From IMG/VR virus record IMGVR_UViG_3300015610_000939: a DNA stretch of 64,000 bases; one strand, written 5' to 3'. Source of the stretch: an uncultured virus (IMG/VR IMGVR_UViG_3300015610_000939) (taxonomy: Duplodnaviria; Heunggongvirae; Uroviricota; Caudoviricetes). This document shows positions 1 to 64,000 of the stretch, piece by piece. The position numbers and the translations under genes are program-made. The notes beneath the pieces are model-generated. The model searched no databases. It was not told the origin of the DNA and saw only the letters and a program-made list of their open reading frames with translations. How positions within the stretch are numbered: the first letter of the stretch is position 1; every line of letters begins with the position of its first letter.

Positions 1-1325
1 CTATCAAGTCGTACTCGAAGTATTTCCCAACATTCCAGACTGTTTGGCAAAATGTCCTTGTTTCTGCAAATGAGGGAGTTGCTGACACAGCAGAAAACGG
101 AATTCTCGATGCTGACAGGTTCAACAACAACCTGTTCACCTTGGAGAACCTGACTGTTCCATACGTTTCCGCAAGCGGAATTGCCGATGGAACCAAGCCG
201 GAGAACTGGACCTACACCCGTGCTGGTGGAATCGCCACAAACACCACGGCTTTGACCAAGGCCCTGACAGTGTCGGATCTCCTGGACCCAGGAGCCCGTG
301 CTCTTGCCAAGTTCTCCTTTACCCTTCAGGGTGGCTTTGATGGCGTCCGCATCTTCGATGCAGATGCAGCACAGCTCACAAACAAGGCTCTTGCAGAAGA
401 GATGACCTACACAGCTCGTGGTTTGTCCTCGGGTCCTACGGTTTCGTCCTTCACCAAGGCTCTGTCGATCATGCAGGATTCGACGGAAGTTGACATCCAG
501 CTCTTGGCAATGCCTGGAGTTCGTCAGCGCTATGTTACGGACTTGGCAATCCGCTCCGTGGAAGACCGTTTCGACGCTCTTTACCTCATGGACATTGAAG
601 AGAGGGATATCGACAACCTCGTTGTCTCTGGTTCTTCGCAGCGTGTGAGCGTGAACAACACGATTACGAACTTCTCGGGTCGTGGATTGAACAGCTCGTT
701 TGCAGCAGCATATTTCCCTGACCTGACCATGAAGGATGGATACAACCGTGATACGGTCCGTGTTCCTCCAACGGTTGGTGTTCTTGGGGCATTCAGCAAG
801 AACGACGCTGTTGGTTACCCATGGTTCGCTCCTGCCGGTTTCACCAGAGGCGCTCTTGAGTCGTCTGTGGAGCCTGTGGTTCGCCTGTCCAAGGCAAACA
901 TGGACGCTCTTTACGCCGTCAACATCAACCCAATTGTGTCCTTCCCAGGAAGCACAGGACCGGTTGTGTGGGGCCAGAAGACTGTCCTTGCTCGCCAGAG
1001 CTCCATGGACCGCGTGAACGTTCGTAGGCTCTTGATTGCAGTGCGCCGTGAGGTTCGCAAGGTCGCAAACAAGATGCTCTTCGAGCAGTCCCGTGAGGCC
1101 ACGATCGCAAGGTTCAATCAGCAGGTGACTCCAATCCTGAAGAAGATTCAGGACCAGAGGGGACTTGATGGATTCAAGGTTGCAATTGACACCTCAACCA
1201 CAACCCAGGCCGACTTGGAAAACAAGACGATCAGGGGCAAGGTCTTCATCATTCCGACGAAGACGCTCGAATTCCTCTCGGTGGACTTCGTAATTACCAA
1301 CAGGGGCAACTTTTCCCAAGGATGA
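1..1325 (+). CDS. Contractile tail sheath protein (5' partial)
   Basis: Frame is open from the window start. Sheath C-terminal motifs PWFAPAGFTRG, INPIVSFPG, VWGQKT, RVNVRRLL, PTKTLEFLSVDF. Confidence 0.95.
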   Translation, partial: IKSYSKYFPTFQTVWQNVLVSANEGVADTAENGILDADRFNNNLFTLENLTVPYVSASGIADGTKPENWTYTRAGGIATNTTALTKALTVSDLLDPGARALAKFSFTLQGGFDGVRIFDADAAQLTNKALAEEMTYTARGLSSGPTVSSFTKALSIMQDSTEVDIQLLAMPGVRQRYVTDLAIRSVEDRFDALYLMDIEERDIDNLVVSGSSQRVSVNNTITNFSGRGLNSSFAAAYFPDLTMKDGYNRDTVRVPPTVGVLGAFSKNDAVGYPWFAPAGFTRGALESSVEPVVRLSKANMDALYAVNINPIVSFPGSTGPVVWGQKTVLARQSSMDRVNVRRLLIAVRREVRKVANKMLFEQSREATIARFNQQVTPILKKIQDQRGLDGFKVAIDTSTTTQADLENKTIRGKVFIIPTKTLEFLSVDFVITNRGNFSQG

Positions 1326-1331
1326 TGAGAG

Positions 1332-2123
1332 ATGAGTAGTAAGATCAAGGAAACAAGGCTGCCAGTCCAATTCATTAAGCCCGGAGATATCCGAGCCATG
1401 GTAAATTGGCTTGATTTGCCGCAAAACCACGACGCAGCAGTGAACGCCATTGCTGTTGTCCCTGACTCAAAGCGTGATCGAGCCTTTGTTGACTTCCTTG
1501 CTTCGTCCCCAGCCTTCCAGGGGTGGGAATACAACCAAATTGCACAGGCAGTCGACCAAGCCAACGAAATGGACTTGATGGAGAAGAAAATGAAAAAGAG
1601 CGATCTCAAGAAGCTGGTTTCCGAGGCCGTAAAGGGTGGAATCCAAAAGGCAATCCAAGAAAAGAAGACCGCCCCAAAGGCAAAGATCAGCAAGACAGCA
1701 CTTGCTGAGGCTGTCCGCAAGGTTGTTCGTTCTTCTCTTCAGGAGATGGGTATGCCAGGGGGAGCAATGCCTCCAGCAGGCAAGCCATCGGGTTCCATGA
1801 TGACAGCTCCAACCCAGGAGGGTGTTTTGGACGGTGATCCAAAGAGAAGAAGCTCTTCCTTTGGTCAGCTTCCATCTCCAGAGGAGCTTCAGGCTGCTTT
1901 GGACGCTGATGGTGGTTGGTCGATGACCCTTCGTGGTTCGGACGCCCGTTCGTTCGAAGCTGCAATGGCAAAGGCTGGAATGGATTCGGGCGAAGCAGAG
2001 GCAATGATGGATACCGGAGAGGGTATGCACAAGGTTCTTTCCGCTCTCTTGGATTCCGGTGATGAGAATGCAGAGAACCTTGCCTCGGGCATCATGGATG
2101 TCCTTGGTTGGGAGTGGATCTGA
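1332..2123 (+). CDS. Hypothetical protein, possibly internal head protein
   Basis: 263 aa ORF directly after sheath; internal MKKSDLKKLVSEAV..IQE-type helices. Confidence 0.6.
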   Translation: MSSKIKETRLPVQFIKPGDIRAMVNWLDLPQNHDAAVNAIAVVPDSKRDRAFVDFLASSPAFQGWEYNQIAQAVDQANEMDLMEKKMKKSDLKKLVSEAVKGGIQKAIQEKKTAPKAKISKTALAEAVRKVVRSSLQEMGMPGGAMPPAGKPSGSMMTAPTQEGVLDGDPKRRSSSFGQLPSPEELQAALDADGGWSMTLRGSDARSFEAAMAKAGMDSGEAEAMMDTGEGMHKVLSALLDSGDENAENLASGIMDVLGWEWI

Positions 2124-2413
2124 TGAAAGTCAAAGACCTGAAGCACATGGTCCAGGAAGCCGTGCAGAAGGCGATCAGGGAGAACCTCGACCGTCCTGTT
2201 GATGCTTCGGACCTTGACGACGCAACACAGCTTTTGATGTTGATTACCGGCCGAATTATGTCGGCTCACGGAAAGGATATTCCTTCCGAGGTGATCCAAA
2301 AGGCTGTTCATCACATTGAGCAAGCTGATGGCATCTTGGCGGCAGCCGGTCTGAAAGCAGACGAAGCTGACGTGAGAGGAATCGCCGAGTCGATTAGCAA
2401 GCAAAAAAGATAA
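2123..2413 (+). CDS. Hypothetical protein, possibly virion-associated
   Basis: ATG overlaps upstream TGA (TGATG); N-terminus MKVKDLKHMVQEAVQKAIRE. Confidence 0.6.
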   Translation: MKVKDLKHMVQEAVQKAIRENLDRPVDASDLDDATQLLMLITGRIMSAHGKDIPSEVIQKAVHHIEQADGILAAAGLKADEADVRGIAESISKQKR

Positions 2414-2446
2414 GCGAATACTTATCGGAGAAGAGAGTAAGAACAA

Positions 2447-2935
2447 ATGGCTACCACACTCGGCGTAGAAGACATGCTTGTCACCAAGTTTCAACCACTT
2501 GCCAAGCGTCAATTCATCCTGGCAATTGAAGGAATCGACGCATTCCTTGTGAAGACGGCTTCTCGCCCAACTTTCACAACGGAAGAGGTCGCCATTCCGT
2601 TCATGAATCAAACACGGTACATTGGAGGTAAGACGACCTTCAACACAATGACCGTGACAATGCACGATCCTGTTGGTCCTTCGGGAGCCCAGCAGGTTAT
2701 GGAGTGGATTCGTGCCAAGTACGAGTCGGTTACTGGCCGTGAGGGCTATGCCGACTTCTACAAGCGCGACATCCAGTTGAAGCTCCTTGATCCAGTCGGA
2801 ACGGTTGTTCAGCTTTGGGATATCAAGGGTGCATTCATCACGGAAGCAAACTTCAACGACCTTTCCTACGAAGGATCGGACCTCGTTGAGATTTCGCTCA
2901 CACTTCGCTACGACAACGCTGTCCTGCAATTTTAG
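2447..2935 (+). CDS. Tail tube protein (T4 gp19-like)
   Basis: 162 aa, downstream of sheath; typical GAQQVMEW, GYADFYKRDIQLKLLDPVG..W.IKGAF, ISLTLRYD. Confidence 0.92.
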   Translation: MATTLGVEDMLVTKFQPLAKRQFILAIEGIDAFLVKTASRPTFTTEEVAIPFMNQTRYIGGKTTFNTMTVTMHDPVGPSGAQQVMEWIRAKYESVTGREGYADFYKRDIQLKLLDPVGTVVQLWDIKGAFITEANFNDLSYEGSDLVEISLTLRYDNAVLQF

Positions 2936-2995
2936 TCTTACTTGCAGCTTGCATTTGTCAAACATTGCGGTATCCTCTTTTGGAGGTTGCCTACA

Positions 2996-3862
2996 ATGTT
3001 CAAATGCCCCGACTGTTCTCTTGAGTTTCCCAAACTCATTTCTCTTTCCATCCATTACCATTCTACGCACAAAAAGGATGCCAAGTCCCTATACATTGCA
3101 TTGAATTGCGATGGCGTAGAGCCGACTTGTAAGTGTGGATGTGGCGGAGCTGTCAAGTATCTCGGGATCGAAGAGGGGTTTCGGGAATACATCCGTGGTC
3201 ATGTTGCTCGGGTGCACAACAATTGGGGGCATAATGACAAGGCCAGAGAGAAGTCTTTGGCAACTCGTCGCCAGATGCTTGAAGAAGGCGCCTGGAAGCC
3301 CTTTACAAGCTCGGAGACGGGTGAGCATTGGGGTAAGGGACTTACCAAGGAAACGGACTCTAGAATCGCTCGTATGAGCGAATCCATTAAGAGTAATTCC
3401 AAGGAAATCAGAAGGCGCTCAGAGCAAATGCGCCAAAATCGGCTGAATGGTGTTATTCCAACACTTCGTGGCCCTGATCATTCTCAATGGAAAGGAGGTG
3501 TTTCTCCTTTGCTTGCAATTTGTCACGCCAACAAGAAGTTGTTCGATTTGTGGAAATATCCTAAACTGGTCCTAGCGAGCTTTGCTTGCGAAGTCTGCAA
3601 GCGATCCCGAGCACAAGAGCCCCGCCCAATTTTAGAAGTCCACCATGATAAAGTGAAAATGGCGACAATTGTCAGGTTAATTGCCGAAGAAAAAGGATGG
3701 GATGACCATTATGCGTTGTCTCCGTCTACTGACGCGAACACTATGGTGCTAAAAACAGAAATTGCCGAGGCTGTTGCGGACTACCACATTCTGAACAATG
3801 TTTCCGGTGTGGTGTTGTGTGAAGAGTGTCACGAACAGCAGCACTCGAAATACAACTTCTAA
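2996..3862 (+). CDS. Free-standing HNH homing endonuclease with N-terminal Zn-finger modules
   Basis: CPDC..H...H and CKCGCG; WKGG; CEVC..EVHH...LCEECH. ATG 2996 has GGAGGT SD and a TTGCAT..TATCCT promoter-like sequence. Confidence 0.8.
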   Translation: MFKCPDCSLEFPKLISLSIHYHSTHKKDAKSLYIALNCDGVEPTCKCGCGGAVKYLGIEEGFREYIRGHVARVHNNWGHNDKAREKSLATRRQMLEEGAWKPFTSSETGEHWGKGLTKETDSRIARMSESIKSNSKEIRRRSEQMRQNRLNGVIPTLRGPDHSQWKGGVSPLLAICHANKKLFDLWKYPKLVLASFACEVCKRSRAQEPRPILEVHHDKVKMATIVRLIAEEKGWDDHYALSPSTDANTMVLKTEIAEAVADYHILNNVSGVVLCEECHEQQHSKYNF

Positions 3863-3898
3863 CGTGGCCTTCGGGCTTTCTCTTGCAGAACTCGAAGC

Positions 3899-4831
3899 TT
3901 ACCTTCCTTTTCTTCTTTTTGCTTCGGCATCTTGGTTGCATTCTTGGCAGTAGGGGACAGCCAAGACCCAACCCTCTTGGTTGTGGTAGTTCACTACTTC
4001 CGCAATAACACGGTGGAACAAGCCAGTTCCTCCCATGGATGCCTCCAGGCTATCGTAATCCTTCATGACCTCATCGGCGGTTGTTGCCAACTTGTTGAGA
4101 GCAATGAGGATGATTTCATGGAAGAGTGGGTTCTGGTGGTGGATCTGCTTTCCTTCCGCTGATCGGCAGTGGAAACAAGGTGGAATACCGTGGAACATAT
4201 GCACGTACTTGGAGTAAACAGCTCCTCTCCACTCCACGTTGATCTCTTTGCTGTCCCGGATAATGTCCGAGAGTCGAGAGAAGGCACTCTTCTTTGTGGG
4301 GCTTCCTGCAATGACCCTCGCAAGCTCAAGAGTCTCCACCCTGGAAGGTGATTCCTTGATGCCCTCTGTTGGCTTTGTGGTGGCTTCTGCTGGCGGCTCA
4401 GCCTCGACAAGGAGGGTCTGCTGTTCCTGTACTGGGCGGACCTTCTTGATCCTCTCAACGGCTTCCACGACCGGCTTCTTTCGCCTGACAAGCATGGCTT
4501 GGAGGGAAACCAAAGAGGTTGGCTGAATTAGCATTGCCAACATCAAGGAACGAACACCATGCTTGAATCCCTCTCCTGAAGGGTCACAGAAGGGACGGTG
4601 ATACTTCTGCTCGTATGCCTTGAAGAAGTCACGCTTGTGGTTGTTGTCCAGGAAGTGATCCCACAATGCACCCCATCGAAGGAAGGTCAAGGTGCAAGGA
4701 CAACCTGGGACCGGGCAGGTTATTCCCTTGGGATTCTTACTGAAATAGGCGTCAAGGTCAGACTTGACCTCGTGTTCTTTTCGGTTCCTTTGCTCTGTCA
4801 TGAGCGAGAAAAATGTCTTCATGGCTTCCAT
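3899..4831 (-). CDS. Zn-finger / HNH-like protein
   Basis: CPVPGC..H...H N-terminal; CFHC..QIHH...YCQECN C-terminal, resembling the C-terminal domain of 2996-3862. Confidence 0.55.
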   Translation of the reverse strand: MEAMKTFFSLMTEQRNRKEHEVKSDLDAYFSKNPKGITCPVPGCPCTLTFLRWGALWDHFLDNNHKRDFFKAYEQKYHRPFCDPSGEGFKHGVRSLMLAMLIQPTSLVSLQAMLVRRKKPVVEAVERIKKVRPVQEQQTLLVEAEPPAEATTKPTEGIKESPSRVETLELARVIAGSPTKKSAFSRLSDIIRDSKEINVEWRGAVYSKYVHMFHGIPPCFHCRSAEGKQIHHQNPLFHEIILIALNKLATTADEVMKDYDSLEASMGGTGLFHRVIAEVVNYHNQEGWVLAVPYCQECNQDAEAKRRKGR

Positions 4832-4876
4832 TGTAGCTCTAGCGAGGCAGAGAATTCACTGCCATAGTTACCAAAG

Positions 4877-5335
4877 ATGAACAAGGCGCTAGAAGAACTG
4901 ATCCTGGAGTTCGCAAGGAGAGAGGTCAAGAAGGCTCTCTCTGAGGGAAGCAAGTATTATCGCAAATCCAAGCTTCACCCCGACAACTTGCGTCTTGGGA
5001 AGAAGAAGTTGAACATTGACACCAGAAAAGACCGTCAGGAACACGAGATTGCTCTCCTGAAGTCACAGTTGACAACTGTCCTTCAGACGCTCGATGAATA
5101 CCCTGCACCAGAAGTGGTACTAACTGACCCTAAGACTCAGAGACAGACACAAGGGCAGGATACCAAGGGGCAGGCATTGGCTGTTAGCACAGCAGCGAAG
5201 ATCCTCAAGGGTGTGACCACACCAAAAAAGGACATTCACGCCTTGGCTATGTACATTGTCGCCCTCGGTGTTTTCCCAAGGGTTCCGTTCTCTTCCTTGA
5301 TGAGAGCCTTGGTGGAAATCTTCCAAAAGCGTTGA
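4877..5335 (+). CDS. Hypothetical protein
   Basis: 152 aa ORF; TAGTTA motif 6 nt upstream of ATG. Confidence 0.6.
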   Translation: MNKALEELILEFARREVKKALSEGSKYYRKSKLHPDNLRLGKKKLNIDTRKDRQEHEIALLKSQLTTVLQTLDEYPAPEVVLTDPKTQRQTQGQDTKGQALAVSTAAKILKGVTTPKKDIHALAMYIVALGVFPRVPFSSLMRALVEIFQKR

Positions 5336-5432
5336 GCGTTAACCAACGTGCGAATTCTGTCGAAAATTGTCCTGACCACTATGTACGGCCAAGAGCAAGA
5401 GCTCGCCGTAACGAGAAAAGGATTCAAGGACA

Positions 5433-6290
5433 ATGTCAGGAATGTCGCCAGAAGATGACAGGGCAGTAAGAAACGCTATCTTCGCTGCACGCCAAGCCGC
5501 AGAGGGAAACAAGGTTTCCGCTGTCCCAATGCAGGAAATTCAAATCCCAAGCGCTCAGGTACCTCTGCCAAGCCGAGGATTGGTTTATCCCGTGGGTTCT
5601 CCATTGCACGGCAAGGAGTTCATTGATATCAAGGGCATGACAACTCAAGAGGAAGATATCCTTATGTCGCGTGCCCTGATCAAGAAGGGTACAGTGATCA
5701 CCGAGTTGATCCGTTCGTGCCTTCTCACCCCAGGAGTTTCGGTCAACGATCTCCTTGCTGGTGACAGGAACGCCTTGATGGTTGCAATCCGTATTACAGG
5801 ATACGGACCAGAGTACACCCCAGTTGTTCAGTGCCCGTCTTGTGAGCAAAAGACGGAATACCCAATCAACCTGAGCGACCTGGACATCAAGCCGCTCGAA
5901 CTCGATCCCGTGGAGCCTGGAGTGAACAAGTTCGCCTTCAAGCTTCCTGTTTCAGGAAAGGTTGTAGCGTTCCGCTTCTTGACAGGCAGGGACGAGGAAG
6001 AGATTGCGGCAATTGTCGAGGCAAAGAAAAAGAAGGGTCTTGCTGTTGACAGCGTGATCACAACCCGTCTGACTTCTTGCGTTCTCTCGATTGATGGCGT
6101 TGAGGATCGCAACACGATTGCCAAGACCATCACCTACCTGCCAGCAAGGGACTCTCTGGCCCTCCGCAAGTACATGGAGCAGCATGAGCCGGGAATTGAC
6201 ATGCGTTGTCAGTTCGAGTGTCCAAATTGTGGACACACCGAGGAGGTTGCTGTCCCAATGGGAGCCTCCTTTTTTTGGCCTAACTCCTGA
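5433..6290 (+). CDS. Baseplate hub / tail assembly chaperone (T4 gp26-like)
   Basis: LPSRGLVYP, MTTQEEDIL, GDRNALMVAIRITGYG, two CxxC motifs, ends FFWP. Confidence 0.8.
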   Translation: MSGMSPEDDRAVRNAIFAARQAAEGNKVSAVPMQEIQIPSAQVPLPSRGLVYPVGSPLHGKEFIDIKGMTTQEEDILMSRALIKKGTVITELIRSCLLTPGVSVNDLLAGDRNALMVAIRITGYGPEYTPVVQCPSCEQKTEYPINLSDLDIKPLELDPVEPGVNKFAFKLPVSGKVVAFRFLTGRDEEEIAAIVEAKKKKGLAVDSVITTRLTSCVLSIDGVEDRNTIAKTITYLPARDSLALRKYMEQHEPGIDMRCQFECPNCGHTEEVAVPMGASFFWPNS

Positions 6291-6549
6291 AGATAGAGCC
6301 AAGGTTATCCTTGAGCCCTTCTTCGCTCTCGGTTACTACTTCGGGATGACTTCCTGGAAGGACTTCTACAACTTCCCGATCATCTATCGCAGGTGGTTGA
6401 TCAAGAGAATCAACGAGGAGATTCAGAAGGCCGCTGAAGCTCAGAATGGTCAAACGAGTAAGGGACTGCACGACAACACACCCGACATTCGTTCACTGAC
6501 AAACAAGTCGAGGCCAGAGGTTCCAGCAAAGCTGAGAAGATTTACTTGA
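6271..6549 (+). CDS. Chaperone C-terminal extension in +1 frame (probable frameshift product; gp51/GT-like)
   Basis: FFGLTPEDR...FYNFPIIYRRWLIKRI begins at the T7 run 6270-6276; no ATG before the conserved-looking part. Confidence 0.6.
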   Translation, partial: FFGLTPEDRAKVILEPFFALGYYFGMTSWKDFYNFPIIYRRWLIKRINEEIQKAAEAQNGQTSKGLHDNTPDIRSLTNKSRPEVPAKLRRFT

Positions 6550-6581
6550 CAAGAGTGGTTGGGGGGATTACCGCTCTTTGG

Positions 6582-7289
6582 ATGACAAAAGAAATCAAGA
6601 AAGTCAGCTTTGACGGCACTCCATTCTCCATTGAGTGTACTCCGAGGCAAACGGGCCCAAAAACATGGGGGATTGTTGACGTTGAGATATTCCGAGATGG
6701 TCAACCAATCGGAAAGTACACCCGTGGGTATCCTGCGTACTCCGAGAAAACTTTCTGCCCCTTTGAGCACAAGGGTGTTTGGTACGCCCTCTATTCGGAG
6801 AATTATTCCAAGCTCCAGGTTGCTCGGTTGCAAAACGACCAAGGCCAACCGGCATTTGAACCTTGGTGTGACGACTCTGGTGGAACTCACCCTGGGTTTT
6901 GTCCAACAGAAGTCTATATCCCACAGGTGAAAGAGCACCTTCGTTCCTATCGCATGGGCGGCGAAGAAGTGGAATACTGGCGCGCCACTTGGGATAACCA
7001 GCCAGAGTACAATGAGCCGGAGGAAGAAGGGGAACCACCTCCGAAGGAAACGAGGTTGAGGTTCGCCTCCTTCGGCTTCCTTTGTGGTTGCTATTGGGGG
7101 GATGACTCTTTGTGGAAGATTCGCTTCATTGATCTGAGCGAGGTCCACAACAAGGTCATGAAGATCACGGAGAGATGGGGATATTGCCCTCTTCCGGCCA
7201 AACCCTTGCGTGAGTGTGTGATCCTGGACGAGGATGATACAAACGGTGAGTTGATTGGTGTCCTAAAGGTCGTTTACAACGACAAATAG
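6582..7289 (+). CDS. Hypothetical protein
   Basis: Long ORF; TTGACA at 6546 upstream of ATG 6582. Confidence 0.6.
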   Translation: MTKEIKKVSFDGTPFSIECTPRQTGPKTWGIVDVEIFRDGQPIGKYTRGYPAYSEKTFCPFEHKGVWYALYSENYSKLQVARLQNDQGQPAFEPWCDDSGGTHPGFCPTEVYIPQVKEHLRSYRMGGEEVEYWRATWDNQPEYNEPEEEGEPPPKETRLRFASFGFLCGCYWGDDSLWKIRFIDLSEVHNKVMKITERWGYCPLPAKPLRECVILDEDDTNGELIGVLKVVYNDK

Positions 7290-7320
7290 AGCGGGCGGGG
7301 TACCCTAATTAACGGGTAAC

Positions 7321-8025
7321 ATGACCACCCCACTCCATAGGTACATCGAAGCTGCCATCAACCTCTACCTCAGTGAGGACTTTGATGCCTCGACCGCTCC
7401 AGTAAGAAAACCCTCTTCTTCTGGAAGCTCTGCGCCACAAGTAGCGTTCAACTTCGATGAACTACGCAAACTGGGGGATCTTAACGCTGTCCTGGAGTAC
7501 GTCAACAAGACCCTGGGGAGAGCTCTCCTTGGCGAAGGTCAAGGAAGACTCGTTTACCGTTTGGGGAACGGTAAGGTCTTGAAGGTTGCCAAGAATGACG
7601 GAGGGATTGGGCAGAACCAAGCCGAGGCTACTGTTTGCGCTTCCTCGGCAGATGTGGTTTCTCTCTTTCCGAAGACATTTGAGCAGAGTCCAGCGGGCTT
7701 TTGGATCTTGGTTGAGGAAGCTCAGCCAATGACAGAGGATGCCTTTAGGTCGCTCACCGAACTTCCTTGGAAGACGTTTTGGTCAGCTCTCAAGGGTGCA
7801 TTTGCTGGTAAGGCTTCCAATGTGACTCCCCAGGACCAGCAGAACTACGCTCAAGCCTCGACAAATCAGTTCTTTGCTAGGGTTGTAAAGGCCATTCGTG
7901 ATTGCAAGTACGAGCCAGGAGATATTGCCAAGCTTGACTCATGGGGAATCGTTGGTGGGAAGGCCGTAATTATCGACTCCGGGTTTACCGAGGCTGTCAA
8001 CAAGACGTATTACGGCAAGGGTTGA
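7321..8025 (+). CDS. Protein-kinase-like fold protein
   Basis: Gly-rich LGEGQGRLVY, VLKVAK lysine, QNQAE glutamate, GDIAKLDSWG loop, IIDSG (DFG-like). Confidence 0.65.
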   Translation: MTTPLHRYIEAAINLYLSEDFDASTAPVRKPSSSGSSAPQVAFNFDELRKLGDLNAVLEYVNKTLGRALLGEGQGRLVYRLGNGKVLKVAKNDGGIGQNQAEATVCASSADVVSLFPKTFEQSPAGFWILVEEAQPMTEDAFRSLTELPWKTFWSALKGAFAGKASNVTPQDQQNYAQASTNQFFARVVKAIRDCKYEPGDIAKLDSWGIVGGKAVIIDSGFTEAVNKTYYGKG

Positions 8026-8066
8026 ACCAGCAACATTCTGGTTTCAGAAGGCGATACTCCATAACC

Positions 8067-8636
8067 ATGAGCAAGCTAGAAGTCATTTGCGGTCCCATGT
8101 TTGCAGGCAAGACAGAGGAACTCATTCGTCGAGTCAAGCGCTGCACCATCTCTGGTCAAGACATCCAAGTTTTCAAGCCATCTATGGATTACAGGTATGG
8201 CGTGGAGAGGATTGTCTCCCACGGGAAGACAGACCTTGAGTCTGCTACCGGAGTCAAGCCTGTTCCGATCAACACCAAGGAGAGGTTCGTTGTTGGGGAC
8301 AACACAAAGGTTGTCGCATTTGACGAAGTCCAGTTCTTTGATCCAAGCTGGATCGTCCCCGTTGTTGACGGACTGCTTGCTGACGGGATTCGTGTGATCT
8401 GTGCTGGCCTTGATATGAACACCTATGGGGAGCCGTTTGGCGCGGTCCCAGTTCTTCTTGCCAAGGCAGATGAAGTGACGAAGCTCAAGGCTATCTGTGT
8501 CTGCTGCAAGGAAGACGCTGGAAGGACCTACAGGGAGCTTCCGTATGCCAAGACGGGTGAAGCTGTGGAGGTTGGTGGTCATGGGCTCTACGAGCCCCGC
8601 TGTGGCGCTTGCTGGAAGCCAACTCCCAGGAGTTGA
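8067..8636 (+). CDS. tdk: Thymidine kinase
   Basis: GPMFAGKTEEL Walker A, FDEVQFF, AGLD, C-terminal Zn cysteines, YEPRC. Confidence 0.95.
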   Translation: MSKLEVICGPMFAGKTEELIRRVKRCTISGQDIQVFKPSMDYRYGVERIVSHGKTDLESATGVKPVPINTKERFVVGDNTKVVAFDEVQFFDPSWIVPVVDGLLADGIRVICAGLDMNTYGEPFGAVPVLLAKADEVTKLKAICVCCKEDAGRTYRELPYAKTGEAVEVGGHGLYEPRCGACWKPTPRS

Positions 8637-8701
8637 CTTTTTGGATAACAGCTCTACGCTTACTCTGTCAAGTTCAACTTCTCACCATTATTAGGATCTA
8701 T

Positions 8702-9376
8702 ATGGAAGATAATCTACAAGCCATCCTTACCGCTAAGCTGAAGAACGAAAAGAGCAAGCTCTTTGAGAGTTCACTAAACCGGATCATGTCCCATGTCAAC
8801 AAGGCGAAGGAGGAGGGATTTGCAATTCTCACTTCCTGGCGTCAGTCCAACGACAAGAAGACCAATCTGGCGAACTTCCAGGCCCTACAAAGCTTCGTTC
8901 GAGCCAAGGGATTGGGCTACATTCAACTACGTGGACACTGGCGGGAGTGCCAAGACACCTCCGTCCCCTACGATCAATGCCCTCCCGACAAACTGGTCGA
9001 TAGCGTCGAGCCATCATTGATGGTATTCAAAATTGACCTGGAGACGGCCAATCGTCTTGGAAAGCATTTTGATCAGGATGCTGTTGTCTACGCTGGTCCA
9101 GAAACAGGCGGACAGGTTCGGCTGCACTTCAAGAACGGCGATACGATGGACCTCGGCCAGTTTAATCCAATGACCATTGGGCAGGCATACTCAGAGTACC
9201 GTTCCAAGCAAGACAAAGAACAGAAGAAAAGTTCGCTGCCTCGCGCAGAGCGCCATTTTACTTTTGAAGGACACAGCTACCCAGCTCAGTCCTTTATTGA
9301 GAAGCTTGCTGAGTCTGCTATTGAGAAAAACATTCAAATTCTCAATGAAGGACTCAAGACACTCCCAAACAAGTAA
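8702..9376 (+). CDS. Conserved phage protein (DUF3293-like)
   Basis: LFESSLNRI, FAILTSWR, GLGYIQLRGHW, E.SL, LGKHFDQDAV. Confidence 0.55.
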   Translation: MEDNLQAILTAKLKNEKSKLFESSLNRIMSHVNKAKEEGFAILTSWRQSNDKKTNLANFQALQSFVRAKGLGYIQLRGHWRECQDTSVPYDQCPPDKLVDSVEPSLMVFKIDLETANRLGKHFDQDAVVYAGPETGGQVRLHFKNGDTMDLGQFNPMTIGQAYSEYRSKQDKEQKKSSLPRAERHFTFEGHSYPAQSFIEKLAESAIEKNIQILNEGLKTLPNK

Positions 9377-9379
9377 CGC

Positions 9380-9925
9380 TCAAAGCTTTCCGATGTAATC
9401 GAGCCCCATATATCCAAGCTCGAATCCACGGATTTCTCCATTCTTCATTTTCATTCTGAAGTCCCGGAGAGGCATTTTGAGGATGGAAACGAACTCATTT
9501 GGGTCCAGCGATTGGTGATCGACTTTCTTTGCATTGATCACGAGAACGCAGTGCCTCCAGCCCGTTGAGTATGGAGAGTATGGAAGTTTACCAAGGTAGG
9601 TGGCATCCCCCACGTATCCGGTCTCTTCCCTGAGTTCCCTGATTCCACCTTCCAGTGGGTTCTCTCCCGTATCCAAGCCGCCACCTGGGAGTTCCAGTTC
9701 AAGCTGCTCTGTCCCAGGGCGAAACTGTTGAACCAGGACCACATCGGGTTCAATACCCGGCTCGCCTTTGGTGATGCAGAGAACTTGAACGGAGTCCTTC
9801 CCCAAGTCAACAAAGAAAGTCTCTTCCAGTCCATTGGGAAGCTGGAAGGTCTTAACGCAGATTCTCTTGTGGAAGCCGTCAGGGTGAACCAGCTTCAGAA
9901 CCTTCTCGGCTACCTTGGAGAACAT
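9380..9925 (-). CDS. Nudix hydrolase (ADP-ribose pyrophosphatase-like)
   Basis: QQFRPG..LELPGG and Nudix box GGLDTGENPLEGGIRELREETGY. Confidence 0.9.
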   Translation of the reverse strand: MFSKVAEKVLKLVHPDGFHKRICVKTFQLPNGLEETFFVDLGKDSVQVLCITKGEPGIEPDVVLVQQFRPGTEQLELELPGGGLDTGENPLEGGIRELREETGYVGDATYLGKLPYSPYSTGWRHCVLVINAKKVDHQSLDPNEFVSILKMPLRDFRMKMKNGEIRGFELGYMGLDYIGKL

Positions 9926-9928
9926 GGG

Positions 9929-10195
9929 TTACTGAACCTTTCCGGTTCTAACAGCCGTCGCTACCTTTTGGACGAAGCCACCAAGCGACTTGTTGAACAT
10001 CGAGAGCATGGCAAAGTCCTGCTTACGCTGCATTGCCTTCACCAGAGCTCTCAGGGAGTCCACAAGTTGGTCAGCTTCCCTTACAGCTTGGTCAAGTCGA
10101 ACGTCCGCTTGGAGAGCCTTGTCCCCTTCGTCGTATTCCTTGAGAGCATTCGATACGCTCTCTTGGATGAGCTTGATCAGTTCTGATTTCTTCAT
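9929..10195 (-). CDS. Small hypothetical protein, possibly internal head protein
   Basis: N-terminus MKKSELIKLIQESVSNALKE. Confidence 0.6.
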   Translation of the reverse strand: MKKSELIKLIQESVSNALKEYDEGDKALQADVRLDQAVREADQLVDSLRALVKAMQRKQDFAMLSMFNKSLGGFVQKVATAVRTGKVQ

Positions 10196-10207
10196 TTTCT
10201 TTCAAGC

Positions 10208-11047
10208 TTAACTAGGTTTGGTCCATCCCTTGTATGAAGCCCATTTGCCATTTGCAACCTTGCACAGGCCAGAAGGTTGAAGTCCCCGTTCCAAGCAGAA
10301 AGCCTGCATGTTGGTGAAAGTCACCACTTCTCCTTCGGGGCTTCGAAGGGTATAGGTCTTCATCATCCGGGCTTTCAGCCGCTCAGATGCCTTCCGTTTG
10401 CGCTCAGAATCAGAGTCCCATGCTGCTTTACGAGACTCTGATTGCTTGGCTCTATACTCCTCATCCTGCCAAAGTGCCTTGGAGTGCTCTCCCACCTTCT
10501 GCTTGAACTCTTCACTCTGGTAGATGGTTTCAGCCCGTTGCCGGAACTCGGGATCAGTCCATTTGGCTTTAGCAGCTTTACTGAGCTTCTGACGGTACTC
10601 CTCTGTCTGAGTGAACTCTCGAATCTTCTCCTCGTGCTTGGCACGGTACTCGGGGTCCTGCCACAACTCCTTGGTTCGTTGAGATTGGGTTTTTCGGAGC
10701 TGTTGGATCGCTGCATCGTCAGGTGCAAAAGCATCTTTCCGATGGTTATAGCACTGCTCTTGTTTGTCGTGGTACTGGTCAATGTAGACCTGTTCCCGTA
10801 ACTTTCGTTCTTCTTGAGTGCCTTCAGTAAGCTCCAGAATGTGAAACTCGAATGCTTCAGCTCCGCACTTGTTGAAGTCGTTCTGGAGGTACTTGTTTGA
10901 GTGCTTACCAGACTTCAAGTGCCGAGCATGGGATTTCCAGCGGGATTTAAACTCCTTGGCACTGCCAATGTAGATGCGCCCATTCAAGGTGTTGAGAATC
11001 TTGTAAATCCCTGACTTGAGAGAGTTGCCTTCGTAGTTGAACTTCAT
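10208..11047 (-). CDS. GIY-YIG homing endonuclease
   Basis: GIYKI..YIGS..RW..H..H.N..LQ; repeated W.D.EYR helices in the C-terminus. Confidence 0.9.
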   Translation of the reverse strand: MKFNYEGNSLKSGIYKILNTLNGRIYIGSAKEFKSRWKSHARHLKSGKHSNKYLQNDFNKCGAEAFEFHILELTEGTQEERKLREQVYIDQYHDKQEQCYNHRKDAFAPDDAAIQQLRKTQSQRTKELWQDPEYRAKHEEKIREFTQTEEYRQKLSKAAKAKWTDPEFRQRAETIYQSEEFKQKVGEHSKALWQDEEYRAKQSESRKAAWDSDSERKRKASERLKARMMKTYTLRSPEGEVVTFTNMQAFCLERGLQPSGLCKVANGKWASYKGWTKPS

Positions 11048-11095
11048 GTGCTTGATGACTCCGAGGGGGAGTATAGCACAAAGAGGGGATGCCGT

Positions 11096-11362
11096 CTAAA
11101 TGGGCCAAGGTTTGCCAACAATTCTCTTGAAATCAGCGGCAGCCATGTTCTTGAGTCGCATCTTTTCAATCACGGACTCGATGGTTGCGTCAGGTTTCGC
11201 AACTTCCTCCTGGAAGGCTTTTGACGCCATTACCACGTCGGTGAGTGCCTTGATGTACTCGGGAGTTCCTTTGATCTTGATGGAGGATTTGCCACCTTGA
11301 AGTGCGGCAACCAAAGAAGCAAAGAAAAGCTTTCCTGTTGCTGAGAGTTTGTAGTCTGACAT
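11096..11362 (-). CDS. Hypothetical protein
   Basis: ORF MSDYKLSATG..PWPI, divergent from the tape measure gene. Confidence 0.6.
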   Translation of the reverse strand: MSDYKLSATGKLFFASLVAALQGGKSSIKIKGTPEYIKALTDVVMASKAFQEEVAKPDATIESVIEKMRLKNMAAADFKRIVGKPWPI

Positions 11363-11411
11363 GTTGCTTCCCACGGTTAGCCGAAAACATCCGGCGAATT
11401 GGACACGAGTC

Positions 11412-11417
11412 TAATTA
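11412..11417. promoter_or_regulatory. Palindromic TAATTA, putative bidirectional late promoter element
   Basis: Instance of the recurrent TAnTTA motif, lying between divergent genes 11362(-) and 11433(+). Confidence 0.45.
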
Positions 11418-11432
11418 TTCCCGAAGTAGCAG

Positions 11433-14400
11433 ATGGCTAACAACCTTGATATTCAACTTCAGCTCAACGAACTGATTGCTGAGCAGAACAAGCTCTTGGA
11501 GAGCTCCTCCAAGCTCCTCAAAGACCAAGTGTCTTTGACGCAAAACCTTGTTTCAGCAATGAAGTCGGCAAATTTCAAGGATGTTGCCTCAAGTGTCGAG
11601 GATACAACTCGGGCTGTTGAAGAAGCATCTCAGAAATCGAAGGACTTCGGTTCCACCAACCAAGATGTGTTCGACAAGGTGAACTCCTCCCTGAAAGAAG
11701 CCCTTGAGAAGGAGCAAGCTACAGGTAAGGGGATGGACACCCTCACCAAGCAAGTGAAGAGGTTCTCCGTAGCAGCCTCCTCGATTGACGGATTCATCCA
11801 GGGCTTGAAGTTCTCCTCCAACATGCTCAAGACAGCCGCCAGTGCAGGTCTTGGCTTGGTTGAGTCTCTTGGGCAAATTGGCATTGCCATCTTGTCTATT
11901 CCTTTCAAGATGTTGAAGGGGTTGATCACCATGGCGGACGCTGGTGGTGCGGATACTGCCTTGGCTCAGGCTTTGGAGGATATTCGAAAGGAATTCGGCT
12001 CTCTCAGGGAGACTTCCGGTCGTGCCATTGTTGACATGGCAAAGAACATGAAGGGGGAACTGGCCCAGACAGGACTCTCTGTCACCAGGATTTTTGGAAA
12101 CCTTGCAGAAAGGTTGAAATACCTTCAGGAGTATGCCCATAACCTTGGGCCGCTCTTTGCCAACCTCTCCAAGCAGTTCGTTCAGAATGCCGAGTCCATT
12201 GGAGCCTACTACAAGGGCCTTGGTCTAACAGATGAGGCTCAAAAGGCGGTTGCAACACGGTCTCATGCCCTTGGAACAGCCGTAACTGAAGAACTTCGAC
12301 AGATCACCAACTATTCCACGCAACTAAGCAAGGCGTTTGGGGGAACAGCAGGCTCAGCCAAGGAGATTTCCAGAGACATGGGAACCTTGATGGCCGACTT
12401 CAAGCACTTTGGTGGAATTGCGATCAAGGAAATCGGTCAAGCTGTGACCTACTTCCGCCGTTTGGGCGTTGAAGTTTCCAAGGTCATGGGTGTCATTGAG
12501 AAGTACGACAACTTCACGGATGCCGCAGAGGGTGCAGCTCAACTCTCCCAGGCATTCGGGCTGAATGTTGACGCCCTTGAGATGATGAAGGCTCAGAACC
12601 CTGCTGAAAGGGTCGAGCAGTTGAGGAAAGCATTCTTCCAGGCAGGCAGGTCGGTTGAGACAATGACCCGCCAGGAAAGGACCTTGCTGGCCCAGCAAAC
12701 TGGCCTTGAGGACTCCGCTCTTGACCTTGTGTTCTCCATGAAGAACCAGGGCATGACTTACGACCAAGTCACCAAGAAAGCCGATGCTGCAAAGAAGTCT
12801 CAATTGACTCAGACGCAGGCAATGAAGGCTTTGGCGGATTCCATCGAAAGGTTGGTAAAGTCGGGGTCCTTTGGTAAGGGTGGATTCTTCGATAGGTTCA
12901 TCCAGGGCTTCACGGTTGGTATTCAGCGTTCCAGCGAGTTCAGGAAGATCATGCGGGAGCTCAGGATTGACCTGAGAACTGCATATTACGAAGGAATCAA
13001 GGTTGGTAGAGCCTTCGTCGACATGTTCCCTGGAGTAAAGGATGTCTTCAAGGGAATTGGAGACCTCTTTGAGCCGCGCAAGTTCAGAGCCATGTTCTCA
13101 AGAATCACGGAGACCTTCAAGGTCTTCTTCAAGGACATGACCGACAATCCAAAGACAGCTCTCCCAAAGCTACTGGAGCATCTCAAGGACGACTTCTTTA
13201 GCTGGTTTGGCAACAACTCGCCGAACAGTCAACGTATTCTTGATGGGTTCAAGAAGTTCTTCGTTGCCCTCTCCAACATTGCCGGTGGAATGCTCAAGAT
13301 CGCCATGACAACCCTTACCAAGGGGCTGCGAGAGGTAACCGACATTATCACTGGACGCAAGGGACTTGGCGGAGCTGGTGATGCTGCAAGTGGAGCCCAG
13401 AGCTTCGTTGCTCAACTCCTTGGTCCAATTGTCGATGCGATCAAGGAAGCAGGTCCGGGACTCTGGAATGCAACCAAGGAGATGTTCTCTGCCCTCTGGG
13501 TCAAAGTTGAACCCTGGGTGGAGGAGAACTTCATGAAGGTGATTGGGGCTCTTGCGTCTCCGGCATTTGTTGGAATGGCCGGAAGAGCTATCTCCACGAG
13601 CATTGCAGGATCCTTCGCTACAGGACTCAAGGATTGGGCTCTGAGCGGTGGCATTTCAAAGGCTTTCAACTCCGTCAAGGGAATGTTCGCAACCCAGGTC
13701 AGTGCAGCTTCCCAGGCAATGTCCAAGCTTCCAATTCCACCAGCCTTTTCGCTGGGCGCGCGCGACGGAGCAGCCGCAGGCGTAATCAAGGGTGCAGAGC
13801 AAGCTGCAACAGCCGCTTCCACCTCAAAGGTAAACTGGGGTGCAGCTCTGGTGAAGATGGCAGCAATCACCCTCTTCATCACCGTTGGTATGGTCGGAAT
13901 CATGCATGCTATCCTCCACTTCGCCAAGGCAATGCAGGAGAACAAACTAACTACCCAATCCATCGCAGCAGCAGCCGGTGCGATGATCACCACAGCCACC
14001 TCGATGTTGGCAATTGCCGGGGCTGTGAAGCTTCTCAGCGCCATCAACCTGAATGCTGGCATGGTTGTTAAGATCGCCTTTGGTGTGGCAATGATCGGCG
14101 TTGTGGGAGCTGCAATGGCCTATGCAACGGTTGGGTTGATCGAGCTCTTTGGCGACATCGAGACCTCCAAGATCACCAAGAGCGTCTTGGTGATGGGAGC
14201 CATGGGAACCTTCTTCCTTGCAGCCTCCGCTGTGGTGGCAATTGCTGGGGTTATTGGTTTGGTTGCAACAGCCGGTGGTGGTGTGGGTGCTCTGGTGATC
14301 ACTGCGGGATTGGCAATGATTGCTGCAAGCATCGCGGTCATGACCGTCCAGGGAATGGAGATCATGAAAGCAATCGACAAATTCCGTCCAGGGCCAGGAT

Positions 14401-16100
14401 TTGCGGACAAAGCTAAAATCTTCGTCGAGGTGATGAAGGGTATTGGGCAATTTACTGCAAATGTTGCTGCGATGATTGCAGCGACCACGCCAAGCTTTTT
14501 CGAGTTCATCCGAGGTTCGGGGGCAGAGAGACAAAGAGAGACTCTGAAGCAAGTCGAGAACTTGATTAACGCCCTGGGTGGTCAGATTGTTCGAATTGTC
14601 GATGCCATCAGGACGAACGTCCAGAGTTTGACAGGTAGCGAGCAACAGATGAAGTCTGCCCAGATCATCGGAGACCTTCTTTCCGGTGTTTCCGGCTTGG
14701 CAAATGCCCTAAAACCACCTTCTGAAGCCATTAACGAGCCTAGCTTCCTGCAAGGTTTGGAAGGCGACAGTGTTGCACGTCGCATTAGCTTGATGACTGA
14801 CTACGTTAATGAGGTTGGCAACAAGCTCAGCCAGTTTGTGAGGACAGTGGTTGCTACGGTGACCACAGAGCTCCCAAGTGGCTTTACCGAAGCACAGGCA
14901 AAGGCCGCTCAGGTAATTCCAAGCATCCTTGCTGGAGTTGGAGACATGGCACAAGCTTTGCGTCCAAGTGCTTCCCTCTTGGCTGAGATGAACCGAGGAG
15001 CTCAATTTCACGGTGTAGTGCAGCACATGAGCGCATTCATCCGGGACACAATGCGAACGATTACTGGCAGCGATCTTTTTGTGAAGATTGGCGACCTGCT
15101 CAAGTCAGTCGCATCGAGTGTTGAAAACCTGAATCCAGAGCAAGTGAAAGCTTTGCAGGCAATTGCACCAGCAATCGGTCCAATCTTTACTGTTATTGGG
15201 TCGATTGGGTCCATTATTGCCGGACTTGCACGAGGACAAGGCGGGGGTGATACTGGATTGGCTGCAAGAACAACTCCAGCCGATGCCGGAACCATCTTCC
15301 AGATGACCGAGTTGGTTAACACCTTCTTTACCAGGGTGAAGGATGACCTCCCTATTTTGGTGAAAAATATGCGTTCTGCTTTCGCTGGAATCTCCGCAAA
15401 GGAAGCCTCCAGTCTTACAAGGGGAATGCGGGCAATGCAGAGCTTGTTCCAAGTTGTTTCTGAGATCCCAAGATTCATCCAGTCGTTCAAAGGCTCGGCG
15501 GGCGACCAGGGTGTTGGGCAGATGACAACCTTGCCAGATATCACCCATACGATGAACCTTCTCTTGCTCACCTTGACTGGAGGAGAAGGTAGCAAGGGTT
15601 TGATTTCAATTCTTCAGACAATCATCCCACAGCTTAAATCCGTTGGCGCTGTTATTGGCAATCCGGCAGCATTCTCAGCCAAGTTGGATTCAATGCGAGC
15701 TGTGTTCAACACGCTTAGCCAGATTCCGGCGATGATCCAATCCATTTCCAGGGTGGAGAACATCGCTACAGTGACTTCTAATGTCGCCGACCAAATTGAG
15801 AGGGTTCAGTTTGCTCGAATTGCCACAGTTGTCACCGATATGGTTGCTCATGTGAACCAGCTCTCAGCGACTATCCGTGGAATCAGGCCAATTGAGATCG
15901 AACAAAGCTTGCAACACCTGGGGGACTCGATTGGCCTTGGTTCCCGGGGCGAGTACACTATCCAGAATAGGAACTTCACGGTTAACGTCAACGTCACGAT
16001 CAAGTTGGACAACAACGGTCTTGATGCACTTGAACTTGGAATGCTTCGCCGTGTGGGTCCTCACCGAACACGCATCGACCACGGCTCGCTTGAGAGGTAA
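11433..16100 (+). CDS. Tail tape measure protein
   Basis: 1555 aa, Ala/Gly-rich and helical with a hydrophobic middle; lies between chaperone and baseplate genes. Confidence 0.85.
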   Translation: MANNLDIQLQLNELIAEQNKLLESSSKLLKDQVSLTQNLVSAMKSANFKDVASSVEDTTRAVEEASQKSKDFGSTNQDVFDKVNSSLKEALEKEQATGKGMDTLTKQVKRFSVAASSIDGFIQGLKFSSNMLKTAASAGLGLVESLGQIGIAILSIPFKMLKGLITMADAGGADTALAQALEDIRKEFGSLRETSGRAIVDMAKNMKGELAQTGLSVTRIFGNLAERLKYLQEYAHNLGPLFANLSKQFVQNAESIGAYYKGLGLTDEAQKAVATRSHALGTAVTEELRQITNYSTQLSKAFGGTAGSAKEISRDMGTLMADFKHFGGIAIKEIGQAVTYFRRLGVEVSKVMGVIEKYDNFTDAAEGAAQLSQAFGLNVDALEMMKAQNPAERVEQLRKAFFQAGRSVETMTRQERTLLAQQTGLEDSALDLVFSMKNQGMTYDQVTKKADAAKKSQLTQTQAMKALADSIERLVKSGSFGKGGFFDRFIQGFTVGIQRSSEFRKIMRELRIDLRTAYYEGIKVGRAFVDMFPGVKDVFKGIGDLFEPRKFRAMFSRITETFKVFFKDMTDNPKTALPKLLEHLKDDFFSWFGNNSPNSQRILDGFKKFFVALSNIAGGMLKIAMTTLTKGLREVTDIITGRKGLGGAGDAASGAQSFVAQLLGPIVDAIKEAGPGLWNATKEMFSALWVKVEPWVEENFMKVIGALASPAFVGMAGRAISTSIAGSFATGLKDWALSGGISKAFNSVKGMFATQVSAASQAMSKLPIPPAFSLGARDGAAAGVIKGAEQAATAASTSKVNWGAALVKMAAITLFITVGMVGIMHAILHFAKAMQENKLTTQSIAAAAGAMITTATSMLAIAGAVKLLSAINLNAGMVVKIAFGVAMIGVVGAAMAYATVGLIELFGDIETSKITKSVLVMGAMGTFFLAASAVVAIAGVIGLVATAGGGVGALVITAGLAMIAASIAVMTVQGMEIMKAIDKFRPGPGFADKAKIFVEVMKGIGQFTANVAAMIAATTPSFFEFIRGSGAERQRETLKQVENLINALGGQIVRIVDAIRTNVQSLTGSEQQMKSAQIIGDLLSGVSGLANALKPPSEAINEPSFLQGLEGDSVARRISLMTDYVNEVGNKLSQFVRTVVATVTTELPSGFTEAQAKAAQVIPSILAGVGDMAQALRPSASLLAEMNRGAQFHGVVQHMSAFIRDTMRTITGSDLFVKIGDLLKSVASSVENLNPEQVKALQAIAPAIGPIFTVIGSIGSIIAGLARGQGGGDTGLAARTTPADAGTIFQMTELVNTFFTRVKDDLPILVKNMRSAFAGISAKEASSLTRGMRAMQSLFQVVSEIPRFIQSFKGSAGDQGVGQMTTLPDITHTMNLLLLTLTGGEGSKGLISILQTIIPQLKSVGAVIGNPAAFSAKLDSMRAVFNTLSQIPAMIQSISRVENIATVTSNVADQIERVQFARIATVVTDMVAHVNQLSATIRGIRPIEIEQSLQHLGDSIGLGSRGEYTIQNRNFTVNVNVTIKLDNNGLDALELGMLRRVGPHRTRIDHGSLER

Positions 16101-16102
16101 CC

Positions 16103-16279
16103 ATGGCAGATAGTAATATCATGGAATCCAAGGAGTTTCAAGAGCTCCTTGCGATGATTCCAGAGGACGAGAGAGCAAGGGTTTTGGAGGGCTTGGCAAA
16201 TCTTCAGAAGGAATTCACGGAAAAGGTTCTCAAACCGATTGAAACCGCTGTGAATATGCAAAAACCCAAGAGCGAATAG
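16103..16279 (+). CDS. Small hypothetical protein (58 aa, not in ORF track)
   Basis: MADSNIMESKEFQELLAMIPEDER..; fills the gap between tape measure and next gene. Confidence 0.6.
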   Translation: MADSNIMESKEFQELLAMIPEDERARVLEGLANLQKEFTEKVLKPIETAVNMQKPKSE

Positions 16280-16287
16280 TTACTGGC

Positions 16288-19200
16288 ATGTCCAGAACTT
16301 CACGCCGTCTTGGGGACCTCATGCAAACTTTGGAGGAGAACAGAATTGTTCCCTACCTGGAGAATACTGGTCCCAACAACACTGTTCAAATCGACAAGGA
16401 TGACATCCGTCCAGATGTTCTTCGTCGAATGGTTGAGTACGGCGTAAACGTCACCAACGAAACAATCAACCAATTCCCCTTGAGCACAACCCAAGGGAAG
16501 TTCTCTCTCCAGGACGACCTGGGTAACCCAGCTCCATTGACAGACCCAGGAGCTAACGGGCAGGAACACTTCACCAAGGGGCTCCATGAGACTGGTCCTG
16601 ATGGGAAGTCTGCTGAGGTGGAGTTCAACAAGCTCTCCGAGAGCGGATTCTTGGATACTGATAGCAGTTCTGGCAAGTTCCGTATCAAGAAGGGCAAGAG
16701 TTCTTCAATTGATCCAAGCGCCACAGACATTTTCAAGGAAGTCAACGACCAAGGTGAGCAATCTAGCTTTGTGAAGCGTGTCAGGGAAGTACAATTCCAA
16801 AACAATCGCTTTACGCTTGGCAAAACCTTCATTCCGCGCTCCGGTTTGGAAATGAACGAAGGCTTGTCCGTGGAAACTCCAGGTTCCAGCGGTGCTGGTG
16901 CTGTGAGGGAAGAGGAAAGCAACCTGGGAATCGGGTACGCCCAGCAAGAGTTTGGAAAGTACGGACCAAAGAAGTTCCCAACTCCTCACGGGGACACGGC
17001 TGTTCTCGTCAAACTCAGGGATTTGAAGAAGATCGGTGTCCTCACAATGCTCCAGGCTTCCGGGGAATACTACATTCCAACGGACCCAGAGAACATTGCG
17101 CAAGAGTTGGCAGCAAGAGGCGCTTCCACAGCTCCAGGTCTTGCTCGAATGGGGCAGAAGATCGACATTAGCAGGATCAGCCCAACGAAGATCATGAAGG
17201 ACGTAAACCCGGACTTCACGAAGCCTTCCTTGGAGGACAACATCATCCGTGATCCTGTAATGTCCTACGGTAGCGTGAACAACTGGCTCGCCCCATTTGC
17301 TGGTCTCACAAGCACAGCTTCCGTTGCCTCCGCTGCTCTCTTGGCTTTGACTGTTGGTGGGTTGATCAAGAGTGCAGCAGCAATCATTTCTGCACGCCGT
17401 CCAACCGTGGAATCGAACCTTGGAGGAAATCCTTCGAGAGGAGACCGCAGGAAGAGGCTTGGTTCCTTTCTTGGAAAGGCATCGGAGCTTGACGCTTACC
17501 GGAATACGGAGTTTGAGATCCAGATTGCCCAGACCTCGCACGATTACTTTCTTTGTGTATCCAAGGGCGTTGACGTGTTCTTTGGTCTTTCCTCGGCAAC
17601 CAATGCTACATCGAAGCTTGCAAAGAACCACGGTTACTACAACACGATCATGCGCACCATCGTGCGTTCCACCACAGACTTCCTTTTGGCAGCAGCCGGT
17701 GGAATGGTGAATACCAATGAAGCCGATAGGCCAAGGAACGTCAACGATGTTACCCTCCTTGGAAACCCACTTGGCTCGATCGAGCTCATCCAAAAGCTGA
17801 ACAACTCCCTTCTCCTGAAGTTTTGCAATATTCTTGCCACAATTGGCGATATTGCCATGAACCACGCTGATGCAGGATTTGCTCTGGATGAGAACGGCGA
17901 GGTGATTGAGTTCATCTCCGACGTGGACAAGATCGTTGTTGACGGACAGCTTGGACCAAGGGGAGAGGGTGCTCTCAACCCAGCAGCCCTTCAGTCAGCT
18001 AACCGTCTTCCTGGACCTTACAGGAATGCCTTGGCTTGGGGTTCTCAGACCTCCAAGTCGATGTACCTCATTCCAAACAGCATCTTCAGGGCAGAAGCAG
18101 CTTTCCTTGGATCAACGGACCAGTCAAGGAACCCAACAGAGGCCCTTGGGGCTTCATTGTCCAAGAACAATCTGAGCATTGTCAAGGGACCAAGTGATGT
18201 TACCGGGAATAGAATCTCAGCGGAGGATGTGAAGCTTCTTGAGGAGTACCTGGAAGCCGATTACATGCCGTTCTATTTCCACGATGTAAGGACGAATGAA
18301 ATCCTTACCTTCCACGCCTTCATGGAAAGCATGAGCGACTCCTTCGAGCCGGAGTACACCGACGTTGACGGTTATGGTCGAATTGGAAAGGCTATGATCT
18401 ACAAGAACACCCAAAGAAGGATTTCTTTGGAGTTCCGCGTGGTTGCTACATCCGAGGATGACTTTGACTCCATGTGGTACAAGGTGAACAGGTTGATCAT
18501 GATGGTCTACCCGCAGTACACCCAAGGTAGGCAGGTTGGTACAACGAACAACAAGTTCATTCAACCATTCTCCCAACTTCCTGGCGCTTCTCCATTGGTT
18601 CGACTTCGCCTTGGTGATGTTTGGAAGAGCAACTACACTCGTTTTGGTGCTGCACGTCTCTTTGGCGTTGGTTCTAACCAGTTCTCCATTCAGGGACAAA
18701 ACACTACGATTACCTACAATGCCTCCCTTCTCCGCAACCGTGAACAAGTCACCGAGCGCATGTCTCGCAGAGGAGAATACCAAGTTGGGGAGTATGCTAT
18801 CCTTACCCCATTGCCAACGCAGAGAAGCCGAGGAGCGGGCAACAGGAACCTTGGCTACCCTCGCCTTAGAAACCTCACCAGTTCCCCTGGGCAGCCTTCA
18901 CAGGTCCAGAGAACGGGTGCTGGAGGACGTGCGGGTGCAGGCGTCAACGCCTTTGTTTCGGTCACCAATTCGGATTCAGCCGGTGGCAGGACTGTAAGCC
19001 CACGGGCATCTCCAGCAGGAGCTCCATTGGTAATCTCCCAGGAAGTGAAGGTTCGAATTGTCGGATCAACAACCTCCACAAGCAATCCATCCCTGAAGCT
19101 CTATACCTTCTCCGTGCCAAATGGAACAGCGGGACAAGATGGTATTTTCGGCTGTTCTCAGTACGACCTCAGACCAGATCCAGCAGAGATTACAAGGATC

Positions 19201-19683
19201 GCCTACAACCAATCCTCCCAGGAGAATCTCCCTGACACCAACACCAACACCCAAGGTGTGGTCTCCGACTTCTTCAACCCAAATGGAGATAACGGAAACT
19301 CTGTTATCAAAGCTTTTGAGAGCACCAAGGGCAAGGGATTGGCTGGATTCATCAAGAACCTCCGCATGGACTGGAGCGACTCAAGGTGGGAAACAGGAAG
19401 GCACAATTCCCGTGCTCCAATGATGGTAAAAGTCTCCATGGACTTTGAACCAATTCACGACATCAACCCAGGTCTCGATTCGGATGGCTTCATGACAGCT
19501 CCGGTCTACAACATCGGTAACACCATGAAGACGTGGGTCAATGGAATGCCAGAAGACAAGCATCAAGTTGACAGAGAAGAGACCATCATGAAGAGAGCTC
19601 AACAGCTTACCTTCCCTCGTTCCTCCAACGGTGTCGGTGTTGGAAATGGTGCGGGTGGTGGTGGAGTAGGAAATAACAGATGA
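16288..19683 (+). CDS. Baseplate / tail-tube-initiator-like protein
   Basis: Tube-fold segment MPFYFHDVRT..FHAFMESMSDSF..GYGR..IYKNTQRRISLEF..SPLVRLRLGD; position in module. Confidence 0.65.
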   Translation: MSRTSRRLGDLMQTLEENRIVPYLENTGPNNTVQIDKDDIRPDVLRRMVEYGVNVTNETINQFPLSTTQGKFSLQDDLGNPAPLTDPGANGQEHFTKGLHETGPDGKSAEVEFNKLSESGFLDTDSSSGKFRIKKGKSSSIDPSATDIFKEVNDQGEQSSFVKRVREVQFQNNRFTLGKTFIPRSGLEMNEGLSVETPGSSGAGAVREEESNLGIGYAQQEFGKYGPKKFPTPHGDTAVLVKLRDLKKIGVLTMLQASGEYYIPTDPENIAQELAARGASTAPGLARMGQKIDISRISPTKIMKDVNPDFTKPSLEDNIIRDPVMSYGSVNNWLAPFAGLTSTASVASAALLALTVGGLIKSAAAIISARRPTVESNLGGNPSRGDRRKRLGSFLGKASELDAYRNTEFEIQIAQTSHDYFLCVSKGVDVFFGLSSATNATSKLAKNHGYYNTIMRTIVRSTTDFLLAAAGGMVNTNEADRPRNVNDVTLLGNPLGSIELIQKLNNSLLLKFCNILATIGDIAMNHADAGFALDENGEVIEFISDVDKIVVDGQLGPRGEGALNPAALQSANRLPGPYRNALAWGSQTSKSMYLIPNSIFRAEAAFLGSTDQSRNPTEALGASLSKNNLSIVKGPSDVTGNRISAEDVKLLEEYLEADYMPFYFHDVRTNEILTFHAFMESMSDSFEPEYTDVDGYGRIGKAMIYKNTQRRISLEFRVVATSEDDFDSMWYKVNRLIMMVYPQYTQGRQVGTTNNKFIQPFSQLPGASPLVRLRLGDVWKSNYTRFGAARLFGVGSNQFSIQGQNTTITYNASLLRNREQVTERMSRRGEYQVGEYAILTPLPTQRSRGAGNRNLGYPRLRNLTSSPGQPSQVQRTGAGGRAGAGVNAFVSVTNSDSAGGRTVSPRASPAGAPLVISQEVKVRIVGSTTSTSNPSLKLYTFSVPNGTAGQDGIFGCSQYDLRPDPAEITRIAYNQSSQENLPDTNTNTQGVVSDFFNPNGDNGNSVIKAFESTKGKGLAGFIKNLRMDWSDSRWETGRHNSRAPMMVKVSMDFEPIHDINPGLDSDGFMTAPVYNIGNTMKTWVNGMPEDKHQVDREETIMKRAQQLTFPRSSNGVGVGNGAGGGGVGNNR

Positions 19684-19967
19684 AGCGCTACGGTAGAACC
19701 CCGACCATCGGCATTGGATACCGCTATGGCACCTCCTTTGCCCTCCCGGTCATTCGAGAAAACATGGTAGCCGGGAACATTCGCTTCCAGCAACTCACCC
19801 TCCAGGAGAGCAACCGCTTGGATATTCTCGCTGGAATGTACTACGGGGATGGAAGACTCTGGTGGGTAATCGCAGCGGCTTCTGACATTGGGTGGGCCCT
19901 TCAAGTCCCTGTTGGAACCATCATCAAGATTCCCGACCTTGCCGACGTTTCGCGTTATGTAGGATAG
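19680..19967 (+). CDS. LysM-like baseplate wedge protein (gp53/tail X-like)
   Basis: RLDILAGMYYGDGRLWWVIAAAS..GTIIKIP. Confidence 0.85.
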   Translation: MKRYGRTPTIGIGYRYGTSFALPVIRENMVAGNIRFQQLTLQESNRLDILAGMYYGDGRLWWVIAAASDIGWALQVPVGTIIKIPDLADVSRYVG

Positions 19968-20000
19968 CTAAAACATGTCTTCAATCTTATACTCACTCGC

Positions 20001-20939
20001 ATGAAGTTGAACTATGAAGGCAATTCGCTCAAAGGTGGCATCTACAAGATTGTCAACTGCCACAACGGTCGAATCTACATTGGGTCTACATCTCGATTTC
20101 AAACTCGATGGTGGAATGGACACGCTAAATCCTTGCTAAAAGGTAAGCACCAAAACCGCTTTCTTCAAGCCGATTTCAACAAGTGTCGAGCAGAACTTGG
20201 GCACGATGACTTTTTGGAATTCTCCATTCTGGAGATAATGGAGAAGTCGACCAAGGAAGAAAGGAAGCAGCGCGAACAGAAGTGGCTCGATCAGTATTTC
20301 GACAATGGCAATCAGTGCTACAACCTAAAAGCCTTGGCAGTTGTATCTCGGGAAGCCGTTCCCTCTAAAGACCCCAATGTAACACGAGAACGCATTTCCA
20401 TGCGCTCAAAAAAAATGTGGGCTTCGGTTTCTTCGGAAGAGAAAGAACGACGGATGCAGCTCTTCCAAGCTGGTAAAAACGAAGAATGGAAGGCCAAGAT
20501 TAGTGAATCCCTTACGGGTCGAAAATTGTCCCCCGAGCATGTTGAATCACTTAAAGCAGTAGCTCTCAGGGGCTCGGAACATGCGCGATATGGAATACCA
20601 AACAATTGGGGTACACATACCCCGGAAGCCATTGAGAAAATCAGAAAAGCTAGCACAGGCAGAAAACCAGCAGCAGAGTCTTTGGCGAAACGATCAGGCG
20701 CCAACCATTGGACAACAAGAAGAGAGTTTTCCAAGGAAGCAAAAGAGAAAATGAGTAAATCTCATGCTGACAGCATGAGAGCTGTACAAGCAACCAAAAT
20801 TCAAACGGGCGAAAAGATTCAATTTCAAGGAATTGGGGAGGCAGCTCGTGTTTTGAGTCTTCATAAGAGCGGAGTGCAAAATGTCCTAAAAGGGAAGTGT
20901 GCTCAAACTAAAGGTTGGTATTTCGAGTACCTATTATGA
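20001..20939 (+). CDS. GIY-YIG homing endonuclease with NUMOD-like repeats
   Basis: GIYKI..IYIGS; KISESLTGRKLSPEH and HTPEAIEKIR repeats; C-terminal HTH-like segment. Confidence 0.9.
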   Translation: MKLNYEGNSLKGGIYKIVNCHNGRIYIGSTSRFQTRWWNGHAKSLLKGKHQNRFLQADFNKCRAELGHDDFLEFSILEIMEKSTKEERKQREQKWLDQYFDNGNQCYNLKALAVVSREAVPSKDPNVTRERISMRSKKMWASVSSEEKERRMQLFQAGKNEEWKAKISESLTGRKLSPEHVESLKAVALRGSEHARYGIPNNWGTHTPEAIEKIRKASTGRKPAAESLAKRSGANHWTTRREFSKEAKEKMSKSHADSMRAVQATKIQTGEKIQFQGIGEAARVLSLHKSGVQNVLKGKCAQTKGWYFEYLL

Positions 20940-20956
20940 GAGAGTAGTAAAGATCC

Positions 20957-23900
20957 ATGCCAGCCGGTGCAAATCAACCAGCCACAACCATTCCACTTCA
21001 GGAATCCATCCGTAAGCTCTCGAAATACTTCGGACTTTACACGGTAAAGGATCTTGCGGGCTCTATTGCTCTCTCCCAGATCCAAGGGCAGGACACTAAT
21101 TCCTCTTTTGAACTTCCACCGCCACCAGAGTGGATCACCAAGATGATTGAGGTGCTGATTGACACTTCAACCGGTGGATACACGAGCCAGGACATTGTTG
21201 ACAACATCAACCGCTTGCTCTTGGAAGGTGGTGGAGCTCAGAATATCCAAAATGTCATCGAGTCATTGAACAAGTCGGTGAAAGTGGTATTTGGCCCTGG
21301 GGATGGTGCTGGAAACCGTGCTGCCGGTGAGGGCTCCGGTGTGATCAAAGGTTCCACAAATAGGCCAGAAGACTCCGTTCAGGCCATTCTTGGCTCCACA
21401 ACCATCAACTCCGACAGGGCGCACCCAAACAGAGATATTTCCCCTTCCTTGTCTGCGATCATGGTGAACAACGTTCGGGTTCTCCCAATCCACAGGAACG
21501 TGAACGCTGTTACCATCTTCATGAATGCCCTGCCAAGCATTGAGATTTCCAGGTGCGTTCCATTCCTGGAAGTTGTCTTCCAATTCAGCCGCCCGCCAAC
21601 GGATGCTGATGGAAGGATTCAAGCTCCTGGGTTGATCAAGTTCATTGATGGAGCGGAGGTTGCAAATGGAACACGACGCATCCTGCTTGACTCGTCTGTT
21701 GTCAAGGGAACAAACTCCGTTGGAAGGCAGCAGGAATACACGGCAGTGGGGATGGAGGTCTTCACAGCTCCACAAACATTTGTGAATGCCGACGAGGACA
21801 AGAGTCAGAGCGCGCACGGTTCCGATAGAAGAAGTGTGCCAATCCAGGATAAGTTCAGGCCGATGATGACCTTCAAGAGCTTGACGGTCGAGATTCTCCC
21901 AACGACCGGCTTCATGTGCTTCAAGACAGCTAAGATGGACTTTGTTCTCCATGACAAGTCGCGTCTTGCTGAGGTCGCAGACTTCATTCGTCCTGATCTT
22001 TATGGAAATACGGAAATCTTGATCGAATACGGCTGGAGTCACCCCGATCCGCCATCGGCGAACAACATGTACGCTAATCTCCTCAACGGAATGAGGTGCA
22101 AGGAGAAGTATGGAATCATCAACACCTCCATGAAGTTTGATGAGGCTGGACAAGCTGTCATTTCTCTTTCCCTTGCAATGAGAGGAGCAAATGACTTCAG
22201 GACTGAGACCATTTCCTCTGACGAAACTGGAGTTTCTGACATCATTCGTCAGGTCAGGAACCTCACCGAACAAGTTGGGGAGCTTCGCAGGAGGGTATTC
22301 CAGTCCAATTCCATTGGAACTCGTGAGGTAAGGGGTGTTCAGGTCTTGGATGCAGCAAGCGACAGCAACGGCCAACTCCTCTTGACCCCAGAACTCAGGA
22401 CTGAACTTGCCAACTTTCGAGCCGCTCTGAGGAACACACAGAACCCAAGCGCAAGAGCTCTCCTGGGAGCCTTGAATAACCTTTATGGTGCCGATGGTCG
22501 AAGAGGCCAAACAACTCAGCTCCGTTCCACTATTCAAGCAAACATCGCTAGGAAGCTCGCTAGGCTGTCCAGAGGTGGAGTTGAGGCGTTCTCAGCAGCC
22601 CCTACCGCAAACTACCCGGAAGGGCGTGCAGCGGGCCGCAGATACATCTCCTATTCGGGCGATGTGGCAAGGGAGATCAAGCAAGCAACCGAAGATCTCA
22701 GAAAGCTTGGAGTTCGCCCTTCTGTCACCCTTGGTTCTCTTTTCCTTGCATTCGTTGGACAACCACTTGCGCTCTCCAGGAAGTTCGACGATGTTCAGTT
22801 GATCTTCTACCCATTCAACTCCTATGCTGGATTCGCAAGAACCCTGAATATCGCTAATTTCCAGGTGGATACAAGGTACTTTCTGAGGGAGTACACAAGG
22901 TACAGAATGGAGAACATCTCCCGTGCTGGAGATATGTCCCTCCAGGATTTCCTAAGCTTTGTCTCTTCCACAATCATCGAAGACCCAGCAGCTCCATCCT
23001 ACGGTCTGAGGAACCCAAGCGGAACTGGAAGGGCATGGTGGACCACCCCAAGCGACAATGCTGTTGGTTCTGGAGAAGCCCAATCAACGGCGACGGATTC
23101 CCTTGCCCTCCAAACCAGGATCGAGCAACTCCTTAGCGGACCAAATGGAACTCCAGATGGAAGCTTCAAGCTCCCACAGCTTGATTACTTCATTGAGTGC
23201 ATCCCAAGGACAGCAAGAGCCTTGCCGGAAGGTGCAAACTCCGATACTGCTTCTGGAGTGTCCATCCTCCGTGTGCACATCTTTGACAAGCACACAACCT
23301 CCTACGACACACAGGCTGCTCTCCTGGAAGCCAACCGAGAGGATGAGCTCAGGTCCATTCGTCCTGTCCCAACCCAACAAGGAGGCAATCCTGGGGTTTC
23401 TCAATCCCATGCAATGGAGGCCAACTCCATCATCCAAGCTGCTCAGAACGCTGGGTTGATCACTCAAATTCCCAACTCCAACCCGCCAATTTACAGGATT
23501 AACGGCGGGCCAGCAAAGTTGCGGGAGTTCATGATGAAGACCTCGCCCTACATCCTTGTTGGGGCACAGGGTACAGCAGTAAAGGACGCAGCTCTCTCGA
23601 CTCAACAGAACGCGCAGCTCTCCACAGTCAACCTCCTTCGTTCCTTTCACTCGGACCCCCTGGAACCGAATGGTGAATCTCCTGGGGGGCTACCTCTCCA
23701 GGTTATCCCTTGCGATCTTTCCATCCCTTCCCTTGGTTGCCCTCTCCTGGAGTACGGGACGAAGTTCTTCGTTGACTTCAAGACCGGGACAACCATCGAC
23801 AACTTCTACTACGTCACAGGAATCTCCCACAGGATCGAGGCAGGAGTCTTTACGACCGATGCCAAGTTCTCGCCTTACGATGGCTGGGGCAAGTACCGTT

Positions 23901-24010
23901 CCTTGATCGACACGATCAAGAACGCCCAAACGATCTTGAACGATATTCAAGCGAACGCAAACAACACCCCAACAGGTCAACCAACAGGTGCACCAACAAG
24001 GTTGAGGTGA
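20957..24010 (+). CDS. Baseplate hub protein (gp27/VgrG-like), large
   Basis: 1017 aa after the LysM gene; IEYGWS and C-terminal GCPLL..YYVTGISHRIEAGVFTT hub-type motifs. Confidence 0.6.
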   Translation: MPAGANQPATTIPLQESIRKLSKYFGLYTVKDLAGSIALSQIQGQDTNSSFELPPPPEWITKMIEVLIDTSTGGYTSQDIVDNINRLLLEGGGAQNIQNVIESLNKSVKVVFGPGDGAGNRAAGEGSGVIKGSTNRPEDSVQAILGSTTINSDRAHPNRDISPSLSAIMVNNVRVLPIHRNVNAVTIFMNALPSIEISRCVPFLEVVFQFSRPPTDADGRIQAPGLIKFIDGAEVANGTRRILLDSSVVKGTNSVGRQQEYTAVGMEVFTAPQTFVNADEDKSQSAHGSDRRSVPIQDKFRPMMTFKSLTVEILPTTGFMCFKTAKMDFVLHDKSRLAEVADFIRPDLYGNTEILIEYGWSHPDPPSANNMYANLLNGMRCKEKYGIINTSMKFDEAGQAVISLSLAMRGANDFRTETISSDETGVSDIIRQVRNLTEQVGELRRRVFQSNSIGTREVRGVQVLDAASDSNGQLLLTPELRTELANFRAALRNTQNPSARALLGALNNLYGADGRRGQTTQLRSTIQANIARKLARLSRGGVEAFSAAPTANYPEGRAAGRRYISYSGDVAREIKQATEDLRKLGVRPSVTLGSLFLAFVGQPLALSRKFDDVQLIFYPFNSYAGFARTLNIANFQVDTRYFLREYTRYRMENISRAGDMSLQDFLSFVSSTIIEDPAAPSYGLRNPSGTGRAWWTTPSDNAVGSGEAQSTATDSLALQTRIEQLLSGPNGTPDGSFKLPQLDYFIECIPRTARALPEGANSDTASGVSILRVHIFDKHTTSYDTQAALLEANREDELRSIRPVPTQQGGNPGVSQSHAMEANSIIQAAQNAGLITQIPNSNPPIYRINGGPAKLREFMMKTSPYILVGAQGTAVKDAALSTQQNAQLSTVNLLRSFHSDPLEPNGESPGGLPLQVIPCDLSIPSLGCPLLEYGTKFFVDFKTGTTIDNFYYVTGISHRIEAGVFTTDAKFSPYDGWGKYRSLIDTIKNAQTILNDIQANANNTPTGQPTGAPTRLR

Positions 24011-24049
24011 GCCCTGGATTCTAGTTGAGTCCTGTGTTACCATCTCAGG

Positions 24050-25321
24050 ATGGACATTTACATCCACAAAGATGCCGTTGGGTTCTCTCAACACCTTGTA
24101 TGCCAATCTGATACGCGGAAAATCCTGAAAGTCAAGGAGCTCCCCGATACGCCATTGGTCTACGGAACACAGCAGTTCGAGGAGATCGCTCACCTCCATG
24201 GGTTGACCTCTCCAGAGTTCCCACCTGCTTCGCACAAGAAGGCCCTTCAAACGGCTTTGGCTGGCCAGGAGGTGTCTAGGGTGCCTTGGGCTCTCACAAT
24301 GCCCCAGTCGGTCTTCCTGGGGGCTCTGAGAGAGTTGGGGGACTACCTCATCGACAACTTCTCTTCCCTGGACTTGGAGTATTACCTGACACACGTCAAG
24401 GCTACCTCCGAGGTATTTGATCACCTCCAACCAGCAAAGATTGATCCGGTAGCTTGGAAGGTGTTCGGGGAGGACAAGCACGCCACTCAGATCATTCGGT
24501 CCTTTGAACCCGACCAGCTTGGGTTCGCTCAGGACGTGGTCTATTCAAGAGAAACAAAGACCGGACGAACCAAGGTTGTCTCTGGTCCAAAGATTTTGTC
24601 GCTCCCCAAGGATAAGCGTTCCCTGCTTACCTCAAGGTTTGGAAGGAAGGGGAAGATCATCTCCTTGGACTACCGCTCCCTTGAACCCTGGGTTGCCCTG
24701 GCTCTTGGGGGAGATCCTTCTACTACTATTACTATCCCCCCCTCTTCCTCTCTTCTTGGTTATCCTCCACTCGCACCTTCACCTACAGTTGTGGAAGACC
24801 TGTATGCTCATATTTCCAAGAAATTGGGCATTTCCGAAATCCCGAGGAACACAGTGAAGGAAGTTGTCCTGAGCCAGCTCTACGGAGCAAGCCGTGAGAC
24901 GGTTGTTTCCAAGCTGGACTCAGTTAGGGATGCCGATGGATTGATCGAGCTCCTCGATGACTTTTTTGGGCTGCAAAAAATGCGTCAACGCTTGAAAGAA
25001 GAGAATGAAGCTTCCGGTCGCACCTTCCTCAAGAGTTACTTTGGACGGCATGTGGATACGAGAGAGGCCGAGGACTACATGCTCCTCAACTACTTCATCC
25101 AGAGCACCGCTGTGGACGTAGCTCTCTACGGCTTCAAGAGGGTCCTGGAAGCCATTGAAGGGGATACAAAGATCGTTCCCTTGTTCCTTGTGATCGACTC
25201 GATTGTGCTCGACGTACACGAGGAAGCGGAGGGTAGGCTTCCCGAGCTTTGCAAAGTCGGCTCCCAGGGCATCCCCCTCTTCCCAGGCTTTACCTTTCCT
25301 CTCAAGGCCGAACGATTTTAG
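24050..25321 (+). CDS. Family A DNA polymerase-like protein (polymerase domain only, divergent)
   Basis: Motif A LDYRSLEP; motif B R..VK...LS.LYG; YFGR; NYFIQSTA.D; motif C variant VIDS. Confidence 0.8.
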   Translation: MDIYIHKDAVGFSQHLVCQSDTRKILKVKELPDTPLVYGTQQFEEIAHLHGLTSPEFPPASHKKALQTALAGQEVSRVPWALTMPQSVFLGALRELGDYLIDNFSSLDLEYYLTHVKATSEVFDHLQPAKIDPVAWKVFGEDKHATQIIRSFEPDQLGFAQDVVYSRETKTGRTKVVSGPKILSLPKDKRSLLTSRFGRKGKIISLDYRSLEPWVALALGGDPSTTITIPPSSSLLGYPPLAPSPTVVEDLYAHISKKLGISEIPRNTVKEVVLSQLYGASRETVVSKLDSVRDADGLIELLDDFFGLQKMRQRLKEENEASGRTFLKSYFGRHVDTREAEDYMLLNYFIQSTAVDVALYGFKRVLEAIEGDTKIVPLFLVIDSIVLDVHEEAEGRLPELCKVGSQGIPLFPGFTFPLKAERF

Positions 25322-25367
25322 CTTCTGGTGGTTAAATCGAAGTTTCTTGCCAGCTATCTTGTCGGAC

Positions 25368-25976
25368 ATGACAACACCCGAGTTCGACAAAGCGGTAAGC
25401 AACTTCCAGAAGCTTGAGAAGTTCGTCGCTGACAACGTTAAGTCCTCATCTCAGAAAAAAGAAGCTCTTCTCAAAGTCCTTGGGGATACCCCGGAGCTTG
25501 TGTTGGCTCCTGCATCCACAAGACAAGAGTACCACGGAGCTTTCCCTGGTGGACTTGTCGAGCACTCCCTCAAGGTACTCAAGAACATGAGCATCCTGAA
25601 CAAGAGCTTTGAGACCAAGCTCTCAATTGAGGAAATGGTGGTGGTTTCCCTTTTCCATGATGTCGGGAAAGCTGGGAAGGATGGCGTCGAGTATTACCTT
25701 CCAAAAAATTCCGACTGGCATGCCTCTCGTGGTATCTTCTACGAGGTCAATCCGGTATTCAGTTCGACGAAGGTATCGCAGCTCTCCCTCTTCAAGCTTC
25801 AAGCAGCCGGTGCTGTGCTGAGCGAAGGTGAGTTCACAGCGATCTACAACTTTGATCAAGCAAATCGCGACCCTGACATGCCAATGACCAACGAGCCGAC
25901 CCTCGCTGTCATGCTCCGTCAAGCTATCGGAATCTCCTGCCACCAAGGTCGTGACAAGAGCAAGGTCACCCTTTGA
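25368..25976 (+). CDS. HD-domain hydrolase
   Basis: APAST..YHGAFPGGLVEHSL and LFHDVGK. Confidence 0.85.
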   Translation: MTTPEFDKAVSNFQKLEKFVADNVKSSSQKKEALLKVLGDTPELVLAPASTRQEYHGAFPGGLVEHSLKVLKNMSILNKSFETKLSIEEMVVVSLFHDVGKAGKDGVEYYLPKNSDWHASRGIFYEVNPVFSSTKVSQLSLFKLQAAGAVLSEGEFTAIYNFDQANRDPDMPMTNEPTLAVMLRQAIGISCHQGRDKSKVTL

Positions 25977-26060
25977 AAAATCGTATAAGTGTGCGAATTC
26001 ACTGGAAATAAATCGTACACGGCGGTTAACAGTTCACCCCTCCTGGGCCATACTTAGAAA

Positions 26061-26143
26061 GACAGCAAAACGGCTGTCCCAAGAGTAAAACCCAAGTTTC
26101 AACCCAATCACAACCCAAGTAAAACCCAAAGGAAAAACCCAAA
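26061..26143 (+). repeat. Hairpin plus five AACCCAA direct repeats in the SSB leader
   Basis: GACAGC/GCTGTC stem 26061-26078; AACCCAA at 26089, 26101, 26112, 26123, 26136. Confidence 0.8.
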
Positions 26144-26959
26144 ATGACAATCAACATCAAGGCACTCGCAGAAAAGTTCGCTGAGCTCTCCGGTGAAAAG
26201 AAGAAGAAGGCGGGTCCCTCGCTTCCGTTTTGGAAGCCAACCTTGACCGAGGATGGAAAGGCACGTACTTTCAACATCCGTTGCATGCCAACCAGCTTCG
26301 ACGGACAGCCGTTCTTCGAGCTGAACTACTACGACAACAAGAAATTGAGCCCTTTCCGTCTTGTGGCTCCTGCTCAGTTCGGCCTTCCTGATCCCGTTGC
26401 AGAACTTGTTGTCGAGCTCAACAAGGATCGCGGAAACAAGAACGCCTGGAACACGATCCGTGGTCTCCTTCCTCAGCCTCGCTTCTACGCTCCAATCCTT
26501 GTTCGTGAGGAGAAGGAGAAGGGTGTGCAGGTTTACGAGGTGAGCCGTAATCTCTGCAAGAAGTTCTATGCGAACTTCCTTGATGAGGAGTACGCCGAGG
26601 AGCAGCTCAACGACCCAATGGTTGGTCGTGACTTCAAGTTGACGGTTTCCCCAAGCGGAAAGACGTTTACGAATGAGACAACCGGCAAGTCGTACCCTGT
26701 GAACGACGTTGACGTTCGTCCTGGTGGCAAGACCTCGAAGCTTGCTGCAACGCAAGAGGAGATTGACAAGCTGGTTGCCAGCGTGCCGAACTTTGCTGAA
26801 ATCTTCAAGAAGCAAGTCAAGGGCTACGACGAGCTTGCTCAGATGCTCCGCAAGTACCTCGACATTGACGCAGGAAGCATCGCTGGAACTGCCGACGCAG
26901 AAGTTGGCTCTGACGACGAAGCCCTGAAGTCGGTTGAGGATCAGTTCAACGGCCTCTGA
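26144..26959 (+). CDS. Single-stranded DNA-binding protein (T4 gp32-like)
   Basis: FWKP..IRCMP..PF; RFYAPILVR; DP..GRDFKL; acidic C-terminal tail; upstream of recA. Confidence 0.85.
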   Translation: MTINIKALAEKFAELSGEKKKKAGPSLPFWKPTLTEDGKARTFNIRCMPTSFDGQPFFELNYYDNKKLSPFRLVAPAQFGLPDPVAELVVELNKDRGNKNAWNTIRGLLPQPRFYAPILVREEKEKGVQVYEVSRNLCKKFYANFLDEEYAEEQLNDPMVGRDFKLTVSPSGKTFTNETTGKSYPVNDVDVRPGGKTSKLAATQEEIDKLVASVPNFAEIFKKQVKGYDELAQMLRKYLDIDAGSIAGTADAEVGSDDEALKSVEDQFNGL

Positions 26960-26977
26960 TACAGAAAAAAGGCAGAA

Positions 26978-27012
26978 AAAAACCCTCATCGGTGAAAACT
27001 GGTGGGGGTTTT
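26978..27012 (+). terminator. Rho-independent terminator (possibly bidirectional)
   Basis: AAAACCC-T-CATCGGT/GAAA/ACTGGTG-GGGTTTTT after the SSB stop, with an A-run on the 5' side. Confidence 0.8.
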
Positions 27013-27032
27013 TGGCATTCTAGGGGAAAGAA

Positions 27033-27359
27033 ATGTCAAGCAAACCAAGCAAGATTTTTGAGACAGTCGACGGCATTTTCTACGCCTCCATTCCATCGGG
27101 CTTTGAGAAGAAGGTTGTCCGGGAGCACGCTCTCTCGGAGCATTCCTTTCAGGCTAGCATGGGTGTGATCAACTTCAATGATGGCAGGTTCTATCTGAAG
27201 GACCTTGTCACGAATGGGTTCTACTTGATGGATGGGAGCAGCTTTGCCGATATGGTGAAGAAGGCAACCTTGATCAAGGGAATGATCACGGCTCGTTGGA
27301 AGTGGAAGGCTACGCCGTCCTCAGTCACCCTGGTTTTTTGCGAACAAGTGGACGAATAG
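27033..27359 (+). CDS. Hypothetical protein
   Basis: 108 aa ORF between terminator and recA. Confidence 0.55.
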   Translation: MSSKPSKIFETVDGIFYASIPSGFEKKVVREHALSEHSFQASMGVINFNDGRFYLKDLVTNGFYLMDGSSFADMVKKATLIKGMITARWKWKATPSSVTLVFCEQVDE

Positions 27360-27417
27360 GCAATTCAAGTATTCGTTCCGACCAGAAATTAGCTCACAGA
27401 ATCAAGGAAGCAAAGCA

Positions 27418-28644
27418 ATGGCAAAAGCAAAGACAGTGAAAGAAGCAGCTCCAGCAACCGCAGCCGCAACAACAATGGACAACGCCGATGATTACTCCTC
27501 GGAATTGATCAAGCAGATCAACCGAGAGGCAAAGGAGCAAGTTGCTTGGAATCTCGGTGATGTTTCCGCACCAACGAACATCAAGCGTTGGGTGAGCACC
27601 GGCTCTGTCCTCTTGGACTATGCTATCTCGAACCGCCCTGGTGGTGGCTTTCCAGAGGGAAGAATCATTGAGATTCAAGGCCCTCCGTCTTGTGGAAAGA
27701 GCCACCTTGCATTCCAGGCTGCAAAGAGCTGCCAAGAGATGGGTGGCATTGTGGTTTACATCGACACGGAGAATGCAACCTCTCCTGAGAACCTCCGGTC
27801 GCTTGGATTGGACGTGAAGAAGAACTTCGTGTTCATTCAGAACAACTGCACGGAGGAGGTCTTCAAGTTCATTGAAATGGCCATTCTCAAGTCTCGCGCC
27901 CTCAACAAGAACGTTCCAATGTTGATCATTTGGGACTCTGTTGCTGCTACTTCCCCAAAGGCCGAGCTTGAAGGAGAGTACACCGATAACTCCATCGGTC
28001 TCCAGGCCCGTGTGCTCTCCAAGGGCATGCGGAAGATCAGCAATATCATCGCCAGCGAGAAGGTGGTTCTCTTGATCATCAACCAGCAGCGCATGAAGAT
28101 TGGCGTCATGTACGGTGACCCAACCACGACTCCAGGTGGCTCTGCCATCCCCTACGCTTGCTCTGTTCGACTTCGTGTGATGACGGGTCAGCCTATCAAG
28201 GGAGAAAAGGATAAGGTTTACGGCATCAACGTCGAGGTGAAGGTCATCAAGAACAAGGTTGCCCCACCTTTCCGTGCCGCTGAGCTCTCGATCCTCTTCG
28301 GAAAGGGAGTTGTTGACGATGGGCCACTCTTTGACTCTCTCAGGCAGTTCTGTGAGGCTAACGGCCCCGTGATCTACAACGGGAAGCGCTTGAAGATTGA
28401 AGGCGCTCAAGCCTGGAAGACCTTCTCCGTTGTGAATGCCTCGGACGGAGAGATTATCCATGAGGTGAAGTTCTACAAGGACGATTTCCGTTCTTCGGTG
28501 TTGAATGTCCCCGAGTACAAGGAGTATGTTGACGCTCTCTGCGCCACTGCCCTTGTTGCTGGAGAGGATACCCAGCATCCATCGTTCAAGGGTGTTGACG
28601 CCAACTCCTACGAGGAAATGCGAAAGCAGGAAGACGACGAATGA
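27418..28644 (+). CDS. recA: RecA/UvsX recombinase
   Basis: STGSVLLD, GPPSCGKS Walker A, YIDTENA, WDSVAA, GLQAR, INQ.R.KIGVMYGDPTTTPGG, KNKVAPPFR. Confidence 0.97.
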   Translation: MAKAKTVKEAAPATAAATTMDNADDYSSELIKQINREAKEQVAWNLGDVSAPTNIKRWVSTGSVLLDYAISNRPGGGFPEGRIIEIQGPPSCGKSHLAFQAAKSCQEMGGIVVYIDTENATSPENLRSLGLDVKKNFVFIQNNCTEEVFKFIEMAILKSRALNKNVPMLIIWDSVAATSPKAELEGEYTDNSIGLQARVLSKGMRKISNIIASEKVVLLIINQQRMKIGVMYGDPTTTPGGSAIPYACSVRLRVMTGQPIKGEKDKVYGINVEVKVIKNKVAPPFRAAELSILFGKGVVDDGPLFDSLRQFCEANGPVIYNGKRLKIEGAQAWKTFSVVNASDGEIIHEVKFYKDDFRSSVLNVPEYKEYVDALCATALVAGEDTQHPSFKGVDANSYEEMRKQEDDE

Positions 28645-29144
28645 GCATTAACATCAGCTTCAAGAAGGTCCACCCAAACGCTCAGCTCCCAACCCAAGCC
28701 AACCCTGGGGATGCGGGCTTTGACCTCTATTGCGTCGAGGATTTTGAGTTGAAGGCCGGGGAAACCCTTTTGGTGAAAACCGGCTTGAAACTTGCCTCGG
28801 TCTCAAACACCCAACTCCAGGATGTTTTCCTTCAAATTCTCGGTCGAAGCGGTCTTGCCAAGAAGGGAGTTTCCCCAATTGGTGGCATTGTGGACCCCAC
28901 GTACCGAGGAGAGATTGGAGTTTTGCTCCACAATGGCAATTCTCCAAAGTTGGAAAGGGACTCTTGGGGTGGCTACTACCTTGATCCATGCCCGATTGCC
29001 TTCAAGGCTGGGGACCGGATTGCTCAAGTTGTGATCCAGGTGATTGCCACGCGCAGCTCCATCGGGACTGTTAACTTGACTGAAGTCGAAGAAGTCGAAG
29101 ACACCTCCCGTGGGGATGGTGGATTTGGTTCGACTGGGCGGTGA
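28641..29144 (+). CDS. dut: dUTPase
   Basis: DAGFDL, GRSGLA, GIVDPTYRGEI, GDRIAQ, RGDGGFGSTG. Confidence 0.97.
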   Translation: MSINISFKKVHPNAQLPTQANPGDAGFDLYCVEDFELKAGETLLVKTGLKLASVSNTQLQDVFLQILGRSGLAKKGVSPIGGIVDPTYRGEIGVLLHNGNSPKLERDSWGGYYLDPCPIAFKAGDRIAQVVIQVIATRSSIGTVNLTEVEEVEDTSRGDGGFGSTGR

Positions 29145-29188
29145 AAAAATACCGCGAGATGTGAGAGAGTCCTTGCATAGGTAACTCC

Positions 29189-29245
29189 ATGCAAGAACGA
29201 CCAATCCTCATCATCGACGGCATGAACATCTTCGTCAGAGCATAG
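29189..29245 (+). pseudogene. Orphan duplicate 5' end of the 5'-3' exonuclease gene (18 codons)
   Basis: MQERPILIIDGMNIFVRA* versus MKERPILVIDGYNIFVRHF at 29910. Confidence 0.85.
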
Positions 29246-29253
29246 TTAGTGCA

Positions 29254-29913
29254 ATGGCGAAGAAGCGAATCATAATTCCAGAACCAGAGCTGCGTCGGCT
29301 GTATATCGACGAGCAGTGGTCAATGAAAAAGATCGCAGAACACTTTGCCTGTTCCGTGCAGACGATTTGTAATTTGCTAAGAGATTCTGGCATTAAAGCT
29401 AGATCCCCCTCAACACCTTCCCCAAATCGTTCTAGATCAAAAATCGGAAGCAAAAATCCAATGTACGGAATCAAGCGGCCAGAACATGCGGCTTTGATGA
29501 GTGAAAAGCGAAAAGGTGTTGTCTTCTCCGAAGAAACCAAGCGCAGGATGTCTGTTGCGAAAAATGGTATGTGGGGCGGCAAGTACATTGGACCAAATCA
29601 CCCTCGATGGTTGCCGCCCGAGCAACGAAAATCTCCTCTTTACAAGCAAATTCGTGATTGTGTGAAAATGCAAGACTGGAGGAAGAAGGTGTTTGAACGA
29701 GACAACTACACCTGCAAGTTCTGCAATCACCGGGGTGGAACTCTTAATGCGGACCACATTAAACAGTTCGCCTTGATTCTCAAGGAGAATTCAGTGAAAA
29801 CATTGGAGGATGCTTTGGAATGCTGTGAGTTGTGGGAGCTTGATAATGGGCGAACTCTGTGCGACGACTGCCACCGCAAGACAGACACTTTTGCAAAGAA
29901 GGTAAATTCATGA
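29254..29913 (+). CDS. HNH homing endonuclease (HTH + NUMOD-like + HNH)
   Basis: KNPMYG, SEETKRRMS; VFERDNYTCKFC..NADHIK..NGRTLCDDCH. Confidence 0.9.
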   Translation: MAKKRIIIPEPELRRLYIDEQWSMKKIAEHFACSVQTICNLLRDSGIKARSPSTPSPNRSRSKIGSKNPMYGIKRPEHAALMSEKRKGVVFSEETKRRMSVAKNGMWGGKYIGPNHPRWLPPEQRKSPLYKQIRDCVKMQDWRKKVFERDNYTCKFCNHRGGTLNADHIKQFALILKENSVKTLEDALECCELWELDNGRTLCDDCHRKTDTFAKKVNS

Positions 29914-30959
29914 AAGAAAGGCCAATTCTTGTTATTGATGGATACAACATCTTCGTGAGGCACTTCATGGCGAATGACGCCGTAACGACCGTAGGGGACC
30001 CATGCGGGGGAGTTGTTGGGTTCATCAAGGCTCTGCACTCTCTTACCCAGCAATTCAACCCAGTGCGCCTATACGTCGTTTGGGAGCAAGGTGGGGGATG
30101 TCCCAGGAGAAGGAAGATTTTCCCTGAGTACAAAGCCAACCGGATGAAGGTGAGCTCGGAGTTCAAGGCCATTGGTCTTCCTCCCAATGGAGTCCCTTCG
30201 AAGAAGTGGATCAAGGATGACAAGGAGAACAAGCTGACGCAGACCAAGAACCTTGTGGCTGCTCTCAAGCATCTCCCTGTGTGTCAACTTTACGTTGCAG
30301 ATACCGAATGCGACGATGTGATTGCCTACCTGATCCAAAACAAGCTGAAATCGGTCGACGCAATGAAAGTCATTGTGTCCTCCGACAGGGATTTCTACCA
30401 ACTCCTGGACGATCCAAATGTTCAGCTCTACAACCCAGCAGACAAATCACTCCATGGTGGTCCCATCGTGAAGGTGAAGGTTGGGAAGGATGAATTTGTG
30501 AATATTCCGGCTCGGAACTATGCCTTGGTAAGGACTCTCACAGGAGACGACTCGGACAACATCCCCGGCGTCCCAGGACTTGGCTTCAAGACGGCTTTGA
30601 AACTCTTCCCTGAACTCCTGGACAACGAGAAAGACCGAAGCGTTCAGGAGCTTGTTGAGGTTGCCAAGGCCAAGTCAATGGAAAAGAAGGCCCTCAAGGC
30701 TTACGGTTCCGTCGCTTCCTGCGGGGATATGATTTGGAGGAACTGGCAACTGATGTTCCTCACAGAGTCGACTATGTCCTACGAACAGATGAAGAAGATC
30801 GACTTCGCTGTAGAGAACTTCTCTCCCGCCTGCAACAAGATGGAATTCATCAAATCCCTGCTGAATTCCAAGATTGTGAGCAGCATCAACTACGATGCCC
30901 TTGTTTATGACATGCAAGTGGCATTGATCCACTCGGTTCAAAATTCGAATATCGGATAA
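29910..30959 (+). CDS. 5'-3' exonuclease / RNase H (PolI N-terminal/FEN-like)
   Basis: IDGYN, YKANR, ECDDVIA, SSDRDFYQL, GDDSDNIPGVPGLGFKTA; ATG overlaps the HNH stop (ATGA). Confidence 0.93.
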   Translation: MKERPILVIDGYNIFVRHFMANDAVTTVGDPCGGVVGFIKALHSLTQQFNPVRLYVVWEQGGGCPRRRKIFPEYKANRMKVSSEFKAIGLPPNGVPSKKWIKDDKENKLTQTKNLVAALKHLPVCQLYVADTECDDVIAYLIQNKLKSVDAMKVIVSSDRDFYQLLDDPNVQLYNPADKSLHGGPIVKVKVGKDEFVNIPARNYALVRTLTGDDSDNIPGVPGLGFKTALKLFPELLDNEKDRSVQELVEVAKAKSMEKKALKAYGSVASCGDMIWRNWQLMFLTESTMSYEQMKKIDFAVENFSPACNKMEFIKSLLNSKIVSSINYDALVYDMQVALIHSVQNSNIG

Positions 30960-31138
30960 AGGAAGTTCACCAGCCCGAGAGGTACTTACCTCTTACCGAT
31001 GGCAGTGAGTGCCGCTTCTCGCCGATGTTAAAAAACGCAACCAAGTGAACAGAGCGGTAAATCCCAAAACTTGCTGATGTAAGCTAGCTCTTCCAGCCCC
31101 TACCTTTCAAGAGGGCCGGAATGACCAAGGAGAATTGA

Positions 31139-32617
31139 ATGTCCACCACAAGTGAAGACAACAGGAACTCATTTGCCAAGTTCGACCGTGCTTTTCAAGA
31201 GAAGATCGTCCAGGCTCTCTTGACGGATCGGGTTTGGGCCGCCCAAGCGGCAGAGATCCTCGATGTTGAGTATTTTGAGTATGCCTACCTCCGTACGATG
31301 GCAAGCAAGTACCTCTCGTACTACAGGACGTACAAGGAGTTTCCGTCCCTGGACCTGTTCATCACTGTGATGAGGGACGAGCTCAAGGTTGTGAACGACC
31401 CCGCCTTGGCTGAGCAGGTGATTGGCGTCATCAAGAACACCAAGATCAAGAAGGATTACGGTGACTTGCAGTACGTCAAGGAAACGGCAATGGCATTTTG
31501 CCGTCACCGTTCCTTTGCAAGTGCCCTTCTTCAATGTGCTGAGCTTGCAAAGTCGGAAGACAAGTACGAGCTCTCCCTGGAGATCATCAAGAAGGCTATT
31601 TCCTCGGGGCAAGCAACCGCTCCAGCTCTGTCTCTGGAAGACGACATTGATGCGAGGTACTCTGTTACCTTCCGCAACACGATCAGGACGAACATTTGCG
31701 TCCGTTCCTCAAATTGGGATATTATTGACGGTCCTTCGTTGGACGCCAAGAAGATTCTCAATGGAGGAACTGGCTCTGGAGAGTTGAATGTGGTGATTGC
31801 GCCAACTGGCGTGGGAAAGAGCCACTGGCTTACCCACGTTGGTGCGCAGGCATTGACTCAAGGAAAGAACGTCCTGCACTTTACCTTTGAGCTTGCCGAG
31901 CGTGCTGTTGGAGTTCGTTATGACTCTCACCTCCTTGGGATCGACTCCTTGGATTGTGCTGAGCGTATGGACGAGATCAAGAAATACTACGCTGACAACG
32001 CTGGAATCCTTGGAAAGCTCAGGATCAAGTATTTCCCAACGGGAACTGCTACGGTTCAGACCCTTCGGTCGTTCATCGACAAGCTTGCGCTTGAGGGCTT
32101 CCGACCTGACATGTTGGTGATCGACTATGCTCAGATCATGAGGTCTACAGAGAAGTACGACCTTCCAAGGATGGAGCTCAAGAAGATTTTCGAGGAGCTC
32201 CGGGCCTTCGCCTCGGAACTGGACCTGCCAATTTGGACAGCCTCCCAATCGAACAAGGAAGGCGCTGAGTCGGACATCATCTCTCTTGCCAACATGGCAG
32301 AGGCGTACGCTCAGGCTCACATTTGTGACTTCGTGGTCGGTCTTGGTCGTCCCGAGAGCAAAAAAGCAACTGGTATCGGCACCCTGTTTATCGCGAAGAA
32401 CAGAAATGGTATCGACGGACTCAGCTTCCCAATCAAGATCGACACCGCTCGTTCAAGGTTCTCTCTCCTCTCCGAGGATGAGGTCCGAGGCTTGACAGCA
32501 GAACAAGAGCGGGAAGCCAAGGAAGAAAGAAACTTCGTTCAGCGGTCCTTCAGGAACGTTTTGAACAGAGCAAATGAATCGGGAATGCAATTGACATCCT
32601 CCCGTACGGAAGAGTGA
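31139..32617 (+). CDS. dnaB: Replicative DnaB/gp41-like helicase
   Basis: APTGVGKS Walker A, FTFEL, VIDYA, WTASQ, KNRNG. Confidence 0.92.
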   Translation: MSTTSEDNRNSFAKFDRAFQEKIVQALLTDRVWAAQAAEILDVEYFEYAYLRTMASKYLSYYRTYKEFPSLDLFITVMRDELKVVNDPALAEQVIGVIKNTKIKKDYGDLQYVKETAMAFCRHRSFASALLQCAELAKSEDKYELSLEIIKKAISSGQATAPALSLEDDIDARYSVTFRNTIRTNICVRSSNWDIIDGPSLDAKKILNGGTGSGELNVVIAPTGVGKSHWLTHVGAQALTQGKNVLHFTFELAERAVGVRYDSHLLGIDSLDCAERMDEIKKYYADNAGILGKLRIKYFPTGTATVQTLRSFIDKLALEGFRPDMLVIDYAQIMRSTEKYDLPRMELKKIFEELRAFASELDLPIWTASQSNKEGAESDIISLANMAEAYAQAHICDFVVGLGRPESKKATGIGTLFIAKNRNGIDGLSFPIKIDTARSRFSLLSEDEVRGLTAEQEREAKEERNFVQRSFRNVLNRANESGMQLTSSRTEE

Positions 32618-32631
32618 ACAGGAGATAGCTT

Positions 32632-35130
32632 ATGGTTTCGTTTCAGGAAGCAATTCAGCAGTCGACAGAGTATTTCGAAGGCAACACCCTCGCAGCCAAC
32701 GTGTTTGTGTCGAAGTACGCCTTGAAAAATGAAAATGGTGAGCTCGTTGAGGCAACTCCAGAGCAAATGCATCGCCGTCTTGCCAAGGAATTCGCAAGGA
32801 TCGAGAGCAAGTACAAGAACCCACTCTCGGAGGAGAAGATTTTCTCCTACCTGGACAAATTCCAGTACGTCATCCCCCAGGGTTCCCCAATGGCTGGCAT
32901 TGGTAACAAGTACCAGCTCATGAGTTTGTCGAATTGCTTCGTGATTCCACCCCCACATGACTCCATGTCGGGTATCACCTACACCATGGGTGAAGAGAAG
33001 GAGATCATGAAGCGCCGTGGTGGTGTCGGCTTTGACATCTCCCCTATTCGACCAAAGGGAATGCAGACCAGCAACGCCGCAGGCACCACAGACGGGATTG
33101 CCGTGTTCATGGACGACTTCTCTGATGCCTGCCGCAGGACGGCTCAGAATGGGCGCAGAGGAGCTCTGATGCTCACCATTTCGGTTCACCACCCGGAGAT
33201 CCAAACTTTCATTGATATCAAGAAGGACAAATCCAGGGTCACAGGAGCAAACATCTCCATTCGCCTTTCTGACGAGTTCATGGAAGCCGTCAGAGACGGC
33301 AAGGATGTGGAACTTCGTTTTCCTGTGGATTCGCCAACCCCAAAGATTCGCAAGATGGTGGATGCTCGTTCCCTTTGGACCGAGATCGTGACAGCAGCTC
33401 ATGCAAGCGCAGAGCCGGGTCTTCTCTTTTGGGACCCGATCATGAAATACTGCCCCGCGAACAACTACCCCGAGTACAGAACTTCCTCTACCAACCCATG
33501 CGGGGAAATCACCCTTTCTCCATATGACTCTTGCCGTCTGCTCTTGATCAACACCCTCTCCTTTGTGAATCAGCCTTACACCAAGAACGCAGCGGTGAAT
33601 TGGGTTCATTTTGCCGAGGTGGTACGCCACTCTCAGCGCCTCATGGACGATATCATCGACATGGAGCTGGAGTCGATTGATCGCATTCTTGCAAAGATTG
33701 CCAACGATCCTGAGCCAGAGCACATCAAAGCAGCAGAGAAGAGACTTTGGACCAACATCCGGCAAGCTTGCGAACGAGGCCGTCGCACCGGTCTCGGAGT
33801 TACCGCAGTTGGTGACTTTGTTGCAGCCCTGGGAATGCGCTATGGTTCCGAGGAAAGCATCCGTGTTGTTGAGGAGCTCTACAAGCAGCTTGCTCTGAAC
33901 AGCTACGCTTCCAGCATCGAACTCGCCAAGGAGCGTGGGGCATTCCCAGCATTTAGCCACGACCTGGAGAAGAACGACCCATTCCTTCAAAGAATTTGGG
34001 ACGCCCGTCCTGACCTCTACGAGGCATACCTGAAGTACGGACGCAGGAACATTGCAAACAACACCACCGCTCCAGCCGGTTCCACTTCTATCCTGGCAAA
34101 GGCTGTGATGGGCTTCGGAACTACCTCTGGAATCGAGAATGCCGTTTTCGCTGCATTCTACCTTCGTAGGAAGAAGATCAACCCAAGCGACACCAACGCA
34201 AGGGTTGACTTCACGGACGCCCAGGGCGACAAGTGGACAGAGTACAAGGTTTACAACCAAGGCTTCGCCGCCTGGAAGGAGATCAACCAAAAGGGTGACG
34301 AGGACGTGGAGCAATCCCCGTACTGGAAGTCGACAATTGCTGATGTGGATTGGGTTGCCAAGGTGGAGATGCAGGGCGCTGCTCAAAAGTGGATTGACCA
34401 CTCCATCTCCAATACCACCAACCTTCCTCGTGACGCCTCTGTGGAGACCGTGAAGGCGGTCTACATGAAGGGTTGGGAAGCTGGTTGCAAGGGAATCACG
34501 ATCTACCGTGATGGCTGCCGTGACGGTGTGATTCTCTCCGCAGAAGGTGGTTCGGATGTTGAAGAGGAGATGTTCGTTGAACACCATGCTCCGAAGCGTC
34601 CAGCCGAGCTGGAGTGCGACGTTTATCACCCAACCATTCAAGGTGAGAAGTGGACGATCTTCGTTGGAAAGCTTTCCGGCCGTCCTTACGAGGTAATGGG
34701 CGGACTTTCCAAGCACATCACACTTCCAAAGCGTGTCCGTGAGGGAAAGATTGCCAAGCGCAATGGAGAGGTTAACCCAGCGGAGTACGACTTCCACTAC
34801 GACTTCGAGAGCCCTGAGAACGAGACCATCATCAAGGACATTGGCAACATCTTTGAGAACGCAACCCATGCCGCCTTCACAAGGACAATCTCCTTGGCTC
34901 TCCGCCACGGAGCTCCTGTGCAGTACGTCGTGGAGCAACTCCTCAAGGGCGCTGAGAAAGAGTCTGACCTGTTCTCCTTCTCCAAGGTTATGTCCAGGGT
35001 GTTGAAGAACTACATCAAGGATGGAACCAAGGCCAGCCAGAAGAAGTGCCCGGATTGTGGGTCCACCAACCTCAGCTACCAGCAAGGTTGCGTGACCTGC
35101 CTCGACTGCGGTTCTTCGAAGTGCTCGTGA
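32632..35130 (+). CDS. nrdJ: Class II (B12-dependent) ribonucleotide reductase
   Basis: LSNCFV, GRRGA, TNPCGE, APAGS, SISNT.N, KGITIYRDG; C-terminal TSCPD-like domain and Zn ribbon; no nrdB in window. Confidence 0.88.
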   Translation: MVSFQEAIQQSTEYFEGNTLAANVFVSKYALKNENGELVEATPEQMHRRLAKEFARIESKYKNPLSEEKIFSYLDKFQYVIPQGSPMAGIGNKYQLMSLSNCFVIPPPHDSMSGITYTMGEEKEIMKRRGGVGFDISPIRPKGMQTSNAAGTTDGIAVFMDDFSDACRRTAQNGRRGALMLTISVHHPEIQTFIDIKKDKSRVTGANISIRLSDEFMEAVRDGKDVELRFPVDSPTPKIRKMVDARSLWTEIVTAAHASAEPGLLFWDPIMKYCPANNYPEYRTSSTNPCGEITLSPYDSCRLLLINTLSFVNQPYTKNAAVNWVHFAEVVRHSQRLMDDIIDMELESIDRILAKIANDPEPEHIKAAEKRLWTNIRQACERGRRTGLGVTAVGDFVAALGMRYGSEESIRVVEELYKQLALNSYASSIELAKERGAFPAFSHDLEKNDPFLQRIWDARPDLYEAYLKYGRRNIANNTTAPAGSTSILAKAVMGFGTTSGIENAVFAAFYLRRKKINPSDTNARVDFTDAQGDKWTEYKVYNQGFAAWKEINQKGDEDVEQSPYWKSTIADVDWVAKVEMQGAAQKWIDHSISNTTNLPRDASVETVKAVYMKGWEAGCKGITIYRDGCRDGVILSAEGGSDVEEEMFVEHHAPKRPAELECDVYHPTIQGEKWTIFVGKLSGRPYEVMGGLSKHITLPKRVREGKIAKRNGEVNPAEYDFHYDFESPENETIIKDIGNIFENATHAAFTRTISLALRHGAPVQYVVEQLLKGAEKESDLFSFSKVMSRVLKNYIKDGTKASQKKCPDCGSTNLSYQQGCVTCLDCGSSKCS

Positions 35131-35184
35131 TTTCGTACAACCGCTGCATAGACACTTTCAACACCCCATGCTATACTTAGCTGT

Positions 35185-36210
35185 ATGAGCATTACGTGTG
35201 AAATCTGTCAAGAAGCGTTTGTGAATAACCTTGGTGGGCAGCTAACACAGCATGTTAGGTCTGCCCATTCTCTTACTCTTCAAGAGTATGTGGTCCAAGT
35301 CGAACATGGTGGAGTTGCACCGTCTTGTGCTTGTGGCTTGTGCAGCGAGTGTCCTGTTTTCTATCGAGGCAAGTTCAAGCGATATGCACTTGGTCATGAC
35401 TCGTTTGAAAAACGAGCAGAGCTCTATGTGGCTAAGTTTGGAATTCCGGCGTGCTTGACTTGTGGTCAATCCGTTGGATTCCACAGAGGCCAGCCGAAGA
35501 AGTTCTGCTCTTTCTCCTGTCAAGGAAAGCAAAATGGCTTTTCAAAGCCATCAACGCAATTGCGCATTCAGGAGGTGGTGCAGGCAAAGTACGGAGTCAG
35601 CAATGTCTCCAAACTCCCGGAGGTTCGTCGGGCCATCTCTGAGTCAAACACAGGCCGGTTGGTGGTTGTGTCAGACGCAACAAAAGCAAAGCACTCCCTC
35701 AACTCAAGGGAGAGATGGAGCGACCCATACACAAGAGCTCGGATGAGTGCTGGTATCAAGAAAGCCGTAAACTTGCCGGAAGAAAGACAGAGGAGAAGTG
35801 AGTTTGCGAAAAAGCAAATGAATGATGCTGAGCACATTCGCCTCTTTTTTGGTTCTGGATTTGGCCACTTGACAAAGCTGCATCAGCGGGTACGAGAACA
35901 CCTTCAGTTGGACAAATTTGGATTTGTTAGCGAGCAGCCAATTTGGCCATACATCGCAGACGAACTATGTGCCGATAGGCAAATTGTAGTCGAAATCAAC
36001 GGCGACTACATCCACGCGAATCCAAGGAAGTACAGTGCCGAGGCTGTGATCCGCATTCCTGGTGACAGCTATACTGCCGCCGAGAAATGGGAGAAAGACG
36101 CAAGGAAAATTGCTTACCTTGAGTCGAAAGGGTATCAAGTGCTTGTCATTTGGGAGAGCGATGACATGGAAGAATGGCGAAAAAGACTTGAGCTCTTCTT
36201 TGAAGGTTGA
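35185..36210 (+). CDS. Free-standing endonuclease, Zn fingers + Vsr/DUF559-like domain
   Basis: N-terminal CEIC..H..H, CACG, CLTC, FCSFSC; C-terminal VEINGDYIH..D..K...GYQVLVIWE. Confidence 0.8.
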   Translation: MSITCEICQEAFVNNLGGQLTQHVRSAHSLTLQEYVVQVEHGGVAPSCACGLCSECPVFYRGKFKRYALGHDSFEKRAELYVAKFGIPACLTCGQSVGFHRGQPKKFCSFSCQGKQNGFSKPSTQLRIQEVVQAKYGVSNVSKLPEVRRAISESNTGRLVVVSDATKAKHSLNSRERWSDPYTRARMSAGIKKAVNLPEERQRRSEFAKKQMNDAEHIRLFFGSGFGHLTKLHQRVREHLQLDKFGFVSEQPIWPYIADELCADRQIVVEINGDYIHANPRKYSAEAVIRIPGDSYTAAEKWEKDARKIAYLESKGYQVLVIWESDDMEEWRKRLELFFEG

Positions 36211-36242
36211 ATTTCAACGGGTGTTGGACTAAGCTCTAGTCC

Positions 36243-36605
36243 ATGCCCGAAAAGGTCTTTGTATCAATCCGATTCAACAACTTCGGCAATGTCCGAGAAG
36301 ACAAGCAAATCAAGAAGAACACCCAGTTCATTGAATGGCTTGTCACCGCCCATAGCCCAACCTTCAAAGAGGAAGAAGTGCTTGATCCTGGGCACGAGCA
36401 CATCTTGGAAGTTGACAAGTCAATGGCTCTCTGGGCCCAGGAGAAGCTTGATGAGCTTGCCTTGGTGAATGGCTTTGGCTGGAAACAGACAGAACCCTGT
36501 ACTTGCTCTTGTCACAAGCCAGGGTCCGATATTCTTCATTTTGATTCGTGCTGCCGATACACCTATCGGAAGTACAAGAATCACGTTCCTACACGATGGA
36601 TTTGA
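36243..36605 (+). CDS. Hypothetical protein
   Basis: TTGAAT-17-TAAGCT promoter-like sequence 7 nt before ATG; CxCxCH motif. Confidence 0.6.
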   Translation: MPEKVFVSIRFNNFGNVREDKQIKKNTQFIEWLVTAHSPTFKEEEVLDPGHEHILEVDKSMALWAQEKLDELALVNGFGWKQTEPCTCSCHKPGSDILHFDSCCRYTYRKYKNHVPTRWI

Positions 36606-36617
36606 AAAGAGGGAAAA

Positions 36618-36881
36618 ATGGAAAGCGAAAACAAGGCTTATTTGGTTGAGGACGATGGCGGGGCCAAGTATTGGGTTGTGGCGACTTCAATTGAGGAAGC
36701 AAACAACTTCGTTAACAAGGAGCTCTCGTTCGACGAATCCGAGTACAGAAGCAAGGTCATCGAAGTGCGGGAAATTGACCCAAAGACAACGCCAACGTGG
36801 GATGAAGGTGGTCATGAAATTGGTGTGATGGCCGACTTCATGACAGAGAAGGGAATTCTCGCCTGTTCAGAGTGGCCATAA
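36618..36881 (+). CDS. Hypothetical protein
   Basis: GAGGG SD; 87 aa. Confidence 0.6.
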   Translation: MESENKAYLVEDDGGAKYWVVATSIEEANNFVNKELSFDESEYRSKVIEVREIDPKTTPTWDEGGHEIGVMADFMTEKGILACSEWP

Positions 36882-37117
36882 TGCCTCGCCGTCCTGATTA
36901 CATCAAGTGCGTGAAAGCCGACAAGGAAAGGCAACTTTCTTGGTGCGGAAGGAACCTTGACATGGAATGGGCATTTACGAGCATTGAGCACGCTGTGCTT
37001 CACCGAAAGGGAGCCGGGAGGTTGCTTGTTTGCTCGAAGTGTGCCAAGGTTATCTCCGAATACCTGACGGAGTGCACGGAAGAACGAGACTGTGGTCTGA
37101 AACGGAAAGACGGTTGA
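36881..37117 (+). CDS. Small Cys-rich hypothetical protein
   Basis: TAATG coupling; SWCG, CSKC. Confidence 0.55.
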   Translation: MPRRPDYIKCVKADKERQLSWCGRNLDMEWAFTSIEHAVLHRKGAGRLLVCSKCAKVISEYLTECTEERDCGLKRKDG

Positions 37118-37171
37118 CTCCAGCCTGAAATGGGTGCATAGTCCGTAGTTACCCTCTACCAAAGGTAACGA

Positions 37172-40144
37172 ATGACCACCATTTCATTCAGGCCAAATGA
37201 GTCGGACGCCAAGGTTCTCCCCAGCATCCCGACCAACCCTCTAAGCTTCCAGCAGTACCAGGAGACGATCAAGGCGCTAGGGAAGCAGTACGACCTCACC
37301 TTGCTTGATGCGCGTCCAGAAGCACCCAAATTGGTGGAGTACAAGGTTGTTGACGGACACCGAAAGGCGTTCTACGTCCAGAACTTGGCCGACGTGTGGC
37401 AGTGCTCTTGCAAGGAGTTTGTGGAAACGCAAACTGACCACTGCGAGCACATTGGAATCCTGAAACACGCCCAAGCTTTCCCGTGGGTTGCTCAATTCCG
37501 AGTGTTCCAGAAGTTCGAGCGAGCGATCCAGCAGAGAAAGCTCAGCCCCCTGTACCGAACCACAGCCTTCAAGCTCAAGGGGTATAGCGGGGAGAGCGAT
37601 GGCATCTGCACCTACACCACAGGGACCAAGCAAGCCCTCAAGACTGCACCGGTCATTGAGAGCGTTGCCATTCCAACTTTCCGGGAGAGATTCAACCTGG
37701 ATTCCATGGTCACGGACAGCGAGCTCCTGGCTTCTGTCCCATCAAGTGCTGGTATCCTTGCGGCTCCGCTGAATCTCTACGACTACCAAGAGGAAATCTT
37801 TGCCTCCATGCTCAAGGCGAAGAAGGCTGTTTGCTCCATGATCATGGGCAGTGGAAAAGCGCAGCCGCTCAGCAGCAAAATTTTGACCCCTTCCGGCTGG
37901 GTGCTTATGGGTCAAATCAAAGTCGGGGATTTCGTGATTGGTCGCAATGGCCTTCCTACCAAGGTCACTGGTGTGTACCCCCAGGGAATGAAAGAGGTGT
38001 TCGAGGTAAGCTTCTCGGATGGTTCGAGGACTCAATGTTGCGAAGACCATTTGTGGTCCGTGATTACACCGAGGGATAAACACAGAGGCAAGGGGTTCAA
38101 AACAGTCGCACTAAAAGACATCAAAGACCAATTGGTGGGAGAGAACGGCAATCACAATTTTCAGGTGCCAATGGTTTGCTCGGTAGAGTTCACGCCAACA
38201 CCAACAGTGCTTGACCCTTACTTGCTAGGTGTTTTGTTGGGAGATGGCTCTTTTGGACCCAAATCCGTTACTTTCTCAAGCACGGATCAATTTGTCGTTG
38301 ATTCCGTCAAAGCCGCCCTGCCTTCGAACCTGTCAGTCAAATTTCTCGGACGCTGCGATTACCGAATTTCGAAGGTTGAAAAAACTCGTGCTGCCAATGA
38401 GTTGCTAGATCAGCTCCGAGTATTGGGGTTGGGCGGGAAAAAATCCCACGAAAAGTTCGTGCCAAAGAGTTTCCTCTACAACTCTGCTGAATGTCGGCTC
38501 AGCATCCTTCAGGGTTTGATGGATACGGATGGGTTTGTCTCTAGTGATGGGATGAGTGTGCAGTTTTACTCCACATCCAAACAGTTGGCAGAGGATGTTC
38601 AGGAGTTGGTAAGGTCATTTGGTGGTAAAGCCACCCTGTCACCCAAGCAAACAAGCTTTACTTACTTGGGGGTGAAAAAAATGGGCAAACCAAGTTACGT
38701 TGTAACAATTTCAATACCTCCTGGTTTGAACCTGTTTCGTTTGCCCCGAAAACTTTCTCGAATTCGAGAAAGAACCAAATACCAGCCAATTCGCTCCATG
38801 ATCTCTGCTGTTTCCGTTGGACACGAAGTAGTTCAGTGCATCAGTGTTGATGCAGCCGATCACCTGTATGTCACAGACGACTACATTGTGACTCACAATA
38901 CCCTGACCTCGATTGCCTGCTATGGCTGGCTCCGGGCAAACCTCAACCCAAATGCCCGTCTTTTGGTAATCTGTCCAAAGTCATTGAAGATCCAGTGGGC
39001 AAAGGAGGTAAAGCGAGCTCTTGGCATGGATTCCTTGCTCGTCAACACCCCAAAGCACCTGGAGAAGTTGGGGACGAAGAGAGTGGAAATCGTCACCTAT
39101 CAGACCTTTGCGAAACGCCATGAGCGTTTCACCGAGCAGAGGTATGACTTGGTGATCATGGACGAGATCCAGTTCATTCGAAACGACGAATCCAAGGCTT
39201 GGAAAGCCGCCAAGACGCTGAAAAGCGAGTATTTCTTCGGCCTTTCTGGCACGGTGATCGAAAACCGCCTCGATGACCTCTACTCGATCATGGACGTGAT
39301 CGCCCCAGGATCACTTGGTCCAAAGTGGAAGTTCTGCGATCAGTTCCAGAACGTCATCTCCGTCAACAGGAAGGTTCTGGTGTTTGCCGGAATCAAGAAC
39401 ATCGAGCAATTGCACCAAAAGATCAAGGGAAAGGTCTTTGGGTACGACAAGCTGACCCTTCCTCCAATTACCCACACTCACAAGTCTGTTGGAATGACCC
39501 CGCAGCAACGCAAAGTCCACGACGACTTCCACCAGATGGCAAAGCGGTTGCTAGCAAAGGCTCTTGCCTCTGGTCTCTCCTTTGCAGAGAAGATGATGCT
39601 CCAGGCTTACCTCCTCAAGGCGCGACAAGCTTGCAATGCCGTGGACTTGATCACGAAAGCTACCAGCCCACTTTCCTCGAAGACAGCGAACGTCTTGAAA
39701 GACGTGAAAGACCTGATTGCCAAGGGGCACAAGATCGTGCTCTTCTCTCAGTGGACAGAGTACCTGGACCTCCTTTCCAGGGAGCTAACCAACGACGGGA
39801 TCAAGCACGTTTTCTTCACCGGAAGGGAATCGGAAAAGCAAAGGGCGAAGAGTGTCGAGGCATTCACTGTTGACCCAAGGGTTTCGGTGTTCCTCGCTTC
39901 GGATGCCGGTGGTGTTGGCTTGGATGGCTTGCAGATGGCCGCAGACGTGGTCATTCACACAGAGCTCCCATGGAACCCAGCTCGGCTAGACCAGAGGACA
40001 GGACGTGTTCACCGCCTCGGCCAATCCAAGCCAGTGCAAGCCCTGTACTACTACGCTGCTGGAACAATCGAAGAGGACATGCTACAAGTCCTCCAGGGCA
40101 AGCGAGACATTCGCACTCTTACCCTTGACGTTCCAAAAGACTGA
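37172..40144 (+). CDS. SWIM + SNF2-family helicase, interrupted by an intein
   Basis: SWIM CSC..C.H; LYDYQ; MGSGK/T Walker A; DEIQ; LSGT; FSQW; GGVGL; PWNP; QRTGRVHRLGQ. Confidence 0.92.
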   Translation: MTTISFRPNESDAKVLPSIPTNPLSFQQYQETIKALGKQYDLTLLDARPEAPKLVEYKVVDGHRKAFYVQNLADVWQCSCKEFVETQTDHCEHIGILKHAQAFPWVAQFRVFQKFERAIQQRKLSPLYRTTAFKLKGYSGESDGICTYTTGTKQALKTAPVIESVAIPTFRERFNLDSMVTDSELLASVPSSAGILAAPLNLYDYQEEIFASMLKAKKAVCSMIMGSGKAQPLSSKILTPSGWVLMGQIKVGDFVIGRNGLPTKVTGVYPQGMKEVFEVSFSDGSRTQCCEDHLWSVITPRDKHRGKGFKTVALKDIKDQLVGENGNHNFQVPMVCSVEFTPTPTVLDPYLLGVLLGDGSFGPKSVTFSSTDQFVVDSVKAALPSNLSVKFLGRCDYRISKVEKTRAANELLDQLRVLGLGGKKSHEKFVPKSFLYNSAECRLSILQGLMDTDGFVSSDGMSVQFYSTSKQLAEDVQELVRSFGGKATLSPKQTSFTYLGVKKMGKPSYVVTISIPPGLNLFRLPRKLSRIRERTKYQPIRSMISAVSVGHEVVQCISVDAADHLYVTDDYIVTHNTLTSIACYGWLRANLNPNARLLVICPKSLKIQWAKEVKRALGMDSLLVNTPKHLEKLGTKRVEIVTYQTFAKRHERFTEQRYDLVIMDEIQFIRNDESKAWKAAKTLKSEYFFGLSGTVIENRLDDLYSIMDVIAPGSLGPKWKFCDQFQNVISVNRKVLVFAGIKNIEQLHQKIKGKVFGYDKLTLPPITHTHKSVGMTPQQRKVHDDFHQMAKRLLAKALASGLSFAEKMMLQAYLLKARQACNAVDLITKATSPLSSKTANVLKDVKDLIAKGHKIVLFSQWTEYLDLLSRELTNDGIKHVFFTGRESEKQRAKSVEAFTVDPRVSVFLASDAGGVGLDGLQMAADVVIHTELPWNPARLDQRTGRVHRLGQSKPVQALYYYAAGTIEEDMLQVLQGKRDIRTLTLDVPKD
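37859..38899 (+). mobile_element. Class 3-type intein (347 aa) with LAGLIDADG endonuclease
   Basis: Starts AQPL (Ala1); block B CEDHLW, block F VQCISV, ends VTHN/T; LLGVLLGDG and LQGLMDTDG motifs. Confidence 0.92.
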
Positions 40145-40173
40145 ACTTACAGCGGGAGTAAGGAAAGCGCAAA

Positions 40174-40440
40174 GTGGGCTATTACTACTACGGACTGTTG
40201 CAAAAGCGAACGGAATTTGACGACGCAAACCCACCAAAGGTGGTTGGTGGGTTTGTGATCCTCAAAAAGGGTACTTCTCGAAACCTTTTCAACGAAAAGG
40301 GAATTGAGGTCACTGCGTACTTTGATTGGATGGACGGGTACACAGTCAAGGCAACCATTCCCCAGCTCAACGAGCTCTTTGAGAGCGGATTGGTGAAAGT
40401 TGCGGAACCGGTGATCGTGGAGTCTATTCGCCGGAGGTAA
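40174..40440 (+). CDS. Hypothetical protein
   Basis: 88 aa ORF with AAGGA SD. Confidence 0.5.
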   Translation: MGYYYYGLLQKRTEFDDANPPKVVGGFVILKKGTSRNLFNEKGIEVTAYFDWMDGYTVKATIPQLNELFESGLVKVAEPVIVESIRRR

Positions 40441-40457
40441 ATGCTCTATTTAGTGGC

Positions 40458-41651
40458 ATGAAAGAATCCTCACTTTTCGAATTCCTTGAAAACACAGCCC
40501 AGCAAGAACTTGACGAGCTCTCCAAGATCAAGGAGCCAAAGAGAAGCGGGTTGGCTGTTGATCAGCTTGGTTTGAAGCCTGGAGGCGGTGTCCACAACAT
40601 CGTGACCGTCTACAACCAAGCAACTCCCGAGGAAAAGGAGTATTGGGGTAAATGGTATCACAACGCCAAATCGGATGTTGAGGACCTCGCCCTTGCCTTC
40701 AAACTCCCATTTCCTGTTGCAGCCGCAATTGTTGCCGTTCTATCTCCAGGCAACAAGTGGAATGGCAACCTTTCCGCTGCCGAGAAGCTCTTGAGAGGAG
40801 AGGAGAAGATCAATGCCTATCCTCGTCAGGTGCTCAGAGCCAAGGAGATCCTCAAGAAGGGGGATACCAAGCTCGTAACCGGCCCGAAGGTTACCGTCTT
40901 CTTCAAGTCCCTCATGGACCCTTCTTCTGTCGAGAAGGATATGGTACTTGATGGACACGCCATCAACATTTGGCGCGGTGCCAAGGAAAACCTCAAAGGG
41001 CTCAAGAATCCAAGCACCAAGGAAAGAGCTCAGATGATCCAGGACTACCAAGAAGCTGCTAAACAGCTCGGAGTTCCTGTTCAGGCTGTCCAAGCTACAA
41101 CTTGGTACATTTGGAAGTACACAGGAAAGACAGCTCCTCTTCCCGTGGAGAAGGGTGTCTACGATGTATCCAAGTTCGTTGGGGCCAAGCCCGCAAACGA
41201 CGTGGACGCCATCATGGAGGAGTTCCTGGACGAGTTCAATGCAATGGGCACAGGAGCCGTTCAAGGCTACACAGGACCCCTTGGAGGCGATCCTGAACCC
41301 ACCCACAAGAAGATGTGGAGCAATCCAAAGAATGAGGCTCTTGGGCCTGCTGCTAAGGTTGGATACAACCCCATGCCTTCCGAGCTTTGGGAGATTGAGT
41401 GGCCTATCCAAGAAAACGTCCTGGACCAGATGGGGCAGAAACACGTTGGCGAAGCTTCCAGGAAAAGTCCTTACGGGGACACTTACGTTGGGTTCTCTTC
41501 TGGAAAACACGAGGATGAATCGGGTAGAGAGAAGCAGAGCAAGATTGTCAAGAAGGTTAACAAGAACCTCAACAAGAAACCGTACAGTCTGCCCAACTCA
41601 CCAGGAATGGGAATCTCGATCACCCGACCCTCTTTGAAGGACAGAAAGTAG
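40458..41651 (+). CDS. Putative HhH-GPD/glycosylase-like phage protein (DUF7178-like) with extensions
   Basis: WY..A, AVLSP..KW..N, GPKV..F, VLDGHA, VQATTW pattern; TATTTA 5 nt before ATG. Confidence 0.55.
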   Translation: MKESSLFEFLENTAQQELDELSKIKEPKRSGLAVDQLGLKPGGGVHNIVTVYNQATPEEKEYWGKWYHNAKSDVEDLALAFKLPFPVAAAIVAVLSPGNKWNGNLSAAEKLLRGEEKINAYPRQVLRAKEILKKGDTKLVTGPKVTVFFKSLMDPSSVEKDMVLDGHAINIWRGAKENLKGLKNPSTKERAQMIQDYQEAAKQLGVPVQAVQATTWYIWKYTGKTAPLPVEKGVYDVSKFVGAKPANDVDAIMEEFLDEFNAMGTGAVQGYTGPLGGDPEPTHKKMWSNPKNEALGPAAKVGYNPMPSELWEIEWPIQENVLDQMGQKHVGEASRKSPYGDTYVGFSSGKHEDESGREKQSKIVKKVNKNLNKKPYSLPNSPGMGISITRPSLKDRK

Positions 41652-41695
41652 CTTCCCCGGTAACTTCTTCTTGGTCAGCGCACTATGCTATCTCC

Positions 41696-41941
41696 ATGGC
41701 AGAGAAAGCACCAAAGCGTACTCGACGCAAGAACAGTGAACCAGCCGCTACGACCACAGAGCCCGCAGCACCCAAGCAGATTGTTTGGATTTCGGCCTCG
41801 GATCTGAAGAGAGTTCTCGAAATCATGTCTGTTGCTGACAACATGACAATTCAGCAGGTCATTGATCGAATGAATGCGAAGATCACCGCCAAGGAGTTGA
41901 TGATCTTCCCTCAGTTCTCGAAAGTTGCGGTGAAGTCGTGA
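41696..41941 (+). CDS. Small hypothetical protein
   Basis: TATGCT 6 nt before ATG; coupled to thyA (GTGA). Confidence 0.55.
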
Positions 41942-42912
41942 AGCAATATCAGGAAATGCTTCGCCATATCCTTGAGAATGGCGAGTACATTGGGAATGGC
42001 AGGACCAAGGAAGGCTACTATAGCTGCTTTGGCTACCAGAACCGCTACAACCTCCGTGAAGGATTCCCCTTGCTCACCACAAAGAAGGTCCCCTTTCGCT
42101 TGATTGCCTCGGAGTTGCTCTGGTTTCTCAGCGGAAGCAGCAACGTCAAGGATCTGCAAGCTCAAAATAACCACATTTGGGATGAGTGGGCCACCAAGGA
42201 GCAATGCGCCAAGTTTGGACGCAAAGAAGGCGACCTGGGACCTGTCTATGGTCCTTTGTGGAGGAAGTGGGAAGCTGTGTCCAGGTGCACACCTCCTGTT
42301 TGGGAGCCGCTGTTCAACGCAAAAGGAGAACGGGTTTCGGCAATGCCTCCAAGAGCTCCATACATGAATCCCGACAACCCACGATTGGAAAGGGAATGGA
42401 ATGAGTTGTGGAGCATGGGATTGTCTGTGACCAAAATCGACCAAATTGCTCGTGTGATCGAGCGAATCAAGACGAATCCATCTTGCCGCAGGTTGATTGT
42501 CACGGGTTGGAACCCTGCAACCTGCGATCAAGTGAGCTTGCCCCCATGTCATACCCTGTTCCAGTTTCGGGTGTCTCATGGAGGAACGAGGTTGAACTGT
42601 CAGCTTTACCAGAGGAGCGCTGATGCCTTCCTGGGAGTTCCATTCAACATCGCTTCCTACGCTCTCCTGACCCATATGATTGCCCAGGTGACGGGTTTGG
42701 AGGTTGGGGAGTTTGTTCATAGTTTCGGCGATTTGCACATCTACGAGAATCACATGGATCAGGTGAAGCTCCAGCTTTCTCGTTCTCCATTGGCCCTTCC
42801 AACCCTGTGGTTGAACCCGGAAGTCAAGAACATCGACGACTTTAAGCTTGAAGACATTCGCCTGGACGGGTACGAGTCTCACCCAGCGATCAAGGGAGCT
42901 GTAGCGGTATGA
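41938..42912 (+). CDS. thyA: Thymidylate synthase
   Basis: [56 protein letters not shown]. Confidence 0.97.
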
Positions 42913-43037
42913 TCGCAGAAAATTGCATCAAAAAGTGGAAAGTCACGGGTCTTCTTGAAGGGCTCTCGGGAGAACCTGAAAGTGGTTACGGGTTGAACCA
43001 TGAGCGAGTTCACGATCGGACAGAAGTTGGAAGGTGA
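42909..43037 (+). CDS. Short ORF encoding a major-capsid N-terminal-like fragment (possibly truncated)
   Basis: ATGA-coupled to thy[23 protein letters not shown] resembles the gp23-family N-terminal KW...LLEG. Confidence 0.55.
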
Positions 43038-43299
43038 TGGCCTTGCTTTTGAGGTCATCCAGGTTGAGCCTGTGGTAAGGGTCAAGTGCCTTACGGTTTC
43101 GAAGTTCTGGCAGAACGTCCACCGCGTTGCGATGCCAAACAACCCATCTGTGATGCAGGAGACCTGGGTGGTTGGGAAGGAATACGAGCTCCGGGAAGCG
43201 ACAGTTGTTCCTGAAAAGAGCAAAAACTACGTCGCTGCCAGCCATCTTTTGCCGTGGCATATTTTCTATACCAACGGATTGATTCAGCACTACCGTTGA
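43000..43299 (+). CDS. Hypothetical protein (paralogue of 43330-43581)
   Basis: Shares the DG/GGLAF.VI, C....W, VG..Y, PW....G pattern. Confidence 0.6.
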   Translation: MSEFTIGQKLEGDGLAFEVIQVEPVVRVKCLTVSKFWQNVHRVAMPNNPSVMQETWVVGKEYELREATVVPEKSKNYVAASHLLPWHIFYTNGLIQHYR

Positions 43300-43329
43300 C
43301 TTCCCGGTGATGGTGGTTACGGTTCCACC

Positions 43330-43581
43330 ATGAAACTCAATCTACCACTGGGATCTGAATATCGAACGGGCGATGGCGGGGGCCTTGCCTTCAAGGTGAT
43401 TTCTGACGGGCAGGTGGTCTGTACAGAACGAGCAGAGCACTGGAGCGGGTGGTTCGAGGTTGGCGGGTTGTACTCTCTTGAGGACAATGGCAACGTCGAT
43501 TCCCCTGACTGGAAACTTCCATCTGCTTGGTCTTGCTTCCCTTGGGTCACCCTCCGACCGGATGGTAAGATTTTCACTTGA
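43330..43581 (+). CDS. Hypothetical protein (paralogue of 43000-43299)
   Basis: TTGACT-16-TACGGT 6 nt before ATG. Confidence 0.6.
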   Translation: MKLNLPLGSEYRTGDGGGLAFKVISDGQVVCTERAEHWSGWFEVGGLYSLEDNGNVDSPDWKLPSAWSCFPWVTLRPDGKIFT

Positions 43582-43637
43582 CGGGCTTGGAAAACGAATT
43601 AGGTTGAAAGAACAGAGAGAGCAGAGGAGAGAATCAA

Positions 43638-44501
43638 ATGTGTATCATCGTTGTGAAGCCCGAGAAGGTCACGATTTCAGCAGACAGCTTCCGTACCATG
43701 TGGAAGGCCAACTCGGACGGTGCGGGCTTCATGTACGCAACCGGTGACAGGGTTGTTGTCTCGAAGGGCTTCATGAAGTTCAACGAGTTCTGGGATGCGT
43801 ACCAGGAAGCTGGACCGCTTCGCAAGATGGTCGTGCACTTCCGCATCAAGACCCACGGTGACGTGACTCCCGAGAACACCCACCCGTTTTGGGTTGTGAA
43901 GAACAAGCTCGCTCTTGCTCACAACGGCATCATTCGCTCGCTCACCAACCTCACCTCCGCCAAGGAGAGTGATTCGGCAGTGTTCGCTCGGATGCTTGCG
44001 GAGAACTACAAGAACCCGGCTTCGATCTTGAAGAACCCCTTCATTCGTGCCACTCTGGAGGCTTACATTGACTACTCCAAGGTTGTTTTCATGAACTCCG
44101 ATGGCGAAACCATCATCCTCAACGAGCACATGGGAACGTGGCACAAGAACGTGTGGTACTCGAACGACTCGTTCAAGGTTCCACAAGTCCTCATGAACAG
44201 CAAGGTTCCGAGCGCCGGAAAGGGAAAGGGTCAGAAGACCAAGACCTCTGACTTCCAGAAGGAGCTTGACGCGATCTTTGAGAGGTTTGGGAAGGATGCT
44301 GTCACAGACGGAGCTTCTTTCAAGCCCAACGCTCCGCTCACTGGCCCGAAGCTGATCCAGGCTCCTGAGCACTTTGCTCCCACAGCAAAGCCCGCTACTC
44401 CTCCAAAGAAGGATGGCAAGCCCACCACGGTCTTCCACGATGATGAAATCTTCAAGGAAGACTACGAGCTTGCAGCGGCGATGCAAAGCTGGAAGAACTG
44501 A
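43638..44501 (+). CDS. Class II glutamine amidotransferase (Ntn)
   Basis: N-terminal MC; NSDGAG, HFRIKTHG, HPF, AHNGII, SDS. Confidence 0.9.
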   Translation: MCIIVVKPEKVTISADSFRTMWKANSDGAGFMYATGDRVVVSKGFMKFNEFWDAYQEAGPLRKMVVHFRIKTHGDVTPENTHPFWVVKNKLALAHNGIIRSLTNLTSAKESDSAVFARMLAENYKNPASILKNPFIRATLEAYIDYSKVVFMNSDGETIILNEHMGTWHKNVWYSNDSFKVPQVLMNSKVPSAGKGKGQKTKTSDFQKELDAIFERFGKDAVTDGASFKPNAPLTGPKLIQAPEHFAPTAKPATPPKKDGKPTTVFHDDEIFKEDYELAAAMQSWKN

Positions 44502-44504
44502 GCC

Positions 44505-44672
44505 TTGTTCGGCAGACTGAACTATACACTCCTGGCACAGGAAATCGTAAAAGTGCAACCCATGAGCCTGCCATCTGGGTTGTGTTTCTACTTGGATTAC
44601 CAATACGGCAAGAAGAAGGAAAATCCCTTTCGGTGGACCTGTTTAAGGGTGCGATGCAAAGACAAGAAGTAA
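44505..44672 (+). CDS. 55 aa ORF encoding a major-capsid fragment (Gol-peptide-like region)
   Basis: TTG start after GGAAGA, in the same frame as the GATase stop; LLAQEIVKVQPMSLPSGLCFYLDYQYG matches the gp23-family L.A..I..VQPM..P.G..F.L...YG motif. Confidence 0.75.
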   Translation: MFGRLNYTLLAQEIVKVQPMSLPSGLCFYLDYQYGKKKENPFRWTCLRVRCKDKK

Positions 44673-45139
44673 GCTTGATTGTGGCGGCAGACGATGATGG
44701 GGTAATTGGGCACCACGGCTCTCTTCCTAGCTGGGATGCTCCTGGGGACCTGAAAAGGTTCAAGGAGCTCACCCTTGGGAAGAGCGTTATCATGGGCCGT
44801 AAGACCTATGAGTCGATTGGAAAGCCACTTCCAAACAGATGGAACATCGTCCTGAGTCGCTCTCTTCTTGAGGGTACGGGCATTCACATTGCTAGGTCCT
44901 GGGAAGAGGCATTGGGACTGGCAACTCTTTTCTCCCAAGGAGCCGAGATTATGGTGATTGGCGGGGCTGACATTTACAGCCAAGCTCTCCCATTCGCCTC
45001 CAGGGTGTATCTCACAAGAGTGTATGGGCGACATCCAGGTGATGCCTTTTTCCCTTCTCTTGACACCAAGAAGTGGAAGGTTGTTGAGAGCAAAGTCCTT
45101 CCAACCCATTCCTATCTGATTTACGACCGGATTGGTTAA
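44654..45139 (+). CDS. folA: Dihydrofolate reductase
   Basis: LIVAA...VIG..G.LP.W..PGDLKRFK, VIMGRKTYESIGKPLPNR, IGGA.IY, GDAFFP. Confidence 0.95.
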   Translation: MQRQEVSLIVAADDDGVIGHHGSLPSWDAPGDLKRFKELTLGKSVIMGRKTYESIGKPLPNRWNIVLSRSLLEGTGIHIARSWEEALGLATLFSQGAEIMVIGGADIYSQALPFASRVYLTRVYGRHPGDAFFPSLDTKKWKVVESKVLPTHSYLIYDRIG

Positions 45140-45171
45140 CTTTGGATCGAATAGGGACTACGGTAGTCCCC

Positions 45172-45636
45172 ATGACAAATGACAACTACGAATCGCTCGG
45201 CCAGAGGGTCGGAGCACTTGTTGATGTGAAGAACGCCGCCTATGGATCGAGCTTTGATGACGCAGGAGAGTTCCTGCGCTTGCTCTATCCAAATGGAATC
45301 CAACCTTCCCAGTACGGGGATGCCTTGGCGTTGGTTCGCATCTTCGACAAGATGAAACGAATCGCGACTGATAGGGATTCCCTTGGAGAGTCTCCCTACC
45401 AGGACATTGCTGGATACGGTCTGTTGGGCCTTAGAAGGGTCGAGAAAGCCAGAGGGCAGGTTGAAGCTGACGTTAGTCGTGTTTCAACCCTTCCTCCTCC
45501 TCCTCCGCTCCCTACGATGACAGGTGGCTCCTTGGCTGCTATGGTTGCCAATGGGATTCTTGAATCGGCTGCTAACCAGAAGGCTCCCGTTGGTGGAGTT
45601 CAGTTTACCGGGAAGAAAAGGAAGAAGAAGCTGTGA
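45172..45636 (+). CDS. DUF1599/Nmad1-like (MazG-like fold) protein
   Basis: [31 protein letters not shown]. Confidence 0.65.
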
Positions 45637-46451
45637 CGTTCTACGAGATCCTGGGCGTTTCGCCTGAAGCTACCCCCGAAGAGATCAAGGCTGCTTACAG
45701 GGAATTGGCAAAGAAGTACCATCCCGATCGCAACCCTGGGGATAGTGCGGCGGAAGCCAAGATGAAAGAAGTCAACGAAGCGTACTCCACTCTTTCTGAT
45801 CCACAGAAGAGGGAGGAGTATGACTATTCCTTGAACGGGCCTGCATTTGACCCATTTGAGTACGCTTTCACCAATGCTTTCGTCAATAGGGCAATCAGGA
45901 CTGGCATCACCATCGACATTTCAATCAAGGAAGTCCTTGAGGGTGGCGAGAGGGAAGTGCCGATCAATTTGGTTAAGACTCGGCGTGTCGGCAAGGGGCT
46001 TGAATCCACTCCATACGAGCACATTCAGAAATTCAAGTTCCCGAAGGGTTGCAGGGATGGCATTTCCTTGATTTTCCGAGAGGAGATTGAGGGGACTCGG
46101 GTCGAACTGATTGTTTCCTTCCGGGTCAATGGGCCTTACAAGTTCGGCAACAACGGCGACGTTCTCACGGCTGTGTCGGTTGATTACCCAACCTTGGTGC
46201 TTGGTGGGACCAAGACCGTAACACTCCTTGATGGAACTAAGAAGGAGTTGAAGATCCCTGCTGGGTTTCAGCCCCTGTCTCCCATGAGGGTTGCCGGTGG
46301 TGGAATCCCAAGGGGGCCCAACGAGACCAGGGTCGGGGATTTGATCATCCGAATCGACCTGGAAAACTACATTCCAGAGAACATCCCCACGGAAGCCCTG
46401 GAAGCCATGAAGCTTTACAAGGAAAGGCTTGAACAAGTCGCGAAGCAGTAA
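45633..46451 (+). CDS. DnaJ/CbpA-like co-chaperone
   Basis: FYEILGV..A..EIK.AYR.LA.KYHPDRN; C-terminal substrate domain (GDL.I); no Zn finger. Confidence 0.92.
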
Positions 46452-46481
46452 ACACTCTAGCCATGACTAAGGGAAAAAGCA

Positions 46482-46826
46482 ATGACTAAGAAGGTCTACA
46501 AGTTCAGCGACCAAGTAGTTGGTCAAATCCGTGAGCTCCTGACAATGTGCATCATCACGCAACAGAGCGTTGTTGATCACTGCCGAGCTGTCCGCCTTGA
46601 GGAAAGCGAAGCGAATCCTGGCGTTCTGATCCTTTCGGAGGACTACGTGAAGGGTTGGAACGAGATGGGCGAAGCTCTCCAGAGGCAAGCTGAGGAGAAG
46701 GCAAGAGCTCAGGCTGCCACGCTGGCTACCGATGAAGTTGAGGAACCAGAGGAAGACATTGTGATTTCTCGCGATCCGACAACTGGTAAGCTTGTTGGCA
46801 AGCGGGAGAAAGCTCAGGCCAACTGA
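46482..46826 (+). CDS. Hypothetical protein
   Basis: 114 aa with AGGGA SD. Confidence 0.6.
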   Translation: MTKKVYKFSDQVVGQIRELLTMCIITQQSVVDHCRAVRLEESEANPGVLILSEDYVKGWNEMGEALQRQAEEKARAQAATLATDEVEEPEEDIVISRDPTTGKLVGKREKAQAN

Positions 46827-47038
46827 TGGCAACTGTGCGCGAGCTCATTCGTGCTCGTCACGATGCTGTGAGAGGGAAAGGCGTGGACTTCACTTTTTCC
46901 TTGACTTTCACACCAGAAGCGATGCACGAGATCGTGGCCATGGGAGATGAGTTCAACCGGATGTACAACTACACGGTTGGATTCATTCCGGGCTCCAAGA
47001 CGAAGTTGATTTGCATTTCTCTGAAGGAAAGACGATGA
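46826..47038 (+). CDS. Hypothetical protein
   Basis: Translationally coupled at both ends. Confidence 0.55.
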   Translation: MATVRELIRARHDAVRGKGVDFTFSLTFTPEAMHEIVAMGDEFNRMYNYTVGFIPGSKTKLICISLKERR

Positions 47039-47688
47039 ACAAGAAGGAACTCCTTGCAAAACTAGAGCTCTCGGACGCTTTCGAGGACTTCTCTGCCATC
47101 CCAGGAACTCGCCTTTGGGGTTGGAACGGAGATAGGCAAATCTTCCCAGGTTTGGTAAGTCATCTCCGTCCCAAGTTGATCATTGAGGTTGGTAGCTGGA
47201 TGGGGTTGAGCGCAGCTAACCTTGCAAACTCCTGCACTGCCTTGGACCTTGACACGGCTGTGATTTGCATTGATACTTGGCTTGGTTCCAAGGAGCACTG
47301 GAGAGATCCTGAGCTCAAGAAGCACCTTGAAATGGAGAATGGCCGCCCAACCTTTTACAAGAGGTTTTTGAGCAACATGATCCAAGCCGGGTGTGCTGAC
47401 AAGATCGTTCCATTGTCGATGCCAAGCCAAATTGGAGCTTCCTTTTTGCGGGACTTCGAGCTCCAGGCTGATTTGATCTACATTGACGGAAGTCACGACG
47501 AAAAGGATGTGTATGACGACCTTATCGCTTATTGGGAGCTACTATCTCCTGGCGGTGCTATTTTCGGTGATGATTGGCCTTGGGATAGTGTCTCTAATGC
47601 TGTCAAGGCGTTCTGCGCCGAGGTAGGAGTTCCTTACCAAGTGAACGACATCAACTGGGTCATCCGTAAGTCGGCTGATCCCGAGTGA
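47035..47688 (+). CDS. Class I SAM-dependent methyltransferase (Methyltransf_24-like)
   Basis: IIEVGSWMGLS, CIDTW, DLIYIDGSH, GDDW. Confidence 0.88.
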   Translation: MNKKELLAKLELSDAFEDFSAIPGTRLWGWNGDRQIFPGLVSHLRPKLIIEVGSWMGLSAANLANSCTALDLDTAVICIDTWLGSKEHWRDPELKKHLEMENGRPTFYKRFLSNMIQAGCADKIVPLSMPSQIGASFLRDFELQADLIYIDGSHDEKDVYDDLIAYWELLSPGGAIFGDDWPWDSVSNAVKAFCAEVGVPYQVNDINWVIRKSADPE

Positions 47689-48168
47689 TCAAGTTCTGAA
47701 AAAGTCCAGGAACATTTCACGGATCTTTTTCACCAAACCAGTCTTTTCCTCTTGAGCTTCGCTGTCCTTGTGGACCTGAGCAAGCTTGAGTAATGCAGAG
47801 TCCGTAACAGCAATTGGAGCGATCGGTAGGTTGTCTCCATACCTTGCGTTACTACGGACGGGGTCCTTTCCAAGCTCCACAAAGATGATTGGATTGCTGG
47901 ACTCGTCGTAGAGATGTGTCGGGAGTCCAACAACCTTCTCATCGTAGAGGAAGACGTAGAAGGTGGCTACCCTACCATTGATCGGCTGTGGCACCCTTGA
48001 GCCAATGTAAAGCAGGGCTGTTTCGCTGCTGTTAATGTTCACAAGTCCTCGATACGACAGGATATCGGTTGAAGCCATCCCGTCGAATTCGAACATCGCC
48101 ACCGGGAAATCCCCAATGATGTAGAACAGCTTGCCTTCGTCACTTGCGGAGAACCTATTTGTCGTCAT
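47689..48168 (-). CDS. Hypothetical protein
   Basis: 159 aa ORF following the KTSC gene. Confidence 0.55.
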   Translation of the reverse strand: MTTNRFSASDEGKLFYIIGDFPVAMFEFDGMASTDILSYRGLVNINSSETALLYIGSRVPQPINGRVATFYVFLYDEKVVGLPTHLYDESSNPIIFVELGKDPVRSNARYGDNLPIAPIAVTDSALLKLAQVHKDSEAQEEKTGLVKKIREMFLDFFRT

Positions 48169-48406
48169 CTTCCTGCTTTACTCTCTGGTACTCAAATGTC
48201 TTCTTGATGTTCTTGGTGAACCACTTCCCAAGACTCTCTCCACCCAGCTCAGCCAGTCTTTGAAACTCCTCCACAACCTCTTCAGGGACAAAGAAGTAGT
48301 CATAGACGTAGCCGCTCAAGAAGAATACCCGGAGAATCCTCTCTTCCTTATCATACTGGAAAGAGTGAAGCAGGGAACTGCCCTTGCACCGAACTGGTTC
48401 AGCCAT
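48155..48406 (-). CDS. KTSC-domain protein
   Basis: SSLL.S..YD.....L.V.F..G..Y.Y..VP......S.GKWF...IK. Confidence 0.85.
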   Translation of the reverse strand: MAEPVRCKGSSLLHSFQYDKEERILRVFFLSGYVYDYFFVPEEVVEEFQRLAELGGESLGKWFTKNIKKTFEYQRVKQEDDDK

Positions 48407-48604
48407 CCCCACATTTGCTTTTCAAGTTTCTCAATTGTCTGAATGTCGACCTGAATAGATTCCAGATTAAGTTTACAAAACTGGAGCCTTCTATTCGCCT
48501 AACATCTCGTAATCACTTGAGAAAGGTGGCGAGAATGTACCGGAGAAATAATATTTCCCTTGACCCCGGCGAAACAGACATTATTCTTGAATAGAGGTGT
48601 TCAG

Positions 48605-49630
48605 ATGAGTCTTGCCTTCCAACGGAACGAACGTCGTCGCTGTTCTCGCTGTGGTTTGCCCCTGGAAGACCCAGCGAGTGAAGAAAGGGGCTATGGTCCC
48701 ATTTGTGCAAGGAAGGATACCCACCTTTACGCAAAGACCATTGAGGCGAACTACCCGTTTGCCATCTCGATCATTTGGGGAATGAACCCCGAGAACCTCC
48801 CGGAAGCCTGCCTCCCGAAGTTCAATGAGATCCGCGATGCCTTGCTCAAGCATAGCAACAAGGCTGCCATGGCTTCGGAAGGCGGAAGGGAGTTTGAGCT
48901 GACTGGGGAGGATCTTCGGAAGATCATCAAGGGGCTGGACTGGATTCTCTCTTTCAGGATGGAAGAGAAGGACCGAGCGCTCCTTGTCTCCGCTGTCAAG
49001 TGGCTTGGGTACAACGCCCTCGCTGCTGTCCTCTCCCTGGAAGCTTCCACCTCGTCGGCTCCTCTCTGGTTCAAGGACGGATTCCTCTACCTCAAGGGGG
49101 CTTCCTGCAAGGCTGGCTTCCTTGCAATGAAGGCTATTCCCGGCATCAAAGTCCCAGCTCGAAGGGGTAACGGCGAACCATTCTCTGTTCCAGCAACCCA
49201 GGCGGCTCCGTTCCTTGAAGCTGTCCAGAACTTCTGGCCCTTCTATGTCATCTCGGATGCCAACGGTCAGCCTGTTGAAGGCGGAACCATCCAGCAGCTT
49301 GCCCAGGAAGCCGCACAGTGGGTCGAAAACAACCCAATGGCGGTTCCCTCGTTCGAGGAATTGGAAGCCGCTGAGGGGGCTGATAAGAAGCCTGTGATCA
49401 TCACCAGGACCAATGGAGACTGGACGGCATTCGTGCTTCCTTGGCTGAAAAACCAAAATCAAGCGATGTACGCTCTCATCGGTGAGATCAAGAAGATCCC
49501 GGTCAAGCAGAGGAAGTACAATCCTGCCACAAAGGAGTGGACAACCCATGCCTCGCATGGAGAGGCTATCAAGCGACTCCTCGGGGAGTTGTTCACAGTG
49601 AAGGAAATGGTGAATGGTAGACTCTCTTGA
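48605..49630 (+). CDS. DUF6011-like Zn-finger protein with possible C-terminal HARP-like motif
   Basis: CSRCGLPLEDPASEERGYGPIC; RKYNPATKEW; TTGACC..TATTCT promoter-like sequence and GAGGTG SD. Confidence 0.7.
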   Translation: MSLAFQRNERRRCSRCGLPLEDPASEERGYGPICARKDTHLYAKTIEANYPFAISIIWGMNPENLPEACLPKFNEIRDALLKHSNKAAMASEGGREFELTGEDLRKIIKGLDWILSFRMEEKDRALLVSAVKWLGYNALAAVLSLEASTSSAPLWFKDGFLYLKGASCKAGFLAMKAIPGIKVPARRGNGEPFSVPATQAAPFLEAVQNFWPFYVISDANGQPVEGGTIQQLAQEAAQWVENNPMAVPSFEELEAAEGADKKPVIITRTNGDWTAFVLPWLKNQNQAMYALIGEIKKIPVKQRKYNPATKEWTTHASHGEAIKRLLGELFTVKEMVNGRLS

Positions 49631-49961
49631 AGCGATCAAGGCAAGGATGCCGTTTTTGGTGTTGACACAGCCGTACGTCTCGTATGCTGATCACACGACA
49701 GATACCTTTTGGTTCTCCAGGGTTACAGCTTGCGAGTTGGATTACCACTCCCTGAAGTTCAACCCGGAATACTGGCGAGGCACCTTCGTGATCGGGCTCA
49801 ACAAGCGGAGCTCCCTGGTGGAGTTCCTCTCGGTTGGGATCATCAAGGAGACCAAGCTCCCTACGGTTGACCTGATCCAGGCGTTGCTTGGCGATCTGTA
49901 CTTCGTCACAGCAACCAGAGGGAACCAACACTCCTACGACGTGTTCCTTTCGCCAAAATGA
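49614..49961 (+). CDS. Hypothetical protein
   Basis: 115 aa, overlapping the upstream stop. Confidence 0.5.
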   Translation: MVDSLEAIKARMPFLVLTQPYVSYADHTTDTFWFSRVTACELDYHSLKFNPEYWRGTFVIGLNKRSSLVEFLSVGIIKETKLPTVDLIQALLGDLYFVTATRGNQHSYDVFLSPK

Positions 49962-50059
49962 ACAAAGGGTGTTGACGACAAGAGGGGGTTGGTTAAATGG
50001 TGGGTGTGGCAGCAACGACCAACTGAGAGCTAAGAAGGAAACGCCGTCCCAATGCCTGT

Positions 50060-50317
50060 CTAGAAGGCCAAAGTGCCTGAACTCATCACCCGGAACTTTG
50101 TAGAAACCCACCCGCAAAGCCCAATGGAGTAGAAGCCTTGCCTGTCTAAATGGAATGTCCAGCGTTGCTTCGGGCGCTGGTTCTCCTGAAAACAGAAGCT
50201 CTGACACCACCCTTTATGGGACCAAGTGGTGTTGAAGTAAATGATCCCACTTGGATCGACCAACTCGGTCTCGCCTAAAGGTCCAGGAAAGTCTAATTCT
50301 CGCAAGGGGTCGAGCAT
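50060..50317 (-). CDS. Hypothetical protein
   Basis: Only plausible ORF in the gap. Confidence 0.35.
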   Translation of the reverse strand: MLDPLRELDFPGPLGETELVDPSGIIYFNTTWSHKGWCQSFCFQENQRPKQRWTFHLDRQGFYSIGLCGWVSTKFRVMSSGTLAF

Positions 50318-50408
50318 GGACAGATTCAATCAGCGCCAACCCCATTCGCCTTTGTTGGCACGATATCCGAGTTCGATTCTTGGAAAGGCGACCACAAGAA
50401 AGAGTACC

Positions 50409-50723
50409 ATGGCCGAACAGACCAATCAACCGAAGCCTTCCATCTTCCGACGAGCTCTTTGCGCTTGTGGATTTCACTCCTGGGAGGATGTGGAGCCCAA
50501 CATCTGCTGCTCGGAGGACTTCTTTGGAATCTACGATCCTGAGTTCTATTGGCGGAAGTGCAAGCACTGCGGTCTTGAGGAAGACTTGCGTTGCGACGTA
50601 TGCAAGAAAGATGGCACCGTGGAGTGCAACAGACGTTATCGGGAAAAGTTGATCAAGTACCGGCGCAAAGATAAGACCGTCCACTGTTGCAGCTCTTGCA
50701 AGTGTCAAGACTCTGAGTTATGA
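50409..50723 (+). CDS. Cys-rich small protein
   Basis: LCACGFHSW, CKHCG, CDVC, CSSC. Confidence 0.55.
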   Translation: MAEQTNQPKPSIFRRALCACGFHSWEDVEPNICCSEDFFGIYDPEFYWRKCKHCGLEEDLRCDVCKKDGTVECNRRYREKLIKYRRKDKTVHCCSSCKCQDSEL

Positions 50724-50774
50724 GAACTCCTCTCATAGTGGAGGATAACCAAGAAGAGAGAAGAAGGGGGCCTT

Positions 50775-51008
50775 ATGAATACTAGAGTCAGCCAACTCCC
50801 CAGGTTCAAGATTCAGTTCACAAGGGACACCGAGGTGAAGTTCGCCGATCCACGTACCGGACGAGAGCTCTGGTACGGAAGTGACTATGGCAGAGGCTCC
50901 ACCTTGGAGGTTGTTGACTTCATCTCGGGCGGGAAGAGTGAAATCAAGGTACTCCTCACCGATGGTGAGCACGGCATTCTTGAGACGGATGCCGTCAAGG
51001 TGCTGTGA
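50775..51008 (+). CDS. Hypothetical protein
   Basis: Purine-rich SD; part of a coupled run of small genes. Confidence 0.55.
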   Translation: MNTRVSQLPRFKIQFTRDTEVKFADPRTGRELWYGSDYGRGSTLEVVDFISGGKSEIKVLLTDGEHGILETDAVKVL

Positions 51009-51340
51009 TGTTTTTCACTGTTATGCCCGAAGATAAGTTGCCAAAGTTCACTCAGGGGCTTCTTGCAGCCAGACGCAAGACCTTGATCGGGAAGAACATC
51101 ATTTTGGGATGCCAACATTTCGGCTATTTCATCCAGAGCAACCAGCGAAACTTTGGCTGGTCCGAAGGGCTAGACTTTAAGTCTCTGGATACCCTTTTCG
51201 TGGTTGATGTTGTTCTCTCGACGGTTACCAATTCTGAATTTTCTCAATCCAATGGCACAGTTTCGCTGGTTTGCTTGACCCAAGAGCGCTTGGTAATCCT
51301 CCGTGAACCGGTTTACGAAGTCCTGGGGGATGGGGAGTAG
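51005..51340 (+). CDS. Hypothetical protein
   Basis: Coupled ORF. Confidence 0.5.
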   Translation: MMFFTVMPEDKLPKFTQGLLAARRKTLIGKNIILGCQHFGYFIQSNQRNFGWSEGLDFKSLDTLFVVDVVLSTVTNSEFSQSNGTVSLVCLTQERLVILREPVYEVLGDGE

Positions 51341-51343
51341 ACC

Positions 51344-51664
51344 ATGCCAAGGTTGTATCGTCCTGTTTCCGACGAATACTTGAGCGGACAGCAGCGCTTT
51401 ATTGTAAGCAGGGAGAGAGCTGACTACAAAGGGCGGCTAATCAAGTTCCTTGGGCGGGTTAACGGTGTGAGACTCAACTCCACCGCCACTGACCTTCTTG
51501 ACGTAGAAACGATTCCTTCCCGCGAACCGGTCTATGTCGTCGATGTTTGCTACCTCTACGTTTGGAGGCTTGCAGCAAGGAAACTCTTCTTAGTTTGTCT
51601 GTACAATGAAGGGCTCTTCTACGTCTCAGCGGACGAGATGGAGTACGCGCCCTATACCGAGTGA
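51344..51664 (+). CDS. Hypothetical protein
   Basis: GGAG SD. Confidence 0.5.
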   Translation: MPRLYRPVSDEYLSGQQRFIVSRERADYKGRLIKFLGRVNGVRLNSTATDLLDVETIPSREPVYVVDVCYLYVWRLAARKLFLVCLYNEGLFYVSADEMEYAPYTE

Positions 51665-51718
51665 ATTCCCCCTTGCCAGTTTCCCTGGCGAGCATTACCC
51701 TTCCTTCGGAGATTTCAA

Positions 51719-51979
51719 ATGGCAGCTACAAAAGTCGCAACCACCACCACCGTCGAGTATCAGTTCACCTTGCCCATGACCATCAAGGACCTTCGGGAAT
51801 TCATCAACGAAGTACACAACTTCTCCGACAATGCGAAGGTTGAATTCAAGGTCTACGAACCCGACTACAACGACCGAGTTGTCACTGAGCGAAACTCGGT
51901 CAAGATCACCCTGACCCAAAATGGACCGCTCTCGAACTTGCCAAGGATTACCGTTGGACACGGCGATTTTGAGAAGTGA
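51719..51979 (+). CDS. Hypothetical protein
   Basis: GGAGA SD; phage-like codon usage. Confidence 0.55.
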   Translation: MAATKVATTTTVEYQFTLPMTIKDLREFINEVHNFSDNAKVEFKVYEPDYNDRVVTERNSVKITLTQNGPLSNLPRITVGHGDFEK

Positions 51980-52019
51980 AGCTTGACTTCCTCCCAGGGG
52001 TTCTTATCATCCTGGGGCC

Positions 52020-52463
52020 ATGCAAAGAAATAGCACAGAGAGCGACTCTCCCAGGGTCTACATCGAGTACACCAGCTCTACCACTGGTGGAGAGCGGCTA
52101 AACCCCGAGGAGCGTTGGTCTGATCGAGCGGACCAGACCACAACCTTGAGTGTGCAGAGGCTCTATGCTTTCGAGCCAAAGCATCTCTTCTTCAAGGACT
52201 CCGTTGAGGTTGATCCTTCCGTGCTGGAGTGCTCGGAGGTTTACTTGGTGGTTGTTCGCTACCAAACGGGTGATACCTTTGGAAGGTCCCTGGGCAACTT
52301 CCACTTCTACTCTGTGAGGAAGACAGAACAAGAAGCAATCGAGGACTGTCGAGCCTGTGAGGCCCCTGTCAAGAAGGGCGACTATGGGAGCTACCGTCCG
52401 TGGGATGGTTACTTCGAACGCCTTGAGTTCGTTGAGATCATGAAGATGCCGCTTCATCGTTGA
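52020..52463 (+). CDS. Conserved-looking phage hypothetical protein
   Basis: VVVRYQTGDTFG, PWDGYFERL; TTGACT-16-TATCAT promoter-like sequence. Confidence 0.65.
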   Translation: MQRNSTESDSPRVYIEYTSSTTGGERLNPEERWSDRADQTTTLSVQRLYAFEPKHLFFKDSVEVDPSVLECSEVYLVVVRYQTGDTFGRSLGNFHFYSVRKTEQEAIEDCRACEAPVKKGDYGSYRPWDGYFERLEFVEIMKMPLHR

Positions 52464-52484
52464 ATTCCGGCAAAAAGAGGAAAT

Positions 52485-53549
52485 ATGAGCGACTGGCTTG
52501 TTCACTTGGTTCAAATTGGCGGATTTGGGAAACATCCAAACGCCGATACCCTTTCCATCACCCAGGTCTATGGGCAGAACGTCATCTTCCGTACGGGGAC
52601 GTACGAGAAGGGTGACTTGGCGGTGTTCTTGCCGCCTGACACTGTTCTCCCAACGGACCCTGAGCACCCCATTCTCAAGGACAACCCAGGATTGAAGCCC
52701 GGCCGACGGATCGACGCTGTTCGTCTTCGTGGAATCTTCTCGAATGGATTGCTTGTCCCTGCAAAGATCCTCTTCACCGAGGAGGAACTTGCCTCGATCC
52801 CCGTTGGCACACATGTTGCCGAACGACTTGGATTGACCAAGTACGAGGACCAAGGTGACAGGCTTGCCACGACAGGTGAGAATGAGCGTGATCCCGGCTT
52901 CATGCCGGTTTACACCGACATTGATGGTTGGGCCAAGTACCGAAATGCTGGGCTCATCAACGAGGGTGACGAGGTTGTCATCCTGGAGAAGATCCATGGT
53001 GCTAATGGACGTTTTTGTTACCGCGATGGTCGCCTTTGGGTTGGCTCTCGTACTTGTGTCAAGGCCGAGTATGTCGACCAGGATGGCGTAGAGAGGAATC
53101 TCTGGTGGCAGGTCGCCAAGAATCTTGGAATGGAGGAGAGGTTCAAGCGACTCCTTTCCGGGGCTTTCAAATTCAACGACATCAACCTCGAAGGAACCGT
53201 GATCTACGGCGAAGTCTACGGTCAAGTCCAGGATCTTCGCTATGGAGTTGACAAGGGGGCTACCTTCCGGGTGTTTGACTCCTGGAACCCTTCCCTGGGC
53301 CGCTACAACGACTGGAATGTCACGGAAGCCATTGCCTTGGCAATGGGCTTGGACGTTGTTCCCGAGCTCTACAGAGGTCCCTGGGAGCCTTCTCTTGAGT
53401 CTCTGAGGAACGGACCTTCTGTACTCTATCCGGGTCACACCCGAGAGGGTTATGTGATCAAGCCTCTCCAAGAGAGGTGGAATCCCAAGACTCAGAGGAC
53501 CATCTTCAAATTTGTGGGCGAAGACTACAAGACAAGGAAGAGGAAGTGA
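52485..53549 (+). CDS. RNA ligase (DRB0094-like, N-terminal OB domain)
   Basis: HPNADTL; motif I EKIHG; YGEVYG; FRVFD; REGYVIKP; IFK. Confidence 0.9.
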   Translation: MSDWLVHLVQIGGFGKHPNADTLSITQVYGQNVIFRTGTYEKGDLAVFLPPDTVLPTDPEHPILKDNPGLKPGRRIDAVRLRGIFSNGLLVPAKILFTEEELASIPVGTHVAERLGLTKYEDQGDRLATTGENERDPGFMPVYTDIDGWAKYRNAGLINEGDEVVILEKIHGANGRFCYRDGRLWVGSRTCVKAEYVDQDGVERNLWWQVAKNLGMEERFKRLLSGAFKFNDINLEGTVIYGEVYGQVQDLRYGVDKGATFRVFDSWNPSLGRYNDWNVTEAIALAMGLDVVPELYRGPWEPSLESLRNGPSVLYPGHTREGYVIKPLQERWNPKTQRTIFKFVGEDYKTRKRK

Positions 53550-53556
53550 AGGCACG

Positions 53557-53871
53557 ATGATTCCACTTTCCTACAAGAAAACAAAACCAGTTTCCGAGGG
53601 CGGAACCGCTCAGATTGTGTCTCCTCTTGCTGCCATTGCCCTTGGAGTTCCATGGGGAACTCTTGTGTTTGTGACAGAACTGGAGCGTGAGTTTGCTAAG
53701 GCCATAGTGGTAGTTGGCGAAAACATCCGATCCACGCACATCACCAACCTTACTGGTGTCGAGAACGACGAGGATATTTTCACCACCAAATCAGAGTGGG
53801 ATAATACTGCCGAGTGCATTTCCATTGCACGGTATGCCGCTGCTTGTTCGGCAATCGAGGCTCTAGAGTGA
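53557..53871 (+). CDS. Hypothetical protein
   Basis: ORF after the ligase. Confidence 0.45.
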   Translation: MIPLSYKKTKPVSEGGTAQIVSPLAAIALGVPWGTLVFVTELEREFAKAIVVVGENIRSTHITNLTGVENDEDIFTTKSEWDNTAECISIARYAAACSAIEALE

Positions 53872-53881
53872 GCGAGAACAA

Positions 53882-54145
53882 ATGGTTTCTGGCATCCTAG
53901 ACTCAGGAACCATGAATACCATTACCCTTCGTCTTGCAAGAGACTTCTACTACCGCAAGCTCACAGAGCTCAACCCGTATTTCATTGCCACACCAGCAAA
54001 ACTGGAAGTGATGAACAGACAAGCTGAAATGATCAGGCAGCAGCAACTCAAAACGGAAACCAACCCCGTTTGGAGGATTCCTGTCCGTATTGAACCGGAT
54101 GGAACCTCCGCAACCCGGTTTGATATCATCTTCCTGGGGGAGTAA
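53882..54145 (+). CDS. Hypothetical protein
   Basis: ORF in the early cluster; start may be 53912. Confidence 0.5.
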   Translation: MVSGILDSGTMNTITLRLARDFYYRKLTELNPYFIATPAKLEVMNRQAEMIRQQQLKTETNPVWRIPVRIEPDGTSATRFDIIFLGE

Positions 54146-54148
54146 CCT

Positions 54149-54319
54149 GTGACAGAAGATGAAATTTACAAGGAAATTGAACGTCGCAAGCAAATTAGGC
54201 AAGCTGAGTTGCTGCGCACTCGAAGTGATGCCAAAACAACGTTTGCGTTGATCGTCATGGTCCTTGGTCTTGTTGGGGTTACTATTGGCGGCGTTTTGGC
54301 GACGATGGAAAGGTGGTGA
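54149..54319 (+). CDS. Small membrane protein (56 aa)
   Basis: GTG start after GGGGAG; C-terminal TM segment FALIVMVLGLVGVTIGGVLA. Confidence 0.55.
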   Translation: MTEDEIYKEIERRKQIRQAELLRTRSDAKTTFALIVMVLGLVGVTIGGVLATMERW

Positions 54320-54326
54320 ATGACTC

Positions 54327-54878
54327 ATGGCTATCAAATTCGTAACTCTCAGGATGGGTTATGGAGCCGAAACCCTTTTGGGTCACTTGGTTCTGACCTC
54401 TGATACCTTGCACGAAACTCCGCAGGATGCGATCAGGAGCTTGGCGAATGCTTTCTTGAAGAAGTTCTTCCAGGAGGTGTACCACCTGAACTCTTGTTGC
54501 AAAAAAATGAAAAAGAAGCATGCTTACTGCCCTGGCTGCGGAGCATACCTTCAAAAACGAGCTCCAAGTCTCGACGAATTCACCTCTTGGCTGTGTTCGG
54601 TAAGCAAGAAGATTGCTGACAGCTACGAAGTTGACCTTGAGGGTTGGAGTCCTTGGGAGCCCATTTCCACTCTCTTGAGTGCGAATAGGGAAGAAGTGCT
54701 CTGCATTGACTTCTACGGGGATTCACTCCTTGCTGCTGCTGTGGACATCTCGAAGATAGACCACCCTATCGCCAAGGAGATGGCTGAAACTGACAGTGAG
54801 TGGGACTACGGTATCTCCAATGTGTACATCCCGGACGAGTACCGTTCTCTTGTTCCTGGGTACACGTATAATGCTTGA
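54327..54878 (+). CDS. Hypothetical Zn-ribbon protein
   Basis: SCC..YCPGCG. Confidence 0.55.
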   Translation: MAIKFVTLRMGYGAETLLGHLVLTSDTLHETPQDAIRSLANAFLKKFFQEVYHLNSCCKKMKKKHAYCPGCGAYLQKRAPSLDEFTSWLCSVSKKIADSYEVDLEGWSPWEPISTLLSANREEVLCIDFYGDSLLAAAVDISKIDHPIAKEMAETDSEWDYGISNVYIPDEYRSLVPGYTYNA

Positions 54879-55000
54879 CAGAGCTTTCTCTGTGCGTACC
54901 TTGGCTGCATGAGCGAAGAGTACACCACGAAGACCTGGAATATCGAGTACAACCATGCCGGTGACTTCCGGGTGATTGGACCTCGTTGAAAGAGCAAAAG

Positions 55001-55120
55001 ATGAAGAACTACATCCGTTTCGTTGGGTTTTGCGGAATCCTTGGAATCTACACCACAATTGCCTTGATCGGAGCTGCTGCTGCGATCGTAGAGGACAAGG
55101 TGAAGAAGGCGGTCGGCTGA
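55001..55120 (+). CDS. Small membrane peptide (39 aa)
   Basis: MKNYIRFVGFCGILGIYTTIALIGAAAAIVEDK..; TGATG-coupled to the next ORF. Confidence 0.5.
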   Translation: MKNYIRFVGFCGILGIYTTIALIGAAAAIVEDKVKKAVG

Positions 55121-55233
55121 TGGGAAGGATCTTCTTTCTTGCAGCCTTTGCTGCTATTTTCTATGGCATTTACGGCCGTAGGAATGAACAAATTCCCCGT
55201 CCACAAACTACGGATCAACCCCTTGCCCGGTAA
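55120..55233 (+). CDS. Small membrane peptide (37 aa)
   Basis: MGRIFFLAAFAAIFYGIYGRR.. Confidence 0.5.
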   Translation: MGRIFFLAAFAAIFYGIYGRRNEQIPRPQTTDQPLAR

Positions 55234-55256
55234 ATGGGGATGATTATGGTGGAGAC

Positions 55257-55436
55257 ATGACAACCCACTACGAAGTTCTCAATGTCGACCGGCGTGCTCG
55301 GATCTTGCAGAGTTGGAGCTGCTTTTCACCCTTGGGTATCGTCACTTCCTCTTGTGCGACGACCTCTGCAAGAAGGGTTCCGCTCTTCACAGGGCCGTTG
55401 ACACTTTCGCCGCAATGTATCGGTAATGACACATAA
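55257..55436 (+). pseudogene. Possible J-domain gene remnant
   Basis: Starts MTTHYEVLNVDRRA, then loses similarity (no HPD); has its own promoter-like sequence. Confidence 0.4.
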
Positions 55437-55490
55437 GAGGTAAGCGGGACTTGAATTCATTGAACGGGGTGGTTAGTATGCTCCTCGACT

Positions 55491-57299
55491 ATGAGCAGAG
55501 CACCTAACCGCTTCGTTGGACTTCACTCCCACAGTACCTTTTCCACATACGATGCCATTGGGCGTCCACAGGACCACATCGACTTTGCCATCAAGAATGG
55601 CTCCGATGCCCTGGCCCTGACTGACCACGGCAACATGAATGGTTTCTCCCATCAGTACCTCCATGCAAAGAAGCTGGAGGCAAAGGGGGTTCCATTCAAA
55701 CCAATCTTTGGCGTTGAGGCTTACTTCGTTCCTTCTTTGGAGGACTGGAAGGAGCTTCACCGTTCCCAGCTTGCAGAGAATGCAGCCGCAAAGGCTGCAA
55801 AGGCAGCTTCAAAGAAGAAGAAGGGCGCTGCTATTGAAGAAATTGGCAATGAGCTCGCTTCCACAGAGGCCGAGCTGGAGGAGATTGCCGAGGCAAAGGG
55901 CGGGGAAGAAACCGAAGATGACTCCGGTGGAACGATCATTGAGAATGAGGAAGAATCCAAGCAAAAGGTCCGCAATCCTCTCTACCAACGAAACCACTTG
56001 GTTTTGCTGGCAAAGAACGACGATGGATTGAAGGCTCTCTTCAAGATGGTCTCCGATTCCGCTGCTGGCGGCTTCTACAGGTATCCCAGGATGGACCTGG
56101 AGATGATCCGCAAGTATGCCAAGGGCAACGTTGTTGGGTTGACCGCTTGTGTTGCTGGGTATCTTGCAAAGATCGTCTTCGACCACCAGGAAGAGGGTGA
56201 TTTCAAGCTTTGGAAGCCAAACAACAACAATTTCGAGCTCATCCAGCGCGATCTTGCTCAAGCGATCCGGGAATTCCAGGATGCACTTGGCCCTGAGAAC
56301 TACTACCTTGAGCTCCAGTTCAACAAGCTCGGAGCCCAGCACCTTGTCAACTACCACCTGATCGAGGCTTCCAAGCGCACTGGAGCCCCGTTGGTGGTCA
56401 CTTGTGATGCTCACTACTCTGACCCAAATCACTGGCGGGAGAGGGAGATTTACAAGATGATGGGGCGGCTTCAGTTCATGAAGCCCGAAGACCAGAGAGA
56501 CGAGCTCCCAGCCAGTGTGGACGAGCTCAAGTGTGAGCTCTACCCAAAGAACGCTGAGCAGATTTGGGCCAGCTACAAGCATTACACCGAGCAAACCAAT
56601 GCAATCGGCGAAACAATGGTCTGCAACGTAGACGGCAAACCCGTCTATGACGACAATCTGATCCGTGAAGCAATTGAACGCACTCACGACATTGCGCACC
56701 AGCAAATTGGGAAGATTGAGCCCGACAGAAGGGTGAAGCTCCCTGCAATTCAGCGACTCCTGAGTGATGAAAACGTCGAGGAATTCAAGAGCAAGTTGCC
56801 AGCCGAGGAAGCTGACAACGAGGACTCCATTGCCTTCCAAGCCGTGAAGCAATACGCCATTGAGGGGTTGAAGAACCGCAAGGTTGCCGGGAAACAGGCT
56901 TACATCGACCGGCTCAAATACGAGCTGGAAGTGATCAAGACCTTGAAGTTTGCCAAATACTTCCTCACCTACTACCACATCATGCGTGTCTGCGGGGAGC
57001 ACATGCTCCTCGGCAACGCTCGTGGCTGTTTCTTGCCAGGGACTAGAGTCAAGATGGCTGATGGAATGATGGCCCCGATTGAAACCATTCAGGTCGGTGA
57101 ACAGGTGGCAGATGCGTATGGTAAAGTGCAGACAGTGGAAAACACCTTGACTTATGACTGCAACGAGGAGGTTGTTGAGCTAGAGTTCAATGACGGCAAA
57201 GTGATTCGCTGCACCAAGGATCATAAGTTCCTCACAACCAATAGGGGCTGGGTACAGGCCAAGGATCTTACTGGAGAAGATGACGTAAAGGAAGTATGA
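55491..57299 (+). CDS. dnaE: DNA polymerase III alpha, N-terminal half + N-intein
   Basis: PHP motifs LHSHS, ALTDHG, GVEAY, HLVLLAKN, DAHY; RLKYEL; extein ends GNARG, then CFLPGT. Confidence 0.95.
   Translation: MSRAPNRFVGLHSHSTFSTYDAIGRPQDHIDFAIKNGSDALALTDHGNMNGFSHQYLHAKKLEAKGVPFKPIFGVEAYFVPSLEDWKELHRSQLAENAAAKAAKAASKKKKGAAIEEIGNELASTEAELEEIAEAKGGEETEDDSGGTIIENEEESKQKVRNPLYQRNHLVLLAKNDDGLKALFKMVSDSAAGGFYRYPRMDLEMIRKYAKGNVVGLTACVAGYLAKIVFDHQEEGDFKLWKPNNNNFELIQRDLAQAIREFQDALGPENYYLELQFNKLGAQHLVNYHLIEASKRTGAPLVVTCDAHYSDPNHWREREIYKMMGRLQFMKPEDQRDELPASVDELKCELYPKNAEQIWASYKHYTEQTNAIGETMVCNVDGKPVYDDNLIREAIERTHDIAHQQIGKIEPDRRVKLPAIQRLLSDENVEEFKSKLPAEEADNEDSIAFQAVKQYAIEGLKNRKVAGKQAYIDRLKYELEVIKTLKFAKYFLTYYHIMRVCGEHMLLGNARGCFLPGTRVKMADGMMAPIETIQVGEQVADAYGKVQTVENTLTYDCNEEVVELEFNDGKVIRCTKDHKFLTTNRGWVQAKDLTGEDDVKEV
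57027..57296 (+). mobile_element. Split intein N-fragment (90 aa)
   Basis: Block A CFLPGTRV; block B IRCTKDHKFLT..GW..A.DL; then stop. Confidence 0.95.
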
Positions 57300-57535
57300 A
57301 CATGAATGATAATATGCGCAATATAGGTAGTGGTAGCAGCGCTGGCTCGTCAATTCGCGCAGAAATTGAAAGTAAACGTATTGAACAGGAGCTTTTGTTG
57401 GATCTGCTGAAAGCACTACATGAACAGACCAAGCTATTGCAAGCAATTGCAAGTAACACTCGTTTCATTTGCGAAAAGCTGAATGAGAAAGCAAAGCAAA
57501 ACTCAACCACAAACGTTTCCAGTGACCATACATAG
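57296..57535 (+). CDS. Small coiled-coil hypothetical protein inside the fractured dnaE
   Basis: ATGA overlap with the dnaE-N stop; 79 aa. Confidence 0.5.
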   Translation: MNMNDNMRNIGSGSSAGSSIRAEIESKRIEQELLLDLLKALHEQTKLLQAIASNTRFICEKLNEKAKQNSTTNVSSDHT

Positions 57536-57538
57536 AGT

Positions 57539-58468
57539 ATGGCTGGAATCAAAGGTGCAAAACAAAAGAAGATACTCACGCCCGAGCAACTAGATGAGTT
57601 GAGGGAGTTCTCTATATTCACGGAGGATTCCCTATCGTCATTCTTGGGGAAGCATTCCATTTCATTTGATGCTTTCAAGCGTAGAGCTACCGCTTCTGGA
57701 CTAACTGTACCATTCGGGTACTCCTACGCCGAGTACCAGAATAGGCCCGAGCTACAGTCTCCGTTCAATAAGAACAACCTGCGGATAGATTGCCCTTGCG
57801 GGAAGGTCTATATCACGGTTCTGTTTGGATTTCACAAGCGAAAGCACAAGGCCCCGGTTTGTGACGACTGTTATCGGAAGACATACGCTTATGACGCCGA
57901 CTGGAAGGCGAACAACAGCAAGGCTCAGAAGGCAGCCCAAAACCGTCCAGAAACGCTTGCGAAGCAGGTGAAGGCACAGAAGCTACGTTACCAGCAACCG
58001 GGCCTCCTCGACCGTTATAGGGCGATTGGGAAGGGATTGTGGGAAGATCCTGAGTACCGAAAGAAGGTTGTAGCTAACTCAAGTATCTCTAAGGCTGGCA
58101 CATACCATGGCTTGAGCTATCAGAGCTCGATTGAGCTTGCGTTTATCCTATGGTGTGAGCAGAATGGTAAACACATTGAAAACTATTCTGGAGAAGGCAT
58201 TCCGTACCTCTGGAATGGCAAAGCACACCACTACTATCCTGATTTTCTAGTTGACGGCAACCTTGTGGTTGAAATCAAGGGCTCAGGCGGGATCTACGAG
58301 CGGGATTTTGATCAAAACCAAGCGAAGTTTGCTGCCCTTCGCGAGTGGTGCAAAATAAACGGTTTTGGTGTTAGAGTGGTATTCGACACGGATCTTGGCA
58401 ATCGAGCCGTAAAGGAAGCGAAAAAACTACATGGCATACTTGGTAAGAAAGACAACGGTTCCATATAG
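57539..58468 (+). CDS. Free-standing PD-(D/E)XK (TnsA-N-like) endonuclease between intein halves
   Basis: CPCG..CDDC; YQSSIEL..IPY..YYPDFLV...VEIKG. Confidence 0.8.
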   Translation: MAGIKGAKQKKILTPEQLDELREFSIFTEDSLSSFLGKHSISFDAFKRRATASGLTVPFGYSYAEYQNRPELQSPFNKNNLRIDCPCGKVYITVLFGFHKRKHKAPVCDDCYRKTYAYDADWKANNSKAQKAAQNRPETLAKQVKAQKLRYQQPGLLDRYRAIGKGLWEDPEYRKKVVANSSISKAGTYHGLSYQSSIELAFILWCEQNGKHIENYSGEGIPYLWNGKAHHYYPDFLVDGNLVVEIKGSGGIYERDFDQNQAKFAALREWCKINGFGVRVVFDTDLGNRAVKEAKKLHGILGKKDNGSI

Positions 58469-58538
58469 CGGAAAAGTACATGACCTTACTGTATCAGAGT
58501 CTCACACTTACAACGTAGAAGGTAAAGCAGTTCACAAC
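58431..58538 (+). mobile_element. Split intein C-fragment (36 aa)
   Basis: Block F VHDLTV..SHTY; block G AVHN/S. Confidence 0.95.
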
Positions 58539-60812
58539 TCTGCTGGTGGCTCGTTGCTTGCTTATGTCCTGGGAATCACCCAAATGGACCCAATCAAGCA
58601 CGACCTCTTGTTTGAGCGTTTCATGACACGCAAGAAGAAGGCATTTCCTGACATTGACTCGGACTTTGCTGACCGTGAAAAGGCAGTGAAGCTTCTCCAG
58701 GAGTTCTTTGGGGAGGAGAACGTCATTCCTGTGAGCCTCTTTGCTGCTCTCAAGCCCTTGTCTCTCATCAAGGACTTGTGCAAGCTCAACGGGGTGCCAT
58801 TTGAGCTGGTGAACGACTACACCAAGACCATGATCCCCGAGGTAATGGCTGTGAAGAAAGGTGAGCCTGGGTTTGACGCTGCTCAGTACGAACTCACCTT
58901 TGAGGATCTTGCCGAGCACTCTCCGTCATTCCGTAAGTTCATGAGCGAGGTTGCTTCGAACTTCCCCAAGTTCAAGGATACGCTCGACGTTCTTTGGAAG
59001 CAGCAGAGGAGCATTGGAAGGCACGCAGGCGGCGTGATCATCACGGCTGGCTCTCGGGCCTCGATGCCCTTGATCAAGGCAAAGGGAGGGCTCCAGACGC
59101 CTTGGCCAGAGGGTTTGGCGGCTCGTCATCTTGAGGACTTCGGGCTTCTCAAGTTTGACGTGCTCGGACTTGGCACCCTTCGAATCTTCGAGGACACGAT
59201 CACCCGTATTCTCAAGAAAGAGGGGAAGAAGTACGTCACCCAGGCTGACATCAACAAGTGGTTCTTCGAGAAGCTCCACCCGGACAACAACACAATGGAC
59301 GACTTGAACGTCTACAAGCACGTCTATTGGGAAGGTAGGTACGCTGGCATCTTCCAGTTCGTAAAGGACAACGTCCAGCGCTTCATGAAGGAAATGAAGC
59401 CACGTTCTGTGCTCGACATTGCTATTGCGACCTCGATCTTCCGTCCTGGTCCAATGGGCTTGGAAATCGATCTGCCAAATGGCGAAAAGATCCATGGGGC
59501 TCAGAACATGTTCTTGATCAACCGAAATAACCCGGATTCCGTGCACTATGCACACCCGGCATTGAAGGAAGTTCTGGAATACACCAGCGGTCTTCTGATC
59601 TTCCAGGAGCAGCTCCAGTTGATCGTCAACAAGCTCTCTGGAATGCACCTGGACGATACAGACTCGATCCGCAAGGCATTCACGAAGAAGGACAAGAGCA
59701 ACGCAGAGAAGCAAGCCAAGGAAATCAAGGCACTTGGTGAGAAGTTCGTGGAAGACTCCATGAAGCACTCTGGCATCTCCAAGGAGGACGCTGAGACGGT
59801 TTGGAAGGACTTTGAGAAGTGGACGGCTTACGGCTTCAACAAGTCGCACGCTATGGCCTACGCCATCACCTCCTACCAGTGTGCTTGGTTCCTTACCTAC
59901 TACCCCGAGGAGTGGATTGCCTCCTACCTTGACTTCGCCACGGATGGAAAAGGCAAGAGTGCCAGTGGTGAGGACCCCAAGTCTGTTGCCATGCTTGAAG
60001 CCCAAATGTTGGGTTTTAAGTTTGGCAAGCCAGACATCAACTACTCTGAGGACAAGTTTACCGTCAGGGAAGGAAAGGTGTTGATTCCTTCGTTCAGTGC
60101 AATCAAGGGTGTCGGTAAGGCTTCACTCCTGGAAGCGAAGCAACACCGACCATACACGGAGCTCCGAGACCTGATTGTGAATAGGGACGGAACCTGGAGA
60201 CATTCCAAGTTCAACAAAAAGGCCCTTTCCCACCTGATCAAGACCAACGCCTTCAATTCCATGAACTTGGTTGGTCCAGGCTGCATCTTTGACAACTACA
60301 AGCAGATGCACACCGCCTTGATCGACAACCACGAGCTACTCAAGCGAATTGCCTCAAGAAAGAAGGACAACGACGCTGTTGCCAAACTGCTTGAAATCAT
60401 TGAAACCGTGAAGCTCACCGATCCAAGCGACTGGACACTTGACGAGAAGCTGGAGTTCTCAAAGGAACTCACGGGTCAAATCGACGTTTCCTTGATCCTC
60501 ACGCCTCAAATGGTCGAGTTCTTCACCAAGAACAACATCGAGTCCGTTGACTCCTTTACCGGCCCACAAAAGCTCTATTGGGCGATTGTGGACTCATGTT
60601 CCGTCTTGGAAACCAAGACAGGAAACGAGTATCTTGCCTTGACCTTCCACGGTGAATCCGGGGCAAAGCGGAAGTGCAAGGTGTGGAACTACAAGAGTGA
60701 CCGGGACACCCTGTACAGGAAGGACGACATTCTCGTTCTTCGACTTGAATCGGATGACTACGGCTTGAGAGCCAAGCCAACTGGCATCCGAATCCTCAAG
60801 AAAAAGGTCTAA
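58431..60812 (+). CDS. dnaE: C-intein + DNA polymerase III alpha, C-terminal half
   Basis: After VHN: SAGGSLLAY.LGIT, FERF, PDIDSDF, HAGG, KFDVLGL, FQEQ, YGFNKSHA..Y, IKGVG. Confidence 0.95.
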   Translation: MAYLVRKTTVPYSGKVHDLTVSESHTYNVEGKAVHNSAGGSLLAYVLGITQMDPIKHDLLFERFMTRKKKAFPDIDSDFADREKAVKLLQEFFGEENVIPVSLFAALKPLSLIKDLCKLNGVPFELVNDYTKTMIPEVMAVKKGEPGFDAAQYELTFEDLAEHSPSFRKFMSEVASNFPKFKDTLDVLWKQQRSIGRHAGGVIITAGSRASMPLIKAKGGLQTPWPEGLAARHLEDFGLLKFDVLGLGTLRIFEDTITRILKKEGKKYVTQADINKWFFEKLHPDNNTMDDLNVYKHVYWEGRYAGIFQFVKDNVQRFMKEMKPRSVLDIAIATSIFRPGPMGLEIDLPNGEKIHGAQNMFLINRNNPDSVHYAHPALKEVLEYTSGLLIFQEQLQLIVNKLSGMHLDDTDSIRKAFTKKDKSNAEKQAKEIKALGEKFVEDSMKHSGISKEDAETVWKDFEKWTAYGFNKSHAMAYAITSYQCAWFLTYYPEEWIASYLDFATDGKGKSASGEDPKSVAMLEAQMLGFKFGKPDINYSEDKFTVREGKVLIPSFSAIKGVGKASLLEAKQHRPYTELRDLIVNRDGTWRHSKFNKKALSHLIKTNAFNSMNLVGPGCIFDNYKQMHTALIDNHELLKRIASRKKDNDAVAKLLEIIETVKLTDPSDWTLDEKLEFSKELTGQIDVSLILTPQMVEFFTKNNIESVDSFTGPQKLYWAIVDSCSVLETKTGNEYLALTFHGESGAKRKCKVWNYKSDRDTLYRKDDILVLRLESDDYGLRAKPTGIRILKKKV

Positions 60813-60814
60813 CC

Positions 60815-61378
60815 TCAGACCTGTCTCTCTGCTTCGTAAGAGAGAACAAGTTTGATCTCAAGGGGATCTTTGGACCCGTAATCAAGGGGGGAACATTCCA
60901 TTTCATCCACTCGGATGCCCGAAAAGTGCCGAGCACGGACTGTATCCCCTCTGCTGTTCACGTAGTGCAGGGTGCCAGTTCTCGGGAACATGAAGGTTCC
61001 AAGAACCATTTCCTCTACCTGCTGGTAGGTGGCAGGAGCAACAGCCTCATGGAGGTAAACCGTGAGCTTCCTCTGCTTCTTGGCGAAGCTGTAAACGTCG
61101 TCTCCCCGCTCCCTGACGTACTTTGGAAACTCTACCCTCTTGACAAGGAAGGCGTCGATTCCTTCAAGTTCAAGTCTCCATTGCCAGCCGAGAAGCAAAT
61201 CGAATTTGGCGATCCGATTCTCGGGCTTGACCGGACACTTCCGAAGTCCCTGGATCAAGTTCTTGGTTTCTGTCATGATTTCCCTGACCTTGACCTTCTC
61301 CTCCTCGGTCATCTTTGGAAGAACCGAAGTTTCGCCAACACGGGGATCACCTACCATTACGGAAATTGTTTCTGCCAT
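60815..61378 (-). CDS. Diverged tail-tube paralogue outside the tail module
   Basis: EGIDAFLVK identical to the tube gene; colinear similarity to the C-terminus (LDYGSKDPLEIKLVLSYE vs LSYEGSDLVEISLTLRYD). Confidence 0.8.
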   Translation of the reverse strand: MAETISVMVGDPRVGETSVLPKMTEEEKVKVREIMTETKNLIQGLRKCPVKPENRIAKFDLLLGWQWRLELEGIDAFLVKRVEFPKYVRERGDDVYSFAKKQRKLTVYLHEAVAPATYQQVEEMVLGTFMFPRTGTLHYVNSRGDTVRARHFSGIRVDEMECSPLDYGSKDPLEIKLVLSYEAERQV

Positions 61379-61472
61379 CTTTTCCTCTTTTCTAGGATTG
61401 CTCGGGTATGTAGCAGATGGTCAAAATTCACCGTGTCCAAAAGAAGGGTCTATTTATCGGTAAGGATTACCC

Positions 61473-62402
61473 GTGAGCCAGAACATCACCAACCTCCTCA
61501 CCAAGACAATCAAGGAATCTCTCCAGCGTTCCGGTGCCATTCCCCCTTCAGATACCCCTAAGAAGGTGACCGAGGCGGTGGTGCAAGCGGTGGTGGAGAA
61601 GGGAAAGGCTTCTCTGAAGGAAGCTCTTGTTGTCCTTCCAAAGCATTTTCACCTTGGCACCCAGTGGCTTTCCAGCAAGACGAAGAAGGCGCACGACACC
61701 CTGTACCAGGAATATGTGGCAAAGTTCAATCAGGTCTCGGCAAAGCTGGATTCAGCTTCCCGAGAGCAAATTGATGAATTCCGCAACCTGAAGAGGGATT
61801 TGACCTACAACATGAATGCTGTGAAGCTCCACGAGCTCTACTTTGGGAACATTTCCGACCTGGAGTCGCAGATTCACCGCGATTCCATTCCATTCATGCG
61901 TCTCGCAAGGGATTGGGGCAGCTTCGAGAACTGGCAGTTTGACTTCATTGCAACTGCTCTCTCGGCTCGTGAGGGATGGGCTGTTGTGTGCTACGATCCC
62001 TACAAGGACAAGTACATGAACCTCGTGATTGACGGGCATGATGCAGGCGTTCCGCTTGGTGCTGTTCCTGTGATCGTCATGGATATGTGGTCCCACTCCT
62101 ACTTTGCTGACGTGCAAGACGACAAGCAGAGCTACCTGAACTCCATGATGCGGGAGCTGAATTGGAACGTCATTGAGGCAAGGATGGTCATTGCCGAGCG
62201 TTCGCAGTTGAAGGACCTGTACCTTGTTCGTCCGTTGGTTGACAATACACCAACCAAGATGCTCGACCAAGCAGCAAACACCCCTCCAATTGGGAAGAGT
62301 CAAATCTCCCCAGGTGGAGTGGAGCCAATCCCAGCTCCGGGATCGGACATGCAAGTCAACCCACGCCCAGCCGTTGGGGCTCAACAGAACAAGGTGCAGT
62401 GA
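61473..62402 (+). CDS. Fe/Mn superoxide dismutase-family protein with N- and C-terminal extensions
   Basis: H..LY..YV, LHELYF.N, WGSFE.W, GWA, DMWSHSY (variant of DVWEHAY). Confidence 0.85.
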   Translation: MSQNITNLLTKTIKESLQRSGAIPPSDTPKKVTEAVVQAVVEKGKASLKEALVVLPKHFHLGTQWLSSKTKKAHDTLYQEYVAKFNQVSAKLDSASREQIDEFRNLKRDLTYNMNAVKLHELYFGNISDLESQIHRDSIPFMRLARDWGSFENWQFDFIATALSAREGWAVVCYDPYKDKYMNLVIDGHDAGVPLGAVPVIVMDMWSHSYFADVQDDKQSYLNSMMRELNWNVIEARMVIAERSQLKDLYLVRPLVDNTPTKMLDQAANTPPIGKSQISPGGVEPIPAPGSDMQVNPRPAVGAQQNKVQ

Positions 62403-63043
62403 TGAAAAAAGTCAAGTCCTTTAAGGAGGCAGCTTCCCTTTTGCTCGAAGAGGGAGCTCCAATCAATCCTGCTGATGCCCAGCCAACAGACCCAAGCGTC
62501 CAGAACTTGTCCATGGACATGAAGGTTGACTCGTATTTCCTGAAGTACGAGAAAGAAAGCCTTCCAACACAGCAGACCTATGCTGTTCCAGGATCGGCAG
62601 AGAACATGATGTTTGAGTTCCGGTCCTTCGCAAAGCAGTTGCTCGAAGCTGAGGGAGATGATCCCCTTGCTGGTGGGGATGCTGGGTTTGGTGCTGATCC
62701 CGGTGGAGCAGGGGGTGCAGGCGGGGATGATGCAGGAGCTCCCCCAGCCGCTCCAGCTCAACCTCAAGTGGAGAATCCACGTTTCAACGTGAGAAATTTC
62801 GCTCAGTCGGTCGCAAGACTTGTTTTGAACTACGAGGGTCTTCTTGATCCAAGGACGACAATTCTGAACAGAGCCAGATACTTCATCGAGAAGAACTACG
62901 ATGCAGGTGTTGCAAGGCAAATGATGGACATTCTGGAGACACAATTCAGGCTGTCGCCACGCACAGCGGAAGCAAATGACGGGGTTTCGGCTCCGATTGC
63001 CGGTGGAGCCTGGACGGGTGTCGGCGGAGGTGGTGGAGGATAA
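62399..63043 (+). CDS. Hypothetical protein, possibly virion-associated
   Basis: LLLEE/LLEAEG followed by a Gly/Ala/Pro linker; FA..VARL..NY..LLD. Confidence 0.6.
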   Translation: MMKKVKSFKEAASLLLEEGAPINPADAQPTDPSVQNLSMDMKVDSYFLKYEKESLPTQQTYAVPGSAENMMFEFRSFAKQLLEAEGDDPLAGGDAGFGADPGGAGGAGGDDAGAPPAAPAQPQVENPRFNVRNFAQSVARLVLNYEGLLDPRTTILNRARYFIEKNYDAGVARQMMDILETQFRLSPRTAEANDGVSAPIAGGAWTGVGGGGGG

Positions 63044-63047
63044 TAGG

Positions 63048-63374
63048 ATGAAGGTTGTCGAGGGACGAAGGGGAGTTCATGTTGACGTAAACCAGTTCAC
63101 CTGGGTTGAAGTCAAGAAGCGTCTATGGCGTCATGGCCTTTCGTTCCAAGAGTTCCTTTCTTACGTTGTTCACTTGCTGGCAACGGGAGATGATCGGGTT
63201 TATCAGCTTCTCATTGAGGCAAAGAAAGCCCGAGCACAAAAGGAAGTCATGAAGATTGTTCACACGGACGAGGAATCACTCTACACCCTGATGGAGCACC
63301 TTCGTGACATGAAGAGGCAAGAACAAGAAGCAAAAGAAGAAGAGGAAGAAGAGGTGCGCAATGAAGAAGGTTAA
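63048..63374 (+). CDS. Hypothetical protein, possibly ribbon-helix-helix
   Basis: Beta strand GVHVDV followed by two helices (LSFQEF). Confidence 0.5.
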   Translation: MKVVEGRRGVHVDVNQFTWVEVKKRLWRHGLSFQEFLSYVVHLLATGDDRVYQLLIEAKKARAQKEVMKIVHTDEESLYTLMEHLRDMKRQEQEAKEEEEEEVRNEEG

Positions 63375-63663
63375 GGCTCCAAAAGGCAAGTTCATTGAGA
63401 CAGACGAGAAGCTCATCAAGGCCGTGGCAAATGAGCTCAATACCACCAGCGCACCCATGATTCTCTCCAAGCTCCAGGATATCGAGAAGGCCGTGTATCA
63501 CCTCGCATCCAGGGTGAAAGCCATTGGGGACTCCCAGGAAAGGCTTGAGCAACTTTCGGTTGGGCTGACCACCACAATGGAGGAAGTCCTCCATGACCTG
63601 GAAGGGTCTGACGAAGGGACGGAACAGCCAAGCTCCCGCCCTAACAACTCACAATGGAACTGA
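63361..63663 (+). CDS. Hypothetical coiled-coil protein
   Basis: GAGGTG SD; 100 aa. Confidence 0.55.
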   Translation: MKKVKAPKGKFIETDEKLIKAVANELNTTSAPMILSKLQDIEKAVYHLASRVKAIGDSQERLEQLSVGLTTTMEEVLHDLEGSDEGTEQPSSRPNNSQWN

Positions 63664-63670
63664 GGTCAAG

Positions 63671-64000
63671 ATGCCACTCTGGTTGACAAAAGTCGGAAAC
63701 GCCCTGAAGATCGCCTTCACATGGCTCAAGGGTAACTTCATGCTGATTCTCGTGGGCGTTGCTGTTATTTACGGCTTGATTGCTGTAAAGAAACGCGACA
63801 ATGCGTACGAGAACCTCTGGAAGATGTACCGTGAGCAGCAGGCTCAGAACAGACGAGAGCTTGAGGAACTCAGGAAGATCCAACAGGAGCAGATTGCCAA
63901 GCAACAGGAGATTGATAGGAAGTATCGGGAAGTGGTGGCTTCAATTGAGCAAAACTACCGAGATCAACTCCAAAACCTTTCTCGTGCCAAGGAGCAAGAG
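63671..64000 (+). CDS. N-terminal TM + coiled-coil protein, i-spanin-like (3' partial)
   Basis: MPLWLTK..FMLILVGVAVIYGLIAV, then a Q/E/R-rich coil open to the window end. Confidence 0.5.
   Translation, partial: MPLWLTKVGNALKIAFTWLKGNFMLILVGVAVIYGLIAVKKRDNAYENLWKMYREQQAQNRRELEELRKIQQEQIAKQQEIDRKYREVVASIEQNYRDQLQNLSRAKEQE

Follow-up and report, generated by a model that had tools for sequence, protein, structure and literature searches.

The window, by which we mean the whole 64,000-nucleotide stretch of DNA analyzed here (IMG/VR record IMGVR_UViG_3300015610_000939), is a piece of the genome of an uncultured giant myovirus. Near its end, a gene coding for a 187-residue paralogue of the tail tube protein lies on the minus strand between the C-terminal half of dnaE and a gene for an Fe/Mn-superoxide dismutase (SOD)-like protein. 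The features of this locus, together with the tube gene at the other end of the window, are as follows.

2447..2935, plus strand: canonical tail tube gene (PF06841, phrog_4542, synteny)
58431..60812, plus strand: dnaE, C-terminal half, convergent with the paralogue (phrog_405, 1.3e-128; synteny)
60805..60822, minus strand: terminator-like hairpin followed by a T-run, overlapping the stops of both the paralogue and dnaE; a consensus match only
60815..61378, minus strand: tube paralogue coding sequence, 187 aa (ORF call, codon score, BLASTP, copy in contig G002, AlphaFold2 model)
60815-60817, minus strand: stop codon of the paralogue
60818..61213, minus strand: tube-fold core, aa 56-187 (VIA-align, with a model range of ~48-187, and Foldseek)
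61073..61129, minus strand: aa 84-102, predicted loop and short helix replacing the long beta-hairpin of the tube (models and alignment gaps)
61139..61165, minus strand: EGIDAFLVK motif, common to the tube (2528-2554), 25/27 nt
61214..61378, minus strand: N-terminal extension, aa 1-55, with a predicted helix at 25-46; no tube equivalent
61379..61472, no strand assigned: divergent intergenic region, 94 nt (sequence)
61383-61387, minus strand: GAGGA ribosome-binding site, 4 nt 5' of the ATG (sequence)
61473..62402, plus strand: Fe/Mn-SOD-like gene, divergent from the paralogue (Sod_Fe_C, 5.7e-18; synteny)

The paralogue is one of 73 ORFs called in the window with a simple ORF caller. Its codon-usage score, 0.22 per codon, lies in the range of the neighbouring genes; the tube scores 0.29 and dnaE 0.31. 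Convergent with one neighbour and divergent from the other, it would form its own small transcription unit in its slot. No sigma-70-like site was found near it, the T4 late-promoter box TATAAATA was not found across the window, and the k-mer AGTGAATTC, present upstream of a few genes, was not enriched (21 matches vs 19.7 expected); a lone ATAAATA at -80 of the paralogue was dismissed as meaningless. Contigs from two RNA libraries of a single study span the paralogue and both neighbours, although they may be of DNA origin, and neither strand nor expression level can be read from them.

The genome from which the window derives is probably ~300-375 kb in size. CheckV estimated completeness at 13% for the 48.9-kb contig G001 and at 20% for the 70.9-kb contig G002, and a complete relative with terminal repeats, G003, measures 305,036 bp. 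DNA nearly identical to that of the window was present in wastewater and activated-sludge runs (20 rows from 11 studies, with runs dated 2018 to 2025). In the window, tail genes are intermixed with replication genes along one strand. The canonical tube gene sits between a sheath gene (3-1325) and a T4 gp26-like hub gene (5433-6290); its product scores 28.8 bits with PF06841 (cut-off 28.2) and 2.8e-29 with phrog_4542, and its closest deposited relatives, at 39-43% identity, are in Microcystis phage Mel-JY01, Flavobacterium phage immuto and Rhodothermus phage RM378. Profile scans of IMG/VR found tube orthologues at 77 of 80 loci and a sheath gene within 2.5 kb at 103 of 107 loci. Among the exceptions in the second scan, L216 and L218 were tube loci with no sheath gene in the available stretch; the other exceptions, in both scans, were paralogue loci.

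The paralogue and the tube are homologous. BLASTP aligned the two proteins with 50.4 bits (E 4e-13), with 41 of 147 positions identical (28%) and colinearity up to the C-terminus. An earlier, sequence-only reading of the window had recognized an orphan tube paralogue at this position, and its description is confirmed: the 187-residue frame is real, its C-terminus is colinear with that of the tube, and it lies 57.9 kb from the tube gene (given there as 58 kb). The near-identity of DNA in the EGIDAFLVK motif that it pointed out (25 of 27 nt between 2528-2554 and the reverse complement of 61139-61165) is also present, but it adds nothing to the protein match because nine identical residues leave only third positions free. 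The G, D, F, L and K of this motif are conserved in both the tube and the paralogue families. The longer, unrelated N-terminus described there corresponds to ~55 residues that have no counterpart in the tube, within which the pattern EEEK..V..I..ETK.LI is conserved in sequences P0003, P0005 and P0006.

We searched 1.84 billion representative sequences for further members and found 34 proteins at E <= 1e-3, mostly of 131-190 aa. Common to these 34 cluster representatives are one set of motifs and two deletions relative to the tube (described below), and about a third of the family carries N-terminal extensions, of 30-70 aa, which are unrelated between subgroups. The paralogue itself had no match to PF06841 at E <= 1 and none to any PHROG at E <= 0.1. 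Among 35 family proteins, four matched PF06841, all below the cut-off, and 15 matched phrog_4542 at E <= 1e-3. In a tree of 66 rows, from which P0002, P0021 and P0023 (fragments or redundant) and a mis-extracted RM378 row were left out, 30 canonical tubes, including those of Mel-JY01 and immuto, formed one tight clade with short branches (support 98/98), and the window's paralogue fell within a long-branched set of 28 rows behind the branch starred in the tree (98/91). Thus, the paralogue belongs to an undescribed, fast-evolving subfamily of gp19-type tail tube proteins.

The difference in evolutionary rate is large. Mean column identity was 77% for the tubes (32 orthologues) versus 25% for the paralogue family, and the tube alignment is nearly free of indels, with 163 columns for proteins of 162-163 aa. 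Between related contigs, the paralogue was only 27-35% identical where dnaE was 55-75% and the SOD-like protein 44-62% identical, whereas the tube was still 68% identical where dnaE was only 49%. Searches of other collections returned little. No short paralogue was found in 50,697 deposited phage records with three queries; scans of viral contigs gave no matches with P0004 and P0006 and almost solely canonical tubes with alignments A5 and A6; and metagenome scans for the paralogue gave either nothing or a single 1-kb contig. Longer, fused forms were not found among 154 candidates, which argues only weakly against such forms.

The AlphaFold2 model of the paralogue, built with 34 family sequences, has a mean pLDDT of 81.9 and shows a helix at residues 25-46 followed, from ~60 to 187, by a beta-sandwich with one helix. 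With VIA-align, the model scored Z 13.6-13.8 to the tube proteins of T4, PVC, AFP and AlgoCIS (13.6 to T4 gp19, 5w5f), Z 10-11.3 to the Hcp fold and Z 12.4 to the 175-residue chain 9mkb_AC of a T4 neck-tail entry, which we take from its chain size to be gp3. Foldseek matches were likewise to tubes of contractile systems: AlgoCIS, AFP (including Afp5), PVC, Hcp and T4 gp19. Within the 50 best matches in BFVD, gp19-type tubes were intermixed with gp3-type proteins named 'tail completion and sheath stabilizer', and seven of these 50, of 159-254 aa, were named as gp3-type tail-completion or head-proximal tube-tip proteins. The fold cannot separate a tube from a terminator or an initiator, since the scores (Z 13.8 vs 12.4-12.9) are nearly tied. 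In a complex prediction with the tube, the paralogue core scored 0.02 against a mark of 0.32, which speaks neither for nor against an interaction. The Hcp fold is related to that of the paralogue, but the surrounding genes, among them those for sheath, tube and hub, are those of a phage and not of a type VI secretion system.

Two segments of the tube are missing from the paralogue. A 7-residue gap corresponding to tube residues 49-55 (AIPFMNQ) is present in at least half of the paralogue clade, and 11 residues are deleted at tube positions 93-103, where true tubes have an invariant loop. The sequence-only reading had noticed a shortened region, which is the first of these, and had missed the second. 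In the tube model, the first segment is part of a confident hairpin (strands 43-52 and 55-65, pLDDT ~90). The paralogue model has no strand between those at residues 79-83 and 103-110, but a 19-residue loop with a helix at 95-100. As judged from the predicted models and the alignment, the stacking hairpin of the tube, which joins one ring to the next, is therefore reduced to a loop in the paralogue.

The loss of tube features extends beyond these deletions. We compared the 73 tube positions that are conserved in at least 90% of 32 orthologues with the 24-row paralogue clade: 23 positions were kept, nine lay in the deleted segments and 41 were no longer conserved (50 lost in all). The kept positions comprise GIDxFLVK, L72, I76, P78, S79, Q82, Q83, V84, E86, K112, L114, D115, G118, V120, G128 and Y141, and the core motifs retained by the paralogue are GIDxFLVK, APSxxQQV, LKxLDxxG and LDY. 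Conservation was lost at, among others, the hairpin residues R57, Y58, G61 and K62 and at F104-D108. The loss of the hairpin tip, of the invariant loop and of 50 of the 73 constrained positions suggests that the paralogue has given up features required of a polymerizing subunit, and the proposal of the sequence-only reading that the protein does not polymerize agrees with these alignments and models. Set against gp19-type tubes (PF06841, phrog_4542), with which it is homologous and shares the fold and the motifs GIDAFLVK, APSxxQQV, LDxxG and LDY, the paralogue thus lacks the hairpin tip and invariant loop and has an added N-terminal extension; in addition, it is not encoded beside a sheath gene, is not universal and evolves much faster.

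Despite its rapid divergence, the gene has been maintained. Compared with the 94%-identical copy in G002, it differs by 18 synonymous and 11 non-synonymous changes (dN/dS 0.16; 0.02 for the neighbouring SOD-like gene), and eight of the 11 residue differences fall in the N-terminal 55 residues. The gene was intact in contigs from four of four runs in three studies, with no deletion-type joint, and its frame was intact in all five contigs in which it occupies the same position, despite only 27-42% mutual identity. Judged from these substitutions and frames, the gene is functional and under purifying selection. Further downstream in the window, at 62667-62710, populations differ by a 12-nt insertion and small deletions; these lie in ORF 62399-63043, in the glycine-rich part of its 214-residue product.

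We examined the distribution of the paralogue at the dnaE/SOD-like junction in relatives. The 309-residue SOD-like protein, whose N-domain is weak, is 44-100% identical across 21 related loci. Among the ten contigs that contain both dnaE and the SOD-like gene, five (the window, G002, G008, G009 and L224) carry the paralogue between them, and five (L103, which is part of G003, and L105, L106, L107 and L108) do not. Relative to the window, the dnaE products of G002, G008, G009 and L224 are 91, 74, 75 and 55% identical and the paralogues 94, 31, 35 and 27%, respectively, with the paralogue on the opposite strand in all four. The content of the slot (60813-61472 in the window), which we also compared in L011, L012, L103, L105-L108 and L224, ranges from ~115 nt to six unrelated ORFs: where the paralogue is absent, L106 has only ~115 nt, G003 has a 498-aa ORF, and three to six unrelated ORFs occupy the slot in L105, L107 and L108. 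None of the four slot ORFs scanned matched a Pfam family, and a 178-aa ORF upstream of the L224 copy had no relatives among the sequences searched. We had considered a functional tie of the paralogue to dnaE, for example as a clamp-like ring, but dropped it: in G008 and G009, ~2.5 kb of other genes lie between the two, so that the slot is conserved and adjacency is not.

The same patchiness was seen elsewhere. Eleven further SOD-like loci, with no dnaE nearby, lacked the paralogue. When all 1896 six-frame ORFs of the complete G003 genome were searched by HMM at full sensitivity, only the tube was recovered; the next match, at E 0.41, could have been a divergent copy but was a chance FLVKKV and was rejected. 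A search of G003 and G004 with phrog_45 likewise found only the tube, and Mel-JY01, RM378 and immuto have only their tube and no paralogue. G004 (81% complete) encodes a tube and a 131-aa paralogue that are 50 kb apart, the latter in another non-structural context. The conservation in all relatives that would mark an ordinary tube or terminator subunit is thus not what we found, as the gene is absent from G003 and from five of the ten syntenic contigs, and relatives whose tails are orthologous manage without it. On the evidence of these comparisons, the junction is a hypervariable slot, and the paralogue is a dispensable passenger that has long been retained in some lineages.

The dnaE gene beside this slot is itself fractured in the window, into parts at 55491-57299, 57539-58468 and 58431-60812. 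Its N-terminal half ends, after ...GNARG, in an intein N-fragment (CFLPGTRV...TKDHKF) and is followed by a free-standing ORF for an HNH-type endonuclease; in the C-terminal half, a 36-aa intein C-fragment (...VHN) precedes SAGGSLLAYV. This arrangement matches that of 'fractured genes with split inteins'. In G003 the gene is broken at this site too, and G008 and G009 have an uninterrupted dnaE of 1247 aa.

We suggest that the paralogue is a dispensable, gp3-like ring at an end of the tail tube and hence a part of the virion, a reading based on analogy that we would place at roughly 40%. The retained core would form a six-fold ring docking on one face or end of the tube; with no hairpin, the ring would not allow further building, and the variable helical N-terminal extension could reach the next component. 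This favours the 'minor tail component' that the sequence-only reading had offered as its alternative. The model for such a ring is T4 gp3, for which the cited passages of PMC12929629 report a structure very similar to that of gp19 at ~22% identity, a long loop (residues 45-65) at the ring bottom that attaches to the part below, and binding to the next ring, gp15, partly via an elongated N-terminal segment; there, gp3 is called a 'special' extra tube terminator of T4. The paralogue resembles gp3 in its tube fold, its low identity to the tube and its size (176 aa for gp3 vs 187 aa). Its predicted model also shows a loop at the place of the hairpin and a long N-terminal segment, as described for gp3 in PMC12929629, although its score to the putative gp3 chain (Z 12.4) cannot be told apart from those to tubes. 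The genes are alike as well, each lying far from its tube gene, in the opposite orientation and next to a gene of nucleotide metabolism: T4 gene 3 has the dNMP kinase gene as its neighbour and is separated from gene 19 by 25 kb. The remoteness and orientation of the paralogue, to which the sequence-only reading had appealed, therefore carry no weight against a role in the virion.

The likeness to gp3 has limits. The N-terminal extension of the paralogue is much longer, the gene is not conserved among relatives and, whereas gp3 attaches by a long loop, the loop of the paralogue is ~10 residues shorter than the corresponding element of the tube. Comparison of the paralogue with gp3 gave an hhalign probability of 0.15, a BLASTP E of 6.3 and no match to phrog_45, a family that includes both T4 gp3 and gp19. 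The paralogue and its own tube match at E 4e-13, a much closer relation than that of gp3 with gp19 (E 0.54). In the lack of a sequence relation, the likeness to gp3 would be one of analogy and function, arising from a separate duplication. Phage T5 has a minor, fast-evolving tube-like copy, p140, that serves as an adaptor ring, and the paralogue can be likened to it, although no fibre gene adjoins the paralogue.

A ring at the opposite, baseplate-side end of the tube would be an initiator or spacer like T4 gp48/gp54, phiKZ gp88 or Afp5/Pvc5; it would accept the hairpins of the first tube ring and need none of its own. In the cited part of PMC12929629, the T4 loop equivalent to the hairpin is directed downwards, at the underlying ring, so a hairpin-less ring would fit best beneath the tube. 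Afp5 (6rao_F) was among the best Foldseek matches to the paralogue (rank 3, E 5.7e-6), and phiKZ gp88, which can be aligned to the core of the tube, is numbered well apart from gp30, the tube gene (cited section of PMC13250141). Like the paralogue, Afp5/Pvc5 and phiKZ gp88 are second tube-fold proteins distinct from the bulk tube; however, they are constant parts of their machines, whereas the paralogue is dispensable among close relatives. An initiator would be an essential part, yet the paralogue is missing from the complete G003, with its orthologous sheath, tube and hub genes, as well as from half of the syntenic contigs. Moreover, N-terminal segments of the tube fold point headward according to the cited portions of PMC12886913 and PMC12929629, and the 55-residue extension would thus collide with the first tube ring. 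We consider such an initiator quite unlikely. That the gene is a decaying, functionless duplicate seems highly improbable to us: tube-specific conservation has been lost and many relatives lack the gene, but the dN/dS of 0.16, the intact frames in five syntenic contigs and the motifs and deletions shared by 34 representatives all argue against decay.

Its speed of evolution, hypervariable slot and patchy presence also fit genes of counter-defence or competition. The paralogue could then be a tube mimic outside the virion that serves as a decoy for, or shields against, immunity that senses the tube, or that poisons the tails of co-infecting relatives by chain termination; this is an unlikely but not far-fetched reading. 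An accessory, fast-evolving paralogue under purifying selection in a hypervariable slot among replication genes is what such a mimic might look like, as is a protein in which the fold core persists after loss of the stacking hairpin and of 50 of the 73 constrained tube positions. Immunity that senses the tube exists, and Avs16 senses tail tube proteins (cited section of PMC13581612). However, Avs16 is modelled there on the tube beta-hairpin, exactly the part that is altered here, and a sensor that reads the hairpin would not see a tube in the paralogue. A cap that poisons related tubes would endanger the phage's own, given that tubes are 59-100% identical across relatives. We found no host partner, no defence context and, when we searched the literature for tube and paralogue decoys, no precedent. 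Thus, nothing that we found supports the assembly blocker or the immune decoy proposed by the sequence-only reading, nor is its suggestion of a repertoire of virion-protein mimics backed, with no capsid-family match among the 73 called ORFs at E <= 1e-5. A bolder version, in which the short paralogues as a whole are mobile, quickly diversifying intracellular tube mimics that are traded via hypervariable slots and, with a ring-forming core and no stacking hairpin, engage Avs16/DSR2-type sensors or the growing tails of competitors, strikes us as doubtful.

Contractile tails have few tube-fold paralogues, and their roles as tube, terminator or initiator were fixed long ago. The subfamily reported here contrasts with these in keeping the core, dropping the stacking elements, evolving several-fold faster than the tube and having a patchy distribution in near relatives. 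An optional end-ring would mean that a phage lineage can re-equip the ends of its tail tube, and a protein acting in the cell would be a structural-protein mimic with no predecessor of its kind. In both cases, the 34 cluster representatives found at E <= 1e-3 make the family a concrete target for expression and capping assays.

The tail region of the group has further features of its own. Relatives carry two tandem, full-length sheath-like genes (in L019, 2768-5818 and 5887-8886, coding for 1016 and 999 aa), both matching phrog_23, whose products share ~33% identity in their C-terminal parts; the sheath gene at 3-1325 of the window is the end of the second. Tandem sheath genes were seen in nearly all loci with enough upstream sequence, so this paralogy seems constant in the group, in contrast to that of the tube. 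Directly upstream of both sheath genes in L019 lies a 403-aa ORF (1455-2666) with sub-threshold matches, over the same stretch, to T4-gp15_tss (E 0.068) and Phage_tail_terminator_2 (E 0.084); it is a candidate general tail terminator, which may make a separate tube terminator dispensable. In the window, the tube gene is flanked by two Cys/His-rich ORFs (2942-3862, plus strand, and 3899-4831, minus strand), for which no family was found. Homing-endonuclease-like ORFs (GIY-YIG/HNH, by PHROGs) are located among the tail and replication genes at 10208-11047 (minus), 20001-20939 (plus) and 35185-36210 (plus). Finally, an ORF in the tail/baseplate region (8609-9376, plus strand) matches DUF3293 at 4.9e-7, above the cut-off, and an S-adenosylmethionine lyase family at 2.3e-5, below it, and may be a counter-restriction gene.
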